In this document: positions 1 to 64,000 of the stretch, one piece after another | Position numbering within the stretch: the first letter of the stretch is position 1 | Layout of the letters: every line of letters starts with the position of its first letter | Source of the DNA: a virus | DNA length: 64,000 nt | Strand: one strand, 5' to 3' | IMG/VR virus record: IMGVR_UViG_3300021518_000005 | Coordinates: 19,228-83,227 of that record | Position numbers and translations under genes: made by a program | The notes under the pieces: generated by a model | The model's database searches: none | The model's input: only the letters and a program-made list of their open reading frames with translations | What the model was told of the DNA's origin: nothing

Positions 1-100
1 ATCTCGACAGTAGTAACGCGGAATATAAAAGCAATCATGAACTGTTTCCCCTCGACTCGGCTAGGCATTAGTGTCACGCCTAGCCGAGTCGAAATGCGTA

Positions 101-589
101 TCACGCTAATGCCATTCGAGTTTTACCAGCTACCTTCCTGCTGCCGTGCTTATCACGAATATCATCCATATCCATGGTGCCACGGCGCTTTTTGCGCTCA
201 CCCCCACCAGTGTGATACCACATCTTCTTTTGCCCGCTGAACAGGAAGCCAGCTGCCTTAAGCCGATCCTTGACGGGATAGGTGTCACCACTTACCCATA
301 TCCAAGTACCACAAATTTCAATCTCGACACCAGGAAGCGCAATGATCTGATCGAGAATAGCCTGCAAGTTGAGAATGGATTCTTCTGTTTCACGGCTGTA
401 CTTCTCACCACTTTCAGCACGATATGCGCCTGTTACCAGCCATTCAAACTCATTGTTAATTCGCTTCATGTGTTCGGTATACACATCCTCTTCTCCACGA
501 TGTAAGTCAGGATGGTATTCCTTCACAAGCTTGCGATACTCGACTTTGATGTCCTCGACGGTGGTAGCGGCAAAGTATTGGCGTTGCAT
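101..589 (-). CDS. J-domain (DnaJ-like) protein
   Basis: IKVEYRKLVKEYHPDL with HPD motif; start moved to ATG 589, downstream of the promoter. Confidence 0.8.
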   Translation of the reverse strand: MQRQYFAATTVEDIKVEYRKLVKEYHPDLHRGEEDVYTEHMKRINNEFEWLVTGAYRAESGEKYSRETEESILNLQAILDQIIALPGVEIEICGTWIWVSGDTYPVKDRLKAAGFLFSGQKKMWYHTGGGERKKRRGTMDMDDIRDKHGSRKVAGKTRMALA

Positions 590-629
590 GGTGGTATCCT
601 CGTGACTAGTGCATCTATCAACTGATAGT

Positions 630-658
630 ATCTTACCATATCGGTAAGAACTTGTCAA
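630..658 (-). promoter_or_regulatory. sigma70 promoter with palindromic operator, copy 1
   Basis: TTGACA-17-TAAGAT; TCTTACC-ATATC-GGTAAGA at 631-649. Confidence 0.85.
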
Positions 659-663
659 GCACC

Positions 664-712
664 AAAATACGACACGGCGGATGGGGTTTCGTCCATCCGC
701 CGTGTCGTATTT
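664..712. terminator. intrinsic terminator hairpin
   Basis: aaaatacgacacggcggatgg...ccatccgccgtgtcgtatttt inverted repeat. Confidence 0.75.
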
Positions 713-721
713 ACCATGTCA

Positions 722-955
722 TTAGCGTGTTATCATCACTTCACGATACTCGCAACTGCCAACCAAATTCCCGCTTTCAACCTCCTGGATGTAGACCACA
801 TAATCATTTGCATAATGCACTGATGCAGTACGTGCATTATGGATCGCCCACTCCCGATCTGAGTTGATGTAAGGCGGGCAAGCCGGAAGAGACTGGACAA
901 CACCCTCACCGATTGTAGCGCAGTTACGCACCTTCTCAATTTTGAGCTGATACAT
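722..955 (-). CDS. hypothetical protein
   Basis: ORF in tightly coupled minus-strand operon. Confidence 0.55.
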   Translation of the reverse strand: MYQLKIEKVRNCATIGEGVVQSLPACPPYINSDREWAIHNARTASVHYANDYVVYIQEVESGNLVGSCEYREVMITR

Positions 956-1260
956 TATCTTGGCGTCCTTTCGCTGTAATGATAGACGCAAAACATGTCG
1001 GGACGTGTGCGATCAATGCCGAATTCACTCTCAGCAATGCTTAGGGACAATTTACCGTCTGAGGATTCAAGCCAAGCATCGCGCCGATTCACGCAATCGG
1101 CTATGTTTTTACCCTGAAACGTAATGCGGGCAATTTCTAAATCGATATGATCCCCATACTTACCGGAAAGAAGATAAGCAACTGCATGGTCTCTAGTCAC
1201 AACTTGGCCGTCGATTACACTGTACGATGCCTTGTGTACATAATCTAATTTGTACGCCAT
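955..1260 (-). CDS. hypothetical protein
   Basis: ORF coupled to neighbours. Confidence 0.55.
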   Translation of the reverse strand: MAYKLDYVHKASYSVIDGQVVTRDHAVAYLLSGKYGDHIDLEIARITFQGKNIADCVNRRDAWLESSDGKLSLSIAESEFGIDRTRPDMFCVYHYSERTPR

Positions 1261-1264
1261 GAGC

Positions 1265-1510
1265 TTACTCCTCATCCTGTGCTACATAATCCACAGACAT
1301 AATGATGCCATCGCTGTCGTAGATCCATCCCTGCGCATTAGTGGCCTTGAAGTTCACGTCTACTAAGCCAGCCCCACAATCAACGGCCATGCTTCCCTCA
1401 CAAGATACGGCACATGCACCTTGCACGAAACGCATATGCCCCTGCAATGTGTGATGAACTTCATAAGCAGATCGAGTAGTAAGCGTGTCGCGGTTGATGC
1501 GGATTGTCAT
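1265..1510 (-). CDS. hypothetical protein
   Basis: GGAG SD before ATG 1510, downstream of promoter copy 2. Confidence 0.6.
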   Translation of the reverse strand: MTIRINRDTLTTRSAYEVHHTLQGHMRFVQGACAVSCEGSMAVDCGAGLVDVNFKATNAQGWIYDSDGIIMSVDYVAQDEE

Positions 1511-1553
1511 GATTTTTCTCCCTAAACAGGATGCGGCGGATGCAACTGACAGT

Positions 1554-1582
1554 ATCTTACCACGTCGGTAAGATACTGTCAA
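1554..1582 (-). promoter_or_regulatory. promoter/operator copy 2
   Basis: TTGACA-17-TAAGAT; extended palindrome tgacagtatcttacc-acgtc-ggtaagatactgtca. Confidence 0.85.
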
Positions 1583-1590
1583 GCACCAAA

Positions 1591-1627
1591 ATAGCCCATT
1601 GGAAATGTTTTTCCAATGGGCTAAAAA
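1591..1627. terminator. intrinsic terminator hairpin
   Basis: tagcccattggaaa...tttccaatgggcta flanked by A runs. Confidence 0.7.
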
Positions 1628-1675
1628 GAAGCCAGTACGACTAATTTCCTTGAAGGATATTCAGTTCCTCTGCTG

Positions 1676-1966
1676 TTATAGTGTACAGGGTGAATGAACG
1701 ATCTTTGTTTCAGCTACTTGCTCTATACCGCTTCGGTAGTACTTTCGCCACACGTCGCCATTTTCCTCACCATAACCTGTTACCTGAAATGTGACACCAG
1801 GAAACAGGTACGACAATTTGATCATGCTCTCACTATGATCGTACCATTTGACTTTGACAGAGACGCAATCAATGTATCCTGATATATCGGCAAGACGATC
1901 CCGCCACATTGCAGGCTCATTCCCTGCAATCACTTCGATTTTGTATGAGGTGTAGTATCCCATCAT
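1676..1966 (-). CDS. hypothetical phage protein
   Basis: MGYYT... ORF with AGGAG SD. Confidence 0.6.
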   Translation of the reverse strand: MMGYYTSYKIEVIAGNEPAMWRDRLADISGYIDCVSVKVKWYDHSESMIKLSYLFPGVTFQVTGYGEENGDVWRKYYRSGIEQVAETKIVHSPCTL

Positions 1967-2201
1967 TTCTCCTTGTGGCCTGACGCATACGATCACTTCT
2001 CGATATACAACTGTGGCCGTGCTGGTGGATTTACAAGATCAACAGTCAATGTGTCGTACCGCTCCCCGAATGTCGGCAACCTATAGGAACCATCATTGAT
2101 CGCATCCTGCACCACATCATCAAAGTCAGGAAAGGCATATCCGTGTTCGACATACCAGTTATCAGCCTCGATTTTATTAGCCTCGTAATCAGGTCGCATG
2201 A

Positions 2202-2651
2202 TCAGTTATCCTCCATCATAACTAGAATTGGTAATTTTGGCGGCGTAGATACACGCCATGTTTGCGGGTGTTCTGGTGGGCCAATGGGTTGCAATGCCTT
2301 TTTAGCCTCATATAGACCTTCTTCATAATCAAATGTACGCGCAGAAGGGTATTTTGTATAATATCCATTTACATCCTCCGCCACTCTTTGATTGTGTAAT
2401 GCGATTGATTCCGCCCAGGAAGATAACGACAAGTCAGGAGTTATTTCCTTGCCTGTTTCATCAAACACAGTAACAAGACCAACCTCCAACTCATCATACT
2501 CGTCGTTATATACTAATTCGCTAGACACCTTAAACGAATGCGCCTTGTCGCCGTAGTATTCTCGTACAAAATCAGCATATGATTGCCAATGCAATGATGC
2601 ACGCATAGCATACAATGCTGTTTCGATCTCTTGCTCCGTTAGTGTTTTCAT
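2202..2651 (-). CDS. hypothetical protein
   Basis: 149 aa ORF with coupled stop/start. Confidence 0.6.
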   Translation of the reverse strand: MKTLTEQEIETALYAMRASLHWQSYADFVREYYGDKAHSFKVSSELVYNDEYDELEVGLVTVFDETGKEITPDLSLSSWAESIALHNQRVAEDVNGYYTKYPSARTFDYEEGLYEAKKALQPIGPPEHPQTWRVSTPPKLPILVMMEDN

Positions 2652-3007
2652 ACTTGGTCATCTTCTTCCGCGCTCAACTGCCGAGCGCCTTTCATCATCC
2701 ATGGCTCGATTGCGATCGTTCCTAAACACTTCTCTAACGTTGGGATAAACCCGTAATCTTCCAGTACATGCTGCTCCGCAATTAATCGTGTTGGCACCTC
2801 CTTTGTATCTGATACTCGTGTTAGTGTGACACCAAAGATCTGCTCACACAGAAAAATACCAAATGAGTTGTGGAGCAATAACCGATGCCGACAATCAGCA
2901 AGATGCGCTTTTGTTTGATCGAACCAGTTGTGAATGTGTATGTAATCCTCTGGTTGACCACCGAACTTCCGCGCCGATGATTTTGCATGATAATATGGAT
3001 GGCTCAC
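2648..3007 (-). CDS. DUF6915-like protein
   Basis: SHPYYHAKSSARKFGG..DY..IH.WFD..K...HR...H signature. Confidence 0.7.
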   Translation of the reverse strand: MSHPYYHAKSSARKFGGQPEDYIHIHNWFDQTKAHLADCRHRLLLHNSFGIFLCEQIFGVTLTRVSDTKEVPTRLIAEQHVLEDYGFIPTLEKCLGTIAIEPWMMKGARQLSAEEDDQV

Positions 3008-3436
3008 GAAAGACTCTCCGTAATAAATGTAATTGTGTATGTGTACCACAACCGACCGTATTCAGTTAATGTTACAATCGTTTGCGGATGTACGCTAATA
3101 AGCCTCGTATTGTATTGCCAGTCATCATCTTCATGAACTAATTCCATAGCCTGCCCGATAGCTTCGTCCAGTTCTAGCCCTTCACCTGAAAATGCCCATG
3201 GAAGTATCATGTTTAACCCTCCCTTGATTCGAGCACCATCATAAATTGATCCTCGGTCACAATACACACTGAAATCTTGTGGTCTGTCCAGTTTTCATAC
3301 GGGGAATATACGTCTAATGCTATCTCAATACCCCTGCGATGTGCCAGGAATTCACTTTCTGCTACAACAGTTGCGGCGCAACACCCCACCACTTGATCGC
3401 CTTTACGTGCCGATAACGCCAATCCATAAATATTCA

Positions 3437-4417
3437 TCATACATCCTTATGAATACAGACAAGATACGTTGATACGCCAGTGGGTCTATCACTCTCCAAG
3501 AATGCCCCATCTGGTAGCTTTTCAGCGATACCACCAACCGCATCAAGCCATGTACGAAATGCCACCGCTTTTTTTGTCGCCTGGAAGAATGGCGATGCGC
3601 TCATGACACTTACCATTTTTCCGCCATGCTTAAGTAGATCATACATATGCTGGACATGGGCAACATCTTGTAATTGCTCGAATGGCGGATTAGCAATGAT
3701 TCGATTATAGATACCAGGCTGATCGAATTCCATAAAATCATCAGCAATCAGCACATGGCCTTTCAGCTCAAGGATTTCGCGCAATCGCCAATTACACTCG
3801 ATAACATCAAGCCGCGCATCAGGATAGGTAGATCGCACCTGATCGGCAATACTTCCTTTGCCTGCACTTGGTTCCAACACACGCATACCTGACTGAATAT
3901 CTGCAAGCCACAACATCCGCGTAATAACCGATTGCGGCGTTGGGAAATAGCCTGGAATATCTAGGCCGACTAAGGCGCGCTCCCGTTGCACAATCTCACG
4001 TTCACGATCTGGCACCTGCGGCACATCCTGGGCTAACGCTAGGAGCATGACACGAGCAGCATCATACGTATGCTCATTCAGGCCCAACGCAAGCACTTTT
4101 GAATACGAATCATAGTGCGGCTTTGGACATTCTCCGTAGGTGCAAAGTAATTCCACGGCTGCCTTGGTTTTGACTTCTGCCAGCAACGACGGCACAATAC
4201 CAATGTCGTGCGCCCGTGCTAGCCCGCGTAGCAATGCTTGCAGCTGCTCCAATATATCAGCTTCGCGCTCCATAGCATCAATGATACGCATGCGTCGCGC
4301 CGTAGGCCGCTGCTGCGCTGTGCTGCTATTTCGTTTCTGCTGAATGGTTTTGTCAAGTGTCTGAGCAGCTTTGTATAGCCGCTCAGACACCATTGACGTG
4401 CGTTGTGTTGTGGTCAT
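3437..4417 (-). CDS. SAM-dependent (N6-adenine type) DNA methyltransferase-like protein
   Basis: YFPTP, VLEPSAGKG (motif I), IANPPF (motif IV). Confidence 0.8.
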   Translation of the reverse strand: MTTTQRTSMVSERLYKAAQTLDKTIQQKRNSSTAQQRPTARRMRIIDAMEREADILEQLQALLRGLARAHDIGIVPSLLAEVKTKAAVELLCTYGECPKPHYDSYSKVLALGLNEHTYDAARVMLLALAQDVPQVPDREREIVQRERALVGLDIPGYFPTPQSVITRMLWLADIQSGMRVLEPSAGKGSIADQVRSTYPDARLDVIECNWRLREILELKGHVLIADDFMEFDQPGIYNRIIANPPFEQLQDVAHVQHMYDLLKHGGKMVSVMSASPFFQATKKAVAFRTWLDAVGGIAEKLPDGAFLESDRPTGVSTYLVCIHKDV

Positions 4418-5505
4418 CGTAAACTCATCGGCATAATCACATGGACATAATCGCTCATGTTACCAACAGGACGCACAACAAGCGGCTGTGTGCTACTTTG
4501 CGTCTCAATAGACACTGTTTGCGTATCAAGTCGTGCTAGCACTTCCAGGAAGTAGAGTACGTTAATGGCAATAACCCCAACACCAGTAACGACAGCATCA
4601 ACATCACCTTGATTATCGCCCACCTCAGCAGCATTAGCACTCAACGTAATACCATCCGATGCCATTTCGAGCTTGATAACGTTTTGCGCATTGACTGCAA
4701 ACAACTTCGCAAGATTGACCGCTCGAATGAGTGCAAGCCGATCAACTACTGCCCGCGCCGTATACGAATCCGGCAGAATACGGCGGAAATCGGGATATTT
4801 TCCCTCGATTAGCCGAGACATGACTTGTGTCTCGTTGTCACTAAAAAAGACCTGATTAGCTGTCATGGCAACATGGCACGTATCGCCATGTAAGACTGAT
4901 GCAACGAGGGCCACGGTGCGCGCCGGAATAATGATCGGCGCATCCTCTTCGCCCTCAACTGCCAGCGTCTCTACGGCCATGCGAAAACCGTCTGCTGCTG
5001 CAATACTCAGTGCATTGTTGCGGCGCTCTAAAAGCACGCCAGCGAGCACGGGGCGGCTATCATCAGTTGCCGCTGCAATACCGACGCGCTCAAATGCATG
5101 CAGCAGTAACGCGCTAGGAAATGTATCTACAAAATCAGTCGGCATCGCGGGAACGGATGGAAACTCATCAGCATCAATACCCCTAATGCTTGTCTTAAAT
5201 CTTGATGCCTGTACCTGCAATGTTGCTTTTGTATTATCCCATGCCAGTGTCACGTCACCCTCTGGCAGCGCAGACACGACATCGGAGAGAAGTTTGAACG
5301 GAACAGTACCAGACCAATCCATAGTACTACGCGCCTGTAGTTTTGTGGTAATAGCCGTGTCGAGATTAGTACTACTCAGCGTTAACGTACTATCCTCGAC
5401 GCGCATGAGTACATTTGAGAGTACCGGCAACGTCGTTTTACCTGCGACCGACCGACCGACCAAGTTCAATTTTTTCTTAAACTCACCTTGTTGCACCGTT
5501 GTCAT
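4414..5505 (-). CDS. dnaN: DNA polymerase III beta sliding clamp
   Basis: 363 aa; LPVLSNVL, STNLD, SRPVLAGV, AADGFRMA, SRLIEGKYPDF, C-terminal VIMPM. Confidence 0.95.
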   Translation of the reverse strand: MTTVQQGEFKKKLNLVGRSVAGKTTLPVLSNVLMRVEDSTLTLSSTNLDTAITTKLQARSTMDWSGTVPFKLLSDVVSALPEGDVTLAWDNTKATLQVQASRFKTSIRGIDADEFPSVPAMPTDFVDTFPSALLLHAFERVGIAAATDDSRPVLAGVLLERRNNALSIAAADGFRMAVETLAVEGEEDAPIIIPARTVALVASVLHGDTCHVAMTANQVFFSDNETQVMSRLIEGKYPDFRRILPDSYTARAVVDRLALIRAVNLAKLFAVNAQNVIKLEMASDGITLSANAAEVGDNQGDVDAVVTGVGVIAINVLYFLEVLARLDTQTVSIETQSSTQPLVVRPVGNMSDYVHVIMPMSLR

Positions 5506-5880
5506 TTTTGCTTCTCCGCAAGTGTTGCAAGACCGAAAAGTGTTGCGATTGCTAATGTAATAATAAGATGGCGTGATGTATCCGGAAAATCCAAAGCGTA
5601 TGCCAGTAAGATGATAAAGACGAATCCGCCAATAAATCGCCGAATTTGACTACTGGCTGCCATGTACTTCCTCGTATGCTAGCGCTGCATCCACAATGGA
5701 TGCATAAATACGGCTAGCAGAGGCCAGCAACAAATCACGAACAGCCTGTTCAATACGATCCTTCCAGGCGTTGTAATCGCCCGACTGAATAGCATCACGA
5801 ATAGTGGTGTCAAAGGACATTTCAGCTTCAATCATTGTTAATACCTTTCCCATATCACTCCTTTCTGTTTACCTGAGAAC

Positions 5881-5909
5881 ATCTTACCATGTCGGTAAGA
5901 AAATGTCAA
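5881..5909 (-). promoter_or_regulatory. promoter/operator copy 3
   Basis: TTGACA-17-TAAGAT with TCTTACC-ATGTC-GGTAAGA. Confidence 0.85.
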
Positions 5910-6517
5910 ACAAAAAAGCGCGCAATCGTTATTTCACGAAAACGCGCTTTTCTATAATTACGCTGGTTGCTGGATGACCTCCTCCAAAATCTCTCCTATA
6001 TCCTCGTGGCTCATGCCCAGAAACTGAGCACGCTTCACGAGAAACGCTAGCTCTGTCATGAGCCAGTAGCGACACTCTTCCGGCCCAACATCCATCAGCG
6101 TGTGCCTATAAAACGTTTGAAATTCCCCTTCAGCGGTCTCCACAATACTTAATTCACGATGCTTGATGTCCTCTGGCTTTGGCACGCTCCCCACAAGATA
6201 CCCCAATGTCCGATGCGAACGAACCAGCTGTCTCATCGCAGCCCCCTTAATCGAGCCTCGTACAATAATCCCTTGGCATATTGTACCATGTCATCACCAT
6301 GCGGCTTGCCAGTAATACGGCATAGTTCCAAATGTGTAGACTGTCGCTCTGAGTCCAGCACTCGCAGCTCTTCTAGGCTGTATTGGCCGCTTCCAATTTG
6401 CTGGACAAGATCGACATACTCTTGGCACATATCCAACAAATGAGTATCCATAAAAAGAGATTCCTTTGCAGCTAGAACAGCATCGCCATAGCGTGCAACT
6501 CTACCTACTTGCGAACT

Positions 6518-7468
6518 TCATCCATCGCTTGCTTGCGCTCCATATCCACGAGGAAACTCCTGTATCTGTAAATCAGCTGGAATGTCATGCTCACCTTTGC
6601 CCGAAAATACAAAACTTCCCATTTGCTTCATAAAAAACGCAGTGCCTGCTAATTCACACTGGTTACGTATCGAGCGCGCCCATTGTGCTTCCATACGGCG
6701 CGCTTTGGTACCGCTCTCCCCGCCAACAATTACCCAATGAATTGGCCGTTCACACGCCAACTCTTTTTCAAATCCGTCTTTCATCCAACGATAGCCAGAA
6801 AGCATATCCCAATATATTGCGCCATCACCGTATTCGTCGCCCTGGTGTTCTGTTACCGTGAAATCTATCGGCCCTAGCAGCGGCTCACAACTCAAAAATC
6901 GAACCTTTGCAGGAATTTGCACCAGATATGAGATGCGTTCCTCCGCCACGGACTGACTTTCAACAGATGTACCAACCCATACATTTGATGGCATCGTAGG
7001 ACTGTTGTCTGCTGTAAACACAAACATATCAGCTCCCCAACGCGCTGGCATATAGCGCGCAATGTTTTGTGGTCGCTTAGTCAGCAACAACCAATCGAGA
7101 TGTGGTGTTTCCTCAATAAGCGCCCATAAACGCACACGAGCGGCCTGTACAAGCGGCCATGCCTCTTCTGGCATTGTTTCAGGCCCCTCAAAGACATCGG
7201 CCAATGAAGCACAAAAGACTCTGTGCCGTTCTCCTGCCTTCTCAGCGGTCTTATTCCATTTATGCGGCTGCCGCCAATAGGATTCAGACGCGATTACACG
7301 CGATCCCTGCACGCCCCAAACACCCAACACACCAGGATTACGCTTGCTCATCGCGTCAGCGTAACAGAATTTACAGCCGTCCGATACTTTTGTACAGCCT
7401 CGCCACGGGTTGAATGTATGATGCGTCCATGAGATGTGACTGTTTTCTGCCATGGCTATCTGCTCCAT
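6518..7468 (-). CDS. DUF5131 / phage Gp37-Gp68 family protein
   Basis: ISWTHHTFNPWRGCTKVSDGCKFCYA, LLLTKRP, FLSCEPLLG, WVIVGGESG. Confidence 0.9.
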   Translation of the reverse strand: MEQIAMAENSHISWTHHTFNPWRGCTKVSDGCKFCYADAMSKRNPGVLGVWGVQGSRVIASESYWRQPHKWNKTAEKAGERHRVFCASLADVFEGPETMPEEAWPLVQAARVRLWALIEETPHLDWLLLTKRPQNIARYMPARWGADMFVFTADNSPTMPSNVWVGTSVESQSVAEERISYLVQIPAKVRFLSCEPLLGPIDFTVTEHQGDEYGDGAIYWDMLSGYRWMKDGFEKELACERPIHWVIVGGESGTKARRMEAQWARSIRNQCELAGTAFFMKQMGSFVFSGKGEHDIPADLQIQEFPRGYGAQASDG

Positions 7469-8349
7469 AGAAAGTCAATAATCTGAGCCAGTCGAATAAC
7501 GTCAATCGTTACCGCGTCTTCCCGTGGCGCTTTTGCTGTTCCCCTGCCAGCAAACCAGCCAGCCGGATGAAGGAACCATGTTGTTAATTCGTCGGCAATA
7601 GCACGATCCTCCTCTGACTTGTCAATGTACTGAATAGCATGCTCAATAAGCTTGCCTACGTGCGTTTCGCTCCACTCTGTCGCACGCTGGATACCAATCG
7701 TATTTGTCTCGTAATTAACAAACATGACCATTCGAGCGCCATGCTCATAGGCCGCGCTTGTCGCAAAGGGCGGCGCATTCTCAAGTACCACAAAATACCC
7801 GTCATCACTTTGATATGTCATACTCGATACAAGTGCTTGCTGCGCCTGGTGACGCGCCAGCAACTGAGTATTAAGGGCATCGAGCACATCAAACGCCCAT
7901 GTCGTCAACTGCTCATCATCCCACCTTGCGGCCTTGTGCGCGCTTAAAAGCGCATGGATGCCGATCTTTCGAGACCAATCAGCACCATCCGCAGCAATAC
8001 CAAGATCACCAGCTGTTACCATATTGATAAGCGGAATGAGATGCTGTACCGATGCTACGCCTGTCGAGATCAGGAAACTGTACACCAGTTCAGCAGCTGA
8101 TGTATTAGCTTCGTGACCTGCCAACTGGTGATGATCGAATCGTAGTGTTTTGCGATCATAGACCTTTCCAGTGTCTACAACTGCCGTGGCATCTGCCAGA
8201 ATAGCAGGATCAGGATTGCCCGTGTTGACAAAAATCAACTCAGCATCATTGAATTCAGGATAAAAACGAACAAGCTGCCATGCCGCTGTTAAACAATCCC
8301 AATCTGGCGACACGTGCAATACAATCGTTGTCAATTGAAGCCCCCTCAT
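7456..8349 (-). CDS. MYG1/DHH-like phosphoesterase
   Basis: H.SPDWD, VVDTG..YD, FDHHQ, SAA motifs. Confidence 0.55.
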   Translation of the reverse strand: MRGLQLTTIVLHVSPDWDCLTAAWQLVRFYPEFNDAELIFVNTGNPDPAILADATAVVDTGKVYDRKTLRFDHHQLAGHEANTSAAELVYSFLISTGVASVQHLIPLINMVTAGDLGIAADGADWSRKIGIHALLSAHKAARWDDEQLTTWAFDVLDALNTQLLARHQAQQALVSSMTYQSDDGYFVVLENAPPFATSAAYEHGARMVMFVNYETNTIGIQRATEWSETHVGKLIEHAIQYIDKSEEDRAIADELTTWFLHPAGWFAGRGTAKAPREDAVTIDVIRLAQIIDFLWSR

Positions 8350-8580
8350 GCGAACACAGCGAGCAGTTTAACTCGCTGTGTTCGCATGGACTACTACTCT
8401 TCCGGCCAAAACACAATAACTGAAAACACAACCGCCGTTACGATCATCGCCGTGATTGCCATGATGTACACCTGGAACGACACGGTGTACACCGACACGA
8501 GAAACAGGCCTACAAGGATGAGCGCGAGTATGCTGATGATAAGAATCGGCATCCGTGTACTCCTTCACTGAACTTGATGT

Positions 8581-8609
8581 ATCTTACCATATCGGTAAGA
8601 ACTTGTCAA
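8581..8609 (-). promoter_or_regulatory. promoter/operator copy 4
   Basis: core identical to copy 1. Confidence 0.85.
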
Positions 8610-8834
8610 GCCCTTTGTGAAGGCGTAAACCCTACTTGTACCGTGCAATAAGCCCGAACGCAGTAGCGATACCGACACTCATAGTTAATACAACGACCCA
8701 TGCCATAGATACATCAACATAAACGCCAATAACGAGCGCCAGCATGCCAGATGCAAGTACTGCCAACAACCCGTACATCACTTTGTTTGTCATGTCCATA
8801 TTTCCTGTAATAAAAAAGGAGGTATACCGCGTGC

Positions 8835-8864
8835 ATCTTACCACAGTGGTACGAGGCATGTCAA
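8835..8864 (-). promoter_or_regulatory. promoter/operator copy 5 (degenerate)
   Basis: TTGACA-18-TAAGAT; TCTTACC-ACAGT-GGTACGA. Confidence 0.7.
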
Positions 8865-8908
8865 CATTGCCACCGTCTGAGACAAACGAGTGCAAGCAAA
8901 AGACCGTA

Positions 8909-9370
8909 ACACCCCCTGCGTAAATCCACACCTACCCCTGTGCGTTTCCACACCCCCCCTGTGGATTCCCGCACCCGCATTGCAAAGCCGTAAATCGCCA
9001 ATTACACGGTATCATACGTATCTCTTCATGCCGTGAGAATGGCAGTATTCCGCGTCTCAATGCGAAGTGTGGAAACGCGCACCACCCCTGTGGAAATACA
9101 CAGGTATTTCGACCATTTCGTCGGAAATTTCGACCATTTCGTCGGAAATTTCGACCATTTCGTCGGTAGAAGTAATCGGGGTTTGCGCCATTTCAAAGCC
9201 GTAAAATGCCACAAAATTTTAAGGGAATCATATACATGAATCATATACATGAATCATATACATTTTTTGCATTTTTTTTGCGCATTTTTTTTGCGCATTT
9301 TTTTTGCGGCACTAGCGCGCTGCGCTTGCTCGCTCACTGCGTTCGCGCTGCCCCAATTTCGCTTCGCTCT
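8909..9370. repeat. origin-like repeat region A
   Basis: three ~21-nt CCCCTG..CCACAC-type units, with an inverted copy at 9067-9078; ATTTCGACCATTTCGTCGGAA x3 (9106-9166); GAATCATATACAT x3 (9225-9263); T-rich TTTTTTTGCGC repeats. Confidence 0.7.
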
Positions 9371-9670
9371 TTTTCCAGGCATTCCGGACATGCCTAGACA
9401 GGGTAATAGAGAGACTGGCAGAACGTACTTCCTTTATTTGGACGAAACGCATTTCATCCATGGGAAGAATAAAAACGATCCTCAACCTATTTGATGTACT
9501 ACGCGCTTAATCTCTTACCATCTACGACAGGATCACCGGAACAGTATTCTATGTGTGTTTGTGAAATGTTTCACCTCATAAACGTGGTGGAATTGAGCGG
9601 AATGCATAATTTGACTCTATCACCACAAGTGCTACAATAGCAACATATAGTCAGTTGAAAAACAGAGGGG

Positions 9671-9862
9671 GTGATGATGGAAGAGAAATTGAAAACGGGT
9701 GAAGCGGCTCGATTGATCGGAGTCCACATTCAAACGATACGACGATGGGCAGCTGCGGGACTGATTAAGACATTGACATTACCAAGCGGGCAACGGTTGG
9801 TCTATCGTTCGGAGGTGGAACGCATTGTAGGAAAACGTGAGCATGTGGAGAAGGCATTGTGA
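9671..9862 (+). CDS. MerR/excisionase-type HTH DNA-binding protein
   Basis: LKTGEAARLIGVHIQTIRRW...GQR; upstream TTGACT-17-TACAAT promoter. Confidence 0.85.
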   Translation: MMMEEKLKTGEAARLIGVHIQTIRRWAAAGLIKTLTLPSGQRLVYRSEVERIVGKREHVEKAL

Positions 9863-10647
9863 ACGCCATTCGACAAGACTATGCACAAATTGAACGCATT
9901 ATGCTCCTTACGCGCAAGTTAGGGCCGGTTGAGAAAATTGTATGGAATGCCATGCGGTTATACGATTGGAGTGTGGGAAGTGTACATCCTTCGCTTGAAA
10001 CGCTTTGTGAGGATATTAATGCCTGCAATCCTGACGATCTGGTTGATATTGAAACGGTTCGCCGAGCGACCAAGAAACTTGAAAAAGTAGGACTTATCAC
10101 ACAAGAAACGATCAAGCGCAGCGGCCAGCGATCATTTACGCGCTACATCATGAACGATATTCCCGCAAGTATCACAGGCGGCGAACCTATTCCGCTGGTG
10201 TATCGAGAAGGTGGATGGTCTAATACCTCAAATAAACAAAAGCAGGAGCAACAGCAACCACGAGCGCAAGAGGCATCGCAGCAGAGCGTTACTGCTGTAC
10301 CTGCCGCAAAAGAAGACTCGCTATGTGTAAGAACGTTCCGTGAAAGCTTGCAAGACATCGGTCTACCACGTCATCTACATGACGATCAGAAGCGCCTCAT
10401 TGACTCGGTAGAACCCGACGAAGTCCTGGCGTACACTATTCCACAGATCTGCGATGCATATGACGTTACTGATGTGGATGTATTCATCGATCTGTATGTC
10501 GGTGGCAAGGATGCAGTAGATTGGTTTCTGGCTACTCGTTCGCAAAGAAAAAGCCCGGATGCTGCCAACATCCAGGCTTCCAAGTACTACCACGCTGCAC
10601 AAGCACAAACACAAGCACACTCTTTAGACGATGAGCCTCCATTTTAA
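9859..10647 (+). CDS. HTH (HTH_36-like) replication-initiator-like protein
   Basis: EKIVW..., HPSLETLCEDI, ETVRRATKKLEKVGLI winged-helix pattern. Confidence 0.65.
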   Translation: MNAIRQDYAQIERIMLLTRKLGPVEKIVWNAMRLYDWSVGSVHPSLETLCEDINACNPDDLVDIETVRRATKKLEKVGLITQETIKRSGQRSFTRYIMNDIPASITGGEPIPLVYREGGWSNTSNKQKQEQQQPRAQEASQQSVTAVPAAKEDSLCVRTFRESLQDIGLPRHLHDDQKRLIDSVEPDEVLAYTIPQICDAYDVTDVDVFIDLYVGGKDAVDWFLATRSQRKSPDAANIQASKYYHAAQAQTQAHSLDDEPPF

Positions 10648-10906
10648 CGTACATTGGTATACGTGTCAAACAGAATAGTTGCGGTTGCCGGAAAATAAAA
10701 TATCAGCCCCTCAGCGGGCTTGTGACGCACGAAAAGAGCACGAACGAGGAAATACCTGTTCGTGCTCTTTTCGTGCGTCCTGAGCCTTCCTGTGACGTTC
10801 TAGGCGGTCTTGCAGGCGTGTATCGTGTAGATGTTCTCTGAATCGGCGAACTCTTACGCTTAAAAGTCGGTGTTTGCACCTCAATACAAACATTACAAAA
10901 CGGTCA

Positions 10907-10935
10907 TTGACATTATCTTACCGATATGGTAAGAT
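10907..10935 (+). promoter_or_regulatory. promoter/operator copy 6
   Basis: TTGACA-TTATCTTACCGATATGG-TAAGAT. Confidence 0.85.
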
Positions 10936-11393
10936 GTTTGTGTAAGAACAAGCGCACACGAAAGGACACGGCAATGTACACGAAAGAAATCAAGTACGAC
11001 AACATCACCAAGGACTTTGCCGCCTATCTCAATGGCTCACTTGTCGGCTTCTATCCTGATTACCAATCAGCCGAACAAGCACTTGACGCTCTCGTATATA
11101 AGGCGCTAACCGTGGAGGTGCTGTAATGAGCAAGGAACTGTGCAATTGGTACTACGACTTCACCGAGGATAAGCAGTACACCAGCGATGATGAAGGCTGC
11201 TTAGTGCAGCTCTGCTGCAAACATGCACGCGATCCATTAGCTGCTGGTGACATTCAGTGGGCTTCACGCGGCGATGAGAGTACCAGCTGTGAGCATCACG
11301 GCTGTACGGCACACAATAACCCACAGGGGCGATGAACTTAGCGAGCGCGGTAGTTGCGGCTGCCGCGCTTGATACCAAACAGGAAAAACAGCA

Positions 11394-11780
11394 ATGTACA
11401 AAATTGGCGACTCACTCCTGACATGGGACGGTGTTGTATTCACAGTCAAAGGCGTGCAACGCGCTGAACAGGTATATCGCGGCGATAGTGGTATCTGGTG
11501 CCACGAAAGCGATATTGTGTGCAAACTGGACATGCCAGCTTCACAGCATCGCGAAGCACTTGAAAGAGAAATGCGGATGGCTCTGGGCTGGCTGTGGGCA
11601 AAAGGGCAGCACGGTCTAGTCAAGCGCATTGAGAGTAACAAAGGTGTAGAGTTTCTTCGCCAAGTTGATCACCTGATTGATATTCTTGATCACGTTCCTG
11701 CTCAGTGGAACATGCCGATTAATTGGCCGAAGTCGTTACGCAAGCTCATTATGATGGAGGAACCTGTATGTACGCCGTAG
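11394..11780 (+). CDS. hypothetical protein
   Basis: 128 aa ORF with AGGA SD. Confidence 0.55.
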   Translation: MYKIGDSLLTWDGVVFTVKGVQRAEQVYRGDSGIWCHESDIVCKLDMPASQHREALEREMRMALGWLWAKGQHGLVKRIESNKGVEFLRQVDHLIDILDHVPAQWNMPINWPKSLRKLIMMEEPVCTP

Positions 11781-11991
11781 GTGATCATGTCCTTGGTATC
11801 GACTACACCGCGTTTACCATTAGCCGCGTCGAGAGCGACGACAAGGAGGTAACGTATCATCGCATGGGATCGCGCATGCGGTATACGGCGAATGTACACA
11901 AAGGGCATTTTGACTATGCTTGAGCAGATTCGGCATCCCACAGCTAGGATGCACTATAACTGGATACAAGCACTTTGGGGGGATGTGCAGC

Positions 11992-12510
11992 GTGCCTAGC
12001 ACGCCAACGCACGACAGAATAACGATTATCGCCGGGGCGCTCCTTGCTCCGGCGTATTCGTTTGCGCAGCAGCATGCAGGCAATGAACATGCTGCAACAT
12101 TGGGCCTTATCGCTGGCACCAGTTGTATTGTTTCAGGACTATGGTTCAGTCCTGATCTTGACCTTGACAGCTGGATACATCATCGTTGGGGCGCGCTAGC
12201 AGCACTATGGAAGCCATACAAACAGCTTGTACCGCATCGCCACTGGGTAAGTCATGGCTTTGTTATCGGCGCGCTGCTCCGGCTTGTGTATATTGCGTGC
12301 ATCCTGTTGATTGTAGGGTGCCTGTACAGCCTTGCTGTAACACGAGGTCTTGCATTGGCGGGGATGTGGGTACACGAAATTGCAGCCGCCGCTGTACGGC
12401 ACTCTGATGCGTTTTCCGCTGCGCTTTTTGGCTTCATTATTGGCAGTGACGCACATATTGCAGCCGACGTTATTAGTTCCTCGTGGAAGCGCCGTAAGCG
12501 ATTGACATGA
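11992..12510 (+). CDS. DUF2227 putative metal-binding membrane protein
   Basis: PS..THDRIT, SPDLDL, HR.WVSHG, H..AD motifs. Confidence 0.8.
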   Translation: MPSTPTHDRITIIAGALLAPAYSFAQQHAGNEHAATLGLIAGTSCIVSGLWFSPDLDLDSWIHHRWGALAALWKPYKQLVPHRHWVSHGFVIGALLRLVYIACILLIVGCLYSLAVTRGLALAGMWVHEIAAAAVRHSDAFSAALFGFIIGSDAHIAADVISSSWKRRKRLT

Positions 12511-12564
12511 TGCTTCGTGTTGTGATATGATGTCTAGAAATGATGTCAGCAAGGGAGGTGATAC

Positions 12565-13563
12565 ATGGCAGCATCGCAATCGAGTCAAGCACTCAGTCTG
12601 TTCACGTTCGACACAAGCATTTTATCGACGGCAGAAGCACAGCACGCGCATAAGATCGGACTATTGACAGCCAAAAGTGAGGCCCTACACAGCGCACAGC
12701 GCCTTGTAGGGGTGGGTCGGCCTTTGCTCTTTGGCGTCCTTCTCGTAAGTTTTGTCCATCTCTGGCACACAGTAGCATCAATTAAGCCAGGAGAAGTGCA
12801 GGATTTAGAACTGTGGGGATGGATCTATCACGTTGCAGCTGCGCTTCTTATCCTCTCGATTGATGCGACTGCTGCCTATCTGGTATCGGTTCGTGGTACA
12901 GCTCGTTATGCTGGTGACACGCGCCCTAATCATGTGGTCATCTTTTTTTACGTGCTTACAGGCATGCTCAATTTGCTGTTTGTGATGCGCTACAGTCCAG
13001 GACTGCCCGATATGGTTGGGGATTTTTTGCCGTTCCTGTCATTTGCAACAGGATTGTTACTTGCTCCACTTATTCCGGTGAGCGTGTGGGCCATCGAGCA
13101 CGCACGGCAAACAGCGGATGCGGCTCGACTTGCGTTACTCGTTGAAGTGACAACATTGAAAGGCATCATCCAAGCATCGAAAAACAAGGAGAAAGAGCAA
13201 CACGAGATGAGTGTAAACGAACTTGAGGCATTGCGCGCTGAATTGCAGGCTGCACGGGAAAATGCAGCGCAACTGAATCGTGAGAAGCAGCAGATTATGA
13301 TCGAGTTACAGGCAGAGCATAATCGTGTTGTAGCGCAACAGCAACACGCACCGCTGATTACAACACGCTTACCAGTGGAGCGCGGGAAGCCATCCAAGCG
13401 CGATGCCGTGATTGCACTATTCGAGCGATACAATCATCAAGGCATATGGGTTGATGGATGGAGCGCAAAGCGCATCGCCGATGAAGTATCGACCGATGCG
13501 GAGCCGGTAACAGCGCAGCGTGTCAGTGAGTACATTAGCAAATATAAGAAAGTGAGCGGATAA
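12565..13563 (+). CDS. multi-TM membrane protein with coiled coil and C-terminal HTH (SpdB-like architecture)
   Basis: ~4 hydrophobic helices, heptad-rich segment, WSAKRIADEV...TAQRVSEY; own TTGACA promoter and GGAGGT SD. Confidence 0.6.
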   Translation: MAASQSSQALSLFTFDTSILSTAEAQHAHKIGLLTAKSEALHSAQRLVGVGRPLLFGVLLVSFVHLWHTVASIKPGEVQDLELWGWIYHVAAALLILSIDATAAYLVSVRGTARYAGDTRPNHVVIFFYVLTGMLNLLFVMRYSPGLPDMVGDFLPFLSFATGLLLAPLIPVSVWAIEHARQTADAARLALLVEVTTLKGIIQASKNKEKEQHEMSVNELEALRAELQAARENAAQLNREKQQIMIELQAEHNRVVAQQQHAPLITTRLPVERGKPSKRDAVIALFERYNHQGIWVDGWSAKRIADEVSTDAEPVTAQRVSEYISKYKKVSG

Positions 13564-13763
13564 TGAGACATATCGTATTCTGGTTTGTTGTCGTGACATT
13601 GTGCCTCATCACACATGTGTTTGGTATCGAATTAACACATACATATCTCTTAGGTGATCGGCAGGATATGTACATGCTGGCAGTTACGATATGGTTTACG
13701 CTTTTTGTGTGTATCATTGTACCGTTGTATGTATGGAGTGCTCATGAACGCACCAGAGAATAA
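13563..13763 (+). CDS. small 2-TM membrane protein
   Basis: two hydrophobic stretches; coupled ORF. Confidence 0.55.
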   Translation: MRHIVFWFVVVTLCLITHVFGIELTHTYLLGDRQDMYMLAVTIWFTLFVCIIVPLYVWSAHERTRE

Positions 13764-14382
13764 GGTTCAAACGCCCCCACATGGTTCAGGATCGCCAGTC
13801 ATGCATGGCCCACGGGTTGCGCCTGTACGGGGCCACCAAGGGCAGCAGGCAACAAAACAGGCAGTAAAGCAGCAACCTGCTACCGCAGCGCCGCCTATAC
13901 CGAATATGGATATTGCGAAGTGGAGCGGCGCGGTATTCTGGCTGTTTGGATTGACGCTCACGACCGCATTCATACACGGTCTTGCATTCGATATTCTTGT
14001 TAATCAATGGTATCGCTGGCCTGTAGAGATTGTGGTATCACTTGCACTTCAAGTGGCACTGACAAAGTTGGAGAGCCCGATCTGGCGCGGCTATGTGATT
14101 CACTTGCCCGGATTACTAGGGCTTGGCATTGACGTGTATATCAATCTGGCTGGTGCTTTTGCAATTGCCGATGGCATTGCAACATCTGAATCAACACGAG
14201 TGCTAGCGGGCTGGTACGGCTGGAATATGAATGAAATCAAGGCTGGAAACGGCTTTATGCTCACCACGGTATGTATTGCGGTGTTGATCGCCGCTCTGCC
14301 CGAGCTGTTATGGACACTGGATAAACGAGTAGCACAGTTTAAGCATGCGGTTCGTGGAAGGATGTATCAGAAGGAGGACTAA
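13744..14382 (+). CDS. 4-TM membrane protein
   Basis: hydrophobic helices after a Pro/Gln-rich N-terminus. Confidence 0.65.
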   Translation: MNAPENKVQTPPHGSGSPVMHGPRVAPVRGHQGQQATKQAVKQQPATAAPPIPNMDIAKWSGAVFWLFGLTLTTAFIHGLAFDILVNQWYRWPVEIVVSLALQVALTKLESPIWRGYVIHLPGLLGLGIDVYINLAGAFAIADGIATSESTRVLAGWYGWNMNEIKAGNGFMLTTVCIAVLIAALPELLWTLDKRVAQFKHAVRGRMYQKED

Positions 14383-14518
14383 TACACAAGCGACACGGCA
14401 ACATCGAGACGGGCATTATCGCCCGTCTCTTTTTTTGTGTGTACTCTTGACAAAAATGGGAATATGCTTACACTAAAAAGAGCGATTTGTCAAGTGGATA
14501 TATTGAAAGGGATGTTGT

Positions 14519-16204
14519 ATGGGCCTAGAAGGATTTGTTGTTATATTTTTCTTTGTACTGTTTATTGTGCTGGTTATTCGCTCGCTTTTGCGGCCTGAGA
14601 CCGCACACAGCGAATACAGCCGTGTAACGCCTACTACAATGCCTGTAGAGCGCGTTGACGTGGCTGAATATGGCAATCCAGCACTAGCCATCCTTGCATG
14701 GCTTTGGGCTGTATTTCGTATCGGTCTGTTCCATCTACAGCGGCGTCGGGAGAGGCCAGCACCAGCGATTACAAGCCAGGAATCTGTGTATGTTGTACAA
14801 GAGCGTGAATCTATGCCACGAGAGCGTGAGGCTGCATCAGAAATCCGGCAGCCGCAGGAAGTAAAGCAACCAGCACATCAGGCATCAGAAGGCCGTGTAA
14901 AGGACGTAGATACACGCGCAAACACCAAGGATCGCATGGCGCAGTTGCCAGCACATGCGCCCGATCCTGTTGATGACACGCGGGATCGCTTGAATATTCC
15001 TGTGCTGTTTGACGGCACACAGTATCTCTATCATCGCATGGGCAGCGGCCACAAAGCTGTTCTTGGCACCACAAATGGAGGGAAGGGTAACTTTCTTCGC
15101 TACTATGCGCTTATGTCGCTCCTAGCAGGGCCTGAGAACATGCGGCTTGTCGTGTTCGATGCAAAGGGCGGTGCTGATTACTGGTGGATTCATCAGATCG
15201 ATCATGCCGAACTGTATTTTACAGGCCCTGAAATACTCGATGAAGAAAAACCGATTGATGCACTTGAGGAAGGTCTCAAGGTGTATGTGCGTTTGATGTT
15301 GGAGCGCGGCCAAGCATTACAAGCCGCGCACGTAGAGAAAATTGATCTGTATAATGAAAAAGTAAGAAATGGAAGTGTAAATGGTTTTGAATGGCCGTAC
15401 ATTGTGGTTATTGTTGATGAAATTGCAGACTTCAGTAAAGAGGCAAAGAGTCTTGTCTCGACACTGACACGCATGGGCCGCGCTACTGGTTTTGATATTC
15501 TCGTAGCAACGCAGCATGCTACTGTTGAGGCGATGAGCACACAGATCAGTCGCAACCTGACAAACCGTTTTGCTTTCCGCCTGAACAGCTCCGAGGGTAC
15601 AGCCGTCGCCCTAGCGCGCACCAGCAATGATTACGGCAAGTATGAACCGAGCGTAATTGATCGGCCTGGTGTCGCCGTGTGGCGCGGCATGGGCGGCAAT
15701 GAACAAATGGGTCTTGTTCCATTTGTTGATCCGCTGATGGATGGCTTGCTTGCACAGTTGACAAGCAAGTATGGCAAGTCAAGTCAAGCAAGTATGGCAA
15801 GTCAAGTACTTGCACAAGCAAGTGCAAAAACAAGTGTCGTGGCAAGTCGAAAACAAGTACTTGACTTGCACGGGCAAGGCGAAGCAAGTGACACACTTGA
15901 CGACGATGCAAGTGCATACTTGTCTGAAGTACTTACCATACAAACGACTGATGCAAGTCAAGCAATCAGTCAAGGCAAGTCAAGGCAAGCTCCAGGCAAG
16001 TCAGAAGGAAATACAAAAACAAGTCGATGGCAAGGACTTGTTAACCAAGAAACACTTGCACAAGCAAGAGAGACTGTGCAAGAGATGGGTGATAAGGTAG
16101 GCGTCGTGGAACTGGCTCAGGCATTGTATGGTAAAAGCACGGGTATCTATTTTTATGCAGCACAAGAACTTCTTGCATTGTTGGAAGGAGAAAAATTAAC
16201 TTAA
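14519..16204 (+). CDS. FtsK/SpoIIIE (TraB-like) membrane-anchored ATPase
   Basis: N-terminal TMs; Walker A GTTNGGKG; VFDAKGG; Walker B VVIVDE; RMGRATG..LVATQ; possible C-terminal winged helix. Confidence 0.85.
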   Translation: MGLEGFVVIFFFVLFIVLVIRSLLRPETAHSEYSRVTPTTMPVERVDVAEYGNPALAILAWLWAVFRIGLFHLQRRRERPAPAITSQESVYVVQERESMPREREAASEIRQPQEVKQPAHQASEGRVKDVDTRANTKDRMAQLPAHAPDPVDDTRDRLNIPVLFDGTQYLYHRMGSGHKAVLGTTNGGKGNFLRYYALMSLLAGPENMRLVVFDAKGGADYWWIHQIDHAELYFTGPEILDEEKPIDALEEGLKVYVRLMLERGQALQAAHVEKIDLYNEKVRNGSVNGFEWPYIVVIVDEIADFSKEAKSLVSTLTRMGRATGFDILVATQHATVEAMSTQISRNLTNRFAFRLNSSEGTAVALARTSNDYGKYEPSVIDRPGVAVWRGMGGNEQMGLVPFVDPLMDGLLAQLTSKYGKSSQASMASQVLAQASAKTSVVASRKQVLDLHGQGEASDTLDDDASAYLSEVLTIQTTDASQAISQGKSRQAPGKSEGNTKTSRWQGLVNQETLAQARETVQEMGDKVGVVELAQALYGKSTGIYFYAAQELLALLEGEKLT

Positions 16205-16702
16205 GTTTTTTCTGGAATGCTCAAAAAGGCCCTGAAATAGCCCATTTTGGGCGACTTAAGCCCCGCGAGATGAAACTTAAGTTTTTCTTTCGGGGCTTTC
16301 TTTTGGCTTTGTAGTCATTAAAATCGAGGCTTAAGTTTTTTATTAGGCGACTTAAGTTTTCCATGCGCTTTTCAAAAACTTAAGTCGCTTGTGGGCAAAA
16401 ACTTAAGTTTTTGCAGACCATTTCAATCGGGCATAATCGTGTGCAGCAGACAAGAATCTCATGCTTGTACTTGACTTGGCAAAAAACAAGTAGGGCAATG
16501 ACTTGCACACTTGATACGCAATGCAAGTCAAACATTCTACTGGAACACTTGACTTGTTTTTCATCGAGCAATTCAGGCAAGTCAACTACTCATAAAGGCA
16601 AGTACAAAAACAAGTGAGGTGGCAAGTCCGGGCAAATCAAGTAGACAAGTCAAGCCTTGTTTCTTGACTTGCCAAAACAAGTACTTGACTTGTCTACTTG
16701 TC
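15760..16702. repeat. dense CAAGT/ACTTG and CTTAAG repeat field
   Basis: by hand count, >20 CAAGT/ACTTG in 15760-16060, 7 CTTAAG in 16199-16408 and ~19 CAAGT/ACTTG in 16460-16702. Confidence 0.85.
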
Positions 16703-17025
16703 TAACGAGACAAGGCGCGTAACCTGCACAAGCGATATACTTTGTACTCCATGTCGCGCTTGCCTCGATTGCAACTTGCACAGCACGCTACCACATTGGC
16801 CTCAGTATATCCGTGTCGATTATTCACACGATCAATACCTTGATATACAACGGTGTTGATTTTGTATTGCGGCTGGCAGTACACGCCAGATGGAGCACAG
16901 CCGCAGTAGTGGCACAGCTGCTGAATGAGTGTATCGAACACATCCATATCAAGCTCGAATGACAGATCACGGCGCTTTGCGTCATACTTGTAACGGCGGA
17001 AAAGATGTTTGACGACTGGCAGCAT
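16702..17025 (-). CDS. HNH-type endonuclease-like protein
   Basis: CHYCG...IDRVNN..GY...NVV.CC..CN..K. Confidence 0.8.
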   Translation of the reverse strand: MLPVVKHLFRRYKYDAKRRDLSFELDMDVFDTLIQQLCHYCGCAPSGVYCQPQYKINTVVYQGIDRVNNRHGYTEANVVACCASCNRGKRDMEYKVYRLCRLRALSR

Positions 17026-17064
17026 GGTAATTGTCCTTGCTCGATATGTATGTTCCCTGACACA

Positions 17065-17094
17065 ATCTTACCATATCGGTAAGATACTTGTCTA
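17065..17094 (-). promoter_or_regulatory. promoter/operator copy 7
   Basis: TAGACA-18-TAAGAT with perfect palindrome at 17066-17084. Confidence 0.75.
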
Positions 17095-17154
17095 GTGACA
17101 AAATACTCACATGATCAACCAAAACTCTTTACACTTGGCATTTCCTGAAGAAGT

Positions 17155-17182
17155 TTGACATTTCTTACCGCTATGGTATACT
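17155..17182 (+). promoter_or_regulatory. promoter/operator copy 8, upstream of the ncRNA cluster
   Basis: TTGACA-16-TATACT; TCTTACC-GCTAT-GGTATAC. Confidence 0.8.
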
Positions 17183-17250
17183 GTGGGTGAGCCGAACGCA
17201 AGACTAGTCCCGAGGGTGCAGCGAGGTCATACGTTGATTAGTAGGCCCAT

Positions 17251-17340
17251 GGGAGCGCAGTAGGTTTCGATAGGGCGCGATGAGCACGAAAGCGCACAGC
17301 TCCGCTCTAGACGCGAGTGCAACTCTCGCCGCTTCCACCA
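17251..17340 (+). ncRNA. minimal tmRNA-like RNA (tRNA-like domain only)
   Basis: acceptor GGGAGCG/CGCTTCC with G3.U70, discriminator A and encoded CCA; GGTTTCGA D-loop; helix TAGGGCG/CGCTCTA; GAC linker; T arm GCGAG-TGCAACT-CTCGC. Confidence 0.8.
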
Positions 17341-17800
17341 GTTAGGGCATACTAGGCATGTCTAGGTTAACCGCTTTGAATGGCACCGTGCCTCTCTGTC
17401 ATTCAACCTGTATGGAGTAAGCAGGAACAAAGGGATGTAAACGCCTTGCTGTAGGTTCCTTGTGGGCCATGAGTAGAACGGATAAGACCGCCGTTGGAAT
17501 GACGGCGCGGGATCGGTAATCCGCACTCGTAATCTCTGCCGATCTGCTGACAAGTGGAGAACTTGTCACTGTACAGGTAATGATCGGTGCAGCGCGGTAA
17601 AAAAACAGCTATGTGTGCATGTGGGTGAGGCTGTCGGTGTTGGGCCGTAGGGAGTACTATATAACGATAGCGTTGTATAACCTGATCGTATCCGTCGCTA
17701 ATCCAACTAGGCGAGGCGCATGCACACACCGCGCATTCACGGCGACACCTGCCAAGCATTCTAGATACTGCAAGTGGTGCGACACGTAGCGGAGAGACGC
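17341..17800 (+). ncRNA. putative structured non-coding RNA(s)
   Basis: no credible ORF on +; many hairpins and long-range pairs (gtgtgcatg/catgcacac, gcgcggt/accgcgc). Confidence 0.4.
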
Positions 17801-17809
17801 TACTCTTGC

Positions 17810-17899
17810 GGGCTTAAAGCGTAGTAGGTAAACTGCGTGCCGACTGATCAGCGGCCCTGTGTAAGACACGGGTAGAGGGTTCGAGTCCTTCAAAGCCCA
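17810..17899 (+). tRNA. atypical tRNA, GAT anticodon, long variable arm
   Basis: GGGCTT/AAGCCC acceptor; extended D stem; CTGATCA loop; 7-bp variable stem; GAGGG-TTCGAGT-CCTTC T arm; no encoded CCA. Confidence 0.6.
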
Positions 17900-17942
17900 A
17901 CAATATTGTTATTATAAAAATCAAAGGAGTGACTGTATACGT

Positions 17943-18248
17943 ATGGCTGATGTGGTGGCTGCATTTGGGGATTTTGGTGTTTTTAGCCATGCCGCGCCAA
18001 ATATGGCCGGTACTGTTCGTGAGCGTGATCTGGAATTTGTCGATGCAACGGTGTCGTTATCGAATGTCTCCCCGTCAAGTTCGATTGATCTTACTAATCC
18101 TGAGCTACTGACTTTCAAGGTTGCCAAAGATGAAGTGTTTGGTACGCTTTCTGCACAGTTGACGGTGCTGCTCACGGGAGAGGAACAAAGAGAATTGAAG
18201 GCGATTGCAGAACGCATTGAGCGGCGTGTGAAGGCGCTTATCAGGTAA
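17943..18248 (+). CDS. hypothetical protein
   Basis: AAGGAG SD; 101 aa. Confidence 0.6.
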   Translation: MADVVAAFGDFGVFSHAAPNMAGTVRERDLEFVDATVSLSNVSPSSSIDLTNPELLTFKVAKDEVFGTLSAQLTVLLTGEEQRELKAIAERIERRVKALIR

Positions 18249-18340
18249 CATGTTTCCTCTTTGTTGGGATGGTTGACGATAACGCTAGCCATCCCAACTA
18301 TTGAAATAATCCTAGAATATCTCCAAGGAGTTGATGATCT

Positions 18341-19915
18341 CTGAATCGCACTGGGATTGCTGGTGCTGTCGCCGCCGTTATTGTTACTGTTGTTATTGTT
18401 CTCCCGCATGGTTCCTCGACTGATGCGCCTCCGCCTGTATTTGTGACAGCTCACGTCATAACGGCTACAGCAGAATTGACCACTACACATCACGAAGATC
18501 CTACAAACACGCCAGAAGCGCCTACAGCCACCGAAACAGCTACGCTAGAGCCAACACACACCACTGAACCTACAATCCCTCCTGGGCCGTCTGAGAAACC
18601 TACGGAAGTCGTTACAAGCACTGCTACGACCACGACAACAAATACCGTAGATTCGACAGCAACATCTACGGCTGCCGCAACTTTTACACCCACGTCAGAA
18701 GCCTCTATAACGCCCACAGAAACACCTACAGCGAGCGCCACGGCCACTACGACGCCCACGCCTACGGCGGTTCCTACAGCCACTCCTGTGGTGTTCCTGG
18801 AAACGTTTGACGGATTGCCATCACAACCATTAGCCTTCTCAAGCAGCCAATGGGATATTATGGCGCACAGCCGTGATCCGTTGTATCGACAAGTTCCTGA
18901 GCCAATGGATGCGCAACATGACGGTGCAACATGCGATGTCCATGGCGCGCACACGATCACAACCTACACACAAACCGCGTTCATCTGCCGTAATCATCTC
19001 ATGACGGCTATTAAGGGAACTGACTACGCGATTGTGTACCTTGCGCCTAATGCCATGCTCGATTGGTCGCAAAACACAGCTACACTGCGTTTTGACGTTT
19101 CAACCATGCGAACGACAAGCCGCGATTGGTGGGATATTTGGATCACGCCATGGGGCGATGTGTTGTCGTATCCCTCTGATGGATCGTTTCCCGATGGGAA
19201 TGGCGAGCCGCGCAACGCCATCCACATTCGCATGAATCAGTTCAACGGCAAGACCACGTTTAACGTCAATCAAGTCGTGAATTATGTCTCATCGCCGGTG
19301 CCTGGTTCCATTGTCGGTGGCCGCGTCTACGAGAATGTATTAACACCGGATTATGTGCGGCGCGACACGTTTGAGCTACGCCTATCGAGCACACACATCT
19401 CGTTTTGCATGCCCGACTATACTCACTGTTGGGCTGATAATCTACCGTTGGCTACGTCGCTCGACTGGAATAGCGGCGTGGTACAGATCGGTCATCACTC
19501 CTACAATCCGCTGAAGGGCTGCATCGCGGGGCGTACACCATGTCAGCCAAATACCTGGCATTGGGATAATGTCCGCATGGAGCCAGCATTGCCATTCCAA
19601 ATCATTCGCAGCGCGCCGCGTGCCGCATCGCTCACAATTACGAACGACACATTGACACTTGAGCGGCCTGCACCAGCAGGCGCTATCGTTCGATTTTTGG
19701 CTATCGGGAATGCTATCGAGGTGTCATTCGACGGTGGCAATACATGGCAACCAGCCGTCAAGCGTGAGCAGGAAAACAATCAGCCGGAACGGTTCAGCTC
19801 GTATTGGATGCCGATACCGGAAGGCACCACAGCAATCAAGGTTCGCGGCCAACGTTGGACAAGCAGCAGCGCAGGTGATTGGTGGGTTCACTCGCTCAGT
19901 GTGTGGGCGCGCTAG
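18341..19915 (+). CDS. membrane-anchored or secreted protein with Thr/Pro-rich linker and beta-rich domain
   Basis: TPT-rich linker; frame extends upstream of 18443 through a hydrophobic helix to CTG 18341, after AAGGAG; start uncertain. Confidence 0.7.
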   Translation: MNRTGIAGAVAAVIVTVVIVLPHGSSTDAPPPVFVTAHVITATAELTTTHHEDPTNTPEAPTATETATLEPTHTTEPTIPPGPSEKPTEVVTSTATTTTTNTVDSTATSTAAATFTPTSEASITPTETPTASATATTTPTPTAVPTATPVVFLETFDGLPSQPLAFSSSQWDIMAHSRDPLYRQVPEPMDAQHDGATCDVHGAHTITTYTQTAFICRNHLMTAIKGTDYAIVYLAPNAMLDWSQNTATLRFDVSTMRTTSRDWWDIWITPWGDVLSYPSDGSFPDGNGEPRNAIHIRMNQFNGKTTFNVNQVVNYVSSPVPGSIVGGRVYENVLTPDYVRRDTFELRLSSTHISFCMPDYTHCWADNLPLATSLDWNSGVVQIGHHSYNPLKGCIAGRTPCQPNTWHWDNVRMEPALPFQIIRSAPRAASLTITNDTLTLERPAPAGAIVRFLAIGNAIEVSFDGGNTWQPAVKREQENNQPERFSSYWMPIPEGTTAIKVRGQRWTSSSAGDWWVHSLSVWAR

Positions 19916-20155
<240 letters not shown>

Positions 20156-20162
20156 CAAGACC

Positions 20163-20450
20163 TTACTTGCAGGCTAACACATGCCACCCGTTAGGGCTGC
20201 AATGCCAGTCCACAATCTCATTTTGCTCGTTTCGGAGCCGAAATCCATGCTCAGGATCTAACGCAATTGCATTGCCAGCAAGTGCATGCCATTCAACCCG
20301 TACATCACCATGGTCTTCATGCCAAATTGCAACTACATAGAAGTTCAGAAACGACCACGCGATGAGTTCACCTCCGAGCGTGTCCTCTCTTGGCATTCCG
20401 TGATTACCCGGCAATATCCATTCCCCGCGCTCAAAATGTTGTAGTCTCAT
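20163..20450 (-). CDS. hypothetical protein
   Basis: coupled ORF. Confidence 0.55.
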   Translation of the reverse strand: MRLQHFERGEWILPGNHGMPREDTLGGELIAWSFLNFYVVAIWHEDHGDVRVEWHALAGNAIALDPEHGFRLRNEQNEIVDWHCSPNGWHVLACK

Positions 20451-20779
20451 AGTGCTTTCTCACAAGTATATGCAAGTTGCTCACGCATTGACTCTTCAAC
20501 ATAAGCCATGGCAAAGCTCAAATCTACATTTTCCCCGTATGTGTCCATGTCGTTGATCGTGTCCTGATCAAACTGAGGGATACTCAGCAGGATACCAGGA
20601 CTATAATACTGATTTCCAATCATACCATCCCATAGCACCCTGAACGTTCCATCCTCACACAATTCAACCGTGTAACCACTACCGTTAAACCCTGCCGTTG
20701 TTGAGGATTTTACCGCTTCCTCAAATGTCTTCCCACCATCATCGGCAATAAAGTGCTCAAACGCCTGTTGGACAGTCAT
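20447..20779 (-). CDS. hypothetical protein
   Basis: GGAG SD, downstream of the 80-bp repeat. Confidence 0.6.
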   Translation of the reverse strand: MTVQQAFEHFIADDGGKTFEEAVKSSTTAGFNGSGYTVELCEDGTFRVLWDGMIGNQYYSPGILLSIPQFDQDTINDMDTYGENVDLSFAMAYVEESMREQLAYTCEKAL

Positions 20780-20795
20780 AGTATTCTCCCATGTA

Positions 20796-20875
20796 CAATT
20801 GCTTCGACCTGAACACAGTATAAATCAAACAGCTTGGTTGTTGAATGATAAATACCTGATAAAGAGGTGATAATT
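20796..20875 (-). repeat. 80-bp direct repeat copy 1 (second promoter class)
   Basis: near-identical to 22086-22165; TTCAAC-17-TATACT on minus strand. Confidence 0.85.
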
Positions 20876-21360
20876 CACTTCATTCGCCCGTTTGGTGGCT
20901 TAATTTTGCCATCCAAATACGCTTGCCAGTTATCAATGCATTGCTGCCAATACACAGCACGACGGGCATAGCGCGGTTTATCTCCGAGTTTCAAAAGATT
21001 TCGATGCATGCCCGACAGAGCTAGCGCACGTTGATAGCGCTGCCTGTCAGGTTTGGGCGACGGCACAGCTACCCGCCATGGCTCGTGCTCGTGCTTGCCT
21101 TGTGGTCTGCCAGCGCCAGATCGTATGCCGCCACGGTCTACTGCCGCGCTCGTGTGTACTGCAACGAGATGACGGCGTGCTGTGGTTGGATGGCAATTGA
21201 TACGCGCTGCCAATTCACTGGCAAGATGACGTATTACTTCAACAGGCAATGCATCACCTTGCTGAATATTGTGCTCGACAAGCAGCAAGCGCGCAGCGAC
21301 TCGGATAGAGTCGCTGCGCGCCTTTGTGTTTATACTTTCACTCATTGATTGCATTACCAC
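20875..21360 (-). CDS. hypothetical DNA-binding protein
   Basis: HTH-like segment and RGGIRSGAGRP motif. Confidence 0.5.
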   Translation of the reverse strand: MVMQSMSESINTKARSDSIRVAARLLLVEHNIQQGDALPVEVIRHLASELAARINCHPTTARRHLVAVHTSAAVDRGGIRSGAGRPQGKHEHEPWRVAVPSPKPDRQRYQRALALSGMHRNLLKLGDKPRYARRAVYWQQCIDNWQAYLDGKIKPPNGRMK

Positions 21361-21785
21361 CCGTGCCCTGTTGGGCCGTCTAGATCTTCCTCTTCCTGTA
21401 TTGCCTTGGCATGTGCTGCAAGGCGTGCATTGGTCGCCGCTTTCGCCGCTTCCTTGTCGGCTTGCACCTCTTGCTCCATGGCGATGACGCGACGACGATG
21501 AATTATTAGCTCGATTGCACGCTCACCTTGTTCATAAGCCGAAATATCAAAATGCGAATCGCCGTAATCAAATTGCGTTTTGGGTTGAACGCCATACGTC
21601 GCGCACAACTCCTCGTAGCGCTTGCGGTTTGGTGTTTCGCGCTTGATTACCTCCATGATCTCGACAATACGCCAATACGCTTTTTGCGCCCCTGCTTCGG
21701 TGCTGAATACCTCGTTGGATTCTGGCTGTACGTGTGGTGCCGTGTACGTGTATCCGCTTTCACATAGTCTAATATCACCAAACAT
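21354..21785 (-). CDS. hypothetical protein
   Basis: AAGGAG SD before ATG 21785. Confidence 0.55.
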   Translation of the reverse strand: MFGDIRLCESGYTYTAPHVQPESNEVFSTEAGAQKAYWRIVEIMEVIKRETPNRKRYEELCATYGVQPKTQFDYGDSHFDISAYEQGERAIELIIHRRRVIAMEQEVQADKEAAKAATNARLAAHAKAIQEEEDLDGPTGHGW

Positions 21786-21793
21786 GATCGTGT

Positions 21794-22063
21794 TTACTCC
21801 TTGATATTGGTTCCCATTGTTCCACCACAGCAGTTGCTGTAGCCACCAGCACCGTTGCCTCCGTCGCATCCGCATACAGAACAATCGGTGCCATTATCAT
21901 AGGCACACGTTGAGCAAAAGAATTTACCAATTGCGTATCCGTCTCCACGAATGTCCTCACCGCAGGATGCACAGAATGCATCCATATAATTTTCGTAACC
22001 TTTAACTGCGATACGTTGGGCTGCCGACAATTGGGAAAGCTCTTGAAAACGATTGGCGTCCAT
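21794..22063 (-). CDS. small Cys-rich (zinc-finger-like) protein
   Basis: multiple CxxC pairs; AAGGAG SD. Confidence 0.55.
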   Translation of the reverse strand: MDANRFQELSQLSAAQRIAVKGYENYMDAFCASCGEDIRGDGYAIGKFFCSTCAYDNGTDCSVCGCDGGNGAGGYSNCCGGTMGTNIKE

Positions 22064-22085
22064 GTCTTTTACTCCTTGATGAGTT

Positions 22086-22165
22086 CAATTGCTTCGACCT
22101 GAACACAGTATAAATCAAACAACTTGATTGTTGAATGATAAATACCTGATATTTAGGTGATAATT
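22086..22165 (-). repeat. 80-bp direct repeat copy 2
   Basis: near-identical to 20796-20875; contains AATCAA-N5-TTGATT palindrome. Confidence 0.85.
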
Positions 22166-23270
22166 ACTCAGATGTGTCCTGCAACTTCCTAGCCACATCC
22201 TCCAATGCGGCGCGCTCATCAGCGCTGTACGAATGGATGTACACGCGCTCCGTGATGCTGGTAGTGCTATGGCCGAGTACATCACGCGCCACTGTCGAGG
22301 CATACCCGCTTTGGGCGATAAGCGATGCTACCGCATGGCGAAGATCATGTAATCGGATCGATTGCGGCAGCCCGATTCGCTTCAAGTCGGCCTTGAACGA
22401 CCGCCAGAGATTATGCGGGTTGTACGGTGTGCCAACTTCAGATGGAAATACAAGTTGATGATCTTTCCATCCTGGTGCATCGCGCTCCTCATTTTGCACA
22501 GCCCTATGCACCTCAAGTGTTTGTACAAGCCACGGCGCAAGCGGAAGCGTTCTAACACCGCTCTCGGTTTTTGCATCAGCAATATGCAGCGTGCCAGCTT
22601 GCATATCAACATCGGCCCACTTCAGCGCGATTAATTCGCCACGTCGAAGGCCGAGTGATGCGCCAATGACATAGAGTGCATAGCGCCGTGTACCGCGTGC
22701 GCCATCGAGTAGTTGTCGGATATGCTCAATGGATACCGGCTGCACTTTGTACTTTCTTGGTTTTGGCACATCAACATGTTCAGCCACGTTCCGTTGCACC
22801 ATTTCGAGACGTACACCGTCGTTGAGTGCTCGACTCAAAACACCATGCGCGTATTCGATGGTACGAGTACTCAAGAGTGCGTCACGTTTCTTAGAACGCT
22901 TGTCACGCAGTTCTGAGAGCCAATGCTGTATATCTTGTGGCCGGAGCTTTACAAGTTTGATATGGCCGATATGCGGCTCGATATGCAGTCGAGACATATC
23001 ACGGTAGCTTTCGTAGGTTCGCGCCTTGCCTGGTTTGACCGTATGCTCTAGCCAATACGCCATGTACTGCGTGACTGTCATTTTATTGTCGATTGGCTCA
23101 GAGCCACGATTAAGTTCAGCCAAGATATTCGCTTGCCAGGTTGCAACTTCCTTGCGTGTCTTGCCGTATTTCCACTTGCGTTTCCCATTGCCAAGTGATA
23201 CAGCTGCGTACCATGTCCCGTCTTTGCGCTGCCCAATAGTGCCTTCATTTTGACCGCGTTTCTTAGGCAT
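22164..23270 (-). CDS. int: tyrosine integrase
   Basis: RGQNEGTI N-terminus; GLRRGEL, HDLRH, LGHS...Y catalytic motifs. Confidence 0.95.
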   Translation of the reverse strand: MPKKRGQNEGTIGQRKDGTWYAAVSLGNGKRKWKYGKTRKEVATWQANILAELNRGSEPIDNKMTVTQYMAYWLEHTVKPGKARTYESYRDMSRLHIEPHIGHIKLVKLRPQDIQHWLSELRDKRSKKRDALLSTRTIEYAHGVLSRALNDGVRLEMVQRNVAEHVDVPKPRKYKVQPVSIEHIRQLLDGARGTRRYALYVIGASLGLRRGELIALKWADVDMQAGTLHIADAKTESGVRTLPLAPWLVQTLEVHRAVQNEERDAPGWKDHQLVFPSEVGTPYNPHNLWRSFKADLKRIGLPQSIRLHDLRHAVASLIAQSGYASTVARDVLGHSTTSITERVYIHSYSADERAALEDVARKLQDTSE

Positions 23271-23590
23271 AAAAAATCCTCCAAGAACGTTCTTGGAGGA
23301 TTATAGCATTTTTTTGTGTATCTGTTTGAATGTACCTTAAAATCCAGTTACCCTGACACCAGTAAGATCGAACGCATGATTAAACCGTTCCCGATCCTGG
23401 CCTTTGAATACCAAATAGATGGGCTGTCCATCTTCATCTGTTGTGTTCAAATACACGGCTACATAGGGCTTAATTTCACCCCCAGCCCGTGCTTCATCAG
23501 GATTTAACCACATCGGCCATTCCTCTAGCTCTTCAATGTGCGTTACGTGTTCTAGATTGATACGTATATTTCCAACACGAATCCAATTCA

Positions 23591-23959
23591 TTACAAATAC
23601 TCCTTAATAAATGCGATAGCAGGGCCGTAGTCCCGAGCACTGTCATTGATTTCTGTCAATACGCCTCCATCATAACTTATTGGGCTGGAAGACAATTCGG
23701 CCCATTCAGCAACAGGAAGTGGTAAAACACTTCCTTCCGGATCGTCATCAATATCTACACCAAAAGCATATATTTCAACGCCGTAATCATCACTGTACAT
23801 GCGTTCCCATCGCAAATTTCCCGTTTCTTGCTGATACAAATCACAGAGTACACCTAAACAACAGTAAGTGTCATTACTCCAATGCAGTGCGTTAATACCA
23901 TGTTTGTATTTGCCACTTTCCAGCGCGTCTAGCCACAACTGCTTAATGCGTGCATTCAT
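23591..23959 (-). CDS. hypothetical phage protein
   Basis: WLDALESGKY..G..L...YCCLGVLCD pattern. Confidence 0.65.
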   Translation of the reverse strand: MNARIKQLWLDALESGKYKHGINALHWSNDTYCCLGVLCDLYQQETGNLRWERMYSDDYGVEIYAFGVDIDDDPEGSVLPLPVAEWAELSSSPISYDGGVLTEINDSARDYGPAIAFIKEYL

Positions 23960-24118
23960 TTTCCATACTCCTAAGCCATTGCTCTAATGCCTCGTGTCGA
24001 ATAAAACGCCGTCGCCCACACTTGCCATAGCGCAACAGGCCACGGTTCATAGCCTCGTAGAGTGTAGTGCGACAGAAGCCAGTTAGGATACTGGCTTCTG
24101 TGATCGTGTACGATAGTT

Positions 24119-24706
24119 TCATGCGGCTTCACTGAGGATTTTTAACAGTGTATCGCGCTGCCATATTCGAGCATCAGCAGCAGCAGCAGCATCAGCATCA
24201 GCACGCCACTCACTGTTAGACGGCTGATCGCCATCAATATACCGCTGATACAGATTAGCCACATGCTGTACCGCTTCTTTGTCGCGTGCATACCGGATAA
24301 CGCCGTGTTGCGAATCAGTCAGCATGGCCACGACAAAGCGCTGCCACACATATCGAAGATCAACTCCAACCGGCATGGCTTCCCAAAATTGTACCGGCCA
24401 GTTTTTGGCCTCATGATTAGGCAGGCGCTCAAAAATACCATCTTGTAATCGCGCAATAACACGCGGAATACCAATATATTCATATGCGGCATGATCGCTG
24501 TAATCGAACGATATACCAAGTACGTCGTTCATGTCGTACAGACTACACCCCACTGCGCAACCACGAAAACGATTGTAATCAAAGTTTCCATAGGAACCTT
24601 GAACGTAATCATCCTGTGCTCGATGCTGCTTTGCCCGTGCAACCAGTTGTGCCTTGAGATTATAATCATCATTAAACGTTGTCGTGGACAGTTCCCATGT
24701 GTACAT
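24119..24706 (-). CDS. hypothetical phage protein
   Basis: GCAVGC motif, Ala/Asp-rich tail. Confidence 0.65.
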   Translation of the reverse strand: MYTWELSTTTFNDDYNLKAQLVARAKQHRAQDDYVQGSYGNFDYNRFRGCAVGCSLYDMNDVLGISFDYSDHAAYEYIGIPRVIARLQDGIFERLPNHEAKNWPVQFWEAMPVGVDLRYVWQRFVVAMLTDSQHGVIRYARDKEAVQHVANLYQRYIDGDQPSNSEWRADADAAAAADARIWQRDTLLKILSEAA

Positions 24707-24917
24707 TGATTACTTTCCCTTGCTAAATACGTATACCGTTTCCGATGTTTACTTGCTTTCCTTTTCTGGCTCTGGCTCTGGCTCTGGCTGAATGTAAGGA
24801 TACAGCCGATCAAAGCAATAGTTACAAAATGCACCCACCTCTGGATGCAGCTCGCCACAATTAATACAGTTACTCCACATAGTAGATGCCTTCCCAGGTA
24901 CGTTGTTACCTGACAAC

Positions 24918-24946
24918 ACATTACCACATCGGTAAGATATTGTCAA
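24918..24946 (-). promoter_or_regulatory. promoter/operator copy 9
   Basis: TTGACA-17-TAATGT; CATTACC-ACATC-GGTAAGA. Confidence 0.8.
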
Positions 24947-25014
24947 TACCCCCATTTTAAGCAAAAAAAACACGCCCATGGTGATTGTGCCATGGGCGTG
25001 TCCGGTGATTAAAG

Positions 25015-25608
25015 TTACTTTTGTTTAATCATTGCGCGAATGGTGTTTGCAAGAGCGCCCTGTGTGTCAGCAGTTAAATCCCAAAAGATTCGACGGTTAC
25101 TCCATGTCCAAACATAATCTTTTACGGCCTGCTCCGTCATGACCGGCCTACGTTTCAGTACATCGATTTCGTTGCGCAATGCCTTGACTTCTCGCTCCAT
25201 TTGCGCTCTCAACTCGCTTATCTGTTGCCGTGCTGTGGCATCTACGGTGCTGGCTGGCTGACTCGGTGCAGGCGGAAGTGGTGCAACTTGTTGCCCGTTT
25301 GACGGATAGCCAGGTGTTACATAGCCAGGTACTTTGTAACGCACAAGTGCCTTTGCATCAGCAGACGGCCACGACACATACAAGCCATCTGGCTCCACCG
25401 CGCAACCAGCGCGCCCCTCAAAAAACGAAGGAAGGTCGATATACTCAGCCCTATTAGGAGTAAAACACCGTACAATATGCGTACCGAATTTGTGTCCAGT
25501 TCGTTCACCGCAATACACAATAAATACCGTGTTATCATCTGAACGAAACGACATGAGATCAGCACCACCGTAAATTTCACTACCACCAGGAAGATTGTAG
25601 ACCGTCAA
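25015..25608 (-). CDS. hypothetical protein
   Basis: 197 aa ORF in operon. Confidence 0.55.
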   Translation of the reverse strand: MTVYNLPGGSEIYGGADLMSFRSDDNTVFIVYCGERTGHKFGTHIVRCFTPNRAEYIDLPSFFEGRAGCAVEPDGLYVSWPSADAKALVRYKVPGYVTPGYPSNGQQVAPLPPAPSQPASTVDATARQQISELRAQMEREVKALRNEIDVLKRRPVMTEQAVKDYVWTWSNRRIFWDLTADTQGALANTIRAMIKQK

Positions 25609-26031
25609 TCACACATCACACTCCTTAATATTAATACCTGATTGTTCCAACATTTCAGTAGCTAACGGATGGATACGATAGCCCTCTCGATACACAATGC
25701 GCTGTATGCCTGCATTGATCAGCGCCTTGGTACAGCTCAGGCATGGAAAATGAGTCACATACAACACGGCTCCATCTGTTGCCCGACCGACATACGCGGC
25801 TTGAATAATGGCGTTGATTTCTGCATGTACCGACCGCACACAATGCCCATGTTCCAAGATGTGCCCAACATGATCGCAATCGGCAAGACCACGCGGCGCA
25901 CCATTATAGCCCGTCGAAAGGATAATATGTTGACACACAAGTACCGCGCCGACATGCGCCCGATCACACGTTGCGCGCTGACTTACTGCCTGAGCAATCG
26001 TCATAAAATACGAGTCCCAATTTTGCCGCAT
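25609..26031 (-). CDS. dCMP deaminase (ComEB family)
   Basis: TGYNG, HAEINAI, PCLSC zinc motifs. Confidence 0.92.
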   Translation of the reverse strand: MRQNWDSYFMTIAQAVSQRATCDRAHVGAVLVCQHIILSTGYNGAPRGLADCDHVGHILEHGHCVRSVHAEINAIIQAAYVGRATDGAVLYVTHFPCLSCTKALINAGIQRIVYREGYRIHPLATEMLEQSGINIKECDV

Positions 26032-26846
26032 TAGCGCACCGCAAATACCTGCACATCTGTATGTGCAATATGATATTCTGGATAGTTCTTATCCTGTGCA
26101 GCGCCGTAGTTAACATGGAAAAACGTAGCGCCAATGACATTACCGCGTGCATATTGGCGTGTCCACTCGATATACTCTCGTATCTTTTGCGCCGTAGGGA
26201 TCTTTGGATTGTTAATCCCATACTCACTCAGCACCCATGGCTTATCAGCAAAGTACTTCAGGTGCAGTGCCAGCGCGTCATCGGCCTGTCGTGTTCGTGG
26301 CCCTGGATAGTTTACAACAAGGCTGTCATACTCGTACACATGTACGCCAACCGCATCACAACGCCGTATTGCGGCTGCCGCAATTTCGAGCCACAACGCC
26401 TCTCGATACGTAGTACGAACGCCGTGTGAAGTCATGAGCATAGCCGGTGAGATGATGCGGGCATACGGCATCTGCTTACGTATTTCGGTGATTGTCCTGT
26501 CAAGATGCCATGCCCATCCATGAATTTCACTCTCACTCAAGGAGCGTACATTTGGCTCATTCCCTAGTTCAATCCAAATATGCGGCTTAATCGCGTACCA
26601 CGGTGCTATTTCCTGTACTACTTCCTCCGTATGTAGGAACACCGACCGACCGGATGCGGGATCGCCCACAGCTGTACGCACAATTGTATGGTCTGTTGCT
26701 GCACATACACGCGCTCGTGTTGTCGAGTTCCAACCCTCAACGAGTCCCCATGCCGTTACTACCTTAATACAATCAAGTTTACCGATCTGTGTCATGGCAT
26801 ACAGATCGTCTAGTCTTGCATGTGTTAAAACAGGCCCATGAAACAC
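26031..26846 (-). CDS. glycoside hydrolase-like (clan GH-A) protein
   Basis: GNEPN acid/base, GVHVY, VLSEYG nucleophile. Confidence 0.65.
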   Translation of the reverse strand: MFHGPVLTHARLDDLYAMTQIGKLDCIKVVTAWGLVEGWNSTTRARVCAATDHTIVRTAVGDPASGRSVFLHTEEVVQEIAPWYAIKPHIWIELGNEPNVRSLSESEIHGWAWHLDRTITEIRKQMPYARIISPAMLMTSHGVRTTYREALWLEIAAAAIRRCDAVGVHVYEYDSLVVNYPGPRTRQADDALALHLKYFADKPWVLSEYGINNPKIPTAQKIREYIEWTRQYARGNVIGATFFHVNYGAAQDKNYPEYHIAHTDVQVFAVR

Positions 26847-27332
26847 TTACAAAACACCCCTCTCTACCATGATGCGGATAATATCCAGCCAATACTCAAC
26901 GCGCACTCGTGTACGCTCGTGAAGCATATAGTGCGTTGCTTTGCTGTAGTACCAATCAGACGGATCGAATCCTTGCCCTTGTGCCATGCTTGCACCCGCC
27001 CAATCTGCTACCATCTCCTTGATATATTTCTCTGGCATGTCTAGCGCTTTTGTTTCGCCGCGATCAAACGGCAAAAGCCAGTATTGCCAGTGATGTGGTT
27101 GACGTTTGACATGTGCATTCCAAGCATGTTGAAATGTGTCGGTCTCGACATAGTGCCTTGAACCATCTGGCTGATAAAATGTTTGTGCATATGGAATGAG
27201 TTCAGATGGCAGAAACTTACTCCAATCATGCGTAAGTGCTTGCCACCAATGCACGCCAATTGCCATGCAAGCCCGCCATACATAGTATTTATGCGTAATG
27301 ACGTAGCGCAAATAGGCAGTATATCGCTTCAT
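26847..27332 (-). CDS. DUF5662 / HD-like protein
   Basis: HK..V, HDWSKF, H...PHHWQYW, EMVADW. Confidence 0.75.
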   Translation of the reverse strand: MKRYTAYLRYVITHKYYVWRACMAIGVHWWQALTHDWSKFLPSELIPYAQTFYQPDGSRHYVETDTFQHAWNAHVKRQPHHWQYWLLPFDRGETKALDMPEKYIKEMVADWAGASMAQGQGFDPSDWYYSKATHYMLHERTRVRVEYWLDIIRIMVERGVL

Positions 27333-27554
27333 GTAGTATCCTCGGCCAATGCTTCATTCACAATATCGACTACGTGTTCAATGGGGGTCGATGTGATAAA
27401 CCAACTGACAGCACCATTTGGTTCGTCATAATACACTTTCGTATTCCCGTTTTCCACTACTTCACAATACCGAATGACATCAGACCGAATTGCATGCGTG
27501 CGATCTCGATCATTAGTTCCAGGGAAATGAAGTAATTTCATTAGTGCCTCCTAA

Positions 27555-28349
27555 TTACATAAAACAATATCCCGAATCACACACATCGTCATCTAATTCC
27601 GTCATTATTGCTTGACCACCCACAACCCGATCAAGTGGTCTTGATGTTCGCGTAAGATACACGTTCTTCCCATGTAGTCGCTGTGCTTTTGCTTGAACCG
27701 CCTTTTCAAACACAACAGCTTTCTGAAATGTATCTGGATCTTCCGAGGCAAGGCGTTGCCACTCACTCAAGCGCGTAAATGGACAAAAGTAGCAAGCACT
27801 TTTAGGTGGCACGGGCAATCCAGCTTGAACAATAATATTAATACAATCCTGTCGTGTTAGACGCAGATCGAGTAACGGATACACATTTACCGTATATTGG
27901 TTCTGTGTGTTCGAGTTGGCCCGCATGAACTCATCCATACTGATTCCTAAGCCGATAGAGGCGGGCTTTTTCTTTGTTGCACCGCGCTCCCGTGCCACAT
28001 ATGAAACAACTCGTATTTTCCACTTTGCGGTGCAGCTGCGCTGCCAAGGCCCGCCCGTGCCAGGGAAAACGGGGATCGGTATCGATTGTGTATCGCCCAA
28101 TGTTTCCTCGGCAACAGTTGGGGCGACTTGTCCATTGTGTGTCACTTTCACACGTTCAATAAACTCAATACCGTGTTTGTGTGCATACGGCATGGCAATA
28201 TCACGTACATATGCTAGCGTTTTTGGTGCTTCGCTGTCGTCACCCGTATTAGCAAATACATGCAGTGGGAAATCGATAACTCGTTGCGCGCTCAGGACAA
28301 GTGCCGCGATACTTTGTACACCCCCCCCACTACTAAACAATCGTATCAT
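27555..28349 (-). CDS. PAPS-reductase-like adenine nucleotide alpha-hydrolase
   Basis: SSGGGVQS PP-loop, FANTG, KSACYFCPF, CDSGYCF. Confidence 0.75.
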   Translation of the reverse strand: MIRLFSSGGGVQSIAALVLSAQRVIDFPLHVFANTGDDSEAPKTLAYVRDIAMPYAHKHGIEFIERVKVTHNGQVAPTVAEETLGDTQSIPIPVFPGTGGPWQRSCTAKWKIRVVSYVARERGATKKKPASIGLGISMDEFMRANSNTQNQYTVNVYPLLDLRLTRQDCINIIVQAGLPVPPKSACYFCPFTRLSEWQRLASEDPDTFQKAVVFEKAVQAKAQRLHGKNVYLTRTSRPLDRVVGGQAIMTELDDDVCDSGYCFM

Positions 28350-28384
28350 TTTTCATTCCTTTGTATCAAATTCGGCAGCCGCCA

Positions 28385-28840
28385 TTACGGTAATACATAC
28401 ACACATACATGTACACTCGATAAATACTGATCAATCATTGGTTCAATCTTGCGCCAGTCACCACCGGCAAGACCTGTACCAATCTTCGGCATATGCACAT
28501 CAAGGCCGCGTTCCGTTGCTTCTCGTTCGAGAAACATAAGACATGTACGCAATGCCTCATACCTCAATGGTACTTTATTTTGAGGCGAACGCAAACCGGA
28601 TTGTGCAATCATATTGCAGACCCATATCTCGTTATGAATATGTACCATTTGTATATCACCAAGATATAGTCCATGTTGTTTTCGCGCTTGATGATAGTCC
28701 AATTCAGGTTTTTTCCACTGTCTTGAGAGAGCAGTAACAAAACCTTTTCCCCACGCCCCTTGATCGTTGCATACATGCGCCACAATTGCGCGTTCACTAC
28801 CAATATGTTGAAAAAGGTCGCCTGTAATATATGTGATCAT
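28385..28840 (-). CDS. macrodomain (Poa1p/DarG-like) protein
   Basis: GDLF, AHVCN..G.WGKGF, MPKIGTGLAGGDW. Confidence 0.85.
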   Translation of the reverse strand: MITYITGDLFQHIGSERAIVAHVCNDQGAWGKGFVTALSRQWKKPELDYHQARKQHGLYLGDIQMVHIHNEIWVCNMIAQSGLRSPQNKVPLRYEALRTCLMFLEREATERGLDVHMPKIGTGLAGGDWRKIEPMIDQYLSSVHVCVYVLP

Positions 28841-28890
28841 GATTGTATGGAAGTGTAAGATAGTCTTACACTTCCACTACTTTTATACTC

Positions 28891-31599
28891 CTAGCACGCG
28901 GTATACTCACAGGCTGTACACTTTGTACAGCCCTCCGATTTCATGAGACTAAATTGCTTGCGCGGGCATGGGCATAGCATCCCCGTAGCCTTGTGTGGCG
29001 TTTTAGCTACTGGTGTCTCTGCCTCGACTGCCCGATATGTGGTGCTGTACTCCGCTAGCACCTTGCCTATTGCATCCGGCACACTAGCTACCCGATTCAG
29101 CCCAAAACCAATGCTAGTACTTCCGCCGATTCCACGCAATTGCTCGCTAATCAAGTCAACACCAATGCCACAACGCAGCGCAAGCGACACGAGACGGCCT
29201 AGCGCCTCGGTGAAAGCACTCAAGTCACTTCCTGCTCTTCCGATAACTGCAAACGTCTCGACGGGCGCTCCATCCATCTCTGTCACAAACAGATGGAGAT
29301 CACCTAATGGTGTTCTTACGCGATGCGCGGTCGCTGGTAGCTCATCAGGCACATCAATCGGCCATGACCGTAGCTCCTGTACCTCGACAATTTCCGGCCA
29401 TTCTGCTGATTCAGTACTGCTTGTTGTGTTGCCTGTTGATAACACCTGCCCTGAGCGTGAGCCGTCTCGATAGACCGTAATACCCTTACATCCGAGCCGA
29501 TATGCTAGCTCGTATGCCTGTACAACATCCTCAATGGTAGCTGATTGCGGCGCGTTAATTGTTTTACTGATGGCACTATCAACATGGCGCTGAAATGCGG
29601 CCTGCATGCGTACATGCCACGACGGATCAATCTCGTTTGCTGTTCGGAATAGGCGTTGCACGGCTGCCGGAATTTCAGGATGTTGAATACTTCCCGTGGC
29701 TGCAATGCGCTCCATTAACTCATCAGTGTACCATCCCTCCCGTTGAGCGCGTGCCACAAAATCAGCATGCACATCAGGAAGCTGCATACCGGCCTGGTTA
29801 CGCATAAACGCCACGGCAAATAATGGTTCGACACCACCTGAGCAGCCAGCAATGATACTGATACTGCCAGTCGGTGCAACAGTCGTCACATTACAATGCC
29901 GCATCTCGATATGTGGGTGAATGCGCCGCCCTTGACTATCTCTTGCACATGTCTCATCCGGCCCCCAGGTGCTTTCGATCCATTCAGGAAACACGTTGCG
30001 TTCATCGGCAAGATCGCTACTGGCGGCATGTGCTATAGTCTGAATACGACTCATCACATAATCAGCAAGTTCAAGCGCATCCTCACTATCATACGGAATA
30101 TTGAGTTTAATCAAGGCGTCGGCCCAACCCATCACACCAAGGCCAATGCGCCGAATGCTCTGTGCCAAACTTGTAATAGCTGGCAGTGGATAGGTATTTG
30201 CGTCAATGACATTATCGAGGAAGCGAACGGCAATACGTACTGTATCCTCCAATCCTGTCACGTCTATCGAGCGCGTATCCTCGTCAACAAATGCACTGAT
30301 ATTGATACTGCCAAGATTACATACATCATTTGCAAGAAGCGCTTGCTCACCGCAATTATGTACCAAAAACCCTGTCACCAAGGAGCCATTATGGGCTTTC
30401 TTGTCACATATAAAGAAATTATGCGCCTCCTCCACAGTGCCATCATAAACATCGGCGCAACCATCAGGAATGACCGACATAACAACATGGTTGCTATTGC
30501 ATTGCTCAATAAAAGATCTTTCACTGCCAAATAAACGCGCTAAAACCTTACGACCGGGCAGGTTTTCTTTACGTGCGTGCGCAAGCCATTCGGTTAATGT
30601 AATAGGCCGACCAAGAACATTTGATAGTTTCACGCCCTGATGTAGTACATCATCGGCCTGAACATCCTTGTATTGGCTATTCATTGCACCTAACGCATGA
30701 AACTGCTTGTGTTCCTTGCTTCCCATAACCGTCAAATTATCCAGTCTGTTGTCTGTAAAGTCACCATTGACGTGATGAACAACCTGATCAATTGATAGAG
30801 TTTCCCCTGTAACGTACTCCATGAGTAAACGATAATGGGGACGGAACACGCTCAAGCCATTGCGCACCATCATATCTCCACGACGTGCGCCTTGCTTAAT
30901 GAAATGAGGGTAGAGTCGATCACCAACGCAAAGATCACTCGCCTTCTTCCATGTACCATCACGCAACATAAACAAATGATCGGGCGTACATTGTACAAAA
31001 TCTAAATCACGACCAACAGTAGTGCCTCCGCGTTTGTCATACGTTACACGTACAAGTGGCTTGTTTTTGCCTGTTTTGTGAATATTGTACATGCGTCGAA
31101 CAACAGTTTTGTCGTTCAACAGACAGTACACCAAAGGTTCTGTGCCAACAAGATCAACAAATGGCTTTGGCCCTTCCACAGTTGAAACAAGTGTGTCGCC
31201 CGTAAAGCAAGGATTACACGCCTCGTAACGTCCGAGATGCGGCACGGGATTGTAGTAGTTTACTCTATCAATAAAGAATAATCCTGGTTCACCCGTTTCC
31301 CATGCACATTGTGCAATAAGACTAAATACAAGACGCGCTTGAATGATAGCAGGATAGCCCGCTTGAACCAAGACATCACCTGTAAGTGGATGAGTCATTG
31401 TCTCGTTTGGTACATGCACATCGCCTGTACGCGGATTCATTAGCATGTACGGCGCATCATCATATACGGCCTGCATAAAATCATCAGTGATAGCCACTGA
31501 AATGTTGAAATTCGTCAGCTTTGTTGTGTCGCGCTTGCATGTGATAAACCTCAGAATATCAGGATGTGTACAATGCAGGATCGCCATGTTCGCCCCACG
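28891..31599 (-). CDS. nrdJ: class II (B12) ribonucleotide reductase, exon 2, containing an intein
   Basis: RGANM, GEPG, NP(intein)CGEQ, CNLGS, IGLGVMG, APTGS, ISKTIN, ITVYRDGSR, C-terminal TSCPD-like domain with terminal Cys. Confidence 0.93.
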   Translation of the reverse strand, partial: RGANMAILHCTHPDILRFITCKRDTTKLTNFNISVAITDDFMQAVYDDAPYMLMNPRTGDVHVPNETMTHPLTGDVLVQAGYPAIIQARLVFSLIAQCAWETGEPGLFFIDRVNYYNPVPHLGRYEACNPCFTGDTLVSTVEGPKPFVDLVGTEPLVYCLLNDKTVVRRMYNIHKTGKNKPLVRVTYDKRGGTTVGRDLDFVQCTPDHLFMLRDGTWKKASDLCVGDRLYPHFIKQGARRGDMMVRNGLSVFRPHYRLLMEYVTGETLSIDQVVHHVNGDFTDNRLDNLTVMGSKEHKQFHALGAMNSQYKDVQADDVLHQGVKLSNVLGRPITLTEWLAHARKENLPGRKVLARLFGSERSFIEQCNSNHVVMSVIPDGCADVYDGTVEEAHNFFICDKKAHNGSLVTGFLVHNCGEQALLANDVCNLGSINISAFVDEDTRSIDVTGLEDTVRIAVRFLDNVIDANTYPLPAITSLAQSIRRIGLGVMGWADALIKLNIPYDSEDALELADYVMSRIQTIAHAASSDLADERNVFPEWIESTWGPDETCARDSQGRRIHPHIEMRHCNVTTVAPTGSISIIAGCSGGVEPLFAVAFMRNQAGMQLPDVHADFVARAQREGWYTDELMERIAATGSIQHPEIPAAVQRLFRTANEIDPSWHVRMQAAFQRHVDSAISKTINAPQSATIEDVVQAYELAYRLGCKGITVYRDGSRSGQVLSTGNTTSSTESAEWPEIVEVQELRSWPIDVPDELPATAHRVRTPLGDLHLFVTEMDGAPVETFAVIGRAGSDLSAFTEALGRLVSLALRCGIGVDLISEQLRGIGGSTSIGFGLNRVASVPDAIGKVLAEYSTTYRAVEAETPVAKTPHKATGMLCPCPRKQFSLMKSEGCTKCTACEYTAC
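30355..31209 (-). mobile_element. intein (285 aa) with HNH-type endonuclease
   Basis: begins CFTGDTLV, block B CTPDH, HHVNG...DN..DNL, ends VHN followed by Cys. Confidence 0.92.
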
Positions 31600-31679
31600 C
31601 ATATGTGTTACACTGCATAAGCAGGACTAGATCATTTCTGTCTAGTTCTTGCGTTTTCACGCAAGATCGGATCATATCA

Positions 31680-32600
31680 TCAGGTTACACTAGTAAATTT
31701 TGCCCTTTTGCGCTCTAAGTGTATACTTGAACACCTATACATCATTGAACCAATTGCGTCGATAGTCTTGGGATTGGAAAATTCTATTAGGCTGGTACCC
31801 TTTTTGGGTTGGATACCACCCCGTAACACCAGAATGCCCTGCTCTGTCAGGAATTGGGCTAAACCACTTACAAATGGTTGACCACATGTAAAGGATAGTT
31901 TACATTTCTGATATGGCCCATATGTTTTATCTCTAACAGTATGAAAGCGCTTGTATATCGACAAACACCCATCGGCATCAAAAACACCCCGAATATAAGC
32001 CCAAGAAAGTATATGATCTGAAAATGCAATAAATGGTTCATTGCCGGATTTACGACCGCATGGCATGCCAGCACTGATTAAGTCGTTGCAAATTTGCGTA
32101 TTATTTACGCTTAATCTCCACTTTGCTTGCTCTGTGGGATGGCCTAATGAAGACACAACAAGTCGCACCGCATCTGAATCCCCCAAGCATGTGGCAATGC
32201 GCTGAAGATGAGGCGCATCAACATCGGCCACTTGCAAAGACAGCCGTTTGGAAGTTTTTCGATCTGTTATATGCCCATCGGCTGTAAGAAAACCCAAAAG
32301 ATAGGCTTGTTCGTCATTGGTAATGTCGTGGAAATAGTGCGTATTAAATGTTCTGACAACCGATTTTAATCTACCCGCAATGCTTGGTTGTCGTCTAGGT
32401 AGGCCATACAGTTCCATGTATGATACCACTGTATTGCGTCCTACGCCATAAAAACGGGCTATATCCACCGTAGACCACTGTTCAATGATATATAGTTGTT
32501 CAAGTACATCTCGCGTAAGCACATGAGCCAATTTTCGTGCAATCCCGTCGCGTGCCAACTGACCTTGAATATTGTCAGCCCCTACTTTCAACTGTTTCAT
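31680..32600 (-). CDS. intron-encoded double-motif LAGLIDADG homing endonuclease
   Basis: AYLLGFLTADG and YIRGVFDADG; lies between the R and S elements. Confidence 0.9.
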   Translation of the reverse strand: MKQLKVGADNIQGQLARDGIARKLAHVLTRDVLEQLYIIEQWSTVDIARFYGVGRNTVVSYMELYGLPRRQPSIAGRLKSVVRTFNTHYFHDITNDEQAYLLGFLTADGHITDRKTSKRLSLQVADVDAPHLQRIATCLGDSDAVRLVVSSLGHPTEQAKWRLSVNNTQICNDLISAGMPCGRKSGNEPFIAFSDHILSWAYIRGVFDADGCLSIYKRFHTVRDKTYGPYQKCKLSFTCGQPFVSGLAQFLTEQGILVLRGGIQPKKGTSLIEFSNPKTIDAIGSMMYRCSSIHLERKRAKFTSVT

Positions 32601-32627
32601 ATCCCCCCTTTACGGTTTGTATTTTGT

Positions 32628-32656
32628 ATTATACCGTATCGGTAAGAAATGATCAA
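32628..32656 (-). promoter_or_regulatory. promoter/operator copy 10, inside the intron
   Basis: TTGATC-17-TATAAT; TTATACC-GTATC-GGTAAGA. Confidence 0.75.
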
Positions 32657-32831
32657 GTTGATTTTGGTGATCTCTGAACGTTTTACCGTGTCACCACGGC
32701 AACTTCGCTGCTGATTGTCCAATCCCCATATTTTTCAAACAATCACGCTTGCCATTACTAGCTACGTTGTTGCAATGAGGCTCTAAGGATGTTCCAGCAA
32801 TTCACGCGATTTATCGTGCGCCAGTAGGTTA

Positions 32832-33326
32832 ACGCACTCCGCCTTGTTTCACCGCTTCTGTTGCGGCATTAAACACTTCCAGGAAGCTTATCGGCCCTGA
32901 TGCAACTCCACCTGTTGAGCCAACAGGATCACCGGCAGGACGCAACTTGCTGAAACTGTAGCCAACACCCCCGCCCGATTTGTGAATAAGTGCAGCGTTT
33001 TTCATGGTCTCGAAAATACCAGACATATCATCAGGAATATCCAACACATAGCAGGCGCTCATCTGAACCCCTGGCTTGCCTGCATTTGTCAGTGTTGGGC
33101 TGTTGGGCAGAAACTTGCGCGTTGCCATGATCTCGTAAAATGTGTTACGCCAGCGTAGTTTGTCTTGCTCACTTGCGCCATATACATCACGTTCAACATC
33201 ACTTATTGCTGTAGCTACCCGTGCTAGCATATCCTCTGGCGTTTCCTGCGTGCCATCTTCATGCTTCCACAGATAGCGCTTTGCCAAAATCTGCTCTGCG
33301 ACATCCGTTAGTTCGATTCGTTGCAC
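32832..33326 (-). CDS. nrdJ: class II ribonucleotide reductase, exon 1
   Basis: ILAKRYL, FLPNSPTLTNAG, SACYVL, KSGGGVG, GPISF..., QGGVR. Confidence 0.92.
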
Positions 33327-33513
33327 ACGTTCCCCCACTGTTCTTGTTTCATGCGCGCCCGATGGCGCTGGTACCACTTGCGGCGTTCTTCTCGATGTGA
33401 CTCGTAATAGCGTTTGTTTTTACATTGCGTGTATGCCGATGTACCTGCTAGTGCGCCACATCCGCATACGCACAGACGGCGTTTATTCTTGATAGGTCTT
33501 CCCGTCGAATAGC

Positions 33514-34035
33514 TTAGATAAGATCCCACACTTCCAGAAGAGTCGCATGTTTCCATGGTAAATCCTTCTGCTTTTCTAGCTTCACCAACCATTCTAATTG
33601 CTCCGTATTATCATTCCAACACAACTTTGCTCGTTGACACGCATCTTTTGCTACTTTGTCAAATGCATCAGCATCATGCTTGCGCGTTCCTTTCCCGTAC
33701 AATACCGTCATCGAGATGCGGCGCTTTTGCGGTGCTGCTAGTGGTTTATATGCTATTTCAGTGCCGTAGACCTTAATCAGTACCTCCATATTTCGCTTAC
33801 CTTCCTCACAGATGTATCGTGCGCCCTGACTGCCAACCCACTCATTTGCTGCCAATGGCCGAAAATCAGGAATAAAGATACGCTGATAGGAATTTGGTAC
33901 ACACTGCAAGGACGTTGCATATTCTACGATAGTAGTAACATGTTGCGGCTGAAACAGCGCGTCAAGTACCGCATTTGGTGTCAATGCCGGTATCGACTGT
34001 AGAATACGCTCTAATTGTGTGCGATGTGTATGCAT
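33514..34035 (-). CDS. RusA-like Holliday junction resolvase
   Basis: D.DA..K...DA and WND motifs. Confidence 0.55.
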   Translation of the reverse strand: MHTHRTQLERILQSIPALTPNAVLDALFQPQHVTTIVEYATSLQCVPNSYQRIFIPDFRPLAANEWVGSQGARYICEEGKRNMEVLIKVYGTEIAYKPLAAPQKRRISMTVLYGKGTRKHDADAFDKVAKDACQRAKLCWNDNTEQLEWLVKLEKQKDLPWKHATLLEVWDLI

Positions 34036-34337
34036 TACTCATTTTCACGACGAAGGCAAACAAGGATAAGCGCATACGCAGCAAGATCCATGAGCGTATC
34101 GTCAATACTTTCCCCAACTTGCTCATTACGCGGATTCTTCCAGAGATTTGTTAGTCGCGCCCATTTATCAGACATGCGCGTAAGTACACCTGCTTGAGCA
34201 GAAACACCAAAGACCTCGCAGTTGCGGAAATTTGCCCACGAATCGGGATTATCACCGCTGTAACCTGCATTTTTGCGCTGATGCAGATCGGCCATATCCT
34301 CTAGGAGCTTCAAATACTCAGTTGAGACCATAACCAT
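34035..34337 (-). CDS. DUF1599 / nucleotide-modification-associated protein
   Basis: KNAGY...ANF...R..DK..R...ESI.DTL.DLA.YA. Confidence 0.75.
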   Translation of the reverse strand: MVMVSTEYLKLLEDMADLHQRKNAGYSGDNPDSWANFRNCEVFGVSAQAGVLTRMSDKWARLTNLWKNPRNEQVGESIDDTLMDLAAYALILVCLRRENE

Positions 34338-34547
34338 CCTCTTGATCGATACCGTATTTACGCACAATACTAAAAACGACCGGCGCAATGTAGTCGAGTT
34401 GAAACGTAAGAATACCAATTGCTAATGGTGGACATATAGTACGAAACATATGCGCTAGGCCATGACCGATACGAAGAACAAGCCCACAACCCTGTAATAG
34501 CATGGAATCAGAGACAATACGTACAATCTGGATGTGTTTACACATAC

Positions 34548-34997
34548 CTACTCGCTCTCCAATCGAATACTTGCGCTTGGCTGATTACCTATCCCGTCAA
34601 TGGTGCCAGCTTTGCGTAAATACTTCTTCACTCGTGTTGTGTTGATCTTGAGATCAACTAACAGTTGCCCATCAATAGCATACCCGTCTTGAATTAACTG
34701 TAACGCCAGATCAATGTACTCCCGTGTCCCCTCATCTGGCAATACAAGCTCACCGACACGATCCTCGACAAGTGTTACACCACCAAAAGCTTTAACACCA
34801 CCTGCCTGCATGTCTTGTGTAAGTGTTGCACGCAAGGCGCGTTCTTCCGCCTTTAACTCATTGACTCGTGCTTTATACGGTGCTATTTCTTCCTCTACAT
34901 CAGCTTTGATGTGTTTGATGTATTGCTCACTGTCCTTAATCGTTTTTACAACATCGCGCAAGCGTGCTACCTTTTGATGGAACACAAACTCACTCAT
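34548..34997 (-). CDS. coiled-coil phage protein (Gam/Gp157-like)
   Basis: N-terminal coiled coil, K.N...VKK.L...IDG tail. Confidence 0.45.
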   Translation of the reverse strand: MSEFVFHQKVARLRDVVKTIKDSEQYIKHIKADVEEEIAPYKARVNELKAEERALRATLTQDMQAGGVKAFGGVTLVEDRVGELVLPDEGTREYIDLALQLIQDGYAIDGQLLVDLKINTTRVKKYLRKAGTIDGIGNQPSASIRLESE

Positions 34998-35213
34998 CGG
35001 TTTTAACCTGGAACTTTAATGCCTTATCGCCATAGAATACATCGTTTGCAAGCGCGGGCAGCTTCCAATTTCCTTGATGCTTCACGGGACGGCATGGTGC
35101 AGGACGCCCATGCACTTGCTCGAAAAATGCCATGACTTCTTCTGCTGAATACTCTCGCTTTGTCGTTACATACGTGTGACAATAACTTTGCACCCATGCC
35201 GGTGTGTCTTCCA

Positions 35214-36008
35214 TTATGCAACCATCTCCTGTAGCATACGTTGACGCATCATGTCAACGTATTCCATATTACTATCCCCGAGAAACATAGATCCATGCAG
35301 CCCTGGCACGCGCCATGCTGCTACACCCGTCGAACCAGAACCCGCAAACGGATCAACAATAAGCACACTCGTTTCTTTTGGTGTATACGCATCAATCAAA
35401 ATTTGCAATAAGCTAATCGGCTTTCTACTTGGATGTTTCCATGTGGCACCGACCCATGTTTCAGCCGGTAGCACGAAATAGTCACGAAGGTTCTTCAACG
35501 GCTCGCCTGTTACACCGATAAGTGGGTACCGTTCAGCGACTGTTTTATCGTAGTAACTCGATTGCTTCTTGCTACCACGAATAACTAGCACGCTCTCTGT
35601 TGAAGCCGTGAATTGTGTTCCTGCCATGTTGGGATATGGATTGCTCTTGCACCAGTGCAGCGCCTGCACACACCACATGCCAAGCTCATCTACAGCCCGT
35701 CGAATATGGTGCAGATTATGGATAAATGTCCCGAATACAAGAAGGTTGCCCCTCGTGGCAAGTACGCGCTGCGCTTCACGCATCCAATCCAGCGTGAATG
35801 CATAATAATCAGGAATAACATCCCATGCAGCGCGGAAATTCTGCCAATTCTTTGCCTTCATGACCTCACTGAATGTATATTGCGCTGTTCTATCACCGTC
35901 GCCAATACCATACGGCGGATCGGTAATAATCAGATCAACACTTGTATCGACAAGACCGCGCAACAGATCGTCAGCTGTCGTACACTGAATATTACAAGCC
36001 AAACTCAT
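35214..36008 (-). CDS. N4/N6 DNA methyltransferase (beta class)
   Basis: TDPPY, HPSRKP, DPFAGSGST. Confidence 0.92.
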   Translation of the reverse strand: MSLACNIQCTTADDLLRGLVDTSVDLIITDPPYGIGDGDRTAQYTFSEVMKAKNWQNFRAAWDVIPDYYAFTLDWMREAQRVLATRGNLLVFGTFIHNLHHIRRAVDELGMWCVQALHWCKSNPYPNMAGTQFTASTESVLVIRGSKKQSSYYDKTVAERYPLIGVTGEPLKNLRDYFVLPAETWVGATWKHPSRKPISLLQILIDAYTPKETSVLIVDPFAGSGSTGVAAWRVPGLHGSMFLGDSNMEYVDMMRQRMLQEMVA

Positions 36009-36618
36009 GACGCACCTGCTCAGGAAGAATAAAACGTTGATCTTCTGGAATGGCTTGCACCATCAGGCCAGCAACATGACGAATCTCAAAATGGGCATGA
36101 CTTTCGGTGCGTAGCGCAGCAAAGTTAGCAAACGACCGCGCATTCATATGTACCACTGCGTTTGTTCGCCACGACTCAGGAAGCAGATACTTTATTTCAT
36201 CTTGCTTATACGACTGCTCTAGCAATTCATGCGCATGCGCCATAAAAGATACTGCCGTTTGATATACATACGCGGCAAGGGCATCATCGACAGTTCCATT
36301 GCGCATAGGTGTCACAAAGAACTCGTGAAGGTCTGCACCTTCCTGATGCTTCTGTAGTGCCTTGCGCAGTGTGTAGCGCGTGCTCTCAACTGAATAACTC
36401 GCGATGCGATGCCGTGTCATTTCCATCAAACACAGACGCGACATACCCCGAATGTCAAACCAGTACCCAAGAAACTCCGCCTCACTCGTATGCTTTTTGA
36501 CGGCAATAACCCGTTCAGCGCGCCCCTCAACTGGTTCGTGCTGATATGGCTTGGAGACAGCACGCTCGACAACCCATGTGGGCGTGTGATGAAACAATTC
36601 GACTTCAATGTGCTGCAT
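35992..36618 (-). CDS. thyX: flavin-dependent thymidylate synthase
   Basis: RHRIASYSVESTRY signature, N.R, R....AH.EIR. Confidence 0.92.
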   Translation of the reverse strand: MQHIEVELFHHTPTWVVERAVSKPYQHEPVEGRAERVIAVKKHTSEAEFLGYWFDIRGMSRLCLMEMTRHRIASYSVESTRYTLRKALQKHQEGADLHEFFVTPMRNGTVDDALAAYVYQTAVSFMAHAHELLEQSYKQDEIKYLLPESWRTNAVVHMNARSFANFAALRTESHAHFEIRHVAGLMVQAIPEDQRFILPEQVRHEFGL

Positions 36619-37002
36619 ACAGGATATTTCCACTCATCAATTCAATAAACAGTGTCTTTACAGTCTTGCCCTGCTCTGCAATTGTCCTTTTTGCTGCTTT
36701 ATCGTGCGCTTGCTGGTACCGTTCCCGTAATGGTTGCTCGATAACAAGCCACAGCTCACAAATGACAGCACAATGATCGACAATGGCACGATAGAGTTTG
36801 TTCTGAGCTGATTCCTCGCTTGTTGCCTCCAACTCACGTACACGCTTACGGCGCTCGTTATCACGCCACGATATGATCTGTAATGCCTCCTGTAACTCAT
36901 CTGATAATACCGGATCTTTGGCTTTGTGTTGCCGTGACATCATCCCCACAGCCATAGTATACCACCTTTTCTTCGTATCGTCAATTGATATTATAGTATG
37001 GA

Positions 37003-38427
37003 CTAATATCCTTCAGCTGCTCGATACGTATTAACACGATAATCATAACGATTCGGGATAATCGGCAATGTCCAGGAACCAAGACGGCCACCCATGCGAT
37101 TTTTGAGTACCTGCCCGTGGATGGCCTTTTCCCATCCCTCTGGTACCGTGTCGTCATTACCGTCATGATGCCGTACTTCGGCTGTGCGCGGGTTGTACAA
37201 CACCGTTTGCAGTGCTGTAATACCCCATGCATCTTGCTCAAGATGTCCTGATCCGCGCAACATTTCCTTGGTGTACTGTAACGGCCCACCTCCCTCGGAT
37301 GTCGCATCCTTGCGACTACGATTTAACTGAAGATTGGCCCATATTGGCGTACCCGTGTCAGCAGCAATCTGCATACACCATTTTGATGCAGCACTCGGTA
37401 GTTCAAATTCCCCAACAATACGACGCCCGCGTTCATCATCTACCTTAGCAATATTAAGATGATCAATTACTAGAAGATCAATCTCTCCCTTGACACGCAA
37501 TTGTCGAACGTAGCTATAGACCTCGTTCAGGGTTCCAGCATCTTGGCCGGTAAGAAACCGAATATTGCCTATCCAGTCAGCAATCGACTCAAGTGCTGCC
37601 TTGACTGCTGCCGTCTCTGCTGCTGCAAGTGCAAAGTCTTCTGGCAGCATGCGTGCCATCACAAGTGATTTATAGTCAATGCCGGTAATGCGGGTGATCA
37701 GCATATCAAGAAGATCTGTGGCGGTCATCTCCCATCCAAGCCACAAAATCCTACCACCAGCCTTCGCAAACTCACACGCATACCACCAGGCAGCAACCGT
37801 TTTACCCGTAAATGGCGCAGCTGGAAAGAGATTGACAACACCCGGCAAAAATGGCGTTGCCGTAAACTCAGACCCACCGCTCCATACAAAGAGCTTCGGG
37901 TACCGATCCCATGGCCCGGCCTTGCCATACTGCGAAACAATATCCGATCCCGACAAACCAGGATCTTTGGAGACCACCGCAATACCAGCAATACGACTCA
38001 GGCCATCGCTAATAAGTGACTCAATAGAGCGCTCTGGTAACTGTACTTTCGCAATGAGGCTGTTGCAATGTTTTTGATATGATCGTCGCTGCGCGGCCTC
38101 AATAATACGATCTACGGCTGCCTGAATTTCGTGGACGGGAAGATTAAAGCATTGAAAATAGGGCTGTAGATCACTTCTCGGCACACTGAGATAATCACTC
38201 ATAGCGGCGGTTGACGCATATAGATACCGATTACCCTGACGAATCAGACCGGCGCGATAGATGCGCTCACTCAGGCTTTCACCGTCCTCGCTTGGTGCGA
38301 AACATCGAGCAATGGTATCGTTCAGGAACTGATCACGCTCATCATCAAACCTTGGACGCATCGCAACAGACGCAACAATCAACTCGGCTTCGGGCGCATA
38401 GAGAGGCGAAAGTATTTCGTTGCTCAT
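37003..38427 (-). CDS. DnaB-like replicative helicase
   Basis: APFTGKT, EM, IDHL, QLNR, LRGSGHLEQDA, KNRMG. Confidence 0.88.
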   Translation of the reverse strand: MSNEILSPLYAPEAELIVASVAMRPRFDDERDQFLNDTIARCFAPSEDGESLSERIYRAGLIRQGNRYLYASTAAMSDYLSVPRSDLQPYFQCFNLPVHEIQAAVDRIIEAAQRRSYQKHCNSLIAKVQLPERSIESLISDGLSRIAGIAVVSKDPGLSGSDIVSQYGKAGPWDRYPKLFVWSGGSEFTATPFLPGVVNLFPAAPFTGKTVAAWWYACEFAKAGGRILWLGWEMTATDLLDMLITRITGIDYKSLVMARMLPEDFALAAAETAAVKAALESIADWIGNIRFLTGQDAGTLNEVYSYVRQLRVKGEIDLLVIDHLNIAKVDDERGRRIVGEFELPSAASKWCMQIAADTGTPIWANLQLNRSRKDATSEGGGPLQYTKEMLRGSGHLEQDAWGITALQTVLYNPRTAEVRHHDGNDDTVPEGWEKAIHGQVLKNRMGGRLGSWTLPIIPNRYDYRVNTYRAAEGY

Positions 38428-38433
38428 AGCTGT

Positions 38434-38462
38434 ATCTTACCATATCGGTATACAACATGCAA
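38434..38462 (-). promoter_or_regulatory. promoter/operator copy 11 (helicase probably leaderless)
   Basis: TTGCAT-17-TAAGAT; ATG 6 nt after the -10 box. Confidence 0.75.
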
Positions 38463-38471
38463 AAAAAAGAG

Positions 38472-39314
38472 CTAGAACGTGATCCCGTATCCTGGTAGTG
38501 GATCACCATGCCGTCGCGTGTTCATTTTCCGATAGTGTGCTTCACGATCCCAAATGTATGGCTTATGTTCCTCTTGCTTTTTCTCAGACTCAACTGCGCC
38601 ATTCACGCGCCATCCACCAGCTTGATAGGCTTGAAGAAAATTATCAACATTGCCCGCGAAATATCCTTTGAGTGCTCCCTTTTTGACAATAGCCTTCCAC
38701 AACTCAATATCGGTCACTGTCTCCGTAATAGCCCTCCGTTGCGGCCCGCTCACCTTGTAATACTCGGTTTCATCATAAAACACCTGGACAGCAGGCGATA
38801 CATCCTCACGCGGCTTACGCACCTTTTTAGACTTAGACGGTTCTTGCGCCTTTGGTTCCGGCTGTGCGTCTAGCTCCATCTGCACATCAGGTGCTGGCTC
38901 AGGTTGTGGCGGATGAGATGGCGCATCCATCACCTCAAACCAAAGCGCCATGAACACATCCCAATTGATACGATAATGGTTTACGCGATGGCCGTTCTCA
39001 AGCATTCGAGCTTCGACTTCAACCCCTACCGCCTTGGCCTTCTCGATGCAGGCACGAACTTGCGACTCTGAAAGCTCCGTCGCTTCGGCCCATTGCTCAT
39101 GTGAGTTGTAAACCCAACCCTCTTTATTTTTTGTAACACCAGACCAGAAGATGAGCTGCCAGAGCCAGACCGCCGTATCGTAATCTGCTCGATAGACGGG
39201 CTTATCAGCGTTTCGTTGCTCAAGTGCCTTCAAAAAGCGTACAATAGGCCGTGGCACCGTGAGCGTATTACCCTGTCCACCTAGTTGCTGAAATAATCTC
39301 ACTGCCTGATTCAT
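38472..39314 (-). CDS. phage replication (replisome organizer-like) protein
   Basis: QLIFWS..GW.Y.SHEQW..E LSE..VR..., HYRINW; between primase and helicase. Confidence 0.7.
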   Translation of the reverse strand: MNQAVRLFQQLGGQGNTLTVPRPIVRFLKALEQRNADKPVYRADYDTAVWLWQLIFWSGVTKNKEGWVYNSHEQWAEATELSESQVRACIEKAKAVGVEVEARMLENGHRVNHYRINWDVFMALWFEVMDAPSHPPQPEPAPDVQMELDAQPEPKAQEPSKSKKVRKPREDVSPAVQVFYDETEYYKVSGPQRRAITETVTDIELWKAIVKKGALKGYFAGNVDNFLQAYQAGGWRVNGAVESEKKQEEHKPYIWDREAHYRKMNTRRHGDPLPGYGITF

Positions 39315-40328
39315 TTATAATCCCCTTTTTAACTTTAATGCTTTTGCCATATCCCAACCGGCATTCAGTGCGTCGTCAATCTTTAGTCCAGCCTGTACCA
39401 TGGCATCAGGAAGATGGATAACCCTGGCATACCAGCCAACCGACTCCATAACACGCTGTACGAATTGCGCGCCAGCAGCATCAGGATCGGCAGCAATAAA
39501 GACATCGCCCGTAATGTATTCCGCCCATTCCGGCTTCCATTGCCCCTCACCTGTCGTTGGAGAGAGCACACACACATCGTAGTCTAAAAGTGCTTGTGCG
39601 ACTCGAATCGCTTTAATCTCCCCACCAACAATAAAAAACAGCTTTGGCGAAGGACTTGTATAGATGCTGTACGGCACAGCAACAGCCCTCCCATCATCAG
39701 CGGGCTTCCAGGGCCGATACGCACGCTTGCCCTGTGTTGATCGCTTTCGAGCGCCCACATAGCCTTGTACGTCATAATCCATCGGCGGCGTAATGGGAAT
39801 TGTAGCCCAAGAGCGCCCATTCACATAGCCGCCCAACTTCAGATCATCCATTGTTGAGCGATGAATGCCACGAGACGCCCACCACGTCGATAACCATTCC
39901 TCATGCCCGTGCTCGTAGGTATGCGCAATGAAATCATCCAGATCTCGTGGCTCATAGCCACACACAGAGCAAAAGGCTGGTGAGTGCTCGTATTCTTCTT
40001 GTTGCTTTTTGGCCCTACCCGCACGATTTGGCTTTGGTAGTTCGCATCGCTCTATCGCGCCATTACTCAAGCGATCAAGTACCTGCTTAAACGTCTCGCT
40101 ATACTTCCACTGCGCAAAGTCAAATATATCGCCGTGTGCGCCGCAACCAAAACAATGATAGTGATCGCCATAGATAGCAAGCGCCTCCGTGCGCGTGTTC
40201 TCGTGAAACGGACAAAAGGCCATAGCCGTTTTGCCTGTCATTTTTCCGAACTGCACACCATGCGCGGCCATAAAATCGGCTAAATCATAGCGGCGCTTCA
40301 CATCATCTCGAATGTCGTTTGTGCTCAT
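39315..40328 (-). CDS. DNA primase (CHC2 zinc finger + Toprim)
   Basis: CPFH...YHCFGCG..GD; GE..A; DPDAAG. Confidence 0.88.
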   Translation of the reverse strand: MSTNDIRDDVKRRYDLADFMAAHGVQFGKMTGKTAMAFCPFHENTRTEALAIYGDHYHCFGCGAHGDIFDFAQWKYSETFKQVLDRLSNGAIERCELPKPNRAGRAKKQQEEYEHSPAFCSVCGYEPRDLDDFIAHTYEHGHEEWLSTWWASRGIHRSTMDDLKLGGYVNGRSWATIPITPPMDYDVQGYVGARKRSTQGKRAYRPWKPADDGRAVAVPYSIYTSPSPKLFFIVGGEIKAIRVAQALLDYDVCVLSPTTGEGQWKPEWAEYITGDVFIAADPDAAGAQFVQRVMESVGWYARVIHLPDAMVQAGLKIDDALNAGWDMAKALKLKRGL

Positions 40329-40452
40329 GGATCATGCTCAATACATACACAGAAGAATGAGTAATCGGGGCGCGAAGTGAATGCGCCCCCACTTCTTACT
40401 ATGCTACCATGTCCTGCTACTTGATCAACTGCAAGCCTCGTTATTTGGCTCT

Positions 40453-40869
40453 CTAAAAGGGAATATTTTCGTCTTCCACTTCCTCTACGGGCTTCGACTG
40501 ATTACGCGGTGCAGGCCGATTTGCTGGTGCTTGTGGAGCAATAGCACCCTGTTCTTTAGAGTCCAGCAGTACCAACTTCGTTACACGCCACTTGATAGCG
40601 CTGCGATCCTGCCCTGTCTGCTTGTCGTTCCAAGTTTCTGTTTTCGGTTCAGCCTCAAAATAGATTTTTGAGCCTTTCTTCGTGTACTTGGACAGTACTT
40701 CTGCTAACTTATCCCACGCGACAATCGATAGCCATTCGGTGTATTTATTGTCACCATAGCCCAAATTTGCGGCGACGCTCACTGATGCCACCGCGTTCCC
40801 GTTTGCTGTATGTCGCAGCTCAGGATCGCTACCAAGATTCCCAATAGCCGATAGACTTGCGTATGACAT
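40453..40869 (-). CDS. ssb: single-stranded DNA-binding protein
   Basis: IGNLGSDPELR, KKGS, C-terminal DENIPF. Confidence 0.95.
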   Translation of the reverse strand: MSYASLSAIGNLGSDPELRHTANGNAVASVSVAANLGYGDNKYTEWLSIVAWDKLAEVLSKYTKKGSKIYFEAEPKTETWNDKQTGQDRSAIKWRVTKLVLLDSKEQGAIAPQAPANRPAPRNQSKPVEEVEDENIPF

Positions 40870-41079
40870 TCGTATTTCTCCTGTTTGTGATGCGGCACAT
40901 GCCGCGCTTATCTGTACGTCAACATCATATCATAACGTGATATTATTTGTCAAATAATTGCTCGATACAAAAATACTCAGCATTACAAAGCCATGCACTC
41001 AAAGCGGAATATCATTTGACAACGTGAATTTCATGGATACAATACATATGGACATTTGTTTTTCTCACGAAAGGAACGT

Positions 41080-42105
41080 ATGGACGTATCGAGTAAACGT
41101 GCGCAATTTCGTAAGTTTTACGATTCACTTTCTGGTGCAGGGCTGCCGGAACATGAAATTCAGCGCATTATCACCACACAAATGGATATTGCCGTGGGAC
41201 GCTACCATGGCTACAAAACAGAACTCGGATTATCAAACGGTGGGCATGGCTATCATCGAGAGCCACAAGAGCGTATTGCTATCCCTCAGCCTGCACCGCG
41301 CCGATTTCCCGATCCCATTCGATTGCCAGATGAAAACGCGCTGATTGTTGGCGATCTCCATTGCCCGTATCATCACTCACGACTGCTTGAAATTGCATTC
41401 CGCGTTGCACAGGCCATGGATATGGAGCGTATCGTATTCCAGGGTGACAGCCTGAATGCTGATGAGGTCTCAACACACGAAAAAGATTTTTGGGTTGAAG
41501 ATTTAGAGTTTGAAATGGCAACAAGCGGCGATGTACTGAAAGCTGCTGCACATCGTTTTAAGCAAGTCGTGATCCTTCCTGGCAATCACGATCAGCGCAT
41601 TGCAAAGCGCATGGATGCACATTTCCAGTTCAAGCGGCTGGTGCGTTCAATGATTGACGATGACTTGCCAGCTGAAATTTTAGTCAGTGAACACGATTGG
41701 ATTAGCCTTGGAGAAACCTGGGATGTGGGGCATTTATCGCAATACAGCCGCATGGCTGGCAAGAAGGCTAGCAGTATCGGGAATACACGAAAACGCCACG
41801 TCGCAGTGGGGCATGATCACATGCAGGGCGCGGTGCTGACAAACGAAGGGTATTTAGGGGTTTCGGTAGGATGTATGCTTCATCCTGAGAAGTTTTTCTA
41901 CAAAGAGCGGCGGCTAAACGATTATCCTGAATGGCAGAATGGTTTTTTGATTATCCGCGATGGAGCGCCGTATTTGTTTAGTGAGTATGGTAGTTCGGTC
42001 TTGAACGGCTACGGCAAAAAGCCTTGGGCGTGGTGGGAAAGCATGTTAGGAATTGAACTTATGGAAGTGATGGAGGATGCCAAAGACGTACACCAAGCGG
42101 CGTAG
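41080..42105 (+). CDS. calcineurin-like metallophosphoesterase
   Basis: GDLH, GD, GNHD, GH, GHDH. Confidence 0.88.
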   Translation: MDVSSKRAQFRKFYDSLSGAGLPEHEIQRIITTQMDIAVGRYHGYKTELGLSNGGHGYHREPQERIAIPQPAPRRFPDPIRLPDENALIVGDLHCPYHHSRLLEIAFRVAQAMDMERIVFQGDSLNADEVSTHEKDFWVEDLEFEMATSGDVLKAAAHRFKQVVILPGNHDQRIAKRMDAHFQFKRLVRSMIDDDLPAEILVSEHDWISLGETWDVGHLSQYSRMAGKKASSIGNTRKRHVAVGHDHMQGAVLTNEGYLGVSVGCMLHPEKFFYKERRLNDYPEWQNGFLIIRDGAPYLFSEYGSSVLNGYGKKPWAWWESMLGIELMEVMEDAKDVHQAA

Positions 42106-42379
42106 GCCGATACATCCCGATGCGCAATTACAACAATTAGCCTGGAATATGATTGTAGTCGCCATTAAAGATATTGCCAAGCCGAAATTAACAAAATTTT
42201 ATACAAACGCTGACTACGAACAAACAGTCGATGAAATTCTCGACTGGATAGGAACTAAGCATTTTTATGCCGTGTGTCTCGTAGCCGGACTTAATCCTGG
42301 CAAGGTTCGCGGCATTATCGAACAAGCAAGCGGTATCACGCCAGATTTTATACATAATGGCATGCCGTATTCAGTATAA
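42077..42379 (+). CDS. hypothetical protein
   Basis: GGAGG SD; LA..IV..AI.D pattern. Confidence 0.55.
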   Translation: MPKTYTKRRRPIHPDAQLQQLAWNMIVVAIKDIAKPKLTKFYTNADYEQTVDEILDWIGTKHFYAVCLVAGLNPGKVRGIIEQASGITPDFIHNGMPYSV

Positions 42380-42413
42380 AACAAGGCCGGTAGATAATCC
42401 TACCGGCCTTGCT

Positions 42414-42797
42414 TTACTCTTCTGGCTTTTTGCGCGGGCGATACTGGCGATAGCATCGCACAAGATCATCGACAAACACAAGCCGATCTCTATCGGTTAG
42501 TCCTTCAAGTACCGGCAAATGAATACGTCCCTTCCCTGGCTTGCCTTTTGTCCAGCTATCGATAGTCGCTGCCGGAACCTTCAACAAGCGGGCTGCACGC
42601 GGGATACTGATGATGTACGCCCCAAGCGTGCCAGCCTGGTATAACTGCTTCAAAAATCCAACAATCGGATCGCGATCAGGATCGTACTGATCAATATCGT
42701 ACAATGGCCCTGATGGTTTCACATCATCACTGCTCATTACCGCACCCACATGCAGCACAACGCGGGGCTGCACACTAGACACTCGTTTTTGTTTCAT
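42414..42797 (-). CDS. HTH-containing protein
   Basis: ISIPRAARLLKVPAATIDSW. Confidence 0.55.
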   Translation of the reverse strand: MKQKRVSSVQPRVVLHVGAVMSSDDVKPSGPLYDIDQYDPDRDPIVGFLKQLYQAGTLGAYIISIPRAARLLKVPAATIDSWTKGKPGKGRIHLPVLEGLTDRDRLVFVDDLVRCYRQYRPRKKPEE

Positions 42798-43059
42798 ATT
42801 GTCTTATCAAGCCTGTATATGATACGCGGTCTTGCGCACCTTGTCAACGACCAATTAGCGCCGCTTGCCCTGTGGAGCCGCGTGCTTGAGTTCACGCCAG
42901 ACATAAAACGAGATAAAGCCTACATCGGACTCGCTTAAATCTGCGGTGCTGTCGTCTCGAATAAGTCGATCAATATCCACGAGTGCTAACTCAGCAGCAG
43001 CATCACCGATACTGGCGTACAATTCCAGAGCAAACAAATCACCAGCCTGAACAAGGACT

Positions 43060-44082
43060 TCATCTCGTGTCGTTCGCACCGTCTACCTCCTGGACATTCA
43101 GTAATCGTGTAATTGTCTGCTGATCGCGTGCTTCCTGGGCGCGCTGTTGCCGTTTCGAGACCGTTACCGGCCCCTGCTGCTCCATTTTTTTGCCAATCTT
43201 CATCAGCGCTTGCCCGCGTGCTGTGCTATACTGCTCTTCACTCAGCAGCGGCTCTCGTGGCACATCAAGTGCATCCTCAATACTGCCCATCCATTCCCCA
43301 AGCACATCCGAATCTTTGAGTTGAAATTTAATGGCGCTTTTTGAGACTAATTCAAACCCGCCACCAAGATCAATAAGTGTTTTCTGGATACCTTGATACA
43401 GTGCTTTCCCAAACAACGCAATCTGCTTGCGCTCTTCGGGAAGCAGTTCAGCCCAATTTTTCATACACAACATTTGATACTGGATAAGCTGCGCCCGAAG
43501 CGAGGCAAGATCAGCCTTAATCATCATCTCGTAGCGTGTTACTTGATGCGCTTGATCAATGTGGCTCACAAACTCTTTCATACTCACAGGAGTCCACACC
43601 AGTGCAGGCATGCCAATAAAGCCGACAACGCCAATAACAACCATCCAGACTTCCATCTGACTAGCAACGATTGCGGGCTGTGCAAGCCAGAACGAATACG
43701 ACACATGCACACTGTACCCAAGCAGGACAAAAAACATCGTTGCAGCAGCGATTTGGCCGTATGTTTTGCTGCGTGTTTTAGCGAGCAGCATACCAGCCGG
43801 ACTCCATGGCAAGAAAAAACTCGCTAGTCCTGGCGTACCAAATACAATGATCGCCGTGAATGCAACAGCGAGCACCACATTACCGCCCATCAACATCCAA
43901 TGAATAGCACCCCAATATGCTGCACTTGCACAAATACCAAGCGCAGCGAGCCAATGCAACAACGTTTGACTTGTCCACCCTTCATGACTTGCGCGCTCCC
44001 GTCGCGCATACTCTAGATAGCGTTGCAATCCCCCCATGACAACTCCATTACTAAATATCATACCTATATATGATGGTATCAT
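43060..44082 (-). CDS. multi-TM membrane protein with helical C-terminal domain
   Basis: four hydrophobic helices. Confidence 0.65.
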   Translation of the reverse strand: MIPSYIGMIFSNGVVMGGLQRYLEYARRERASHEGWTSQTLLHWLAALGICASAAYWGAIHWMLMGGNVVLAVAFTAIIVFGTPGLASFFLPWSPAGMLLAKTRSKTYGQIAAATMFFVLLGYSVHVSYSFWLAQPAIVASQMEVWMVVIGVVGFIGMPALVWTPVSMKEFVSHIDQAHQVTRYEMMIKADLASLRAQLIQYQMLCMKNWAELLPEERKQIALFGKALYQGIQKTLIDLGGGFELVSKSAIKFQLKDSDVLGEWMGSIEDALDVPREPLLSEEQYSTARGQALMKIGKKMEQQGPVTVSKRQQRAQEARDQQTITRLLNVQEVDGANDTR

Positions 44083-44169
44083 GTCTACAAATGATTGTCA
44101 AATGGTACTATAAAGCGCCCTGCAATGCGTATTACAGCATCACAAGGCGCTACAACGTGTTCAACTAAT

Positions 44170-44721
44170 CTAATTCACGCCGTAAATACTCATGTAGTCC
44201 AGTGGATTAACATTAACCCCATTTCTCCATAGCTCGAAATGAAGATGCACGCCGGTTGACATGCCTGTAGATCCCATCAAGCCCAATACATCACCCGGCC
44301 TTACCTGTTGCCCGTCCTCTACTTTGATATGTGACAAGTGACAATACTTCGTCATCCATTCATCGCCTTGCACGATAACGCAATTACCACCCGGCCATGT
44401 ATCGTGATGCGCCGCTACTGTACCAGCATGCACGGCATACAGTGGTGCGTCAACACTTAACGCCGGTATACCAGCGACAATTACATCAATCCCGCCCCAC
44501 GCCGCGCCCTGTGCCGCATGTGTCGGCCCATAGTAATCCTGTGTCATAAACGCCTGTTGTGGCCCGAGCGGGCTTTGAAATGGCGCTACGTGGCTTGAGG
44601 CTTTCACTTCGCCCATTATACCTTGTAGGCTCTGATATGGTACCGACCATCCTAGCATGTTCGGATTCGCACAGCCGTACACGAGAAAAAGTACAACTGA
44701 GATAGTAATAATGTTGCGCAT
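44170..44721 (-). CDS. M23 family peptidase with N-terminal signal peptide
   Basis: H...GID, Y.HL, GSTG.STG.HLHFE. Confidence 0.9.
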   Translation of the reverse strand: MRNIITISVVLFLVYGCANPNMLGWSVPYQSLQGIMGEVKASSHVAPFQSPLGPQQAFMTQDYYGPTHAAQGAAWGGIDVIVAGIPALSVDAPLYAVHAGTVAAHHDTWPGGNCVIVQGDEWMTKYCHLSHIKVEDGQQVRPGDVLGLMGSTGMSTGVHLHFELWRNGVNVNPLDYMSIYGVN

Positions 44722-44772
44722 AGAATAAAAAAGCGCCGGAGTGTTCCGGCGCTTTTCCTTTCTTCTCCCATT

Positions 44773-45636
44773 TCAGGCAGCCTGAAATTCTTCTTCCGTT
44801 TCGACTGCTAAAGCTTTCGTTCGCTCGATTTCATCACGCAACTCTTGCACCGACAATGCCGCTGCGGTCTCTGGAGTCATTGGCGGTAGTGCCGCGCCAC
44901 GATCACGCGCTACCTTGCGCTCTGCCTGCAAGAGCTTAATCAGGTCGCCCGTGCGTTCGTGTGGAGCACCTTCTGAAAGCCAATCAACAAGCGCCTTGCC
45001 AAAGGATTCACCTGGCTTGTCAATCGTCTTGTCCTGGAACCTACCAGTACGATCTTTAATGACATTCGCGATATGCTCAACACTAATTTCAATGAGCATG
45101 TCAAACTCGTATTCAATACCCTTGCCCTGCTCTGGCGACAAGCCCACGCGCTTCGGTGCGCTTTTCCCGTTGTGCTGCTCTGTAATCCATTCTGTCTTGC
45201 TGCGCATTGTGGCAATAACATGCCCTGGATAATCGAGGATGGCATCAATAAGCTGGCGCTGTTTTGGCGTGCCTTCGCTCCATGCGCTCCACGAATTGCC
45301 TTTGTATTTCGCCTTTGCAAGGCGCTCGACTTCTTCTAGTAATTCTTGCCATGCATGCGAAAGGCTGTCAATCACAAGCACGTTATAGCCTTGCTTTGCC
45401 GCTGCACGAATGGCCTCACAGTACGTGTCAATGTCTTTGTTCGGCAATTCCAAGACATCAAAATCAAAGCGATCAGAGTACTTGGATGCGCTCCCGCGCT
45501 CTGTGTCAATAAATGCAATTGGCCCACCGATGCCCGTGGCGATCCTCAGTGCTGTAAACGTTTTGCCTGCACCAGATGGCCCGAACAGCGCCGCCCGTAA
45601 TTTTGCTTGCTTTTTGGTAGCTCTCGTGAATTGCAT
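44773..45636 (-). CDS. AAA_24 / Sak4-like ATPase
   Basis: GPSGAGKT, IDTE, VIDSLSHAW, EYEFD. Confidence 0.85.
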   Translation of the reverse strand: MQFTRATKKQAKLRAALFGPSGAGKTFTALRIATGIGGPIAFIDTERGSASKYSDRFDFDVLELPNKDIDTYCEAIRAAAKQGYNVLVIDSLSHAWQELLEEVERLAKAKYKGNSWSAWSEGTPKQRQLIDAILDYPGHVIATMRSKTEWITEQHNGKSAPKRVGLSPEQGKGIEYEFDMLIEISVEHIANVIKDRTGRFQDKTIDKPGESFGKALVDWLSEGAPHERTGDLIKLLQAERKVARDRGAALPPMTPETAAALSVQELRDEIERTKALAVETEEEFQAA

Positions 45637-45671
45637 AAAAAATACTCCTAGTGATGTTGATGACTAGGAGT

Positions 45672-45700
45672 ATCTTACCATATCGGTATGAAGTTGTCAA
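45672..45700 (-). promoter_or_regulatory. promoter/operator copy 12
   Basis: TTGACA-17-TAAGAT; TCTTACC-ATATC-GGTATGA. Confidence 0.85.
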
Positions 45701-45701
45701 T

Positions 45702-46415
45702 CTACCAGCATACAGACTCCTCTTTGCCGCTTGCCCACGCCATAACTGCACAATCAACAAAACTTTTGTAGCCCTGTACGTCGTTTTCAAACGCTGGCGC
45801 ATACACGGGAATGACATCGGTAACGGTGCGATGTCCACGACCCTGGATATACTCCGTTTCGATGAGATGGAACCAATCGTAAATACCGCTACGCCAGTCA
45901 GGATAATCGCGAAAGCGCCCGTGACATGCGCCCTGCCAAAATGGACTACGACCGGCACAAATGATATTCCCGATGTTATGTGTGTGTGTACCGTCTGCTT
46001 TCCAGCCCGCCCAACCTGAAGCTGTGCCAGCACTCGACTCCATAATAAAAAATGCAAGGGCTATCATCGGATTGATACCGTATTCTTTACCCGCTTTTAT
46101 CCAAAGGTTGCCCGTGCCGACAGCTGGCGACTGATACCGCGTCAAGATGGCCTCTATATCGGCTTCTGTGCCGCTTGGAGCGCCTTTCAGCACCACAGAG
46201 CCTTCATGTGTCTCTGGCGGCGCTACATCCTCCTGAAGCGGTTGAACGACCTCAACAGCAACAACAGGCTGTGGTTGCTGGTGTGTCAACAACCAGCAAC
46301 CAGCAATACATACAATTAGTGTCAGCCACAATACAGAAGAAGACTCGCGTGGTGCAGGCTGCGCCGCAAGCAAGCCAAAATAGACAATATCATCATCAAT
46401 GTCCCAATTATCCAT
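45702..46415 (-). CDS. membrane-anchored glucosaminidase/lysozyme-like muralytic protein
   Basis: TM helix; YGINP..ALA...ES..G, NIGNI, Y..W..GI, I..YAP. Confidence 0.75.
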   Translation of the reverse strand: MDNWDIDDDIVYFGLLAAQPAPRESSSVLWLTLIVCIAGCWLLTHQQPQPVVAVEVVQPLQEDVAPPETHEGSVVLKGAPSGTEADIEAILTRYQSPAVGTGNLWIKAGKEYGINPMIALAFFIMESSAGTASGWAGWKADGTHTHNIGNIICAGRSPFWQGACHGRFRDYPDWRSGIYDWFHLIETEYIQGRGHRTVTDVIPVYAPAFENDVQGYKSFVDCAVMAWASGKEESVCW

Positions 46416-46980
46416 CGACACTCCTCTCAATCGTAGGCACAACCCGCCATCCATGCAAAATGGGCGAATGGCCTGCAATAAGATGGCACAGTTCCTCAAA
46501 GACAAGGCCATGATCATGAGCAAATGCGTACACATCCGCAATGTTGCTGTAGAGTATACCGTCCGGCCCCAATAACGATAGTCCCGTTTGTCGATCTGAA
46601 CACTGGCACACTGCCAATGGTACAATCTGATCGGCGCGTACATCTAATAATGCCCGTAGGCGCTCATATAATTCCTGGACAAAGACAACAACATGCCCGT
46701 GACGCGCTACCATGTCACGGCGATACTGATGTTGCTCTTCCAATAACTCCCGCAATCGATTATCCATCATCCCCTCGTACATCCTGCCTAACAAATGCCG
46801 ACACAGCACCATAACATGACACAAATTTATTGTCAAGTCTAATATCCATAGTGTGTATATTCCGTTCAAATTACACGATACAGAGCACGATAACAGGTGT
46901 GTGTTTTCGCACCTGCCTTCAGCGCGTGTGTAAAAACATACATGGCACTAGGACGCCATGCGCCGAAGAGAAATAGCGTT

Positions 46981-47150
46981 ATTCCGCATCACAATGCGGG
47001 GTGTGGAAACGCACAAGGGGGGGTGTGGGAATCCACACTCCAATAAATAAGGAAGCAGACATGATCATACAGACATGATCTTTGTTTGCATGCGGCAAAT
47101 GCATCGAACCTGCCGCGCTGCGCTTGGCCGCTCGCTGCGCTCACGCAAAA
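46981..47150. repeat. origin-like region B, related to region A
   Basis: attccgc.tc.caatgcg..gtgtggaaacgc shared with 9047-9078; CAGACATGATC x2; gcgctgcgcttg..cgctc.ctgcg shared with ~9317-9345. Confidence 0.65.
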
Positions 47151-47392
47151 ACGTTCCGCCATTTTTCTTTTTTCTGTCTAAGGCGTAATCAGCATGCTCA
47201 AGAAGAGACGTATGTTCGTCGTTACTTCAATACTGTGGATGCTCTGTTCACACAACTCTTCCAGGCTGTACAGAAAGGCTCAGAATTAACAGAACGGGTA
47301 TATATGGTATCTCTGGATACGCAGTTCGACAGAATGGCTCTCAGCGCGTTTCAGGCACTAGCAAATTCGTTCAAAATTACTCGCAATTTCAT

Positions 47393-47421
47393 TTGACAAT
47401 ATCTTACCGACATGGTAAGAT
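47393..47421 (+). promoter_or_regulatory. promoter/operator copy 13, upstream of the RNA-guided nuclease
   Basis: TTGACA-17-TAAGAT; TCTTACC-GACAT-GGTAAGA. Confidence 0.85.
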
Positions 47422-47428
47422 GAGATGT

Positions 47429-49009
47429 ATGAAGATGAAGCGAGCGCCACGACCTCACACAATTGAACGCACGTACAAGTACCGCGTGTACTTAACACCG
47501 CATCAAGAACGCCTTATTGCCTCTTGGCAAGAGGTATTACACACCTTGCAGAGACGTGCAATTGTGGAGTATCGTGACTGGCTCAAGCATTCTAAGCAGC
47601 AACATGCGCTTGGATTGCAGCCAGAATACAAAGCGCCATCGTTTTTTTCATGGACAAAAGACCTGACACAGTGGCGGCATGATGATCTTGCTGTTGCTGC
47701 GGTGCCTTGTGAAATTGAGCGAGCCATACTGAGGCGTGTGTATCTCGCCTATCAAGCCATGTGGCAGAAATGGAAGCAAGGCAAGGAGGCGTGGCCGAAA
47801 TATGCACGACATAGCAAGGATATTGGTTTAACGTTTCAGGGTACTCATCGTGGTACACGTCTGCTTGCTGACACAGGGCGAATCCGACGATGGGTATTAG
47901 CTGGAAGTGGTGAACTTGGCACCATCAAGGTTCGCATGCATCGACCATTACCGGCAGGAGTCATTGTTAATCAAGTGCATTTGACGCCATCCGCCGATGG
48001 ATGGCATGCCTCGTTTACTTGCACTATTCCGGCTGTGGATGAATCATTGCCATCGACAGGCATGCAGATCGGTGTTGATCTGAACGTCAAGCACGATGGT
48101 GATGTGCAACAGGTTGCTGCTGTCAGTGATGCACGCCTGTATAAGCAGATCAGTCATCTCAAGCGCAATATGAAATTACTGGCGCATTTACAGAAAATGG
48201 CATCAAACCGGCGCGTGCATGCAAACGCTAAACACGCTGATCCTGCCAGTAAGCGCACGGCTAAACGTAAAGCACGAATTGCCAAAATCCACCAGCGCAT
48301 TCAACGGCAACGAGAGCATACGCAGCAGTATATTGCCAAGCGCCTTGTTGATAGTGCTGATGTGATTGTATTCGAGCAACTGAATCACACGGCGATGCGC
48401 AGTAGTGGCAAGAAAAAACGCAGTAAACAGGCAGAGTATATCGAGCCAGTATTGCCAACAAAAAAGAAGCGGGTTAAGCTTGGTTCAAAAGCGGCAGCCC
48501 GAAAACGAAAACGCGGCCTTAATCGTGCATTATCAACTGCTGCACCAGGTCGATTAATTGCCTTAACGAAAGAAAAGTCAGCCAAGGCAAGGCGTGATGT
48601 GCGTATGGTGCCAGCACACAATACATCACAGATGTGTTCAGTGTGTGGGGATATTAACAAGCATCAGAAAAAGACACTTGATATTCGTGCATGGACATGT
48701 GCCAAGTGTGGCGCACAGCACGATAGAGACATTAACGCGGCTCGGAACATTCGAGCACGCGGGTTAGGCGAAGAACCTACGTTCAGTGGGGGATTGCGCG
48801 GAGAGGCTGCTGCACCTCGGTGCGAACGGCAGTCGAAGGATAGTGATACGTCATTATCTGAGTACCGCGAAGTGGTTCAACCACAGGTGGTGAGAAACAC
48901 CGCCGATCACATACATCAACATACGACAGCAACGCTTGTTCGCAACTCGCGACGGAAAACACGCATTCCACAAGTTGCGGGACAAATGAGCTTTTTTGAT
49001 CACGTTTAG
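47429..49009 (+). CDS. tnpB: TnpB-derived compact type V (Cas12f/n-grade) RNA-guided nuclease, 526 aa
   Basis: TYKYRVYLT N-terminus; RuvC-I GVDLN, RuvC-II VFEQL, CSVC/CAKC zinc finger, RuvC-III DRDINAARNI; adjacent CRISPR array; no tnpA nearby. Confidence 0.9.
   Translation: MKMKRAPRPHTIERTYKYRVYLTPHQERLIASWQEVLHTLQRRAIVEYRDWLKHSKQQHALGLQPEYKAPSFFSWTKDLTQWRHDDLAVAAVPCEIERAILRRVYLAYQAMWQKWKQGKEAWPKYARHSKDIGLTFQGTHRGTRLLADTGRIRRWVLAGSGELGTIKVRMHRPLPAGVIVNQVHLTPSADGWHASFTCTIPAVDESLPSTGMQIGVDLNVKHDGDVQQVAAVSDARLYKQISHLKRNMKLLAHLQKMASNRRVHANAKHADPASKRTAKRKARIAKIHQRIQRQREHTQQYIAKRLVDSADVIVFEQLNHTAMRSSGKKKRSKQAEYIEPVLPTKKKRVKLGSKAAARKRKRGLNRALSTAAPGRLIALTKEKSAKARRDVRMVPAHNTSQMCSVCGDINKHQKKTLDIRAWTCAKCGAQHDRDINAARNIRARGLGEEPTFSGGLRGEAAAPRCERQSKDSDTSLSEYREVVQPQVVRNTADHIHQHTTATLVRNSRRKTRIPQVAGQMSFFDHV
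48906..48946 (+). ncRNA. putative tracrRNA anti-repeat inside the effector 3' end
   Basis: ATCACATACATCAACAT is a 15/17 match to the repeat reverse complement; CTTGTTCGCAAC complements the repeat 5' end with one bulge. Confidence 0.6.
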
Positions 49010-49025
49010 CGCATTCTGGTGCAGG

Positions 49026-49244
49026 GTTGCGACAAGATCATGGTGATGAATGTGATTGAAAGAAGCTGAACGGCATGGGCATTCCCTCACCATCAGCGGC
49101 AGTTGCAACAAGATCATGGTGATGAATGTGATTGAAAGTGGCGAGAAGTTGCACCATTACTTGTGCAGTTAGCAAGTTGCAATACGGTGTTACTGATATA
49201 TGTGATTGAAAGAACAAAGTATTGTTGATATATGTAATTGAAAA
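49026..49244 (+). CRISPR. mini CRISPR array: three 37-nt repeats plus a partial fourth, two spacers
   Basis: GTTGC(G/A)ACAAGATCATGGTGATGAATGTGATTGAAAG at 49026-49062 and 49102-49138; degenerate copy 49176-49212; spacers 39 and 37 nt. Confidence 0.9.
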
Positions 49245-49446
49245 ATCAGCATGATACAGCAACAAAAACATCACATCTAAACATGAGTCCTACACATGTA
49301 AAATATTGGTTAATTTCTTTGCCATTACTCGATATGTCGCATTGGAATGCGGTATCATAAAGATGAGTACATTGTTATACAATTGACTTGACATTGGTTT
49401 TAGATGTGATATAGTTGTCGAAGTTTCATTTAGCCGTGTCGGGAAC

Positions 49447-49779
49447 ATGATTACACTACAACGTATTACGTGGGGCAAGCGAGCACAGATTGCAGTAACG
49501 GCACAGGGCCGACGCACGGATGGGCCGGTTGAATTGGTTGTTCGCCGTCCTGGACAAGCGTTAGACACGGCACCTCTTTGTACGGTGCCGTGTACGGTAT
49601 TTAGTGCGGCGAGCGGTCGGCAGTCGTGTGTATCGGTGCATGCAGAGTTGGACACCAGCACGCTAGAGGCGAATACCTATTACGCTTTTGGCGTGTATCA
49701 GTACACAAGCGGATGTGTGAAGGCATTACTGTTGGGGGCGTTTTTTGTCGAGGAGCCAGCGTATGAAGCGACTGCGTAG
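49447..49779 (+). CDS. hypothetical protein
   Basis: follows a TTGACA promoter at ~49388. Confidence 0.5.
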   Translation: MITLQRITWGKRAQIAVTAQGRRTDGPVELVVRRPGQALDTAPLCTVPCTVFSAASGRQSCVSVHAELDTSTLEANTYYAFGVYQYTSGCVKALLLGAFFVEEPAYEATA

Positions 49780-50251
49780 TCACACGGGAACCATCATCCC
49801 CGATCACGATGTGCCGCCGTGGATTATGGAGCGCATGGCAGCATACGTCCATGCGCTGTGCTTATTTGGCTGGCGATTCTACGTTGGGATGTCAGACGAT
49901 CCAGACGGTGAGGGCACCGCTGATGCGGTTGTCTTGGTTGACAGTAAATACTTTACGGCGACGTTCCTGTTTTGTAGGGACATTGCCAATGATGAGGATG
50001 GGGCGCATATCATCCTGCATGAACTCATGCACGTTGCGTTATCGCCGTTATGCGATGCGTTTGATCAATCTGTGCGTCTGTTTGTGGATGAGTACAGTAA
50101 TCATGTGCGTGTTGCCGAGTTGCGGGAGTATGGCGAAGAGCGCACGATTGAAAGTCTGGTTCGTGCGCTTAGGCCGGTCTTAGAGCCGCATGTCAAAAAG
50201 TACATGCGTGAGCAGCGTCAAGCAGCTACGCCTACAAAGAAGGTGGCATAA
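49763..50251 (+). CDS. HExxH metallopeptidase-like protein
   Basis: IILHELMH motif. Confidence 0.6.
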   Translation: MKRLRSHTGTIIPDHDVPPWIMERMAAYVHALCLFGWRFYVGMSDDPDGEGTADAVVLVDSKYFTATFLFCRDIANDEDGAHIILHELMHVALSPLCDAFDQSVRLFVDEYSNHVRVAELREYGEERTIESLVRALRPVLEPHVKKYMREQRQAATPTKKVA

Positions 50252-50381
50252 TGGAAGATACCACGTATCCAGTAGTGCAGTTCCTTGAACTGTACGGCCA
50301 TGTGTTTATTGCAGGTGCTGTAGTGTTTTGGGTATGTCTTATTATCGCATGTGTACTCCTAGTTCGATGGATTGTAAAGCA

Positions 50382-50714
50382 TTAAGCATCAGCTGTCTTT
50401 TTCTTTGTCAGGCGCGGCCCTTTCCGCGTCTTCCGCAATCGGTAGTTGGGTGCTGGCATGGATTCTAGCTCGGCTTTGGGGACGAACCATGCCATTGCCC
50501 CTGGCCTTCCAAGATCAACTTGATAGGCTGTCTTGAAGACACCGCGTAAGCAGTAATGCTTGACGGTGTCTACCGCAATATTTACGTCATGGCCCTCGGC
50601 CTTCCATTTCGCATTGAGAAACTCCTGTGCTTCTCGTGTCGAAAGATCGGTCGGATCTTTCCGGCCTTGTGTGACCTCGACGGGCGGACGCTCATGTTTT
50701 TTATACTGTGCCAT
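50382..50714 (-). CDS. HTH_17-like DNA-binding protein
   Basis: LSTREAQEFL...TVKHYCLRG...W.VP. Confidence 0.6.
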   Translation of the reverse strand: MAQYKKHERPPVEVTQGRKDPTDLSTREAQEFLNAKWKAEGHDVNIAVDTVKHYCLRGVFKTAYQVDLGRPGAMAWFVPKAELESMPAPNYRLRKTRKGPRLTKKKTADA

Positions 50715-50745
50715 TATTCCTCCTGTTAACACGTTTTCGGCAAGC

Positions 50746-50775
50746 ATTGTACCGTAGTGGTAAGTCTGTTGTCAA
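50746..50775 (-). promoter_or_regulatory. promoter/operator copy 14 (degenerate), divergent from the terminase promoter
   Basis: TTGACA-18-TACAAT; TTGTACC-GTAGT-GGTAAGT. Confidence 0.6.
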
Positions 50776-50995
50776 GGTGTATTTGACAGCGGGCTTTGCC
50801 GTGCTAGGATAGATATGTATTGTACATTGTATAAACAGGAAACTCATGCCTCGCCGAAATAGTAACGCTAAGAACCAGAAAGAGTCCTACAAACCGCTGA
50901 ATGTGGTGGCTGTTCTTCGCTCGCTTCCTTCTCTTGGTTCTGGCAAACGATTGACCGTGCCAGCCAAGCACACCGAATCGACTTCGTGATGCTAC

Positions 50996-51661
50996 ATGGC
51001 CGATGCCAGCGATCCTAAACTCAAACCAGGCCGCTCGCCGCGCCGCCAAAAAAAAGCAACTGACGATCTTCGGCTAGAGCGTCAGTTCTTTGTGTGCAAT
51101 TTGCGTTTTCACGAAAAGCTCTCGTATATTGAAATAGCCGAGCGCTACCAGCAGACATACAACGAGACTATCGCGGTATCGACTATTGGCGAATGGATAC
51201 GGGAACATCGCAAGCGCTATCTGGCTGAGATTGATGGCATGCTCGATGTGGAGCGTGAAGAGCATCGCGCTATTCTCGATTATGCGCTGTCTGAGGCAGT
51301 GAAAGGATGGCGCAACAGCCTACAGCCGACAAAGAAAAAGAGTGTCATTGTTGAAAATGGTATTGAGCCAAAGACCGGCAACGCCTACGACAAACAGATT
51401 ATTGGCGATGAAGAAACCAGTAATGCGGGTGATCCGCGCTTCTTGAAGGTCATGATTGAAGCGTTAAATCGCCATGCCAAGCTGACAGGTATCGATCCTG
51501 CACCGAAATCAGCCCAACGAGTTGACGCGCCGGAAGCCAACCCTGACAAAATGCCCTGGGCAATTATGGCGGCTGCCTTGCAGGATAAATTTGAAGCCTT
51601 GGACGATGATGATCGGCGCTTAATCTTGGGTGAAGTGGAGGATACCGGCGATGCAACATGA
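50996..51661 (+). CDS. terminase small subunit (putative)
   Basis: HTH N-terminus; overlaps the terL start. Confidence 0.65.
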   Translation: MADASDPKLKPGRSPRRQKKATDDLRLERQFFVCNLRFHEKLSYIEIAERYQQTYNETIAVSTIGEWIREHRKRYLAEIDGMLDVEREEHRAILDYALSEAVKGWRNSLQPTKKKSVIVENGIEPKTGNAYDKQIIGDEETSNAGDPRFLKVMIEALNRHAKLTGIDPAPKSAQRVDAPEANPDKMPWAIMAAALQDKFEALDDDDRRLILGEVEDTGDAT

Positions 51662-52911
51662 CGCTATCGCCAAAGCAGGAACAGGTATTACTCTCTGCGC
51701 AGTTTGGAAAGACACGCCTTAACATTCTTGATGGTGCAGTACGATCAGGTAAGACCTATATTAGCATTCCTGCCTGGGTGCAGTTCGTCACCTCGTTTCC
51801 TGATCCGACTATCCCCTTTTTGATGACGGGCCGAACAGAGCGCACGTTGTATCGGAATGTTATTGGGCCGATGATCGGCATGTACGGCACATCGCACATT
51901 AAGTACAAAGGCTCACTTGGAGAGTTGCGTATCGGTGATCGTCTCTGTTATCTCGCTGGCGCATCGAATGAAAAGTCAGAACACAAAATTCGTGGTCTTA
52001 CCGTAGGCGGCGTGTACAGCGATGAGTTAACATTACATTCACAGTCGTTCACCTCCATGGCTCTCAGTCGCATGAGTGTACCAGGTGCTCGATTTTTTGC
52101 AACAACAAATCCCGACTCACCAGCACACTACGTCAAGAAGAACTTCCTTGATCGTGCAGCAGATTTAGATTTACGCCATTGGCGCTTTCGCCTAGAAGAT
52201 AATCTTCATCTTCCTAAAGAATATATTCGAGCGCTTAAGGCGGAATTTTCAGGATTGTTTTATCGCCGCCTGATTTTGGGCGAATGGTGCATGGCCGAAG
52301 GTGCTATTTATGATTGTTTTGACCCATCACTTCATGTTGTCGACTCACTGCCTGATAAGCGCATTCGTGCATGGGTTGGTATCGACTATGGCACGATGAA
52401 CGCTACCGCATTTGTGTATATCCTGGAAGCACTTGACAGCACCAACAGACCAGCGCTGTACATTGCCGATGAGTACTATCACGATGGCCGTGGAAGTGGA
52501 AAGCAAAAAACTGATGCACAATATAGTAGTGATCTCAAACTCTGGCTAAAACAACTTCCTCTTGAGCCAGATAGGATTTACATTGATCCAAGTGCCGCGA
52601 GTTTTATTACACAATGTCATCGAGATGGCATTGCTCGTGTTAGCCACGCGAATAATGATGTATTAGATGGCATTCGCAGTGTGAGTATGCTGTACGCAGA
52701 TCAGCGTTTATTCTACGTGAAGCACAAAGCACCGATAACGCAAGAGCAGACACAAGGCTATACGTGGGATGATAAAGCAACGTTGCGCGGGGAAGACAAA
52801 CCGATCAAGGTAAACGATCATACACAAGACGCTAAACGATACGGCATCATGGGTGCTCGAAACACATGGCGACACTGGTTTACCGCAACAACACTACCAA
52901 GAAAGAAATAA
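51658..52911 (+). CDS. terL: terminase large subunit (PBSX-type)
   Basis: GAVRSGKT, YSDE, TTNPD, GIDYG, DPSA, DHTQDAKRY. Confidence 0.95.
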   Translation: MTLSPKQEQVLLSAQFGKTRLNILDGAVRSGKTYISIPAWVQFVTSFPDPTIPFLMTGRTERTLYRNVIGPMIGMYGTSHIKYKGSLGELRIGDRLCYLAGASNEKSEHKIRGLTVGGVYSDELTLHSQSFTSMALSRMSVPGARFFATTNPDSPAHYVKKNFLDRAADLDLRHWRFRLEDNLHLPKEYIRALKAEFSGLFYRRLILGEWCMAEGAIYDCFDPSLHVVDSLPDKRIRAWVGIDYGTMNATAFVYILEALDSTNRPALYIADEYYHDGRGSGKQKTDAQYSSDLKLWLKQLPLEPDRIYIDPSAASFITQCHRDGIARVSHANNDVLDGIRSVSMLYADQRLFYVKHKAPITQEQTQGYTWDDKATLRGEDKPIKVNDHTQDAKRYGIMGARNTWRHWFTATTLPRKK

Positions 52912-52923
52912 CGAGGCGCGTTT

Positions 52924-54450
52924 ATGCCACTTGATATTGCTGCTACATCTGAATGGCCTCCTGCCTGGTGTCGTGGGCCGGTGTATTGGAAGTACGCAGA
53001 ATGGGATGCGTGGTTCTCTGGCTCCCCTGATCGCCTTGCAGCCTATTATAGCCATGCCGTATCATGCGACACACCGCAAGGCCATATGTGGGCGCGTGAA
53101 GTCAAGCAGCAGATGAGCACCGTGGTACACATGCCACTTGCGGGCGACATTGCCGCTACGAGTGCAGCACTATTGTTTAGCGAAGCACCGATCTTCAGTA
53201 TTAATCCTACAACGTCTCAGAACGTCGTAGCAGCCCAACAACGCCTTGATGCATACATTCAGCGAGCAAACATCATAGCCAAGCTCCTAGAGGCTGCTGA
53301 GACGTGCGCAGCCCTGGGCGGCGTGTATCTCCGCGCAACCTGGGATGTGCGTCTTGTCGATTATCCTATCCTCGATGTGGTACAGCCGGATAATGTGGTG
53401 CCAGAATGGGCATGGGGCATGCTACGGGCGGCTACATTCTGGCAGGTCGTGTATGAAGATGAAAAGGAATGTTTGCGCCATTTAGAGCGTCACGAAATCG
53501 GCGCGAACGGGAATGCACACATTTATCATTATCTGTATCGAGGAACATACGGAAAGGCGGGCGTGCCTATCCCGCTTACTGCAAGTGGGGTGACAGCTGA
53601 TCTCCCGCCATTTATCGATACAGGCATTAAAGGCCTTGATGTGCGGTATATTCCGAACATGCGCCCGAATCGCTTGGAGCGTCAATCGCCGCTTGGGGTA
53701 TCGGATTACGTGAGCAAAGAGTCCCTATTTGCCTCGCTTGATGAGGTCTGGACTCAACTGATGAACGAACTCATTCTTGGTAAAGCACGGCTGTTTGTGC
53801 CTGAAGAATACCTTGACTTTTCGCATTCCCGCGCTACATTTAATGTGGACACCTCCGTATTTACGCCACTGAATGTTGACCCGATGAGTACCGAGTCTTT
53901 TAACGGCGTCAAAATGATACAGCCTGATTTGAGAGTCGACAAGTATTTGCTTGCCTGTCACAGCCTCGTGCGTGAACTGATTAGTCGCTGTGGATATGCA
54001 CCGCAATCGTTCGGCCTCGACATCGAGGGTAATGCACCATCAGGTACCGCGCTGCGCATTCGGGAGCGCAAGAGCTTGATTACGCAAGGCAAGAAGCAAG
54101 GATATTGGCAGAGTGCATTGCAGGATATGCTAGGTATTCTCTTACAGCTCGATTACACTGTATTCAATAGTGGTATTTTGCCGAGTCAGGTGCTGGTACA
54201 ATATGCCGACTCAGTGCATTTTGATATGGCTGAAGTTGCGCAGACCGTCAACATGCTCTCAGCAGCAAACGCGGCAAGCGTTGAGGTAAAAGTACGCATG
54301 CTCCATCCTGATTGGAGTGATGATCAGGTATTGCAGGAAGTAACCACAATCAAACAGGAAAGCGGATCAGTTGTGCCTGATCCGCTCGAAATGATGATGA
54401 TTGCCGGTATTGAACCGGATGGAGAAGTTGGAGAAGTTGGAGAAGTTTAA
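52924..54450 (+). CDS. portal protein
   Basis: 508 aa after terL; ALGG, Y.PN, PLGVSD, SGTA motifs (A118/SPP1-like). Confidence 0.9.
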   Translation: MPLDIAATSEWPPAWCRGPVYWKYAEWDAWFSGSPDRLAAYYSHAVSCDTPQGHMWAREVKQQMSTVVHMPLAGDIAATSAALLFSEAPIFSINPTTSQNVVAAQQRLDAYIQRANIIAKLLEAAETCAALGGVYLRATWDVRLVDYPILDVVQPDNVVPEWAWGMLRAATFWQVVYEDEKECLRHLERHEIGANGNAHIYHYLYRGTYGKAGVPIPLTASGVTADLPPFIDTGIKGLDVRYIPNMRPNRLERQSPLGVSDYVSKESLFASLDEVWTQLMNELILGKARLFVPEEYLDFSHSRATFNVDTSVFTPLNVDPMSTESFNGVKMIQPDLRVDKYLLACHSLVRELISRCGYAPQSFGLDIEGNAPSGTALRIRERKSLITQGKKQGYWQSALQDMLGILLQLDYTVFNSGILPSQVLVQYADSVHFDMAEVAQTVNMLSAANAASVEVKVRMLHPDWSDDQVLQEVTTIKQESGSVVPDPLEMMMIAGIEPDGEVGEVGEV

Positions 54451-54697
54451 GACGGCTTTACATGCAAGCCAAGTGTCTTGTCGTAAGCTAAATCTTGAAC
54501 AGCAACGACATCACCAAAGAATGGATCGTCAAAATAGAATTTGCCACCAGCAAACCAGTACGTAGCCGGTTCCATGGTCATTGCCCGAAGTACGTCGGGA
54601 TCGATTATTTCCGTTTCCTGATAGCGAATAATCGTATCGTCAACGAGTTGTACGTCATTTTCGGATACGTTTGCTAATTGTGCCACATCAGATCGTC

Positions 54698-55240
54698 TCA
54701 TGAGCCGTTCTCCTTGAGCCAGCGCTGTGCTTTAAGCCCAACAAGGCTGTTGGTGCTGGCAATGTCTTTCATAGCCTCAGATACACTTACCTCGCTTCCT
54801 GTAGGTGAAATAAGGAGCCATACATGATCGCGGTTGCCGTAAATGTCGTTGAACGCATTTGCGCCGAATGCATCCATACTTTCCTCATCTTCTCGATGCC
54901 AACGATAGCCAGCCTCTCTAAGGATGGCATTTACAATACGGCGCTGTTCGGCCCGCGCCCGTCGTGTGTCGTCAGCTTCGCGGCGGCGCTGCTCTTCCAG
55001 GCGACGCTGATTATTGATCGTGTCCGTCATTGCACGGGCACCCGTTCGGGCATACTCAATAATGTCGTCAATATCCGTCATGCCAAGTTCTTTGGCCTCA
55101 GTAAGGCGCTGCTTGGCCGCGCCGTATGCTGGCCCTGCTTGGGCTAAATCATTCAGTAGTTGTGATACCTTCGGATGATTCTTTTGACGCTTGCTTGTGG
55201 CCTCAAACACAACGCCTGTGTATTGACATGTGACTTGCAT
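54698..55240 (-). CDS. hypothetical protein (island in head module)
   Basis: GAGG SD, downstream of promoter copy 15. Confidence 0.6.
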   Translation of the reverse strand: MQVTCQYTGVVFEATSKRQKNHPKVSQLLNDLAQAGPAYGAAKQRLTEAKELGMTDIDDIIEYARTGARAMTDTINNQRRLEEQRRREADDTRRARAEQRRIVNAILREAGYRWHREDEESMDAFGANAFNDIYGNRDHVWLLISPTGSEVSVSEAMKDIASTNSLVGLKAQRWLKENGS

Positions 55241-55295
55241 GAATAACACCTCGGTGATGTTTCTTTCGGAAAGTACATTGATTGAACCTGACAGC

Positions 55296-55324
55296 ATCTT
55301 ACCATAGCGGTACAACAAAGTCAA
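55296..55324 (-). promoter_or_regulatory. promoter/operator copy 15
   Basis: TTGACT-17-TAAGAT; TCTTACC-ATAGC-GGTACAA. Confidence 0.75.
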
Positions 55325-55821
55325 TACCCCAATTTCACGACAATCCGGCTGCCGTGAATTTCACCTACATACCGTTTACCCTCCTCCATGTGTAATTGAT
55401 CGCGCATGCCAGAAACGTTGATTCGTACACCGCCCTTGTTGACGACGACTGCATACCCACCTGCGTCTTCTGTAAGATACAACACACGATCTACCTGCTC
55501 GACACGTAGGCGTAGTGGCATTCCCGCATCGCGCTGACGCTGAAGCGCATCGTACAAGCTCTTGCCGATGCGTAGGCTAACAGCTGGCTCATGTCGCCGT
55601 GCCTGTGCCACGTATTGCAGATACACATGATTCGCACCAGGACGCCCGCCTTTGCCTGCTGTATTTCGGCGCTCCTTTGGGCGCTGTTCTTCTCGTTGTA
55701 ACGCATCGGCTTTTACTCGTAGTTCCTGGCTGATTGTAGCCAACTCATCAGCCAAGACGCGACAAGCGCGAGGCGTCCTAGTGTTGATGAGTAATTCTTG
55801 GAGTTTCGCTCGTGCGTTCAT
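55321..55821 (-). CDS. hypothetical protein
   Basis: GAGGTG SD; 166 aa. Confidence 0.6.
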   Translation of the reverse strand: MNARAKLQELLINTRTPRACRVLADELATISQELRVKADALQREEQRPKERRNTAGKGGRPGANHVYLQYVAQARRHEPAVSLRIGKSLYDALQRQRDAGMPLRLRVEQVDRVLYLTEDAGGYAVVVNKGGVRINVSGMRDQLHMEEGKRYVGEIHGSRIVVKLGY

Positions 55822-55888
55822 CTGTCACCTCTAATACAAAGCCGGATGGTAGTAGTATACCATCCGGCTTGCCGTAAAATAGCAACAG

Positions 55889-56272
55889 TTACGAGAAGAT
55901 ATTGAACTTGTTTGCGTAATAGAGCTTATCAGCCGGTGCAGACCGCTCGAAACCCTTCACGGGCACCAGCGAAACTACCTCACTTGGAAAGGCCTGGGCG
56001 CTAATAATCGAGCCAATAATTAGCACATTTCCGAACAACTCTCGAATGCCAGCAATTTCACTATAGCCCTGCTCGCTGCCCGTAAATTGCGTGCTCACAA
56101 AAGTGATTCCAGCATTACGGGCTTCTTCATTTGTTACATCCACTTCTTGCGGTGTTGCTTTAAGTGTATAACCGCTTGGCTCTACCGTAACCACGTCGCC
56201 ATTGGCGTTTTGGAACCGAATTTCATGCGGCGTACAGTTGATAAGATGAAGTCCGTCGATGTCGTAAATCAT
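55889..56272 (-). CDS. hypothetical phage protein
   Basis: INCTPHEI motif; AAGGAG SD. Confidence 0.65.
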   Translation of the reverse strand: MIYDIDGLHLINCTPHEIRFQNANGDVVTVEPSGYTLKATPQEVDVTNEEARNAGITFVSTQFTGSEQGYSEIAGIRELFGNVLIIGSIISAQAFPSEVVSLVPVKGFERSAPADKLYYANKFNIFS

Positions 56273-56312
56273 ACCTTGGCGTCTCCTTGTGAGTAGTAAG
56301 TTCAATAGACGT

Positions 56313-56341
56313 ACAATACCATATCGGTAAGAACTTGTCAA
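56313..56341 (-). promoter_or_regulatory. promoter/operator copy 16
   Basis: TTGACA-17-TATTGT; CAATACC-ATATC-GGTAAGA. Confidence 0.8.
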
Positions 56342-56694
56342 GTACTTGCATTACGCTCACGATGTCGCGCCTCTCGCTCTTTCAATTCCTCCTGTAGTGC
56401 AAGTGCCAATGCAGGCCAATCACCACAGTTGTGCTTCAAATCGGCTTGTAGATCTTGCCAGGTCATTGGCTTAGGCTCCCATTGGCTTTCTAGTCCATAA
56501 CAACTGCAATGTGAGGCATGTACTTCAAACAATTGTCTGTTCTCCACATAATACACAACTGCTTGACCGTAGTAACCGTATTCGTGTGGATCGCCATACG
56601 CAGCAACCAATATATCGATACTGTCAGGAAGCTCTACTTCAAATTCCTTGGCAACGTCTTGGCGATTTTTGAACCAGTCCACATATTTAGGCAT
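56338..56694 (-). CDS. hypothetical phage protein
   Basis: EVHASHCSCYGLE..W motif. Confidence 0.65.
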   Translation of the reverse strand: MPKYVDWFKNRQDVAKEFEVELPDSIDILVAAYGDPHEYGYYGQAVVYYVENRQLFEVHASHCSCYGLESQWEPKPMTWQDLQADLKHNCGDWPALALALQEELKEREARHRERNAST

Positions 56695-56916
56695 AAGATA
56701 CTTCTCCTATACGCGATACACTTCTAGTGCTTCCACATCCTCTAGTTCGCGCTGGTATCGAAACGCACGATCATACCAGTATACAACAGCATCAAGATCG
56801 AGTGTCTGTGCTGCTTGACGCGCTTGTGCCTCGCAATACTCGATAATGTCTAGCAGGTCATCGGATGTCAGCAGTGCCATGGTTGTGCTCCTTACGTGCT
56901 TGAATGTCCTGTACAG

Positions 56917-56945
56917 ACCTTACCATATCGGTAAGATATTGTCAA
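56917..56945 (-). promoter_or_regulatory. promoter/operator copy 17
   Basis: TTGACA-17-TAAGGT; CCTTACC-ATATC-GGTAAGA. Confidence 0.8.
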
Positions 56946-57639
56946 GCACGTATTTTGAAGCTACCAGATCGGCGACTGCTTGAGTATTTCTGACAATCGC
57001 GCATCAGCCTGCACATGTGCTAGCGAGCGAATAATAATGCGTTGTTGTATCTTTCCTGGTGCCGCAATCAAGCCATCTTCACCGCGATCAAGGTGTGTAC
57101 TTGCAATAGCAACCTTGCCGCGTAGCTGGTTCAGGCGCAATCCATTGAGGCATACAACAAGCGCTAGATGTGGCTTAGACGCAAGATAGTATGTCTGTTG
57201 GATACCAGCAGTGTACGTTACAGCACACTGTCGAAACTGTTGTGGATTATCAATGAATACATGCATCTGTTTTCCTGACACTAAAAATCCGCTATGGTAC
57301 TATGAAAATATAGTACCATAGCGGCAAGTTTTGGGCAAGATTTCAGTCACTCAATTGTTATTTTGCTTCGATAACGCTCAAGTATTTGTAGTTTTACCAC
57401 GTTAGGTATATACGGCTTTTCTATGTTATTATTTCGCGTGTACATTGTACTGTACACCGCCACGGCTCTGAAATGATGCCTTTTACTTGATCGCTCGTAC
57501 CTTGTGTACTCACAAAACATAAGCTTTTGTTCGCGATCGTCATACCAATATCCCCATTCTTCTTTGGTAAGCTCGTCTCCACTTACAATCTCTAGAAGCT
57601 CCATGTTTATGATCCTTTATGTTACTGATTGCTCAACGC

Positions 57640-57668
57640 ATCTTACCACGCCGGTACATCGTTGTCAA
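57640..57668 (-). promoter_or_regulatory. promoter/operator copy 18
   Basis: TTGACA-17-TAAGAT; TCTTACC-ACGCC-GGTACAT. Confidence 0.75.
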
Positions 57669-57675
57669 TCTTTTT

Positions 57676-57703
57676 TTGACATTGCATACCGATATGGTAA
57701 GAT
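57676..57703 (+). promoter_or_regulatory. promoter/operator copy 19, back-to-back with copy 18
   Basis: TTGACA-16-TAAGAT; GCATACC-GATAT-GGTAAGA; ATG 6 nt later. Confidence 0.75.
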
Positions 57704-57709
57704 TATCTC

Positions 57710-58828
57710 ATGAGCCAAGCACGTAATGACATCAGTATTGAACTTGCCCGGTCGGTAGCACGTATCTATGAGCAAGTCGAATATGAGTTGCTGCGCAAGA
57801 TAGCGCGGCGTCTTGCTCGTGGGGCGACTGAACCAGGATGGGCAGAGGCGAAAATGCAAGAGATTGTGGCATTGCGCGCTGAACTTGCGGCTATCATTGC
57901 TTGGCTTCAACGCAACGGTGCCAGTGCGCTCGATGATGCAGCAATTCAAGCGTATATACAGGGTGACACAGAAGCTCGCCTAGACTTGCGCCGTGTGTAT
58001 GCGAGTGCAGCTCGATTGCAGGCAGACCGCCGTACAACATTGGTAGCTGCTAGGGCTTATGCAGATGCCAATAAACAAACGTTTCTTGACTCACATCTGA
58101 GTGTCTATCGTGGCACCGAGGATGTCTACCGTTCAATTATTGCGAAAGCCGCACAACTGACAACGACAGGAACGATTACAACACAAGAAGCGATGCGTCG
58201 TGCGCTGTATGAATTTACTGATCGTGGAATTACGCGCTTTGTTGATAGGCGCGGGCGCTCGTGGGGCATGCAAGAATATGCAGATATGGCCGTGCGTACA
58301 GCGGTGACACGGGCATATATTCAAGGCTCTGTTGATCAATACCAGCAAAATGGGCATAACTTAGTTATTGTGTCGAATTCGCCTGAAGAATGTTCGTTGT
58401 GTCGCCCATGGGAAGGTAAAATTCTATCGCTTTCAGGGCGGCAATACAACTATATCAGTAATTCGTATTATCCGAGCATACAAGAAGCGACGGCTGCCGG
58501 ATTGTTTCATCCAGGATGTACCCATCGTGTGAATGCCTACATTCCAGGCCTTACACGTGAGATGGAAGGCACCGAGAACCCTAAAGGCTATGAAGAACGG
58601 CAAAAACAGCGCGACATGGAACGCACGATACGTCAGTACAAGCGCCGTAAAGTAGCGGCGCAAGCAGTGAGTGACACACAACGCGCTCGTGAAGCACAAG
58701 AGAAGATTGACGCATGGACAGATGCACTTGAGGCATACATTAAGGAAAAAGATCGAACGCGCCGCCGCGATCGTGAGGGTATCGCTCGTGGCATTCCCTA
58801 TGCCTCTGCCGATGACGTAACTTCGTAA
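57710..58828 (+). CDS. minor capsid protein (Phage_min_cap2-like)
   Basis: D..GR.W, YA.MAVRT, C..C.PWEGK, GLFHPGC.H, QR.MER.IR..K. Confidence 0.88.
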   Translation: MSQARNDISIELARSVARIYEQVEYELLRKIARRLARGATEPGWAEAKMQEIVALRAELAAIIAWLQRNGASALDDAAIQAYIQGDTEARLDLRRVYASAARLQADRRTTLVAARAYADANKQTFLDSHLSVYRGTEDVYRSIIAKAAQLTTTGTITTQEAMRRALYEFTDRGITRFVDRRGRSWGMQEYADMAVRTAVTRAYIQGSVDQYQQNGHNLVIVSNSPEECSLCRPWEGKILSLSGRQYNYISNSYYPSIQEATAAGLFHPGCTHRVNAYIPGLTREMEGTENPKGYEERQKQRDMERTIRQYKRRKVAAQAVSDTQRAREAQEKIDAWTDALEAYIKEKDRTRRRDREGIARGIPYASADDVTS

Positions 58829-58896
58829 TACACCCATTACTGATACCTCTTTTCCTGTTTTTATTGCGTTCTAACGCCATATTTCGTGTACTATAT

Positions 58897-58924
58897 TTGA
58901 CACGTCTTACCGAAATGGTAAGAT
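58897..58924 (+). promoter_or_regulatory. promoter/operator copy 20, upstream of scaffold and capsid
   Basis: TTGACA-16-TAAGAT; TCTTACC-GAAAT-GGTAAGA. Confidence 0.8.
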
Positions 58925-58968
58925 ATATGTGATTATCGTGTTTTTATACAGGAATTTCCAAGAGTACC

Positions 58969-59697
58969 ATGTCCAACGAAACAGAACAGACTCAGCCAGA
59001 GCAGGACTCTGGTGCCGAGCGCGCAAGCACAACTCAGGAAGTTGTATCAACGCCAGAAACATCAACGGACTCGCCAGCCACCAATGCACTTGAATCCCGT
59101 CTTACCGAGCTTGAAGCCGAGCGCACACGCTTGCAAAAAGATCTGGAATCTACGCGGCGTGAAGCGGCAAAGCATCGCACCGAGGGCAACAAGCAAGCCG
59201 AGCAATTGACACAGCTTACCAAAGCGGTAGCGGTTGCACTAGGTTTGCAGGCCGAAGCGCAGCCACCCGATCCGGCAAAGCTTCAGCAAGAAGTAGCAGA
59301 TTTACGTGGTAGGTATCGCACCGAGCGCATCAGGAATGCGTATCAGGCATCAATTCACGAAGAGCAAGCCGATCCAGAGCTGACATGGGCGTATCTCACG
59401 GTAAAAGGCCAATTAGACGACCTAAATACGGATGATGATACGTTTGCTGCCGAAGTTCGAGAGCGTATTCGTGAAGCGGTAAAGAATCAGCCACGTCTCA
59501 AAGTTACTCCTACTGTGGTGGAAGTGCCGAAAGTTGACACAAAAACAGTAGACGTGCCGACTGTAACAAAAAGCGGGGCGGAACTCCAAAGGGCTGGCAG
59601 CGAGCAAGTGCTTACTCTTGATGCAATTAAAACATGGACGCCCGATCAAATCAATGCACATTGGAAAGAGATCGCGGCACTACTGAGTAAAAGCTAA
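58969..59697 (+). CDS. capsid scaffolding protein
   Basis: acidic N-terminus, coiled coil, R.EAAKHR; position before the capsid gene. Confidence 0.8.
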   Translation: MSNETEQTQPEQDSGAERASTTQEVVSTPETSTDSPATNALESRLTELEAERTRLQKDLESTRREAAKHRTEGNKQAEQLTQLTKAVAVALGLQAEAQPPDPAKLQQEVADLRGRYRTERIRNAYQASIHEEQADPELTWAYLTVKGQLDDLNTDDDTFAAEVRERIREAVKNQPRLKVTPTVVEVPKVDTKTVDVPTVTKSGAELQRAGSEQVLTLDAIKTWTPDQINAHWKEIAALLSKS

Positions 59698-59729
59698 TTT
59701 GAATATGATGTGAGGATGGTGATCCGTTT

Positions 59730-60617
59730 TTGGCATTGACAAAGTTCCAGCCGGACATCTGGGGCGCACGACTCCTAAACGCGATGCGGAATCAGCTCGT
59801 GTATGCGCAGACAGGTGTAGTTAATCGCGATTTCGAGGGGGATGTTAGGAATGTGGGCGACACCGTACACATTATCAGCATTTCCGAAGTGACCATTGGT
59901 GATTACACCAAGAATACGACCATTAATGCTCCTTCGGCGCTTACAGATGCCGAGCGTACATTGGTTGTCGATCAGGCGCATTATTTCAACTTCTCCATTG
60001 ATGATATTGATCGGTTGCAAGGTCGCCCTGATCTGATGGATGAGGCTATGAATAGTGCGGCGTTTGGTTTGCGCAACAAGGCCGATGCGTATATTGCAAG
60101 TCTGCATACGGGTGTTGCAGCGGGCAATACCCTTGGCGACGATACAGACCCTCTAGAGATTGATGACGACGAGGAAGGCTACAAGACTGTGTACAACACA
60201 CTTGTTGACTTGTCGGTCAAGTTGGATGAAAGCAATACGCCTGGTGTCGGGCGGTGGGTTGTTGTGCCGCCGTTTATCCATGGCGTTCTTCGCAAGGACA
60301 ATCGGTTCATTGCCACGGGCGCGGCCTCTGATAATGGCGTGAAGTACAATAGCATGATCGGTGAGATTGCTGGTTTCCGCGTGCTTGTCAGCAACAATGT
60401 CCCTAAGACTGCTGGTACGGGCGGGAATCCTGACAACAAGTACAAGATCATTGCAGGGCACGCTTCGGCCATTAGTTATGCCGAGCAGATCATGAAGATG
60501 GAAGCGTATCGCCCGGATGATTTGTTTGCCGATGCGCTAAAGGGTTTGTTTGTGTACGGCGCGAAACTCATTCGCCCGGCACAAATTGCTGTTGCCACAA
60601 TGAATCGCCCCGCGTAA
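59730..60617 (+). CDS. major capsid protein
   Basis: F.P.IW, NRDFEG, GDTVHI, G.IAGF.V..SNN, GLFVYGAK. Confidence 0.92.
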   Translation: MALTKFQPDIWGARLLNAMRNQLVYAQTGVVNRDFEGDVRNVGDTVHIISISEVTIGDYTKNTTINAPSALTDAERTLVVDQAHYFNFSIDDIDRLQGRPDLMDEAMNSAAFGLRNKADAYIASLHTGVAAGNTLGDDTDPLEIDDDEEGYKTVYNTLVDLSVKLDESNTPGVGRWVVVPPFIHGVLRKDNRFIATGAASDNGVKYNSMIGEIAGFRVLVSNNVPKTAGTGGNPDNKYKIIAGHASAISYAEQIMKMEAYRPDDLFADALKGLFVYGAKLIRPAQIAVATMNRPA

Positions 60618-60681
60618 TAATTCCCCTTATGATGAACGGGCAGTTCCTTCAATTGCCCGTTCATTCCTCTCAAAAAAACAT

Positions 60682-60921
60682 ATGGGATGGTACAAAAACA
60701 AAACGACCGGCCTGATTTTCGAGATTGACGATGGCGATGTAGCACTTAAGAACAAAGATCTTGAGCCGATTGAATCGCCGATTGTTGATGCTGTAGATAC
60801 AGTGCCTACAGAAGTGTCTGAGCAGACTGTGGTAATTGATCAGGATACAACCTCTGTCGAGCAGCCTGAGCAGGCTGAGAAGCCCGTACAACGCGCCACA
60901 CGCGCCCGTAAAGAATCCTGA
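60682..60921 (+). CDS. small head-associated protein
   Basis: position after the capsid gene. Confidence 0.5.
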   Translation: MGWYKNKTTGLIFEIDDGDVALKNKDLEPIESPIVDAVDTVPTEVSEQTVVIDQDTTSVEQPEQAEKPVQRATRARKES

Positions 60922-61259
60922 TGGCTTACGCAACACTGGCACAATTACAAACGTATGTTGGTGATGCGGTGGCATTGCCTGATGGTGCTAGTCGCCTGTT
61001 AGAGCGTGCCAGCGAGTTGATTGATTACGTGTCACTTGACAGGGCCAAGGACATGGCAACATCAACACATGTTGTCAATGCCGTGTGTGCGCAGGTCGAA
61101 TTTTGGATTCACACGGATGAGAGCCATGCCGTTCTTGCGCCATCCGGCAGTTTGAGTATTGGTAGTGTCTCCATGAGTAATCAGCCCGGACAATTAGCAC
61201 CAAGAGCCAAGCGCTATTTGTTATTGGCGAATCTTCTGAATCGTGGAGTTCGCGCATGA
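60921..61259 (+). CDS. head-tail adaptor
   Basis: MAYAT, LL.RAS..ID, AVCAQVE, L...LL.RG. Confidence 0.8.
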   Translation: MAYATLAQLQTYVGDAVALPDGASRLLERASELIDYVSLDRAKDMATSTHVVNAVCAQVEFWIHTDESHAVLAPSGSLSIGSVSMSNQPGQLAPRAKRYLLLANLLNRGVRA

Positions 61260-61573
61260 AGCTTCCGCGTTATCTACTACCTCATATTGTGCGTATCGAG
61301 CCGCTGATCGGGAATACGGCCTTTGGCGATATTTACGGTGAGCCGGTTGATATTCCGGGGCGGGTAGAGTTGACACAGCGATTGATAAAAAATGCAGAAG
61401 GCCGCGATGTCGTGGTGACGGCAAAGGTGCTTGTTAATGAAACACCTGGATTGGTGCTTGCCACACAAGCGCGCTTGACGCACAAAGGCCAGATTTTTAC
61501 CATTGAGGCCATTAATTATTACAGCGAACTCAATGCATCGTTGCGCTATTGTGAATTGTGGTTAAGCCCATGA
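61256..61573 (+). CDS. head closure protein
   Basis: position, size, G..YG motif. Confidence 0.7.
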   Translation: MKLPRYLLPHIVRIEPLIGNTAFGDIYGEPVDIPGRVELTQRLIKNAEGRDVVVTAKVLVNETPGLVLATQARLTHKGQIFTIEAINYYSELNASLRYCELWLSP

Positions 61574-61914
61574 GCGTACAACATAAATGGTTTGGGCGCA
61601 GAATATCACAACAGGTCATGGCGGTTCGTAAGCAAGTCATGTACGACGCGGGCGAAAATATCCTGGAAGAAGCCAATCGTACTATCCCGCATGATGAAGG
61701 CGTGATGCAGGATAGTGGCTCAGTGAGTATTGCATCTGATGGTAGCGAAGCTGCTATTTATTACGATACACCGTACACTGTACGTCAACACGAGGATACG
61801 TCCTTGCGGCATCCAAACGGGCGGCGCGCAAAATGGCTTGAGTTGACACTGCAAGAACGTGGCTCTACGGTAGTGCAATGGATTGCAACTGAGTATAAGC
61901 GGTTGATGTCGTGA
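61570..61914 (+). CDS. neck / tail completion protein
   Basis: P.D.G....S, YDTPY..RQHE, AKWLE. Confidence 0.75.
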   Translation: MSVQHKWFGRRISQQVMAVRKQVMYDAGENILEEANRTIPHDEGVMQDSGSVSIASDGSEAAIYYDTPYTVRQHEDTSLRHPNGRRAKWLELTLQERGSTVVQWIATEYKRLMS

Positions 61915-62324
61915 TTACACTTGCGATTGCACAATACCTGCATCATCGCGGCTTAGTCGTGTATCGCCCAACAAGTGCGGGCGGCGATACATTTATTGCC
62001 GATGTGCCTGCACAGCCTGATAGGATTGTGGTTATTACGCCCACAGGCGGGCCGCAATCAAGTGGAACACTTGGATATGATACACGAACGTTTCAAATCC
62101 GATTACGAGAGGCACGGGGGAAACTTGCTGATCTCATGGCGCGTGCTGATGGCGTGTACGCTGCTCTTCATGGCCTACATCATACTGATCTATCGGGTAC
62201 ATGGGTTATTGGGGTTGTAGCATTGAATGCGCCCGTTTCTATTGGCACAGATGCATTATATCGACCGGAAGTAACTATTAATTTTCAAATTGAATACCGA
62301 GCGTTGACAACACATAGAGAGTAA
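61911..62324 (+). CDS. tail terminator protein
   Basis: P..PD, FQIR.R, D...R.....NF. Confidence 0.75.
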   Translation: MITLAIAQYLHHRGLVVYRPTSAGGDTFIADVPAQPDRIVVITPTGGPQSSGTLGYDTRTFQIRLREARGKLADLMARADGVYAALHGLHHTDLSGTWVIGVVALNAPVSIGTDALYRPEVTINFQIEYRALTTHRE

Positions 62325-62347
62325 TACATAGAGGAGCGTGATTCGAC

Positions 62348-63040
62348 GTGGCCGTTACGAAGGTACTTGCACGCGGTTGGACATTTGAGGTTGACAAGGT
62401 TGGAACCTGGGTTCCCATTAAGGGCATTAACAGCTTTAGCCCGTCGCCTGAGGCGAACACGGCTGACACCACTGATTTTGATAGCGCGGGCTGGAATGAA
62501 AACATGGTCGCATCTCGTGGCCTGAGCGTGTCGCTTGAGGGTCTGTATCTTGAAGATGTTGCAAATGGCGATCAGGACGAAGGCCAAGAGCATGTTGAGT
62601 ATCTTGGCACGCTGATTGGGCCTGCCAGTGTTGGCAAGTTTCGTATGACCTCGCCCGGTGGTCGCACCAAGGTATTTTTTGCTACAGCGAATGTTACGAG
62701 TGGTGGAGGCGGCAATGACGATCCTGCTGCGTGGAGTGCTGAACTCACCGTAACCGGCCAGCCGCTTGACAGCACGGCCACACTTGTAACGATTACGGTG
62801 CTTCCGGATGCGCCTACCGCCGATCTCTCGGATGGTAATCAGCAGTTCACGGCCATTGGCGTGTACAGCAGTGGACAGAGCCGCGATATTACGGCGCTTG
62901 TTACCTGGACATCGAGCACGGCAGCAACGGCTACTATTGCCCCTGGCGGCTTGGCTACGCTTGTAGCTGTTGGTACCAGCACGATCACTGCAACACTGAG
63001 CAGCATTAGTGATACAAGTCTGCTGACTGTCACAACTTAA
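62348..63040 (+). CDS. major tail tube protein with C-terminal Ig-like domain
   Basis: DTTDFDS.GW.E; QFTA.G.YS.G...DIT..VTW.SS (Big_2-like). Confidence 0.88.
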   Translation: MAVTKVLARGWTFEVDKVGTWVPIKGINSFSPSPEANTADTTDFDSAGWNENMVASRGLSVSLEGLYLEDVANGDQDEGQEHVEYLGTLIGPASVGKFRMTSPGGRTKVFFATANVTSGGGGNDDPAAWSAELTVTGQPLDSTATLVTITVLPDAPTADLSDGNQQFTAIGVYSSGQSRDITALVTWTSSTAATATIAPGGLATLVAVGTSTITATLSSISDTSLLTVTT

Positions 63041-63145
63041 TCTTCTTCCGACTCGCCCTTACATTGCATTGGCCGTGCAATGGACATGTGTAGCCCTGGC
63101 ACGGGCGAGTCGATTTCCACAGGGTTACACAACAGGGAATACATC

Positions 63146-63553
63146 ATGTCTGAGACAATCTATTTCGGCACGCAAGCCGACGAACCAAAGCACAAAAATC
63201 TTCAAGATTTTGATCAATTTTGGTCTGAGAAGAATACCGAGGGCTATCCATTTCGGCTCTTTGGGGAAGATCATATCCTGCCTGCTGGCATTCCTGCTGG
63301 TATCGTGTTGCGCATTATGCGATTGCGCGCTGAAGGTAAAGAGGATGTGCCAGACTCTGAAGTCGTTGCTATGGCGGAGAGTGTATTTGGGCGCGACAAG
63401 CTTGACTATTGGTGCTCGAAAGGTATGACCATTGATCAGATGGGCGATCTGATTAGTTGGGCATTGGAGCACTATCAGGCGCAGCGCCCTTTGGATCAAG
63501 TGGAGGATCGCAAGAGTCGGCGCGCAGTGGCGCAACGCGGGCGGCAACGATAG
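63146..63553 (+). CDS. tail assembly chaperone (G)
   Basis: between tail tube and tape measure genes. Confidence 0.75.
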   Translation: MSETIYFGTQADEPKHKNLQDFDQFWSEKNTEGYPFRLFGEDHILPAGIPAGIVLRIMRLRAEGKEDVPDSEVVAMAESVFGRDKLDYWCSKGMTIDQMGDLISWALEHYQAQRPLDQVEDRKSRRAVAQRGRQR

Positions 63554-63792
63554 ATATTCTTGCGGATTGGTCGCTGATTGAATGTGACTTCCTTCGAGAG
63601 TATCGATTGTCTTTAGTGTCAGTACTTGACAGTTTGACGTGGCGACAATTCCTCGTGTTACTATCCGGTCTCTCTGTCGATTCAATGGTTGTGGCGTTGC
63701 TCCGATCACGAACACCAACGAATAGGCCTGGTGAGCGCATGATTACTGATCCTGCTGCTGCCGAACGACATGTGTTCAATATGTTTAAGTAA
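63487..63792 (+). CDS. tail assembly chaperone -1 frameshift extension (GT)
   Basis: slippery heptamer C CCT TTG at 63487-63493 in frame; -1 frame DW..IE.DF..EY...L.WRQF..LL.GL. Confidence 0.75.
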   Translation, partial: PFGSSGGSQESARSGATRAATIDILADWSLIECDFLREYRLSLVSVLDSLTWRQFLVLLSGLSVDSMVVALLRSRTPTNRPGERMITDPAAAERHVFNMFK

Positions 63793-63809
63793 AGATTAGG
63801 TGTTGCGTT

Positions 63810-64000
63810 GTGGCCTTGCAGGTCGGTGAACTATTCGCAAAACTCCGACTAGACGATAGCGAATTTAACAGCAAGCTATCCAGTGCAGAAGGCCGGTTCA
63901 ACAGCGCAGCGGGCGCGATGGGCAATGCCACCGGCTTTCTAAGCAACATGCTTAGCACGGCTGGTGGCTTTGTTGTGGGCGGGATTATTGAGAATCTTGC
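63810..64000 (+). CDS. tape measure protein (5' part, truncated by the window)
   Basis: MALQVGELFAKLRLDDSEF... typical tape measure N-terminus. Confidence 0.8.
   Translation, partial: MALQVGELFAKLRLDDSEFNSKLSSAEGRFNSAAGAMGNATGFLSNMLSTAGGFVVGGIIENL

Follow-up and report, generated by a model that had tools for sequence, protein, structure and literature searches.

A tRNA-like-domain-only tmRNA gene of the DS6A type in a temperate sediment phage

RESULTS

The phage and the surroundings of the locus

The stretch of DNA analysed here (the window, 64,000 nucleotides) corresponds to bases 19228-83227 of an 83,227-bp IMG/VR record, estimated to be 85% complete. It encodes a terminase large subunit (51658-52911), a portal (52924-54450), a head protein (57710-58828), a tyrosine integrase on the minus strand (22164-23270) and also replication genes; judged by this gene content, the sediment phage is tailed and temperate. 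DNA contigs from four runs belonging to two sediment studies carry an identical sequence over the region of interest except for T>C at 17154, the second study covering the element described below in part.

The neighbourhood is poor in recognizable genes. A neighbouring 490-aa protein has no related locus in IMG/VR, no Pfam family could be assigned to it or to six other neighbours, and PHROGs names were obtained among the neighbours for an HNH endonuclease, an FtsK-like protein and the integrase only. The element shares its non-coding stretch with an odd 90-nt tRNA-like gene at 17810-17899. Downstream of the element lie 469 nt without any recognised family, whose folding is unremarkable (z -1.93).

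Beside the integrase is found the attP site, composed of the 3′ half of a tRNA-Gly(UCC) and a terminator, with flanking TTACAACAA repeats. At least 120 genomes, from many phyla, share a 30-nt piece of this tRNA-Gly, and the longest exact extension of attP among the matches listed, 50 nt, is in a Chloroflexaceae MAG, an uncertain and weak pointer to Chloroflexaceae as host. Relatives of the integrase, at most 44% identical, come from Actinomycetota, Thermoleophilia, Ktedonobacterales and Chloroflexales.

A tRNA-like domain without its message

The element occupies positions 17251-17340 on the plus strand and is a mini-tmRNA gene consisting of the tRNA-like domain (TLD) only. Its acceptor stem has 7 bp, formed by the 5′ strand GGGAGCG (17251-17257) and the 3′ strand CGCTTCC (17330-17336); the third pair, G17253.T17334, is G3.U70, and the discriminator A73 (17337) and an encoded CCA (17338-17340) complete the 3′ end. 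The 5′ acceptor strand is followed at 17258-17270 by a stemless stand-in for the D-loop, CAGTAGGTTTCGA, which reads CA GTA GGTTTCGA and of which the part GGTTTCGA (17263-17270) is a tmRNA hallmark. Then come helix 2, with its 5′ strand TAGGGCG (17271-17277) and 3′ strand CGCTCTA (17303-17309), a GAC connector from helix 2 to the T arm (17310-17312), and the T arm itself (17313-17329; GCGAG / TGCAACT / CTCGC), with 5 bp, a 7-nt loop and a G at loop position 2. Characteristically, in the tmRNA TLD a D-loop stand-in with GGNUUCGA precedes helix 2a and GAC, and the T arm that follows has 5 bp and a 7-nt loop. Each of the hallmarks listed by the initial annotation is present in the sequence where it had been placed.

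Between the two strands of helix 2, the mRNA-like and pseudoknot region is replaced by 25 nt (17278-17302), as had been noticed initially. In the minimum-energy fold obtained with RNAfold this insert forms an irregular hairpin with a GAAA tetraloop (17288-17291) at its tip. The same fold reproduces all three helices, acceptor, helix 2 and T arm, and the acceptor and helix 2 strands are likewise paired in the alignment to the family model R2 described below. The folding energy is ordinary (z -0.05 versus shuffled sequences; z +1.45 with the leader), so that thermodynamics alone is no argument for the element.

The 5′ strand comes first, and the gene order is thus not permuted, again as annotated; the model of permuted tmRNAs, RF04321, finds nothing in the 83-kb record at E<=0.01. 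Whole-tmRNA features, that is, a resume codon, a tag frame with its stop and pseudoknots, are absent, and no tag-like peptide is encoded in any frame of the element, which bears out the absence of a tag reading frame proposed earlier. The stretch GCG-CGA-TGA, where helix 2 ends, was considered as a two-codon ‘tag’ and rejected: it lies in or beside paired bases and its ending is not tag-like. The element is a tmRNA TLD and not a complete tmRNA.

Covariance models distinguish the element from tRNAs

Searched end to end over the whole record, the bacterial tmRNA model RF00023 matches a single site, exactly 17251-17340, with 49.2 bits (model positions 1-374; E 6e-20 per genome); the Rfam gathering cut-off is 47 bits. 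The same tool applied to the Chloroflexaceae MAG scored its true tmRNA, of 365 nt, at 176.8 bits and the best tRNA, a tRNA-Ala on reading, at 39.2 bits, and the margin of the phage element over the latter, only about 10 bits, is real but modest. The tRNA model RF00005 (29-bit cut-off) has no match at the element at E<=0.01 in a whole-record search, and both the D stem and the anticodon arm are absent from the sequence. The mitochondrial tmRNA model RF02544 gave no match; the control, run on 14 genomes, was silent in every one of them too, as bacteria and archaea would lead one to expect.

The checks with Infernal and ARAGORN suggested by the initial annotation had a mixed outcome: the end-to-end RF00023 search recovers the element, but standard procedures miss it. 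Default cmscan at gathering thresholds does not report 17251-17340, in E-value mode it aligned the 3′ end only (9.3 bits), and ARAGORN makes no call there.

To these results can be added those of R2, a leave-one-out covariance model built from 31 TLD-only tmRNAs, hereafter minis (30 from IMG/VR plus that of Mycobacterium phage DS6A), with the window copy excluded. With R2, 17251-17340 reaches 62.1 bits (E 1.8e-12); 19 of the 19 pairs are standard and every conserved loop base of the mini family is kept. In the 64-kb window the element is the only match, the next best candidate reaching 14.6 bits; on a bacterial genome, tRNAs obtained at most 27.2 bits and the 3′ end of the full tmRNA 20.4 bits. 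Two independent covariance models, together with the comparison with DS6A, thus support the identification of a non-permuted tmRNA TLD without mRNA-like domain in a phage.

A family of minis in viral contigs

Minis of 63-94 nt are present in at least 67 IMG/VR viral contigs, a lower bound since a first pattern scan gave at least 120 loci and both patterns used are narrow. The first pattern (TCGA, a 20-50-nt gap, ACGC, a T-arm skeleton and CCA) returned these 120 or more loci; in 52 of the 120 listed, an acceptor of 7 bp, all of them paired, stands at the distance required. ARAGORN called 19 of the 52 as tRNA and 4 as ‘tmRNA’ with nonsense tags extending beyond the gene, and left 29 uncalled. 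The last two groups, 33 loci, amount to 28 distinct sequences of 68-94 nt with the TLD-only layout. A covariance model made of these minis, DS6A and the window copy (R1) gives its training minis 56-87 bits, and tRNAs and the 3′ ends of full-length tmRNAs at most 48; it added two further loci, L037 and L069. A T-loop-specific pattern found 6 loci in IMG/VR, among which one new unrelated mini, L255 (58.3 bits). Finally, a second and stricter pattern returned 59 loci. In 54 of these a mini scores at least 55 bits; 22 had been found before, one is L255, and the remaining 31 are new and stood outside every training set. One contig, L267, carries two minis.

The search for covariation in phage contigs proposed by the initial annotation found it to be strong in the minis. 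Over 36 distinct rows, 95.3% of cells are standard-paired versus 45-57% after a shift of the partners by 1-3 columns, double-sided changes occur in 13 of the 19 pairs, and the covariation score is 0.614 versus at most 0.154. In the first set, acceptor pairing and A73 were imposed by the pattern or the filter and the T stem was partly fixed by the pattern. Helix 2 is free of such selection: it is 88.9% paired and covaries in 7/7 pairs. In the T stem, the two pairs left free are 100% paired and show double changes in 13 and 10 cases. For the second set, retrieved by the pattern alone without any pairing filter, pairing amounts to 94.2% in total and to 96.3% for the acceptor. All these pairing figures are somewhat flattered, as the alignments were fitted to a model.

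Conservation extends to unpaired positions and to identity elements. G3.U70 is found in 35 of the 36 distinct minis, both G3 and U70 having been free in the search pattern. In the D-loop motif TCG is invariant and GG/A nearly so; the AC of the GAC connector is also invariant, AC being, however, part of the search pattern.

A gene for SmpB is absent from each of 40 virus records that carry minis (7 are at least 90% complete and 4 have terminal repeats), and from the window phage. No full-length tmRNA was found in these 40 records either: all 39 RF00023 matches measure 63-94 nt, and in 32 records a match exceeds the Rfam cut-off. ARAGORN, run on 35 mini loci, made no tmRNA call in 33 and a spurious long one in 2, and never reported a stand-alone mini. 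The two long calls, a 343-nt ‘tmRNA’ in each of L009 and L054, were rejected; the sequence of their 5′ part is coding-like, and the mini already possesses a 5′ strand of its own.

Within the family, the T loop of the window copy has a G where most tRNAs and most minis have a T. The form TGCAACT is in the minority among minis and occurs also in the 3′ ends of full-length tmRNAs from metagenomes. Close relatives of the copy were sought in several ways. BLAST against INPHARED, with 16500-18500 or with the 90-nt element, gave no match, and an IMG/VR pattern combining the D-loop motif, a gap, the T loop and ACCA gave 0 loci. A metagenome pattern returned 14 loci without any mini at 55 bits or more, which on reading are 3′ ends of full-length tmRNAs sharing the T loop. 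By these comparisons the window copy belongs to the mini family but is a loner, without close relative in INPHARED, IMG/VR or metagenomes.

Chloroflexota genomes offered little in this respect. The tmRNA TLD of the Chloroflexaceae MAG bears no special likeness to the phage element. R1 run over 151 Chloroflexota genomes, with 30 candidates scored per genome, gave one match of 45.7 bits, which on reading lacks the D-loop motif, and the 31-nt 3′ end was found with at most 3 mismatches in one of 401 Chloroflexota genomes, apparently at a tmRNA 3′ end.

Promoter, operator and leader

A sigma-70-type promoter (TTGACA, a 16-nt spacer, TG, TATACT) lies on the plus strand at 17155-17182, 69 nt upstream of the mini gene; with 11/12 matches, it is the best in the 2-kb region. 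Upstream of it, at 17066-17084, is a perfect copy (0 mismatches) of the operator palindrome TCTTACC-N5-GGTAAGA, 71 bp from the -35 hexamer. This palindrome has 15 copies with at most 2 mismatches in the window versus 0.10 expected. Reading of the sequence revealed a further copy at 17163-17181, which fills the promoter spacer and the -10. The element had been described as lying downstream of ‘operator-promoter copy 8’: the perfect palindrome and the strong promoter hold, but the copy inside the promoter is degenerate, with 3 mismatches. Given the operator copies at 17066-17084 and inside the promoter, the mini gene is probably under the phage's own switch.

Position of the promoter and sequence together define a putative 5′ leader of about 60 nt on the plus strand (17183-17250). 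A T precedes G1, and the leader is presumably removed by RNase P.

The element was also considered as an attP for integration into ssrA. This was rejected: the phage has its own tRNA-Gly attP by the integrase, and the reading is further contradicted by the 5′ TLD half that the element holds, needless for an att site.

DISCUSSION

Proposed function

Trans-translation is the main bacterial ribosome-rescue and quality-control path and is pursued as an antibiotic target. We consider it rather probable that 17251-17340 is a functional tag-less mini-tmRNA gene of the DS6A kind, acting by SmpB-dependent competition with host tmRNA or by bypass of it. Transcription would start from the strong promoter at 17155-17182, which overlaps the phage operator, and trimming of both ends would leave a 90-nt RNA with a CCA terminus. 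This RNA could be charged with alanine by the host AlaRS via G3.U70 and A73, and would be bound by the SmpB of the host, the phage having none of its own. It might then compete with the full-length host tmRNA for SmpB, EF-Tu and stalled ribosomes. As a mini carries no message, stalled ribosomes would not be led to add a degradation tag, and the net effect would be less ssrA tagging during phage development. SmpB sequestration and tag-less rescue are the functions given to such molecules in the cited parts of the literature (PMC4131195, PMC11915505).

The presence of G3.U70 in all but one of the 36 distinct rows suggests that minis are charged. An alanine identity pair kept family-wide favours a charged form that enters ribosomes over a mere SmpB sponge. 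An uncharged version of such a molecule is said to inhibit tmRNA as well; if so, the sponge idea alone does not explain the conservation of G3.U70. Natural minis would then seem to need charging, and probably act at the ribosome instead of simply titrating SmpB.

A broader picture can be put forward tentatively. Phage minis may possibly be widespread and overlooked charged RNAs that enter stalled ribosomes, where Ala-mini, SmpB and EF-Tu would take nascent chains untagged, protecting phage proteins from ssrA-directed proteolysis or blunting host defences that cut mRNA; in the window phage, the operator of some 15-20 other promoters would switch the gene.

Alternative explanations

A beneficial variant of tag-less action has a low probability in our estimation. 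The charged mini, with host SmpB and EF-Tu, would enter ribosomes arrested on broken mRNAs of the phage or the host and take the nascent chain, recycling being ensured by drop-off, peptidyl-tRNA hydrolase or a release-factor-like rescuer; its aim would be to free ribosomes and not to block the host system. The host's full tmRNA, however, already rescues ribosomes, and we know of no release step for a peptidyl-TLD on a message-less ribosome. The G3.U70 of 35/36 distinct rows and the CCA encoded in the window element agree with such a role. So do peptidyl transfer in vitro to a TLD-only tmRNA, described in the cited passage of PMC3895274 (after Shimizu and Ueda 2006), and the conservation of tag-less mitochondrial tmRNAs alongside SmpB (PMC11915505, in part), for which a similar proposal exists. 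The published effect of such a molecule, as given in the cited part of PMC4131195, is on the other hand inhibition.

That the element is a neutral remnant, the unused residue of a full-length phage tmRNA gene which lost its middle by internal deletion, appears rather improbable. The IMG/VR and metagenome searches yielded no relative of the window copy that would reveal purifying selection, which leaves room for this idea. Nevertheless, 19/19 pairs are intact, all conserved loop bases of the family are kept and a near-consensus promoter stands in front of the gene. Moreover, minis of this architecture, with compensatory changes among them, are present in at least 67 viral contigs, which suggests that the short form is maintained. 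An origin by deletion would in any case be compatible with a function.

Still less probable is a tRNA-like decoy for a target other than SmpB, either a defence nuclease or sensor of tmRNA or tRNA, or AlaRS, EF-Tu or RNase P through titration. SmpB-like domains occur in predicted defence systems (PMC11090510) and a phage anti-CRISPR binding tRNA and tmRNA fragments exists (PMC11662646), as far as the cited portions of these papers go. The element also lies in a non-coding stretch adjoining another odd tRNA-like gene. The idea is nonetheless purely speculative, no such system being linked to the minis here, and the conserved D-loop motif, GAC and helix 2 are features of the SmpB-binding domain.

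The initial annotation had envisaged pairing with a separate coding piece, and we found no support for it. Such a split, two-piece tmRNA, one half of which would be encoded elsewhere in the phage, is very improbable. A local match to the permuted model, from the T arm to GGGATCG at 17501-17515, is weak (11.1 bits, E 9.7), and a second piece could lie outside the record, which is estimated to be 85% complete. Yet both acceptor strands are inside the 90 nt, helix 2 is closed by its own hairpin, across the 83-kb record RF04321 remains without a match at E<=0.01 and RF00023 recognizes one site only. An unusual tRNA or a chance look-alike, for which the silence of ARAGORN and default cmscan and the ordinary folding energy could be invoked, is scarcely credible in view of E-values of 6e-20 (RF00023) and 1.8e-12 (R2), the lack of an RF00005 match and the lack of D stem and anticodon arm.

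Significance

Taken alone, the window element is ordinary, a further member of its class from a new type of temperate sediment phage. At least 67 viral contigs, DS6A and the window phage carry a TLD-only mini, to be compared with the nine ‘standard, no CDS’ sequences in all that the cited part of the 2025 tmRNA database article reports (PMC11915505). Minis are frequent in viral contigs, but ARAGORN does not see them and the window copy also escaped default Rfam scanning; ARAGORN-based surveys of phage tmRNAs (e.g. PMC9004378) would overlook them. If minis reprogramme rescue, they would provide compact natural tools with which to inhibit or bypass tmRNA-SmpB, and the conserved G3.U70 raises a testable question on how they act.

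Comparison with known systems

The novelty implied by the initial annotation was overstated, as a TLD-only tmRNA of a phage was reported in 2009 and 2014. The 2009 work, by Mao et al., reportedly tested either DS6A's own RNA or ‘a similar molecule’, the sentences that cite it disagreeing on this point. ‘Mycobacterium phage DS6A (TLD only)’ is listed by Hudson, Lau and Williams 2014 (PMC4131195), and a molecule like that of DS6A inhibits tmRNA in E. coli, perhaps via SmpB titration, according to the cited passages of PMC4131195 and PMC11915505. In the literature searched, DS6A was the one phage named with a TLD-only tmRNA, and no wide phage family was described.

With RF00023 we located the DS6A gene at 28478-28560 of JN698994 (83 nt, 43.2 bits). 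Like the window element, it is a non-permuted phage gene without tag frame. In both, a 7-bp acceptor carrying G3.U70 is followed by CA and a D-loop motif that lacks a stem, an insert of 20-25 nt (20 nt in DS6A) closes a short helix 2, and the T stem is GCGAG/CTCGC. The scores are also close, 43.2 versus 49.2 bits for the end-to-end RF00023 match and 67.3 versus 66.8 bits with R1 for DS6A and the window, respectively. The two genes nevertheless differ in many details. DS6A has 83 nt and a helix 2 of 5-6 bp, the window element 90 nt and 7 bp; the D-loop motif is GGTCGAC in the former and GGTTTCGAT in the latter, and the T loops are TTCGATT and TGCAACT. DS6A has no encoded CCA (ACTA), whereas the window gene has one, and the DS6A insert holds CCGCACGCGG, which is common to several IMG/VR minis and absent in the window. 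DS6A is a 60-kb actinophage whose gene has 69% GC, the other an 83-kb sediment phage of about 48% GC, and there is no BLAST-detectable sequence similarity between the two. Since the DS6A gene has the same order of parts, the kind of element was already known.

Full-length tmRNAs (RF00023) share with the window element the acceptor with G3.U70, the D-loop motif, helix 2a, GAC and the T arm. They are also borne by phages, as in Bxz1-like mycobacteriophages (PMC4131195) and in Melnitz, whose tmRNA is in two pieces (PMC9004378), in the cited parts of these sources. Unlike them, the window element has no mRNA-like region, no tag frame and no pseudoknot; about 280 model positions are deleted, and consequently it is unable to direct tagging.

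Tag-less tmRNAs of organelles, known from jakobid and other mitochondria (RF02544) and from two plastid genes of about 65 bp in Mallomonadaceae (PMC11915505, in part), resemble the window element in comprising little beyond the TLD, and are thought to use SmpB without tagging (same source). They differ from it in being mostly permuted, in residing in organelles and in relying on a nucleus-encoded SmpB. TLD-only fragments engineered for work in vitro have the same domain content but are laboratory constructs derived from bacterial tmRNA, and not natural genes. On sequence comparison, the window element is a DS6A-type TLD-only tmRNA, a member of a class that is already published.

Insert hairpins and gene arrangement in other mini-tmRNA loci

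In the mini-tmRNA of mycobacteriophage DS6A (at L002:28495-28520) and in those of five further loci (L042, L067, L083, L106 and L122), the insert that stands in place of the mRNA-like region contains a common small hairpin, CCGCACGCGG, of which two variants, CCGTACACGG and CCCCACGCGGG, also occur. Most of the minis bearing this hairpin flank it with A-rich bases, and they are otherwise diverged from one another. The insert of the window mini-tmRNA lacks a hairpin of this type. The hairpin may mark a subfamily or constitute a binding site.

Among the 35 mini loci examined, tRNA genes adjoin the mini in only three. In L083, a phage genome of 46 kb rated 100% complete, the mini lies in the middle of an array (57-898), surrounded by at least eight tRNA genes. 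On the viral contig L267 (17.9 kb) there are two mini-tmRNA genes separated by 3.5 kb, both on the minus strand, at 1562-1638 and 5108-5183, scoring 87.6 and 67.0 bits respectively with R2, the covariance model built from 31 minis.

At two other loci, L009:2976-3318 and L054:4100-4442, ARAGORN calls a tmRNA of 343 nt with a 30-residue tag. We rejected these calls: a mini, restricted to the tRNA-like domain, occupies just the final 85 nt, and the remainder is coding-like. Minis may be hidden behind such long ARAGORN calls in phage annotations.

Neighbourhood of the mini-tmRNA in the window

Between the mini-tmRNA and a tRNA-like gene lies a stretch of 469 nt (17341-17809, plus strand), which may be either RNA or coding. 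No Rfam family matches it at E<=10, and its fold z-score is -1.93, 5 of 100 shuffles folding equally well. On its minus strand it contains a 118-aa ORF (17403-17759) that matches no Pfam or PHROG family and toward which a promoter-like site at 17939-17911 points. In the tRNA-like gene itself (17810-17899, plus strand, 90 nt), the extra arm is long and the D stem has 6 bp. ARAGORN reads the gene as tRNA-Ile (GAT), an anticodon unexpected for a tRNA with a long arm; it scores 23.5 bits with the tRNA-Sec model (cut-off 47) and 19.7 bits with the general tRNA model (cut-off 29).

The segment 19915-20160 (plus strand), taken together with the integrase gene at 22164-23270 (minus strand), is likely the attP site. 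It contains a tRNA-Gly(UCC), intact from the anticodon stem through the 3′ end and decayed in its 5′ half, followed 3′ by a terminator (hairpin and T-run), with GTTACAACAA-type repeats on either side. Among the matches listed for this tRNA-Gly (at least 120 genomes), the longest exact one, of 50 nt, is to a Chloroflexaceae MAG.

The palindrome TCTTACC-N5-GGTAAGA occurs at 15 sites in the window with at most two mismatches, from 631 to 58923, all listed on the plus strand, for a chance expectation of 0.1; it looks like the operator of a single repressor, distributed across the genome.

Within the ribonucleotide reductase large subunit gene (28891-31602, minus strand), residues 257-313 also match an HNH endonuclease family, suggesting that a homing element or an intein-like piece has been inserted. 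A TnpB/transposase-like protein of 538 aa is encoded at 47393-49009 on the plus strand (phrog_506, E 1e-60).

Likeness to bacterial tmRNAs

The unusual TGCAACT T loop of the window mini-tmRNA, with its preceding AGAC, is also present on four metagenome contigs (L292, L293, L298 and L301), where it belongs to the 3′ end of a full-length tmRNA of a high-GC bacterium. This shared T loop is a possible hint at the host lineage or at the source of the phage mini gene.

Follow-up and report, generated by a model that had tools for sequence, protein, structure and literature searches.

A candidate compact type V CRISPR-like module in a phage: a TnpB-derived nuclease, a short array and a scaffold RNA overlapping the gene

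A TnpB-like nuclease gene beside a short array

When a TnpB-like gene in a phage genome ends a few nucleotides before a set of CRISPR repeats, is it the leftover of a transposon, a chance neighbour of the repeats, or the effector of a CRISPR-like system? The locus that raises this question lies in the window, the 64,000-nucleotide stretch of IMG/VR record IMGVR_UViG_3300021518_000005 analysed here, and all features described below are on its + strand. We consider it probable that gene and repeats form a compact, type V CRISPR-like module carried by the phage, composed of a TnpB-derived RuvC nuclease (TranC/Cas12-U grade), a short array, and a tracrRNA-like scaffold in the last ~80 codons of the gene. 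All function of the module, guide RNA and cleavage included, is what we infer from its sequence.

The nuclease gene (47429..49009) was assigned to the TnpB-family RuvC endonucleases by Pfam, NCBIfam and PADLOC profiles and a clade alignment. Its ORF spans 47393..49009 if opened at the TTG at 47393, and the ATG at 47429 gives 526 aa; in-frame ATGs at 47420 and 47435 are further candidate starts, and the database copy (P0001) has 524 aa. The preliminary description of a 526-aa TnpB-like protein with a RuvC triad and a zinc finger was borne out: the NCBIfam model guided_TnpB (NF040570) gave 176 bits, above its cut-off of 100, which places the protein in the TnpB superfamily, and the triad D217 (GVD)/E316 (FE)/D434 (HDRD) as well as the zinc finger CxxC..CxxC (C403/C406/C424/C427) do not vary across the 25 sequences of the clade alignment. 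The Pfam family Cas12f1-like_TNB matched with 67.8 bits, while OrfB_IS605 and HTH_OrfB_IS605 stayed under their Pfam cut-offs; the best PADLOC model was Cas12f (PDLC01691, 133 bits), followed by Cas12u2 (125 bits). In the AF2 model (pLDDT 79 overall) a core of residues 1-450 precedes a disordered tail of residues 451-526 (pLDDT about 33), and the top Foldseek matches were ISDra2 TnpB (E 6e-18, TM 0.76-0.79 on target), ISFba1 TnpB, AsCas12f (TM 0.63-0.67), and LaTranC.

The array begins 16 nt past the gene, the stop codon ending at 49009 and repeat 1 starting at 49026. It runs from repeat 1 (49026..49062, 37 nt) over spacer 1 (49063..49101, 39 nt), repeat 2 (49102..49138, 97% identity to repeat 1) and spacer 2 (49139..49175, 37 nt) to a degenerate terminal repeat 3 (49176..49212, 73% identity), and the decayed distal end holds a remnant of the 3' part of the repeat at 49222..49244 (a 62% copy at 49208-49244). 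These coordinates agree with the gap, repeat length and spacer lengths noted earlier. Very short and in decay, the array retains two good repeats beside a degenerate one and a remnant.

One reading of such an arrangement is a stand-alone viral mini-array that borrows host Cas proteins, the adjoining TnpB-like gene being unrelated. Mini-arrays of one or two spacers that rely on host effectors have been described in viruses (excerpts of PMC11656645), and the phage record holds no adaptation genes: Pfam searches of the whole 83,227-base viral record, extending the earlier remark that the window contains no tnpA, cas1, cas2 or cas4, gave no match to Cas1, Cas2, Cas4 or, for TnpA, the Y1 family. 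Against this reading, which we hold to be very improbable, the window repeat has no Rfam match, CRISPR-DR included, and it recurs neither in any other IMG/VR array (27-base consensus pattern) nor in the arrays of 401 genomes, a sample from the class of G001, which need not be the class of the host; G001 is a Herpetosiphonaceae MAG (Chloroflexota) that carries a cellular remnant of the nuclease clade. With no host array carrying the window repeat among these 401 genomes, the earlier proposal that the system relies on host adaptation machinery found no support.

The locus could also be an IS200/IS605 or IS607 remnant stranded in a phage, with a TnpB of the ordinary transposon kind that serves transposon retention or homing only and an "array" that arose when the right end was duplicated by chance or slippage. 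The nuclease clears only the broad TnpB model, its fold is nearest to ISDra2 TnpB, and the window array has two good repeats only, all of which would suit such an origin. We nevertheless regard it as improbable, as the gene is single-copy in the viral record and unaccompanied by a Y1 TnpA there, and scores far under both equivalog cut-offs for transposon-borne OMEGA TnpBs (IS200 TnpB model NF038281, 116 bits against 425; IS607 TnpB model NF038280, 66 bits against 350).

A structured scaffold RNA and its anti-repeat

The last ~80 nuclease codons encode the disordered protein tail and at the same time overlap a structured RNA. This predicted scaffold, which is tracrRNA- or omega-RNA-like (48776..48904; stem covariation, fold z-score -3.26), comprises Stem0 (48776-48790), StemA, with outer strands 48797-48801 and 48865-48869, StemB (48872-48884), and StemC (48886-48904). 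The stems covary across the window, two homologous phage loci (L005 and L283, the latter with two copies) and a cellular copy (L085), with stem registers set by eye on these five sequences, which include two paralogues. In Stem0 all 25 of 25 cells are paired, both sides have changed in 5/5 pairs, and none of 500 shuffles reaches the score; StemA and StemB show compensatory changes, also between the two scaffold copies of L283. An omega-RNA-like scaffold over the 3' end of the ORF is likewise what a transposon TnpB would have. The scaffold of L283 is intergenic, outside any ORF, and present in two copies, with a TATAAT of its own and a terminator after the array. Rfam gave no match for the scaffold, and an nhmmer search of the other fetched TnpB loci, Chloroflexota ones included, matched clade loci only, and thus tied the scaffold to no particular right-end RNA.

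Overlapping the end of the scaffold, an anti-repeat (48903..48947) consists of two blocks, one complementary to the 3' part of the 37-nt repeat and the other to its 5' part. The predicted duplex of -30.1 kcal/mol was reached by none of 500 shuffled repeats and also forms in the predicted MFE structure of the contiguous transcript. At L283 the corresponding duplex (-35.3 kcal/mol) was reached by 4 of 500 shuffles, while the homologous region of L005 holds no significant anti-repeat (395 and 214 of 500 shuffles do as well); an anti-repeat to the local repeat is thus found at two of three intact loci. This match to the local repeat within a gene-linked scaffold, at two loci, also argues against a mini-array unrelated to the gene. 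When 3 kb were scanned on both strands, anti-repeats were no better than those of shuffles, and significance was confined to the region from scaffold to array. The repeats of L005 and L283 self-fold into terminal hairpins (-10 and -14 kcal/mol), and a tracrRNA-free mode is therefore possible.

A rare clade and its place among known systems

Homologues of the nuclease comprise 25 proteins at 37-50% identity, the next ones falling to 27%. The clade is rare: among 1.84 billion representatives, 12 reach 381 bits or more and the next one 236 bits. It is monophyletic (SH-aLRT 100) on a stem of length 1.08 in a quick IQ-TREE run with SH-aLRT support only, a midpoint root, and no reference Cas12f, Cas12n or TranC sequences. 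This long stem separates the clade from multi-copy Chloroflexota TnpBs, which speaks against an ordinary transposon gene.

Three intact loci, those of the window, L005 and L283, were looked at with their DNA, out of a clade with ~30 further proteins. All three are on phage contigs and have a downstream array, so the conserved gene-array adjacency that defines a type V effector is seen at 3/3 intact loci. The L005 array has 8 repeats, the first of which lies 24 nt before the ORF stop, and at L283 some 530 nt separate the gene from a downstream array of 5 repeats. The preliminary description would have been undermined if homologous loci lacked arrays or shared spacers; instead, both L005 and L283 carry arrays, and the three arrays differ from one another in repeats and in spacers. 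Two further phage loci with regular 5- and 8-repeat arrays and unique spacers are hard to reconcile with slippage at a transposon end, although the cellular copy L085, a broken remnant, has no array, as that explanation would have it. Terminase genes adjoin all three intact loci, and the window terminase has no detectable relationship to those of the other two; adjacency kept in 3/3 loci although repeats and terminases differ in this way likewise counts against an array independent of the gene.

Profile scans of metagenomes and genome contigs with the full alignment returned mostly generic TnpBs, L085 being the only clade member among the matches listed, while a scan of IMG/VR with a clade-specific sub-alignment (A2) added one new locus, L283. 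Two weak matches, L284 and L285 (33% over 52 aa), had no arrays and were rejected as clade loci. A simple array detector flagged seven non-clade loci among 308 stored sequences, duplicates included (L021, L062, L071, L125, L209, L236, and L280), two of which were inspected: L062 proved to be a 15-nt coding periodicity, and L280 holds a true 11-repeat array beside an IS200/IS605 element with tnpA.

Systems of this kind are already known, with about 50 independent TnpB-to-Cas12 origins and the phage-borne TranC9, and the type, being established in print, will not surprise specialists. Our comparison with the TranC and Cas12-U groups, which assigned the clade to none of those published, draws on excerpts of Altae-Tran et al. 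2023 (PMC10691335) and of bioRxiv 10.64898/2026.03.27.714800, and on the original TranC paper as cited in these. The module shares with these groups a TnpB-sized RuvC effector, an array downstream of the gene without cas1, cas2 or cas4, which the excerpts of PMC10691335 give as the rule for Cas12-U groups, and a guide apparently divided into a scaffold and repeat-spacer units. Arrays are short in both, medians of about 5 repeats being reported for these groups, along with repeat lengths of 32-36, 36 or 38, and 38 nt, compared with 37 nt here. LaTranC matches the nuclease weakly (phmmer E 1.4e-12 over 80 residues; TM 0.58), and the phage-borne CauTranC9 is described without a long tail, whereas the present nuclease is long-tailed.

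In architecture the system is nearest to Cas12n (V-U4/V-N; RdCas12n, PDB 9J09), with which it shares a size of about 500 aa, a disordered C-terminal tail, and an array without adaptation genes; the tracrRNA region of Cas12n overlaps the ORF (excerpts of PMC12216341), as the predicted scaffold and anti-repeat (48776-48947) do here, inside the ORF and over the codons of the low-pLDDT tail. A phmmer alignment with Cas12n extends across nuclease residues 157-442. Judged by sequence, the protein is nevertheless not a Cas12n, a Cas12f2 or a c2c8. The PADLOC Cas12u4 model (PDLC00933) gave 99, 147 and 96.5 bits for the window, L005 and L283, compared with up to 276 bits for ordinary multi-copy cyanobacterial TnpBs and 367 bits for an Actinomadura candidate that is likely a true member. 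CRISPR_Cas12f2 (NF049972) reached 49 bits against a cut-off of 450, and c2c8 (V-U2; NF038192) 89 bits against 350.

ISDra2-type TnpB is the best structural match, with identical domain order and a same-strand guide scaffold extending over the gene's 3' end, and transcription that ran on into repeat 1 and spacer 1 would yield an RNA resembling an omega RNA. It differs from the window locus in that the latter has no Y1 TnpA, a single gene copy, phage regulation, and repeat-spacer units in place of one flanking guide. Cas12f/Cas14 (V-F) provides the top PADLOC model, a good structural match in AsCas12f, and the use of a tracrRNA; the sequence match to solved Cas12f chains, in phmmer, is limited to the C-terminal ~55-90 residues. 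Cas14a repeats are 37 nt long with GTTGCA...GCAAC ends, like the repeat of L283. The CasPhi/Cas12j and CasLambda systems likewise combine a phage-borne single effector with a short array and lack an adaptation module; their proteins have 700-800 aa and are crRNA-only, and CasLambda matches the nuclease structure weakly (TM 0.38-0.47).

That the clade represents an independent TnpB-to-Cas12 transition, as suggested before, is plausible in view of its long, fully supported stem, its failure at the c2c8 and Cas12f2 cut-offs, and a Cas12u4 score under that of ordinary TnpBs, a sequence comparison outside which roughly 40 Cas12-U groups and the TranC clades lie. The locus adds to the TnpB-to-Cas12 intermediates a rare lineage whose three intact loci seen so far all lie in phages. 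Stages of the transition stand side by side in this clade: a scaffold that overlaps with the ORF in some members, and a free-standing, duplicated one with its own promoter in one member; arrays of 2 to 8 repeats; and one decayed cellular remnant. The clade may thereby be read as a compact natural series from a transposon right-end RNA to tracrRNA plus crRNA, and the nuclease, with a core of about 450 residues, is a candidate miniature editor.

Phage regulation, possible targets and the protein tail

A sigma-70-type promoter (47393..47421; TTGACA-17-TAAGAT, TG-extended, 10/12 consensus positions) precedes the gene, and a palindromic operator, ATCTTACC-GACAT-GGTAAGAT (47401-47421), lies between and over the promoter hexamers. 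The palindrome ATCTTACC-N5-GGTAAGAT has 15 matches in the window compared with 0.10 expected, in keeping with the phage operator-promoter previously noted ahead of the gene. Control by a phage-wide operator is a further point against a mere transposon remnant. Domestication of the nuclease by the phage, and its tie to the array, both proposed earlier, are supported by this operator together with the single gene copy, the lack of a Y1 TnpA in the record, and the arrays at all three intact loci. Transcription starting at about 47428 would give a leaderless nuclease mRNA.

In the mechanism that we propose, the operator-controlled promoter would drive this leaderless mRNA, which would run on into the array, and the scaffold would pair with each repeat; in the case of spacer 1, its pairing may occur in cis, in the manner of a transposon right-end (omega) RNA. 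The ribonucleoprotein would then locate DNA matching the 37-39-nt spacers beside a PAM, and RuvC would cut it. The likely role would be to oppose phages or other mobile elements that share the host. Since the phage record has no adaptation genes, new spacers, if any, would come from adaptation proteins acting in trans or from recombination.

Across the three loci, none of the 13 spacers has a credible protospacer in GenBank phages or within the three phage records (all three arrays searched), nor did one turn up in the 401 genomes from the G001 class (window and L005 arrays) or in IMG/VR by exact 24-mers of the two window spacers. Weak matches were rejected: some lay within genes for an RND pump, PolA and an isomerase, and the others were gapped and of low complexity. 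For spacer 1, 82% matches in several genomes lay on the opposite strand of an RND-pump gene and one in an unrelated membrane protein, and a 22-nt self-match of one L005 spacer was gapped and of low complexity (acidic-codon). With no protospacer, no PAM can be inferred. The absence of matches is weak evidence, as the spacers derive from an uncultured community. From the interpretation in the preliminary description, the TnpB-derived, array-linked and phage-domesticated nuclease stood, while its use against competing elements, for want of a credible protospacer, and its reliance on host adaptation machinery found no support.

The lack of phage or plasmid protospacers would also fit an RNA-guided system that is no inter-element weapon and that targets the host chromosome or defence loci, regulates phage genes, or works tracrRNA-free through a self-folding repeat. 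All three loci adjoin packaging genes, the repeats of L005 and L283 have terminal hairpins, and other miniature type V effectors are repressors, e.g. Cas12m (excerpts of PMC11656645). Such a role appears unlikely to us, as the catalytic triad is intact clade-wide, unlike that of Cas12m or Cas12k, and matches to self or host do not exceed chance level in the three phage records and the 401 genomes.

The most unusual feature of the system is a putative beta-clamp-like motif, QMSFFDHV, at the C-terminus of the nuclease (codons 48983..49006; comparison with other TnpBs). We speculate, tentatively, that the tail is doubly coded, its DNA specifying scaffold and anti-repeat and its protein a disordered linker ending in a putative clamp-binding motif, by which the nuclease might ride the DnaN that the phage encodes at 4414-5505 of the window and survey the replicating DNA of rival elements. 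To our knowledge, no clamp-tethered CRISPR effector has been described so far. If real, the motif would tie RNA-guided targeting to the replisome. The sole precedent that we found is a putative clamp motif remarked on in cyanobacterial IS200/IS605 OrfB (PMC3971601). In its strict form the motif occurs in 7/22 long-tailed clade members and 1/233 other TnpBs, and in a loose form in 12/22 and 4/233, respectively; the window variant is QMSFF, and relatives carry QLSLF, QLSFF, or QLSLDL.

A phage-owned nuclease gene and its array

The nuclease ORF (47393-49009, + strand; 526 aa counted from the ATG at 47429) lies in an IMG/VR record of 83,227 bases that is about 85% complete. At 176 bits its product clears the cut-off of 100 for the broad NCBIfam family of RNA-guided TnpB endonucleases, contains a Cas12f1-like TNB zinc-ribbon domain detected with Pfam, and scores highest with the PADLOC models for Cas12f (133 bits) and Cas12u2 (125 bits). 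Membership of the narrower NCBIfam families was rejected, all scores falling far below the curated cut-offs: IS200-type TnpB (116 vs 425 bits), IS607-type TnpB (66 vs 350), c2c8 (89 vs 350), and Cas12f2 (49 vs 450). AlphaFold2 predicts a confident TnpB-like core, with pLDDT of about 90 over most of residues 11-450, followed by a disordered tail (residues 451-526, pLDDT about 33). The nearest solved folds are ISDra2 and ISFba1 TnpB and then AsCas12f, with LaTranC ranking lower. D217, E316, and D434 of the RuvC triad as well as four cysteines do not vary across 25 aligned members of the clade of close relatives. A Lys/Arg-rich insertion of about 30 residues in the RuvC domain (327-360), predicted to be disordered, is absent from most of these members in the alignment.

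The 37-nt CRISPR repeats start at 49026, 49102 (97% identical), and 49176 (73%) on the + strand, the first of them 16 bases past the stop codon; the spacers measure 39 and 37 nt, and a shortened repeat remnant follows them. The preliminary description of a TnpB-derived nuclease with a mini-array was thus correct in every checkable particular, as family match, RuvC residues, repeats, and spacers all checked out. No Cas1, Cas2, Cas4, or Y1 TnpA was found in the whole 83,227-base record. Beyond the array, a 31-nt imperfect inverted repeat (49251-49281/49399-49429) flanks the space that follows, its distal arm overlapping a strong promoter-like TTGACA-16-TATAGT (49388-49415) for the next operon.

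The promoter of the nuclease gene, TTGACA-17-TAAGAT (47393-47421, +), encloses the palindrome ATCTTACC-N5-GGTAAGAT, which matches 15 times in the window where 0.10 matches are expected, a number that none of 100 shuffles comes close to. The sites, all reported in + strand register and apparently at the starts of operons, are at 630, 1554, 5881, 8581, 8835, 10915, 17065, 24918, 32628, 45672, 47401, 55296, 56917, 57683, and 58904. We consider this palindrome a phage-wide operator for a putative repressor; with one of the 15 matches inside its promoter, the nuclease is wired into the phage's own regulon. Adjoining genes are those of a phage as well (Sak4-like protein, peptidase, terminase large subunit, portal protein), and the nuclease gene is a phage gene and not a passenger. 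Because the ATG starts 7 nt after the end of the -10 element, and the same geometry recurs in L005, another viral contig with an intact locus (TTGCAA-17-TATAAT, then ATG), the nuclease mRNA is likely leaderless. Upstream of the promoter, two tandem 22-nt copies, 77% alike and resembling CACAATGCGGGGTGTGGAAACG, occupy 46990-47033. Elsewhere in the window, ARAGORN reports a tRNA-Ile(GAT) at 17810-17899 and Rfam another tRNA at 20011-20082, neither tool reporting both, and a simple repeat detector finds a 4-copy periodic repeat at 16198-16412.

A rare clade in phages

A word-indexed search returned 25 homologues with 37-50% identity (E ≤3.5e-66), the next matches being generic TnpBs at 27%. When 1.84 billion representatives were searched exhaustively with a profile, 40,098 TnpB-family proteins were retrieved (E ≤0.001), only 12 of which reach at least 381 bits; the next scores 236. 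A quick maximum-likelihood tree, rooted at the midpoint only, included 93 proteins (27 clade rows, 31 Chloroflexota TnpBs, and 35 generic TnpBs). In it all clade rows fall into one group, supported by SH-aLRT 100, whose stem is 1.08 changes per site long. Among 401 sampled Chloroflexota genomes, the best clade-profile matches come from multi-copy TnpBs and do not exceed 233 bits.

DNA context was examined for four clade loci: the window, L005, the viral contig L283, and L085 from a Herpetosiphonaceae MAG. In the 75-kb L005, eight 37-nt repeats at a spacing of 71-75 nt come after a homologue with 39% identity, whose ORF terminates within the first repeat. The homologue in the 32-kb L283 has 478 aa and is more divergent, scoring 388 bits with the clade profile; five 37-nt repeats lie about 530 nt downstream of its gene. 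All that is left of the gene in the cellular L085 (3968-4779) is a frameshifted remnant, truncated at the N-terminus and flanked by genes for an ABC-transporter binding protein and a histidine kinase; this locus has no array. Array repeats are unlike among the intact loci (GTTGCRACAAG...ATTGAAAG; GTTGCAATGG...GGTGCAAG; GTTGCAGCGG...GGTGCAAC), and every spacer is unique. Terminase genes adjoin the nuclease-array module at all three; those of L005 and L283 share 35% identity, and the window terminase has no detectable kinship to either, so the module is present in at least two phage lineages. The clade is rare and separate, and it travels with arrays in phages. An alternative route to such an arrangement, an insertion sequence landing beside a pre-existing array, is illustrated by one of those multi-copy Chloroflexota matches (L280, 1071-3551), where a classical IS200/IS605 element with Y1 tnpA and a 421-aa tnpB sits about 60 nt from an array of eleven 37-nt repeats of host type; it also shows how different such a case looks.

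As to the interpretation in the preliminary description, a phage-owned, array-linked nuclease stands, given the phage operator and the arrays at three of three intact phage loci, while its proposed use against competing elements and reliance on host adaptation machinery found no support. No credible protospacer was found in the three phage records themselves, in GenBank phages, in IMG/VR (scanned solely with exact 24-mers from the two window spacers), or in the 401 genomes, which belong to the class of the Herpetosiphonaceae MAG (window and L005 arrays); weak matches, located in genes for an RND pump, PolA, and a sugar-isomerase-like protein and in a low-complexity acidic stretch, were rejected as targets. 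Nor did the window repeat occur in any host array in the 401 genomes, IMG/VR, or Rfam, and both roles thus remain reasonable guesses.

A predicted guide-RNA scaffold in the gene tail

Conservation of the window nuclease's tail DNA extends to L005, L085, and L283. L283 has two copies of the homologous stretch (4531-4634 and 4878-5058), both past the stop codon and outside the ORF, a non-coding position that protein conservation can hardly account for. Copy 1, just past the nuclease gene, terminates in a hairpin and T-run, and copy 2 has its own TATAAT and continues into the array, with a terminator after it. The conserved elements are hairpins whose stem bases change with pairing kept. With registers chosen by eye in five sequences, two of them paralogous, Stem0 (48776-48790) pairs in 25 of 25 cells, has changes on both sides in all five pairs, and attains a covariation score of 1.26 (0.29 in shuffles; reached by 0 of 500). 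The outer pair of StemA (48797-48801 with 48865-48869) alternates between A-U and G-C, and StemB (48872-48884) is a different perfect hairpin at each locus; a compensatory change distinguishes even the two L283 copies. The stems are still present at the L085 remnant, and a 330-nt window transcript is predicted to fold better than 100 of 100 shuffles (z = -3.26).

Downstream of StemC (48886-48904), the window has an anti-repeat in two blocks (48903-48947), one complementary to the 3' part of the window repeat and the other to its 5' part; the predicted duplex of -30.1 kcal/mol is reached by none of 500 shuffled repeats. The equivalent L283 block gives -35.3 kcal/mol (4 of 500 shuffles), and no anti-repeat was found in the homologous region of L005. 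Together these patterns point to a guide-RNA scaffold inside the tail of the nuclease gene, and the clade loci form a natural series from ORF-overlapping to free-standing scaffolds.

Such an overlap with the nuclease ORF end is also reported for TnpB omega RNA, and a tracrRNA overlapping the ORF part that encodes a disordered C-terminal loop, like the window layout, is described for Cas12n (PMC12216341). Cas12n identity was rejected by sequence: the clade reaches 96-147 bits on the Cas12u4 profile, on which ordinary cyanobacterial TnpBs attain as much as 276 bits and a probable true member 367 bits. About 50 independent TnpB-to-Cas12 origins were inferred and 40 Cas12-U groups defined, mostly with downstream arrays and without adaptation genes, many from metagenomes only (Altae-Tran et al., 2023; PMC10691335). 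TranC systems, described as transposon-CRISPR intermediates made by splitting the right-end RNA, include the clade CauTranC9 from a Caudoviricetes genome (10.64898/2026.03.27.714800, 10.1101/2025.09.28.678669). Given these reports, the window locus belongs to an already known kind of system and is itself new or possibly already catalogued; its points of interest are the apparent restriction to phages, the scaffold series, and the clamp-like tail.

A clamp-like motif at the C-terminus

Many long-tailed members carry Q-[LMI]-x-[LMF]-[FW] at the C-terminus (QMSFF in the window; QLSLF, QLSFF, QIGLF, and QLHMF). Within the last 16 residues, 7/22 long-tailed clade members match this motif strictly vs 1/233 other TnpBs; for a looser pattern the counts are 12/22 vs 4/233. 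Its residues are conserved between the window and L005 despite differing codons; the tail is a protein feature too, not RNA-coding only. This C-terminal motif is similar to QL[SD]LF, the consensus for binding to the bacterial beta clamp, and clamp binding is putative. QLSLF was the clamp motif searched for by Gomez et al. (2014; PMC3971601), who mention that cyanobacterial IS200/IS605 OrfB carries a putative C-terminal motif; our literature search on clamp-binding motifs or sliding clamps in combination with TnpB or Cas12 yielded no report for Cas12-type effectors. A DnaN of the phage's own, the DNA polymerase III beta clamp, is encoded at 4414-5505 on the - strand (TIGR00663, 263 bits, cut-off 138).

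Follow-up and report, generated by a model that had tools for sequence, protein, structure and literature searches.

A candidate tracrRNA within the 3′ coding tail of a phage-borne, TnpB-like CRISPR effector gene

In TnpB nucleases, the scaffold of the guide RNA (omegaRNA or reRNA) begins downstream of the RuvC-III motif, within the 3′ end of the open reading frame. The phage locus described here raises a related question, namely what function is served by an inverted copy of a CRISPR repeat that lies inside the 3′ coding tail of a TnpB-like gene, on the same strand as the small CRISPR array that follows it. The window, that is, the whole stretch of 64,000 nucleotides that was analysed, belongs to an 83-kb viral record, and all features given below lie on its plus strand. 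A previous inspection of the letters (hereafter, the sequence-only reading) had proposed that this copy is a tracrRNA-like anti-repeat. Our analysis assigns a probability of about 0.7 to the reading that the array-strand anti-repeat belongs to a tracrRNA that descends from a TnpB guide RNA and shares a transcript with effector and array.

The effector gene occupies positions 47393-49009 in its longest frame (538 aa), with the stop codon at 49007-49009 and the first CRISPR repeat beginning 16 nt later; the database form of the protein (P0002) starts at 47435 and counts 524 aa. The product is a TnpB-fold RNA-guided nuclease. Residues 28-456 match positions 1-389 of the 389 in the NCBIfam model guided_TnpB (NF040570) with 176.2 bits, where the cut-off is 100, the RuvC triad (D229, E328, D446) and the CxxC...CxxC zinc finger (C415/C418/C436/C439) are invariant in an alignment of 25 sequences, and the best fold matches are the TnpB proteins of ISFba1 and ISDra2. 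The AF2 model has a pLDDT above 85 across most of residues 20-460, while the tail, residues 465-538, remains below 50 and is predicted to be disordered. The family comprises about 26 protein clusters in a collection of 5.8 billion proteins. In the 83-kb record the gene is present in one copy, and neither a Y1 TnpA transposase nor Cas1 was found; the transposon test consisted of Y1 TnpA and copy number.

A tblastn search of GenBank phages with protein P0001 returned nine records, every one below 27% identity. A metagenome scan with a generic RuvC-III motif retrieved 80 TnpB loci, all distant (identity no higher than 30%), and a genome scan another 80, chiefly cyanobacterial transposon TnpBs, with no member of the effector family in either set, and the viral scans yielded only two family loci, L002 and L003. 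Homologues P0003-P0026 were compared as proteins, and these two loci as DNA. Sequencing of the locus in four DNA runs, from two samples and two studies, gave an identical sequence with no variants, and no natural covariation can therefore be drawn from them.

The array itself is minimal. Repeat 1 (49026-49062) and repeat 2 (49102-49138, 97% identical to repeat 1), both of 37 nt, are followed by spacer 1 (39 nt, 49063-49101) and spacer 2 (37 nt, 49139-49175), respectively, and the distal end is decayed, with a degenerate repeat 3 (49176-49212, 73%) overlapped by a partial repeat 4 (49208-49244, 62%), both of which still pair with the anti-repeat. The three repeats starting at 49026, 49102 and 49176 display the constant repeats and similar-length spacers of a CRISPR array. 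Taken alone, the repeat has no fold of its own (-3.5 kcal/mol, z 0.34, with 117 of 200 shuffles folding equally well) and hence needs a partner. As for the targets, spacer 1 matches a 587-nt contig of the same sample at 34 of 39 positions, a single near match and not a confident protospacer, and a search of the GenBank phages with spacers 1 and 2 gave no usable match (best E-values 0.6 and 2).

A candidate partner lies in codons 504-518 of the 538-codon frame, about 60-70 codons past the RuvC-III aspartate D446. The 5′ arm of the anti-repeat (48904-48922) pairs with repeat positions 15-33; within it, ATCACATACATCAACAT (48906-48922) is complementary at 15 of 17 positions to repeat positions 15-31 (49040-49056 and 49116-49132). 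An unpaired insert of 12 nt (48923-48934) faces three repeat nucleotides (ATC), after which the 3′ arm CTTGTTCGCAAC (48935-48946) covers repeat positions 1-11 in 11 pairs and a single bulged T. The coordinates and letters of the sequence-only reading were all correct, including the 15/17 match, the insert, the bulged second arm and the placement in the coding tail on the array strand. In other words, an anti-repeat complementary to the repeat is encoded close to the array, as expected of a tracrRNA.

The complementarity exceeds what composition would produce. When the reverse complement of the repeat was aligned, with gaps, against both strands of 45893-50800 (array excluded), the best match was 48906-48946 on the plus strand, with a score of 31.5 that none of 300 shuffled repeats reached (mean 21.7, max 28.5). 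Allowing G:U pairs and restricting the comparison to the 261-nt tail, the score was 44.5, whereas none of the 1000 shuffles, which had a mean of 26.4, went above 39.0. Cofolding with the repeat, a check proposed along with the original observation, came out in favour of the duplex: segment 48896-48952 with repeat 1 gave a ddG of -23.3 kcal/mol, a value that none of 200 shuffled repeats (-9.2 +/- 3.4) reached, and the values for repeats 2 and 3 (-21.3 and -19.6) were likewise reached by 0/200 shuffles each. The pairing is also specific, the anti-repeat having a ddG of -20.3 with its own repeat versus -3.7 and -1.2 with those of the two other loci. Moreover, a 17-mer repeat core with up to three mismatches occurs three times in the 64-kb window, in the two intact repeats and at the anti-repeat site, which is the sole inverted copy (chance expectation 0.31 for core occurrences with up to three mismatches). 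A partial repeat-like segment further downstream, GTTGCGGGACAA (48974-48985), is able to form an alternative cis hairpin by local pairing with the 3′ arm, and is followed by a T-run (48992-48997).

Immediately upstream, the coding tail contains a predicted tracrRNA scaffold (48797-48904), recognised by its fold and its conserved helices. A closing helix P1 (48797-48801 with 48865-48869) encloses two hairpins (48805-48834 and 48838-48859), and two more stand 3′ of P1, at 48872-48884 and, as H4, at 48886-48904. The region 48770-49085 folds with -109 kcal/mol (z -3.47), and none of 100 shuffles was equally stable. L002 and both scaffold copies of L003 retain P1 and H4 by way of compensatory changes: P1, which reads CGCGG/CCGCG in the window, is CGCAG/CUGCG at L002 and L003, and H4 keeps 7, 6, 7 and 7 of its 7 pairs in the four copies, with both-side changes at four positions. 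Also in favour of conservation as RNA, 8 of 25 family proteins stop within 32 residues of the RuvC-III aspartate. MAFFT and RNAalifold alignments of the scaffold were inconsistent with the structure and were dropped; for this reason the helices were checked by coordinates. The motif GCGCRGRGAGG...CTGNGWAC occurs, among 246 loci, in family loci only. Rfam had no match in 46500-50000 at E up to 1, and an nhmmer profile of the four scaffold copies, run against the 3′ regions of the other TnpB loci retrieved, matched only L002 and both L003 copies; the next match had an E-value of 0.77, so that similarity to omegaRNA regions is not shown. A pseudoknot between the last 5-6 nt of the repeat and the scaffold, sought by eye, had no consistent partner across the three loci.

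The two relatives, whose arrays count 8 and 5 repeats, differ in what follows the scaffold. In L003, both scaffold copies stand after the stop codon (4420-4422) and are thus non-coding, and the segment directly 3′ of H4 (4873-4903), 55 nt upstream of the array, is complementary to the locus's own, different repeat. The significance of this match is modest (p about 0.02-0.035), with a score of 43.5 reached by 22 of 1000 shuffles and a ddG of -19.6 reached by 7 of 200; the ddG is -16.3 with its own repeat versus -11.5 and -8.7 with the other two. The L003 repeat can self-fold (-14.1 kcal/mol). At the scaffold copy ahead of this anti-repeat a -10-like box, TGGTATAAT, was read by eye, and the promoter scan did not call it. 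In L002, the scaffold is present and repeat 1 begins 39 nt after H4, with a weak pairing of 10-15 bp 3′ of H4 and no significant anti-repeat: 220 of 1000 shuffles score as well as the tail, its ddG of -8.4 is equalled by 84 of 200, and a 23-nt probe for the inverted repeat core (up to three mismatches) found only the seven repeats in the 75-kb record. Covariation between repeat and anti-repeat, to which the sequence-only reading had pointed, is therefore observed in one of the two homologous loci read as DNA, L003 and not L002, and rests on one positive case. A protein-level counterpart, between X of V-X-G-E-G and Z of V-N-Z-E-A, was rejected as a test; it is uninformative because a fixed second base faces a free third base, and any residue pair fits.

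Taken together, complementarity, specificity, a conserved scaffold and a disordered tail are observed in silico, and the tracrRNA-like character first proposed is supported by the significant pairing, the unfolded repeat, the disordered tail, the conserved scaffold and the L003 anti-repeat. From these features we infer expression, processing, loading and a need for the duplex in cleavage, according to the following model. The last 250 nt or so of the gene (about 48790-48950) would play a dual role, encoding a disordered C-terminal tail and, at the same time, a tracrRNA made of the folded scaffold (P1 to H4) and ending in the two-armed anti-repeat. The latter would pair with positions 1-33 of each 37-nt repeat, so that its four terminal nucleotides, together with the spacer, stay unpaired as the guide. 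Duplex and scaffold would be loaded into the TnpB-like nuclease in the manner of Cas12n and Cas12f, a task performed for TnpB by a one-piece omegaRNA. A single transcript from near 47393-47421 probably gives effector mRNA, tracrRNA and pre-crRNA, with the tracrRNA cut from the 3′ part of the mRNA. A promoter-like site is present at 47393-47421 (TTGACA, 17 nt, TAAGAT, with TG ahead of the second hexamer; 10 of 12 positions agree with the consensus), shortly before 47435, where translation probably starts; it is only a hint, since the region has four such sites against 3.8 expected. In the window, the scan called neither a terminator between frame and array nor an internal promoter for a separate tracrRNA, and the T-run at 48992-48997 was accordingly rejected as a tracrRNA terminator; in L002 and L003, terminator-like hairpins stand 3′ of the arrays. 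Descent of the scaffold from an omegaRNA, by splitting, as suggested at the outset, is made plausible by its overlap with the 3′ end of the frame and by the TnpB-like protein, and gains nothing from the scaffold sequence, which shows no detectable similarity to the 3′ regions of the other TnpB loci compared.

The same features could be read differently. The inverted copy might be a cis-acting leader structure that pairs only with repeat 1 of its own transcript, marking a processing site or forming a first, omegaRNA-like crRNA as a natural single guide, with the other crRNAs independent of it. The minimum-free-energy fold of 48770-49085 indeed places the anti-repeat on repeat 1 in cis, in line with the single-guide idea of the sequence-only reading, but a predicted cis fold of this kind is indistinguishable from pairing in trans. 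In L002 the scaffold abuts repeat 1 without a significant anti-repeat, as a leader would allow, and the segment at 48974-48985 offers the 3′ arm a local partner. Against this, repeats 2 and 3 pair about as well as repeat 1; since the window repeat is unable to fold alone, spacer 2 would be left without a structured handle; and the L003 anti-repeat is separated from its array by 55 nt, behind a scaffold copy with its own -10-like box (by eye). We consider a leader of this sort unlikely. A narrower leader-type pairing had also been pointed out, between GTTCGCA (48938-48944) and TGCGAAC (48821-48827); both heptamers are present, but their 7-bp pairing is unused in the predicted fold, neither L002 nor L003 has an equivalent, and by a rough estimate about two such pairs are expected in 261 nt.

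A functionless relic, in which part of a repeat was inverted when array or leader became rearranged and then persisted in a weakly constrained tail, would account for the two mismatches, the bulge and the 12-nt insert, and would suit a tiny, decaying array with two spacers and degenerate repeats 3 and 4, a record without Cas1 and a relative, L002, without a clear anti-repeat. It would not explain why the anti-repeat directly adjoins the 3′ side of a scaffold that is conserved and covaries, why L003, despite its differing repeat, carries a segment matched to that repeat in the homologous position, or why the letters of the 3′ arm, which encode L-V-R-N, recur as VRNS in the tails of six of the 24 aligned homologues, and we hold it to be quite improbable. 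The tail may instead be conserved solely as protein, as a flexible linker with a clamp-binding-like motif, the complementarity being a by-product of composition. Eight of the 25 family proteins do have a C-terminal Q-x-x-[LMFI]-[FW] motif, for which the background rate is 0.004 per tail, and the frame stays open through the RNA, to 16 nt before the array, which indicates that conservation of the tail is partly at the protein level. As a full explanation this is very improbable, given that composition-preserving shuffles never reach the observed pairing, that the L003 scaffold is non-coding, and that the tail is predicted to be disordered and, where it spans the anti-repeat, has few conserved residues in the family alignment.

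If the tracrRNA reading is followed further, the three phage loci may be regarded, in a speculative extension that we rate as doubtful, as snapshots of the omegaRNA split: L002 would be omegaRNA-like, the window would have an ORF-embedded form with a nearly full-length, two-armed anti-repeat, and L003 would have moved its scaffold outside the frame, with a -10 box, and duplicated it with the array, the ORF-embedded forms also encoding a disordered linker and a beta-clamp hook. If true, one transcript would provide a nuclease, a tether to the sliding clamp of the phage, a tracrRNA and crRNAs. The contrast among these loci could also reveal the extent of repeat:anti-repeat pairing that effectors of this type require. 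On the practical side, the analysis provides a concrete guide-RNA design (scaffold 48797-48904, anti-repeat 48904-48946, repeat plus spacer) for an uncharacterised, phage-borne CRISPR effector of TnpB size.

Among known systems, the closest in layout is Cas12n (type V-N, formerly V-U4 or C2c9), represented by RdCas12n (PDB 9J09) and AcCas12n and recognising an A-rich 5′ PAM (AAN). The tracrRNA of Cas12n overlaps the disordered tail of the open reading frame (PMC12216341), and disorder is treated as the hallmark of the Cas12n tail that bears the tracrRNA (10.64898/2026.03.27.714800, PMC12216341). The window tail has the same character, with a pLDDT below 50 at residues 465-538 and a coding sequence that holds scaffold and anti-repeat at 48797-48946. 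Likewise shared are a miniature TnpB-derived effector, a tracrRNA over the 3′ end of the frame and a downstream array (PMC12216341, 10.64898/2026.03.27.714800). As regards the protein, the family profile scores 127 bits against 9j09_A in the C-terminal half only, PADLOC Cas12u4 (98.9 bits) ranks below Cas12f (132.7) and Cas12u2 (124.7) in a comparison by profile scores, and the fold is nearest TnpB itself. Furthermore, the window system is phage-borne, its anti-repeat pairs with 33 of 37 repeat positions by means of two arms, and many tails of its family end in the clamp-binding-like motif.

TnpB of the IS200/IS605 elements, including ISDra2 and ISFba1, gives the best sequence-profile and fold matches. 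The window guide would nonetheless be supplied by a CRISPR array, by way of a repeat:anti-repeat duplex, where TnpB draws on the sequence flanking a transposon end; the record, with a single gene copy and no Y1 TnpA, does not present the gene as transposon-borne; and the scaffold has no nhmmer-detectable similarity to the 3′ regions of the other TnpB loci compared. Type V-U2 (C2c8) supplies the best CRISPR-specific NCBIfam model, NF038192, and the PADLOC Cas12u2 score of 124.7 bits, but NF038192 reaches just 88.7 bits against a curated cut-off of 350, which places the effector outside that model. Cas12p, or 'Cas12 hacker', is a miniature Cas12 of phage origin whose tracrRNA is long, whose repeat measures 37 nt and whose C-terminal domain, which is disordered, has been termed a TnpB legacy (10.1101/2025.01.20.633832). 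Phage origin, repeat length, a disordered C-terminus and, by prediction, a tracrRNA are common to the window system, whereas the similarity between the effectors is weak (E 0.005; fold rank 13) and Cas12p needs thioredoxin.

A model of 'functional RNA splitting', in which the omegaRNA of TranC gave rise to tracrRNA and crRNA, was reportedly advanced by Jin et al. in Cell in 2025. The window system has the features of TranC, with a TnpB fold, an adjoining array, and scaffold and anti-repeat in place, and LaTranC is among the PDB matches of its effector. TranC effectors are TnpB-grade proteins of 300-600 aa with small arrays, and phage-borne members such as CauTranC9 are reported (10.64898/2026.03.27.714800, PMC13565253). 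The TranC clades tested in the former study reportedly have no unstructured tail with a tracrRNA (10.64898/2026.03.27.714800), and the window system differs from them in that its effector tail is disordered and carries the predicted tracrRNA. The effector family may already figure among published TranC clades or V-U subtypes. The layout is already known for Cas12n and TnpB, and the window locus is a new example of it, not a new kind, and establishes no new principle. What it adds is a lineage that, by profile and fold scores, appears to lie outside Cas12n with the tracrRNA still in the tail of the reading frame, in agreement with the published picture of repeated origins of type V systems through the splitting of TnpB guide RNAs.

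The effector, a TnpB-like nuclease, is encoded by an ORF at 47393-49009 (plus strand), giving a protein of up to 538 amino acids (524 in its database form). The gene is single-copy in the 83-kb IMG/VR virus record, whose completeness is estimated at 85%, and is flanked by lysis and replication genes (minus strand) on one side and a terminase/portal module (plus strand) on the other; neither Cas1 nor Y1 TnpA was found in this record. The NCBIfam model of RNA-guided TnpB gives a whole-length match (residues 28-456; 176.2 bits, with a cut-off of 100 bits), and both the RuvC triad and the zinc-finger cysteines are conserved without exception across 25 aligned family members. The AlphaFold2 model is confident up to about residue 460, and its top fold matches are ISFba1 TnpB, ISDra2 TnpB and AsCas12f, with LaTranC at rank 11 and Cas12p at rank 13. 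Over the stretch that encodes the putative guide RNA elements, pLDDT is about 30; in a 2026 preprint (10.64898/2026.03.27.714800), a pLDDT drop after RuvC-III is used to find Cas12n tracrRNAs.

A mini CRISPR array starts 16 nt after the effector stop codon. Its 37-nt repeats begin at 49026 and 49102 and are followed by a degenerate third repeat at 49176 and a partial repeat at 49208 that overlaps it; the spacers measure 39 and 37 nt. Spacer 1 (49063-49101) is matched at 34 of 39 positions by a 587-nt low-depth contig with unrelated flanks from the same sediment sample (run X2), which may represent a protospacer in a co-occurring element; being a single case, it allows no PAM to be read. Just past the array, ahead of the next plus-strand genes, lies a near-consensus promoter-like site (49388-49415; TTGACA, 16 nt, TATAGT, with TG; 11/12).

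The repeat has no fold when taken alone, and a complementary, two-armed segment is found in the coding tail of the effector. The sequence-only reading had proposed this segment as a tracrRNA-like anti-repeat, and its letters and coordinates all proved correct. Specifically, the 5′ arm (48906-48922) is complementary to repeat positions 15-31 at 15 of 17 bases, as claimed, and with the two bases before it the duplex extends to repeat position 33; the 12-nt insert (48923-48934) and the 3′ arm (48935-48946), which apart from one bulge pairs with repeat positions 1-11, are likewise as described. This pairing is well above chance level: the alignment score was equalled by none of 300 shuffled repeats across both strands of a 4.9-kb region, the score in the tail with G:U allowed by 0/1000, and the cofolding gain of -23.3 kcal/mol by 0/200. 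With up to three mismatches allowed, the 64-kb window holds no inverted copy of the 17-mer repeat core other than the anti-repeat. At the two positions where the anti-repeat mismatches repeats 1 and 2, it finds partial matches in the older, degenerate repeats 3 and 4, as would be expected of an anti-repeat tracking a drifting repeat.

The surrounding RNA (48770-49085, 316 nt) has a predicted fold more stable than 100 of 100 shuffles (z -3.47), comprising a closing helix (P1), four hairpins, the last being H4, and the anti-repeat:repeat duplex. Of 246 loci compared, only the window and two phage contigs of IMG/VR, L002 and L003, both of one metagenome, carry the scaffold motif. Between these loci P1 changes from CGCGG/CCGCG to CGCAG/CUGCG, and H4 keeps six or seven of its seven pairs in four copies, with both-side changes at four positions. 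In L003 the ORF stop, at 4420-4422, precedes both scaffold copies, which begin at 4457 and 4804; what is conserved is therefore an RNA element and not a protein one. Consistent with this, the RuvC-III Asp is followed by no more than 32 residues in 8 of 25 family proteins and by 60-135 residues in 16.

L002 and L003 show 39% and 32% identity, and their arrays (eight and five repeats, respectively) lie immediately downstream on the same strand. The test named in the sequence-only reading, repeat/anti-repeat covariation in homologues, is positive in one of these two loci, the two that could be read as DNA. In L003, positions 4873-4903, immediately 3′ of the H4 hairpin in scaffold copy 2, are complementary to the locus's own repeat with the same two-arm architecture as in the window (score equalled by 22/1000 shuffles; ddG -19.6, equalled by 7/200), and the MFE fold includes this pairing. 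In L002, on the other hand, the best pairing is no better than shuffles (220/1000 by score, 84/200 by cofolding), and a 23-nt probe for the inverted repeat core, allowing up to three mismatches, matched just the seven repeats in the 75-kb record. A segment CUCUG..UCAAC there would pass the lenient rule published for Cas12n-type anti-repeats (6/10 bases within the repeat's last 16; 10.64898/2026.03.27.714800), yet statistically it is nothing; repeat 1 of L002 starts 39 nt past H4, within the ORF. When the post-H4 segments were set against the repeats of the three loci in a 3 x 4 matrix, each paired best with its own repeat: -20.3 kcal/mol in the window (others -3.7 and -1.2), -16.3 for L003 copy 2 (-11.5 and -8.7) and -8.4 for L002 (-5.5 and -4.6). 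The three loci offer a contrast of interest, with the element fused in L002, within the ORF in the window, and freed and duplicated in L003.

The L003 duplication (4425-4800; scaffold copies at 4457-4532 and 4804-4879) looks like a tandem copy of a scaffold-plus-array module. The post-H4 segment of copy 1 shows no pairing with the main repeat (ddG 0.0). Behind this copy lies an apparent decayed array, whose units end in GGGGCAAC and which includes a degenerate repeat at 4683-4729 (score 55 against the main repeat).

Taken together, the pairing above shuffles, the stable fold and the scaffold conserved as RNA make a tracrRNA the best explanation of anti-repeat and scaffold, as first proposed, with a probability of about 0.7. 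A promoter-like site at 47393-47421, no terminator called by the scan between effector and array, and terminator-like hairpins downstream of the arrays of L002 and L003 make a one-transcript model the simplest. A single RNA would comprise the effector mRNA, scaffold and anti-repeat, and the pre-crRNA; from its 3′ part would derive a tracrRNA, as described for TnpB omegaRNA and Cas12n tracrRNA, pairing with each repeat, and the nuclease, loaded by this duplex and the scaffold, would be guided by the spacer. Expression, processing and the need for the duplex are what we infer here. The predicted fold has the anti-repeat paired with repeat 1, in keeping with the suggested folding in cis, but repeats 2 and 3 pair with it about equally well. 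For L003, direct reading finds a -10-like box ahead of each scaffold copy (TGATACAAT at 4420-4428, TGGTATAAT at 4767-4775), suggesting an independent small-RNA gene, although a consensus scan, which needs a -35 too, called no promoter.

Besides its putative role as RNA, the tail apparently serves as a linker leading to a clamp-binding-like motif at the C-terminus. The effector ends in QMSFFDHV (48980-49009), resembling the beta-clamp-binding consensus QL[SD]LF, and 8 of 25 family proteins (the effector, P0004, P0007, P0008, P0010, P0012, P0014 and P0021) have Q-x-x-[LMFI]-[FW] among their final 15 residues, where the background rate is about 0.004 per tail; the L002 ORF carries QLHMF 13 residues from its end. 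A complex prediction of residues 495-538 with the phage DnaN (4414-5505, minus strand) scored 0.36 (best of three controls 0.00), with runs agreeing in at least 50% of contacts and a partner pLDDT of at least 40, and weakly supports binding. The mark it passes is reached by 51/78 solved complexes and 2/108 mismatched pairs; scores up to 0.60 with the mark reached comprise just 5/78 solved complexes and all four passing mismatches (of 180). Clamp-peptide complexes being already solved, the pass may stem from likeness to them.

Among more distant TnpB-like loci, three metagenome contigs carry small arrays directly after the gene (L098, 4010-4245; L121, 3888-4230; L160, 1052-1211; 3-6 repeats, spacing about 61-68 nt), and these may be other transposon-to-CRISPR intermediates. 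Four loci of Lyngbya sp. PCC 8106 (L185, L186, L196, L221) are copies of one multicopy TnpB element. Three of them agree fully through ...GGAGTACGTCAC and diverge beyond it, which marks the right end and guide start, and the ORF stop falls within the final hairpin of the putative omegaRNA. Downstream of a further distant match (L164, IMGVR_UViG_2510065010_000001) lies a long tandem array (4282-4750; 12-nt period, at least 39 in-register copies).

With regard to known systems, the profiles applied do not place the effector in Cas12n or V-U2; its TnpB-grade fold fits the description of TranC. The splitting of an omegaRNA into tracrRNA and crRNA is the published TranC model (Jin et al., Cell 2025, as cited in PMC13565253 and 10.64898/2026.03.27.714800), and phage-borne members of such systems, CauTranC9 and the Cas12p 'hacker', are reported. 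The putative tracrRNA-in-tail layout of the window locus is a further case of an already known arrangement.
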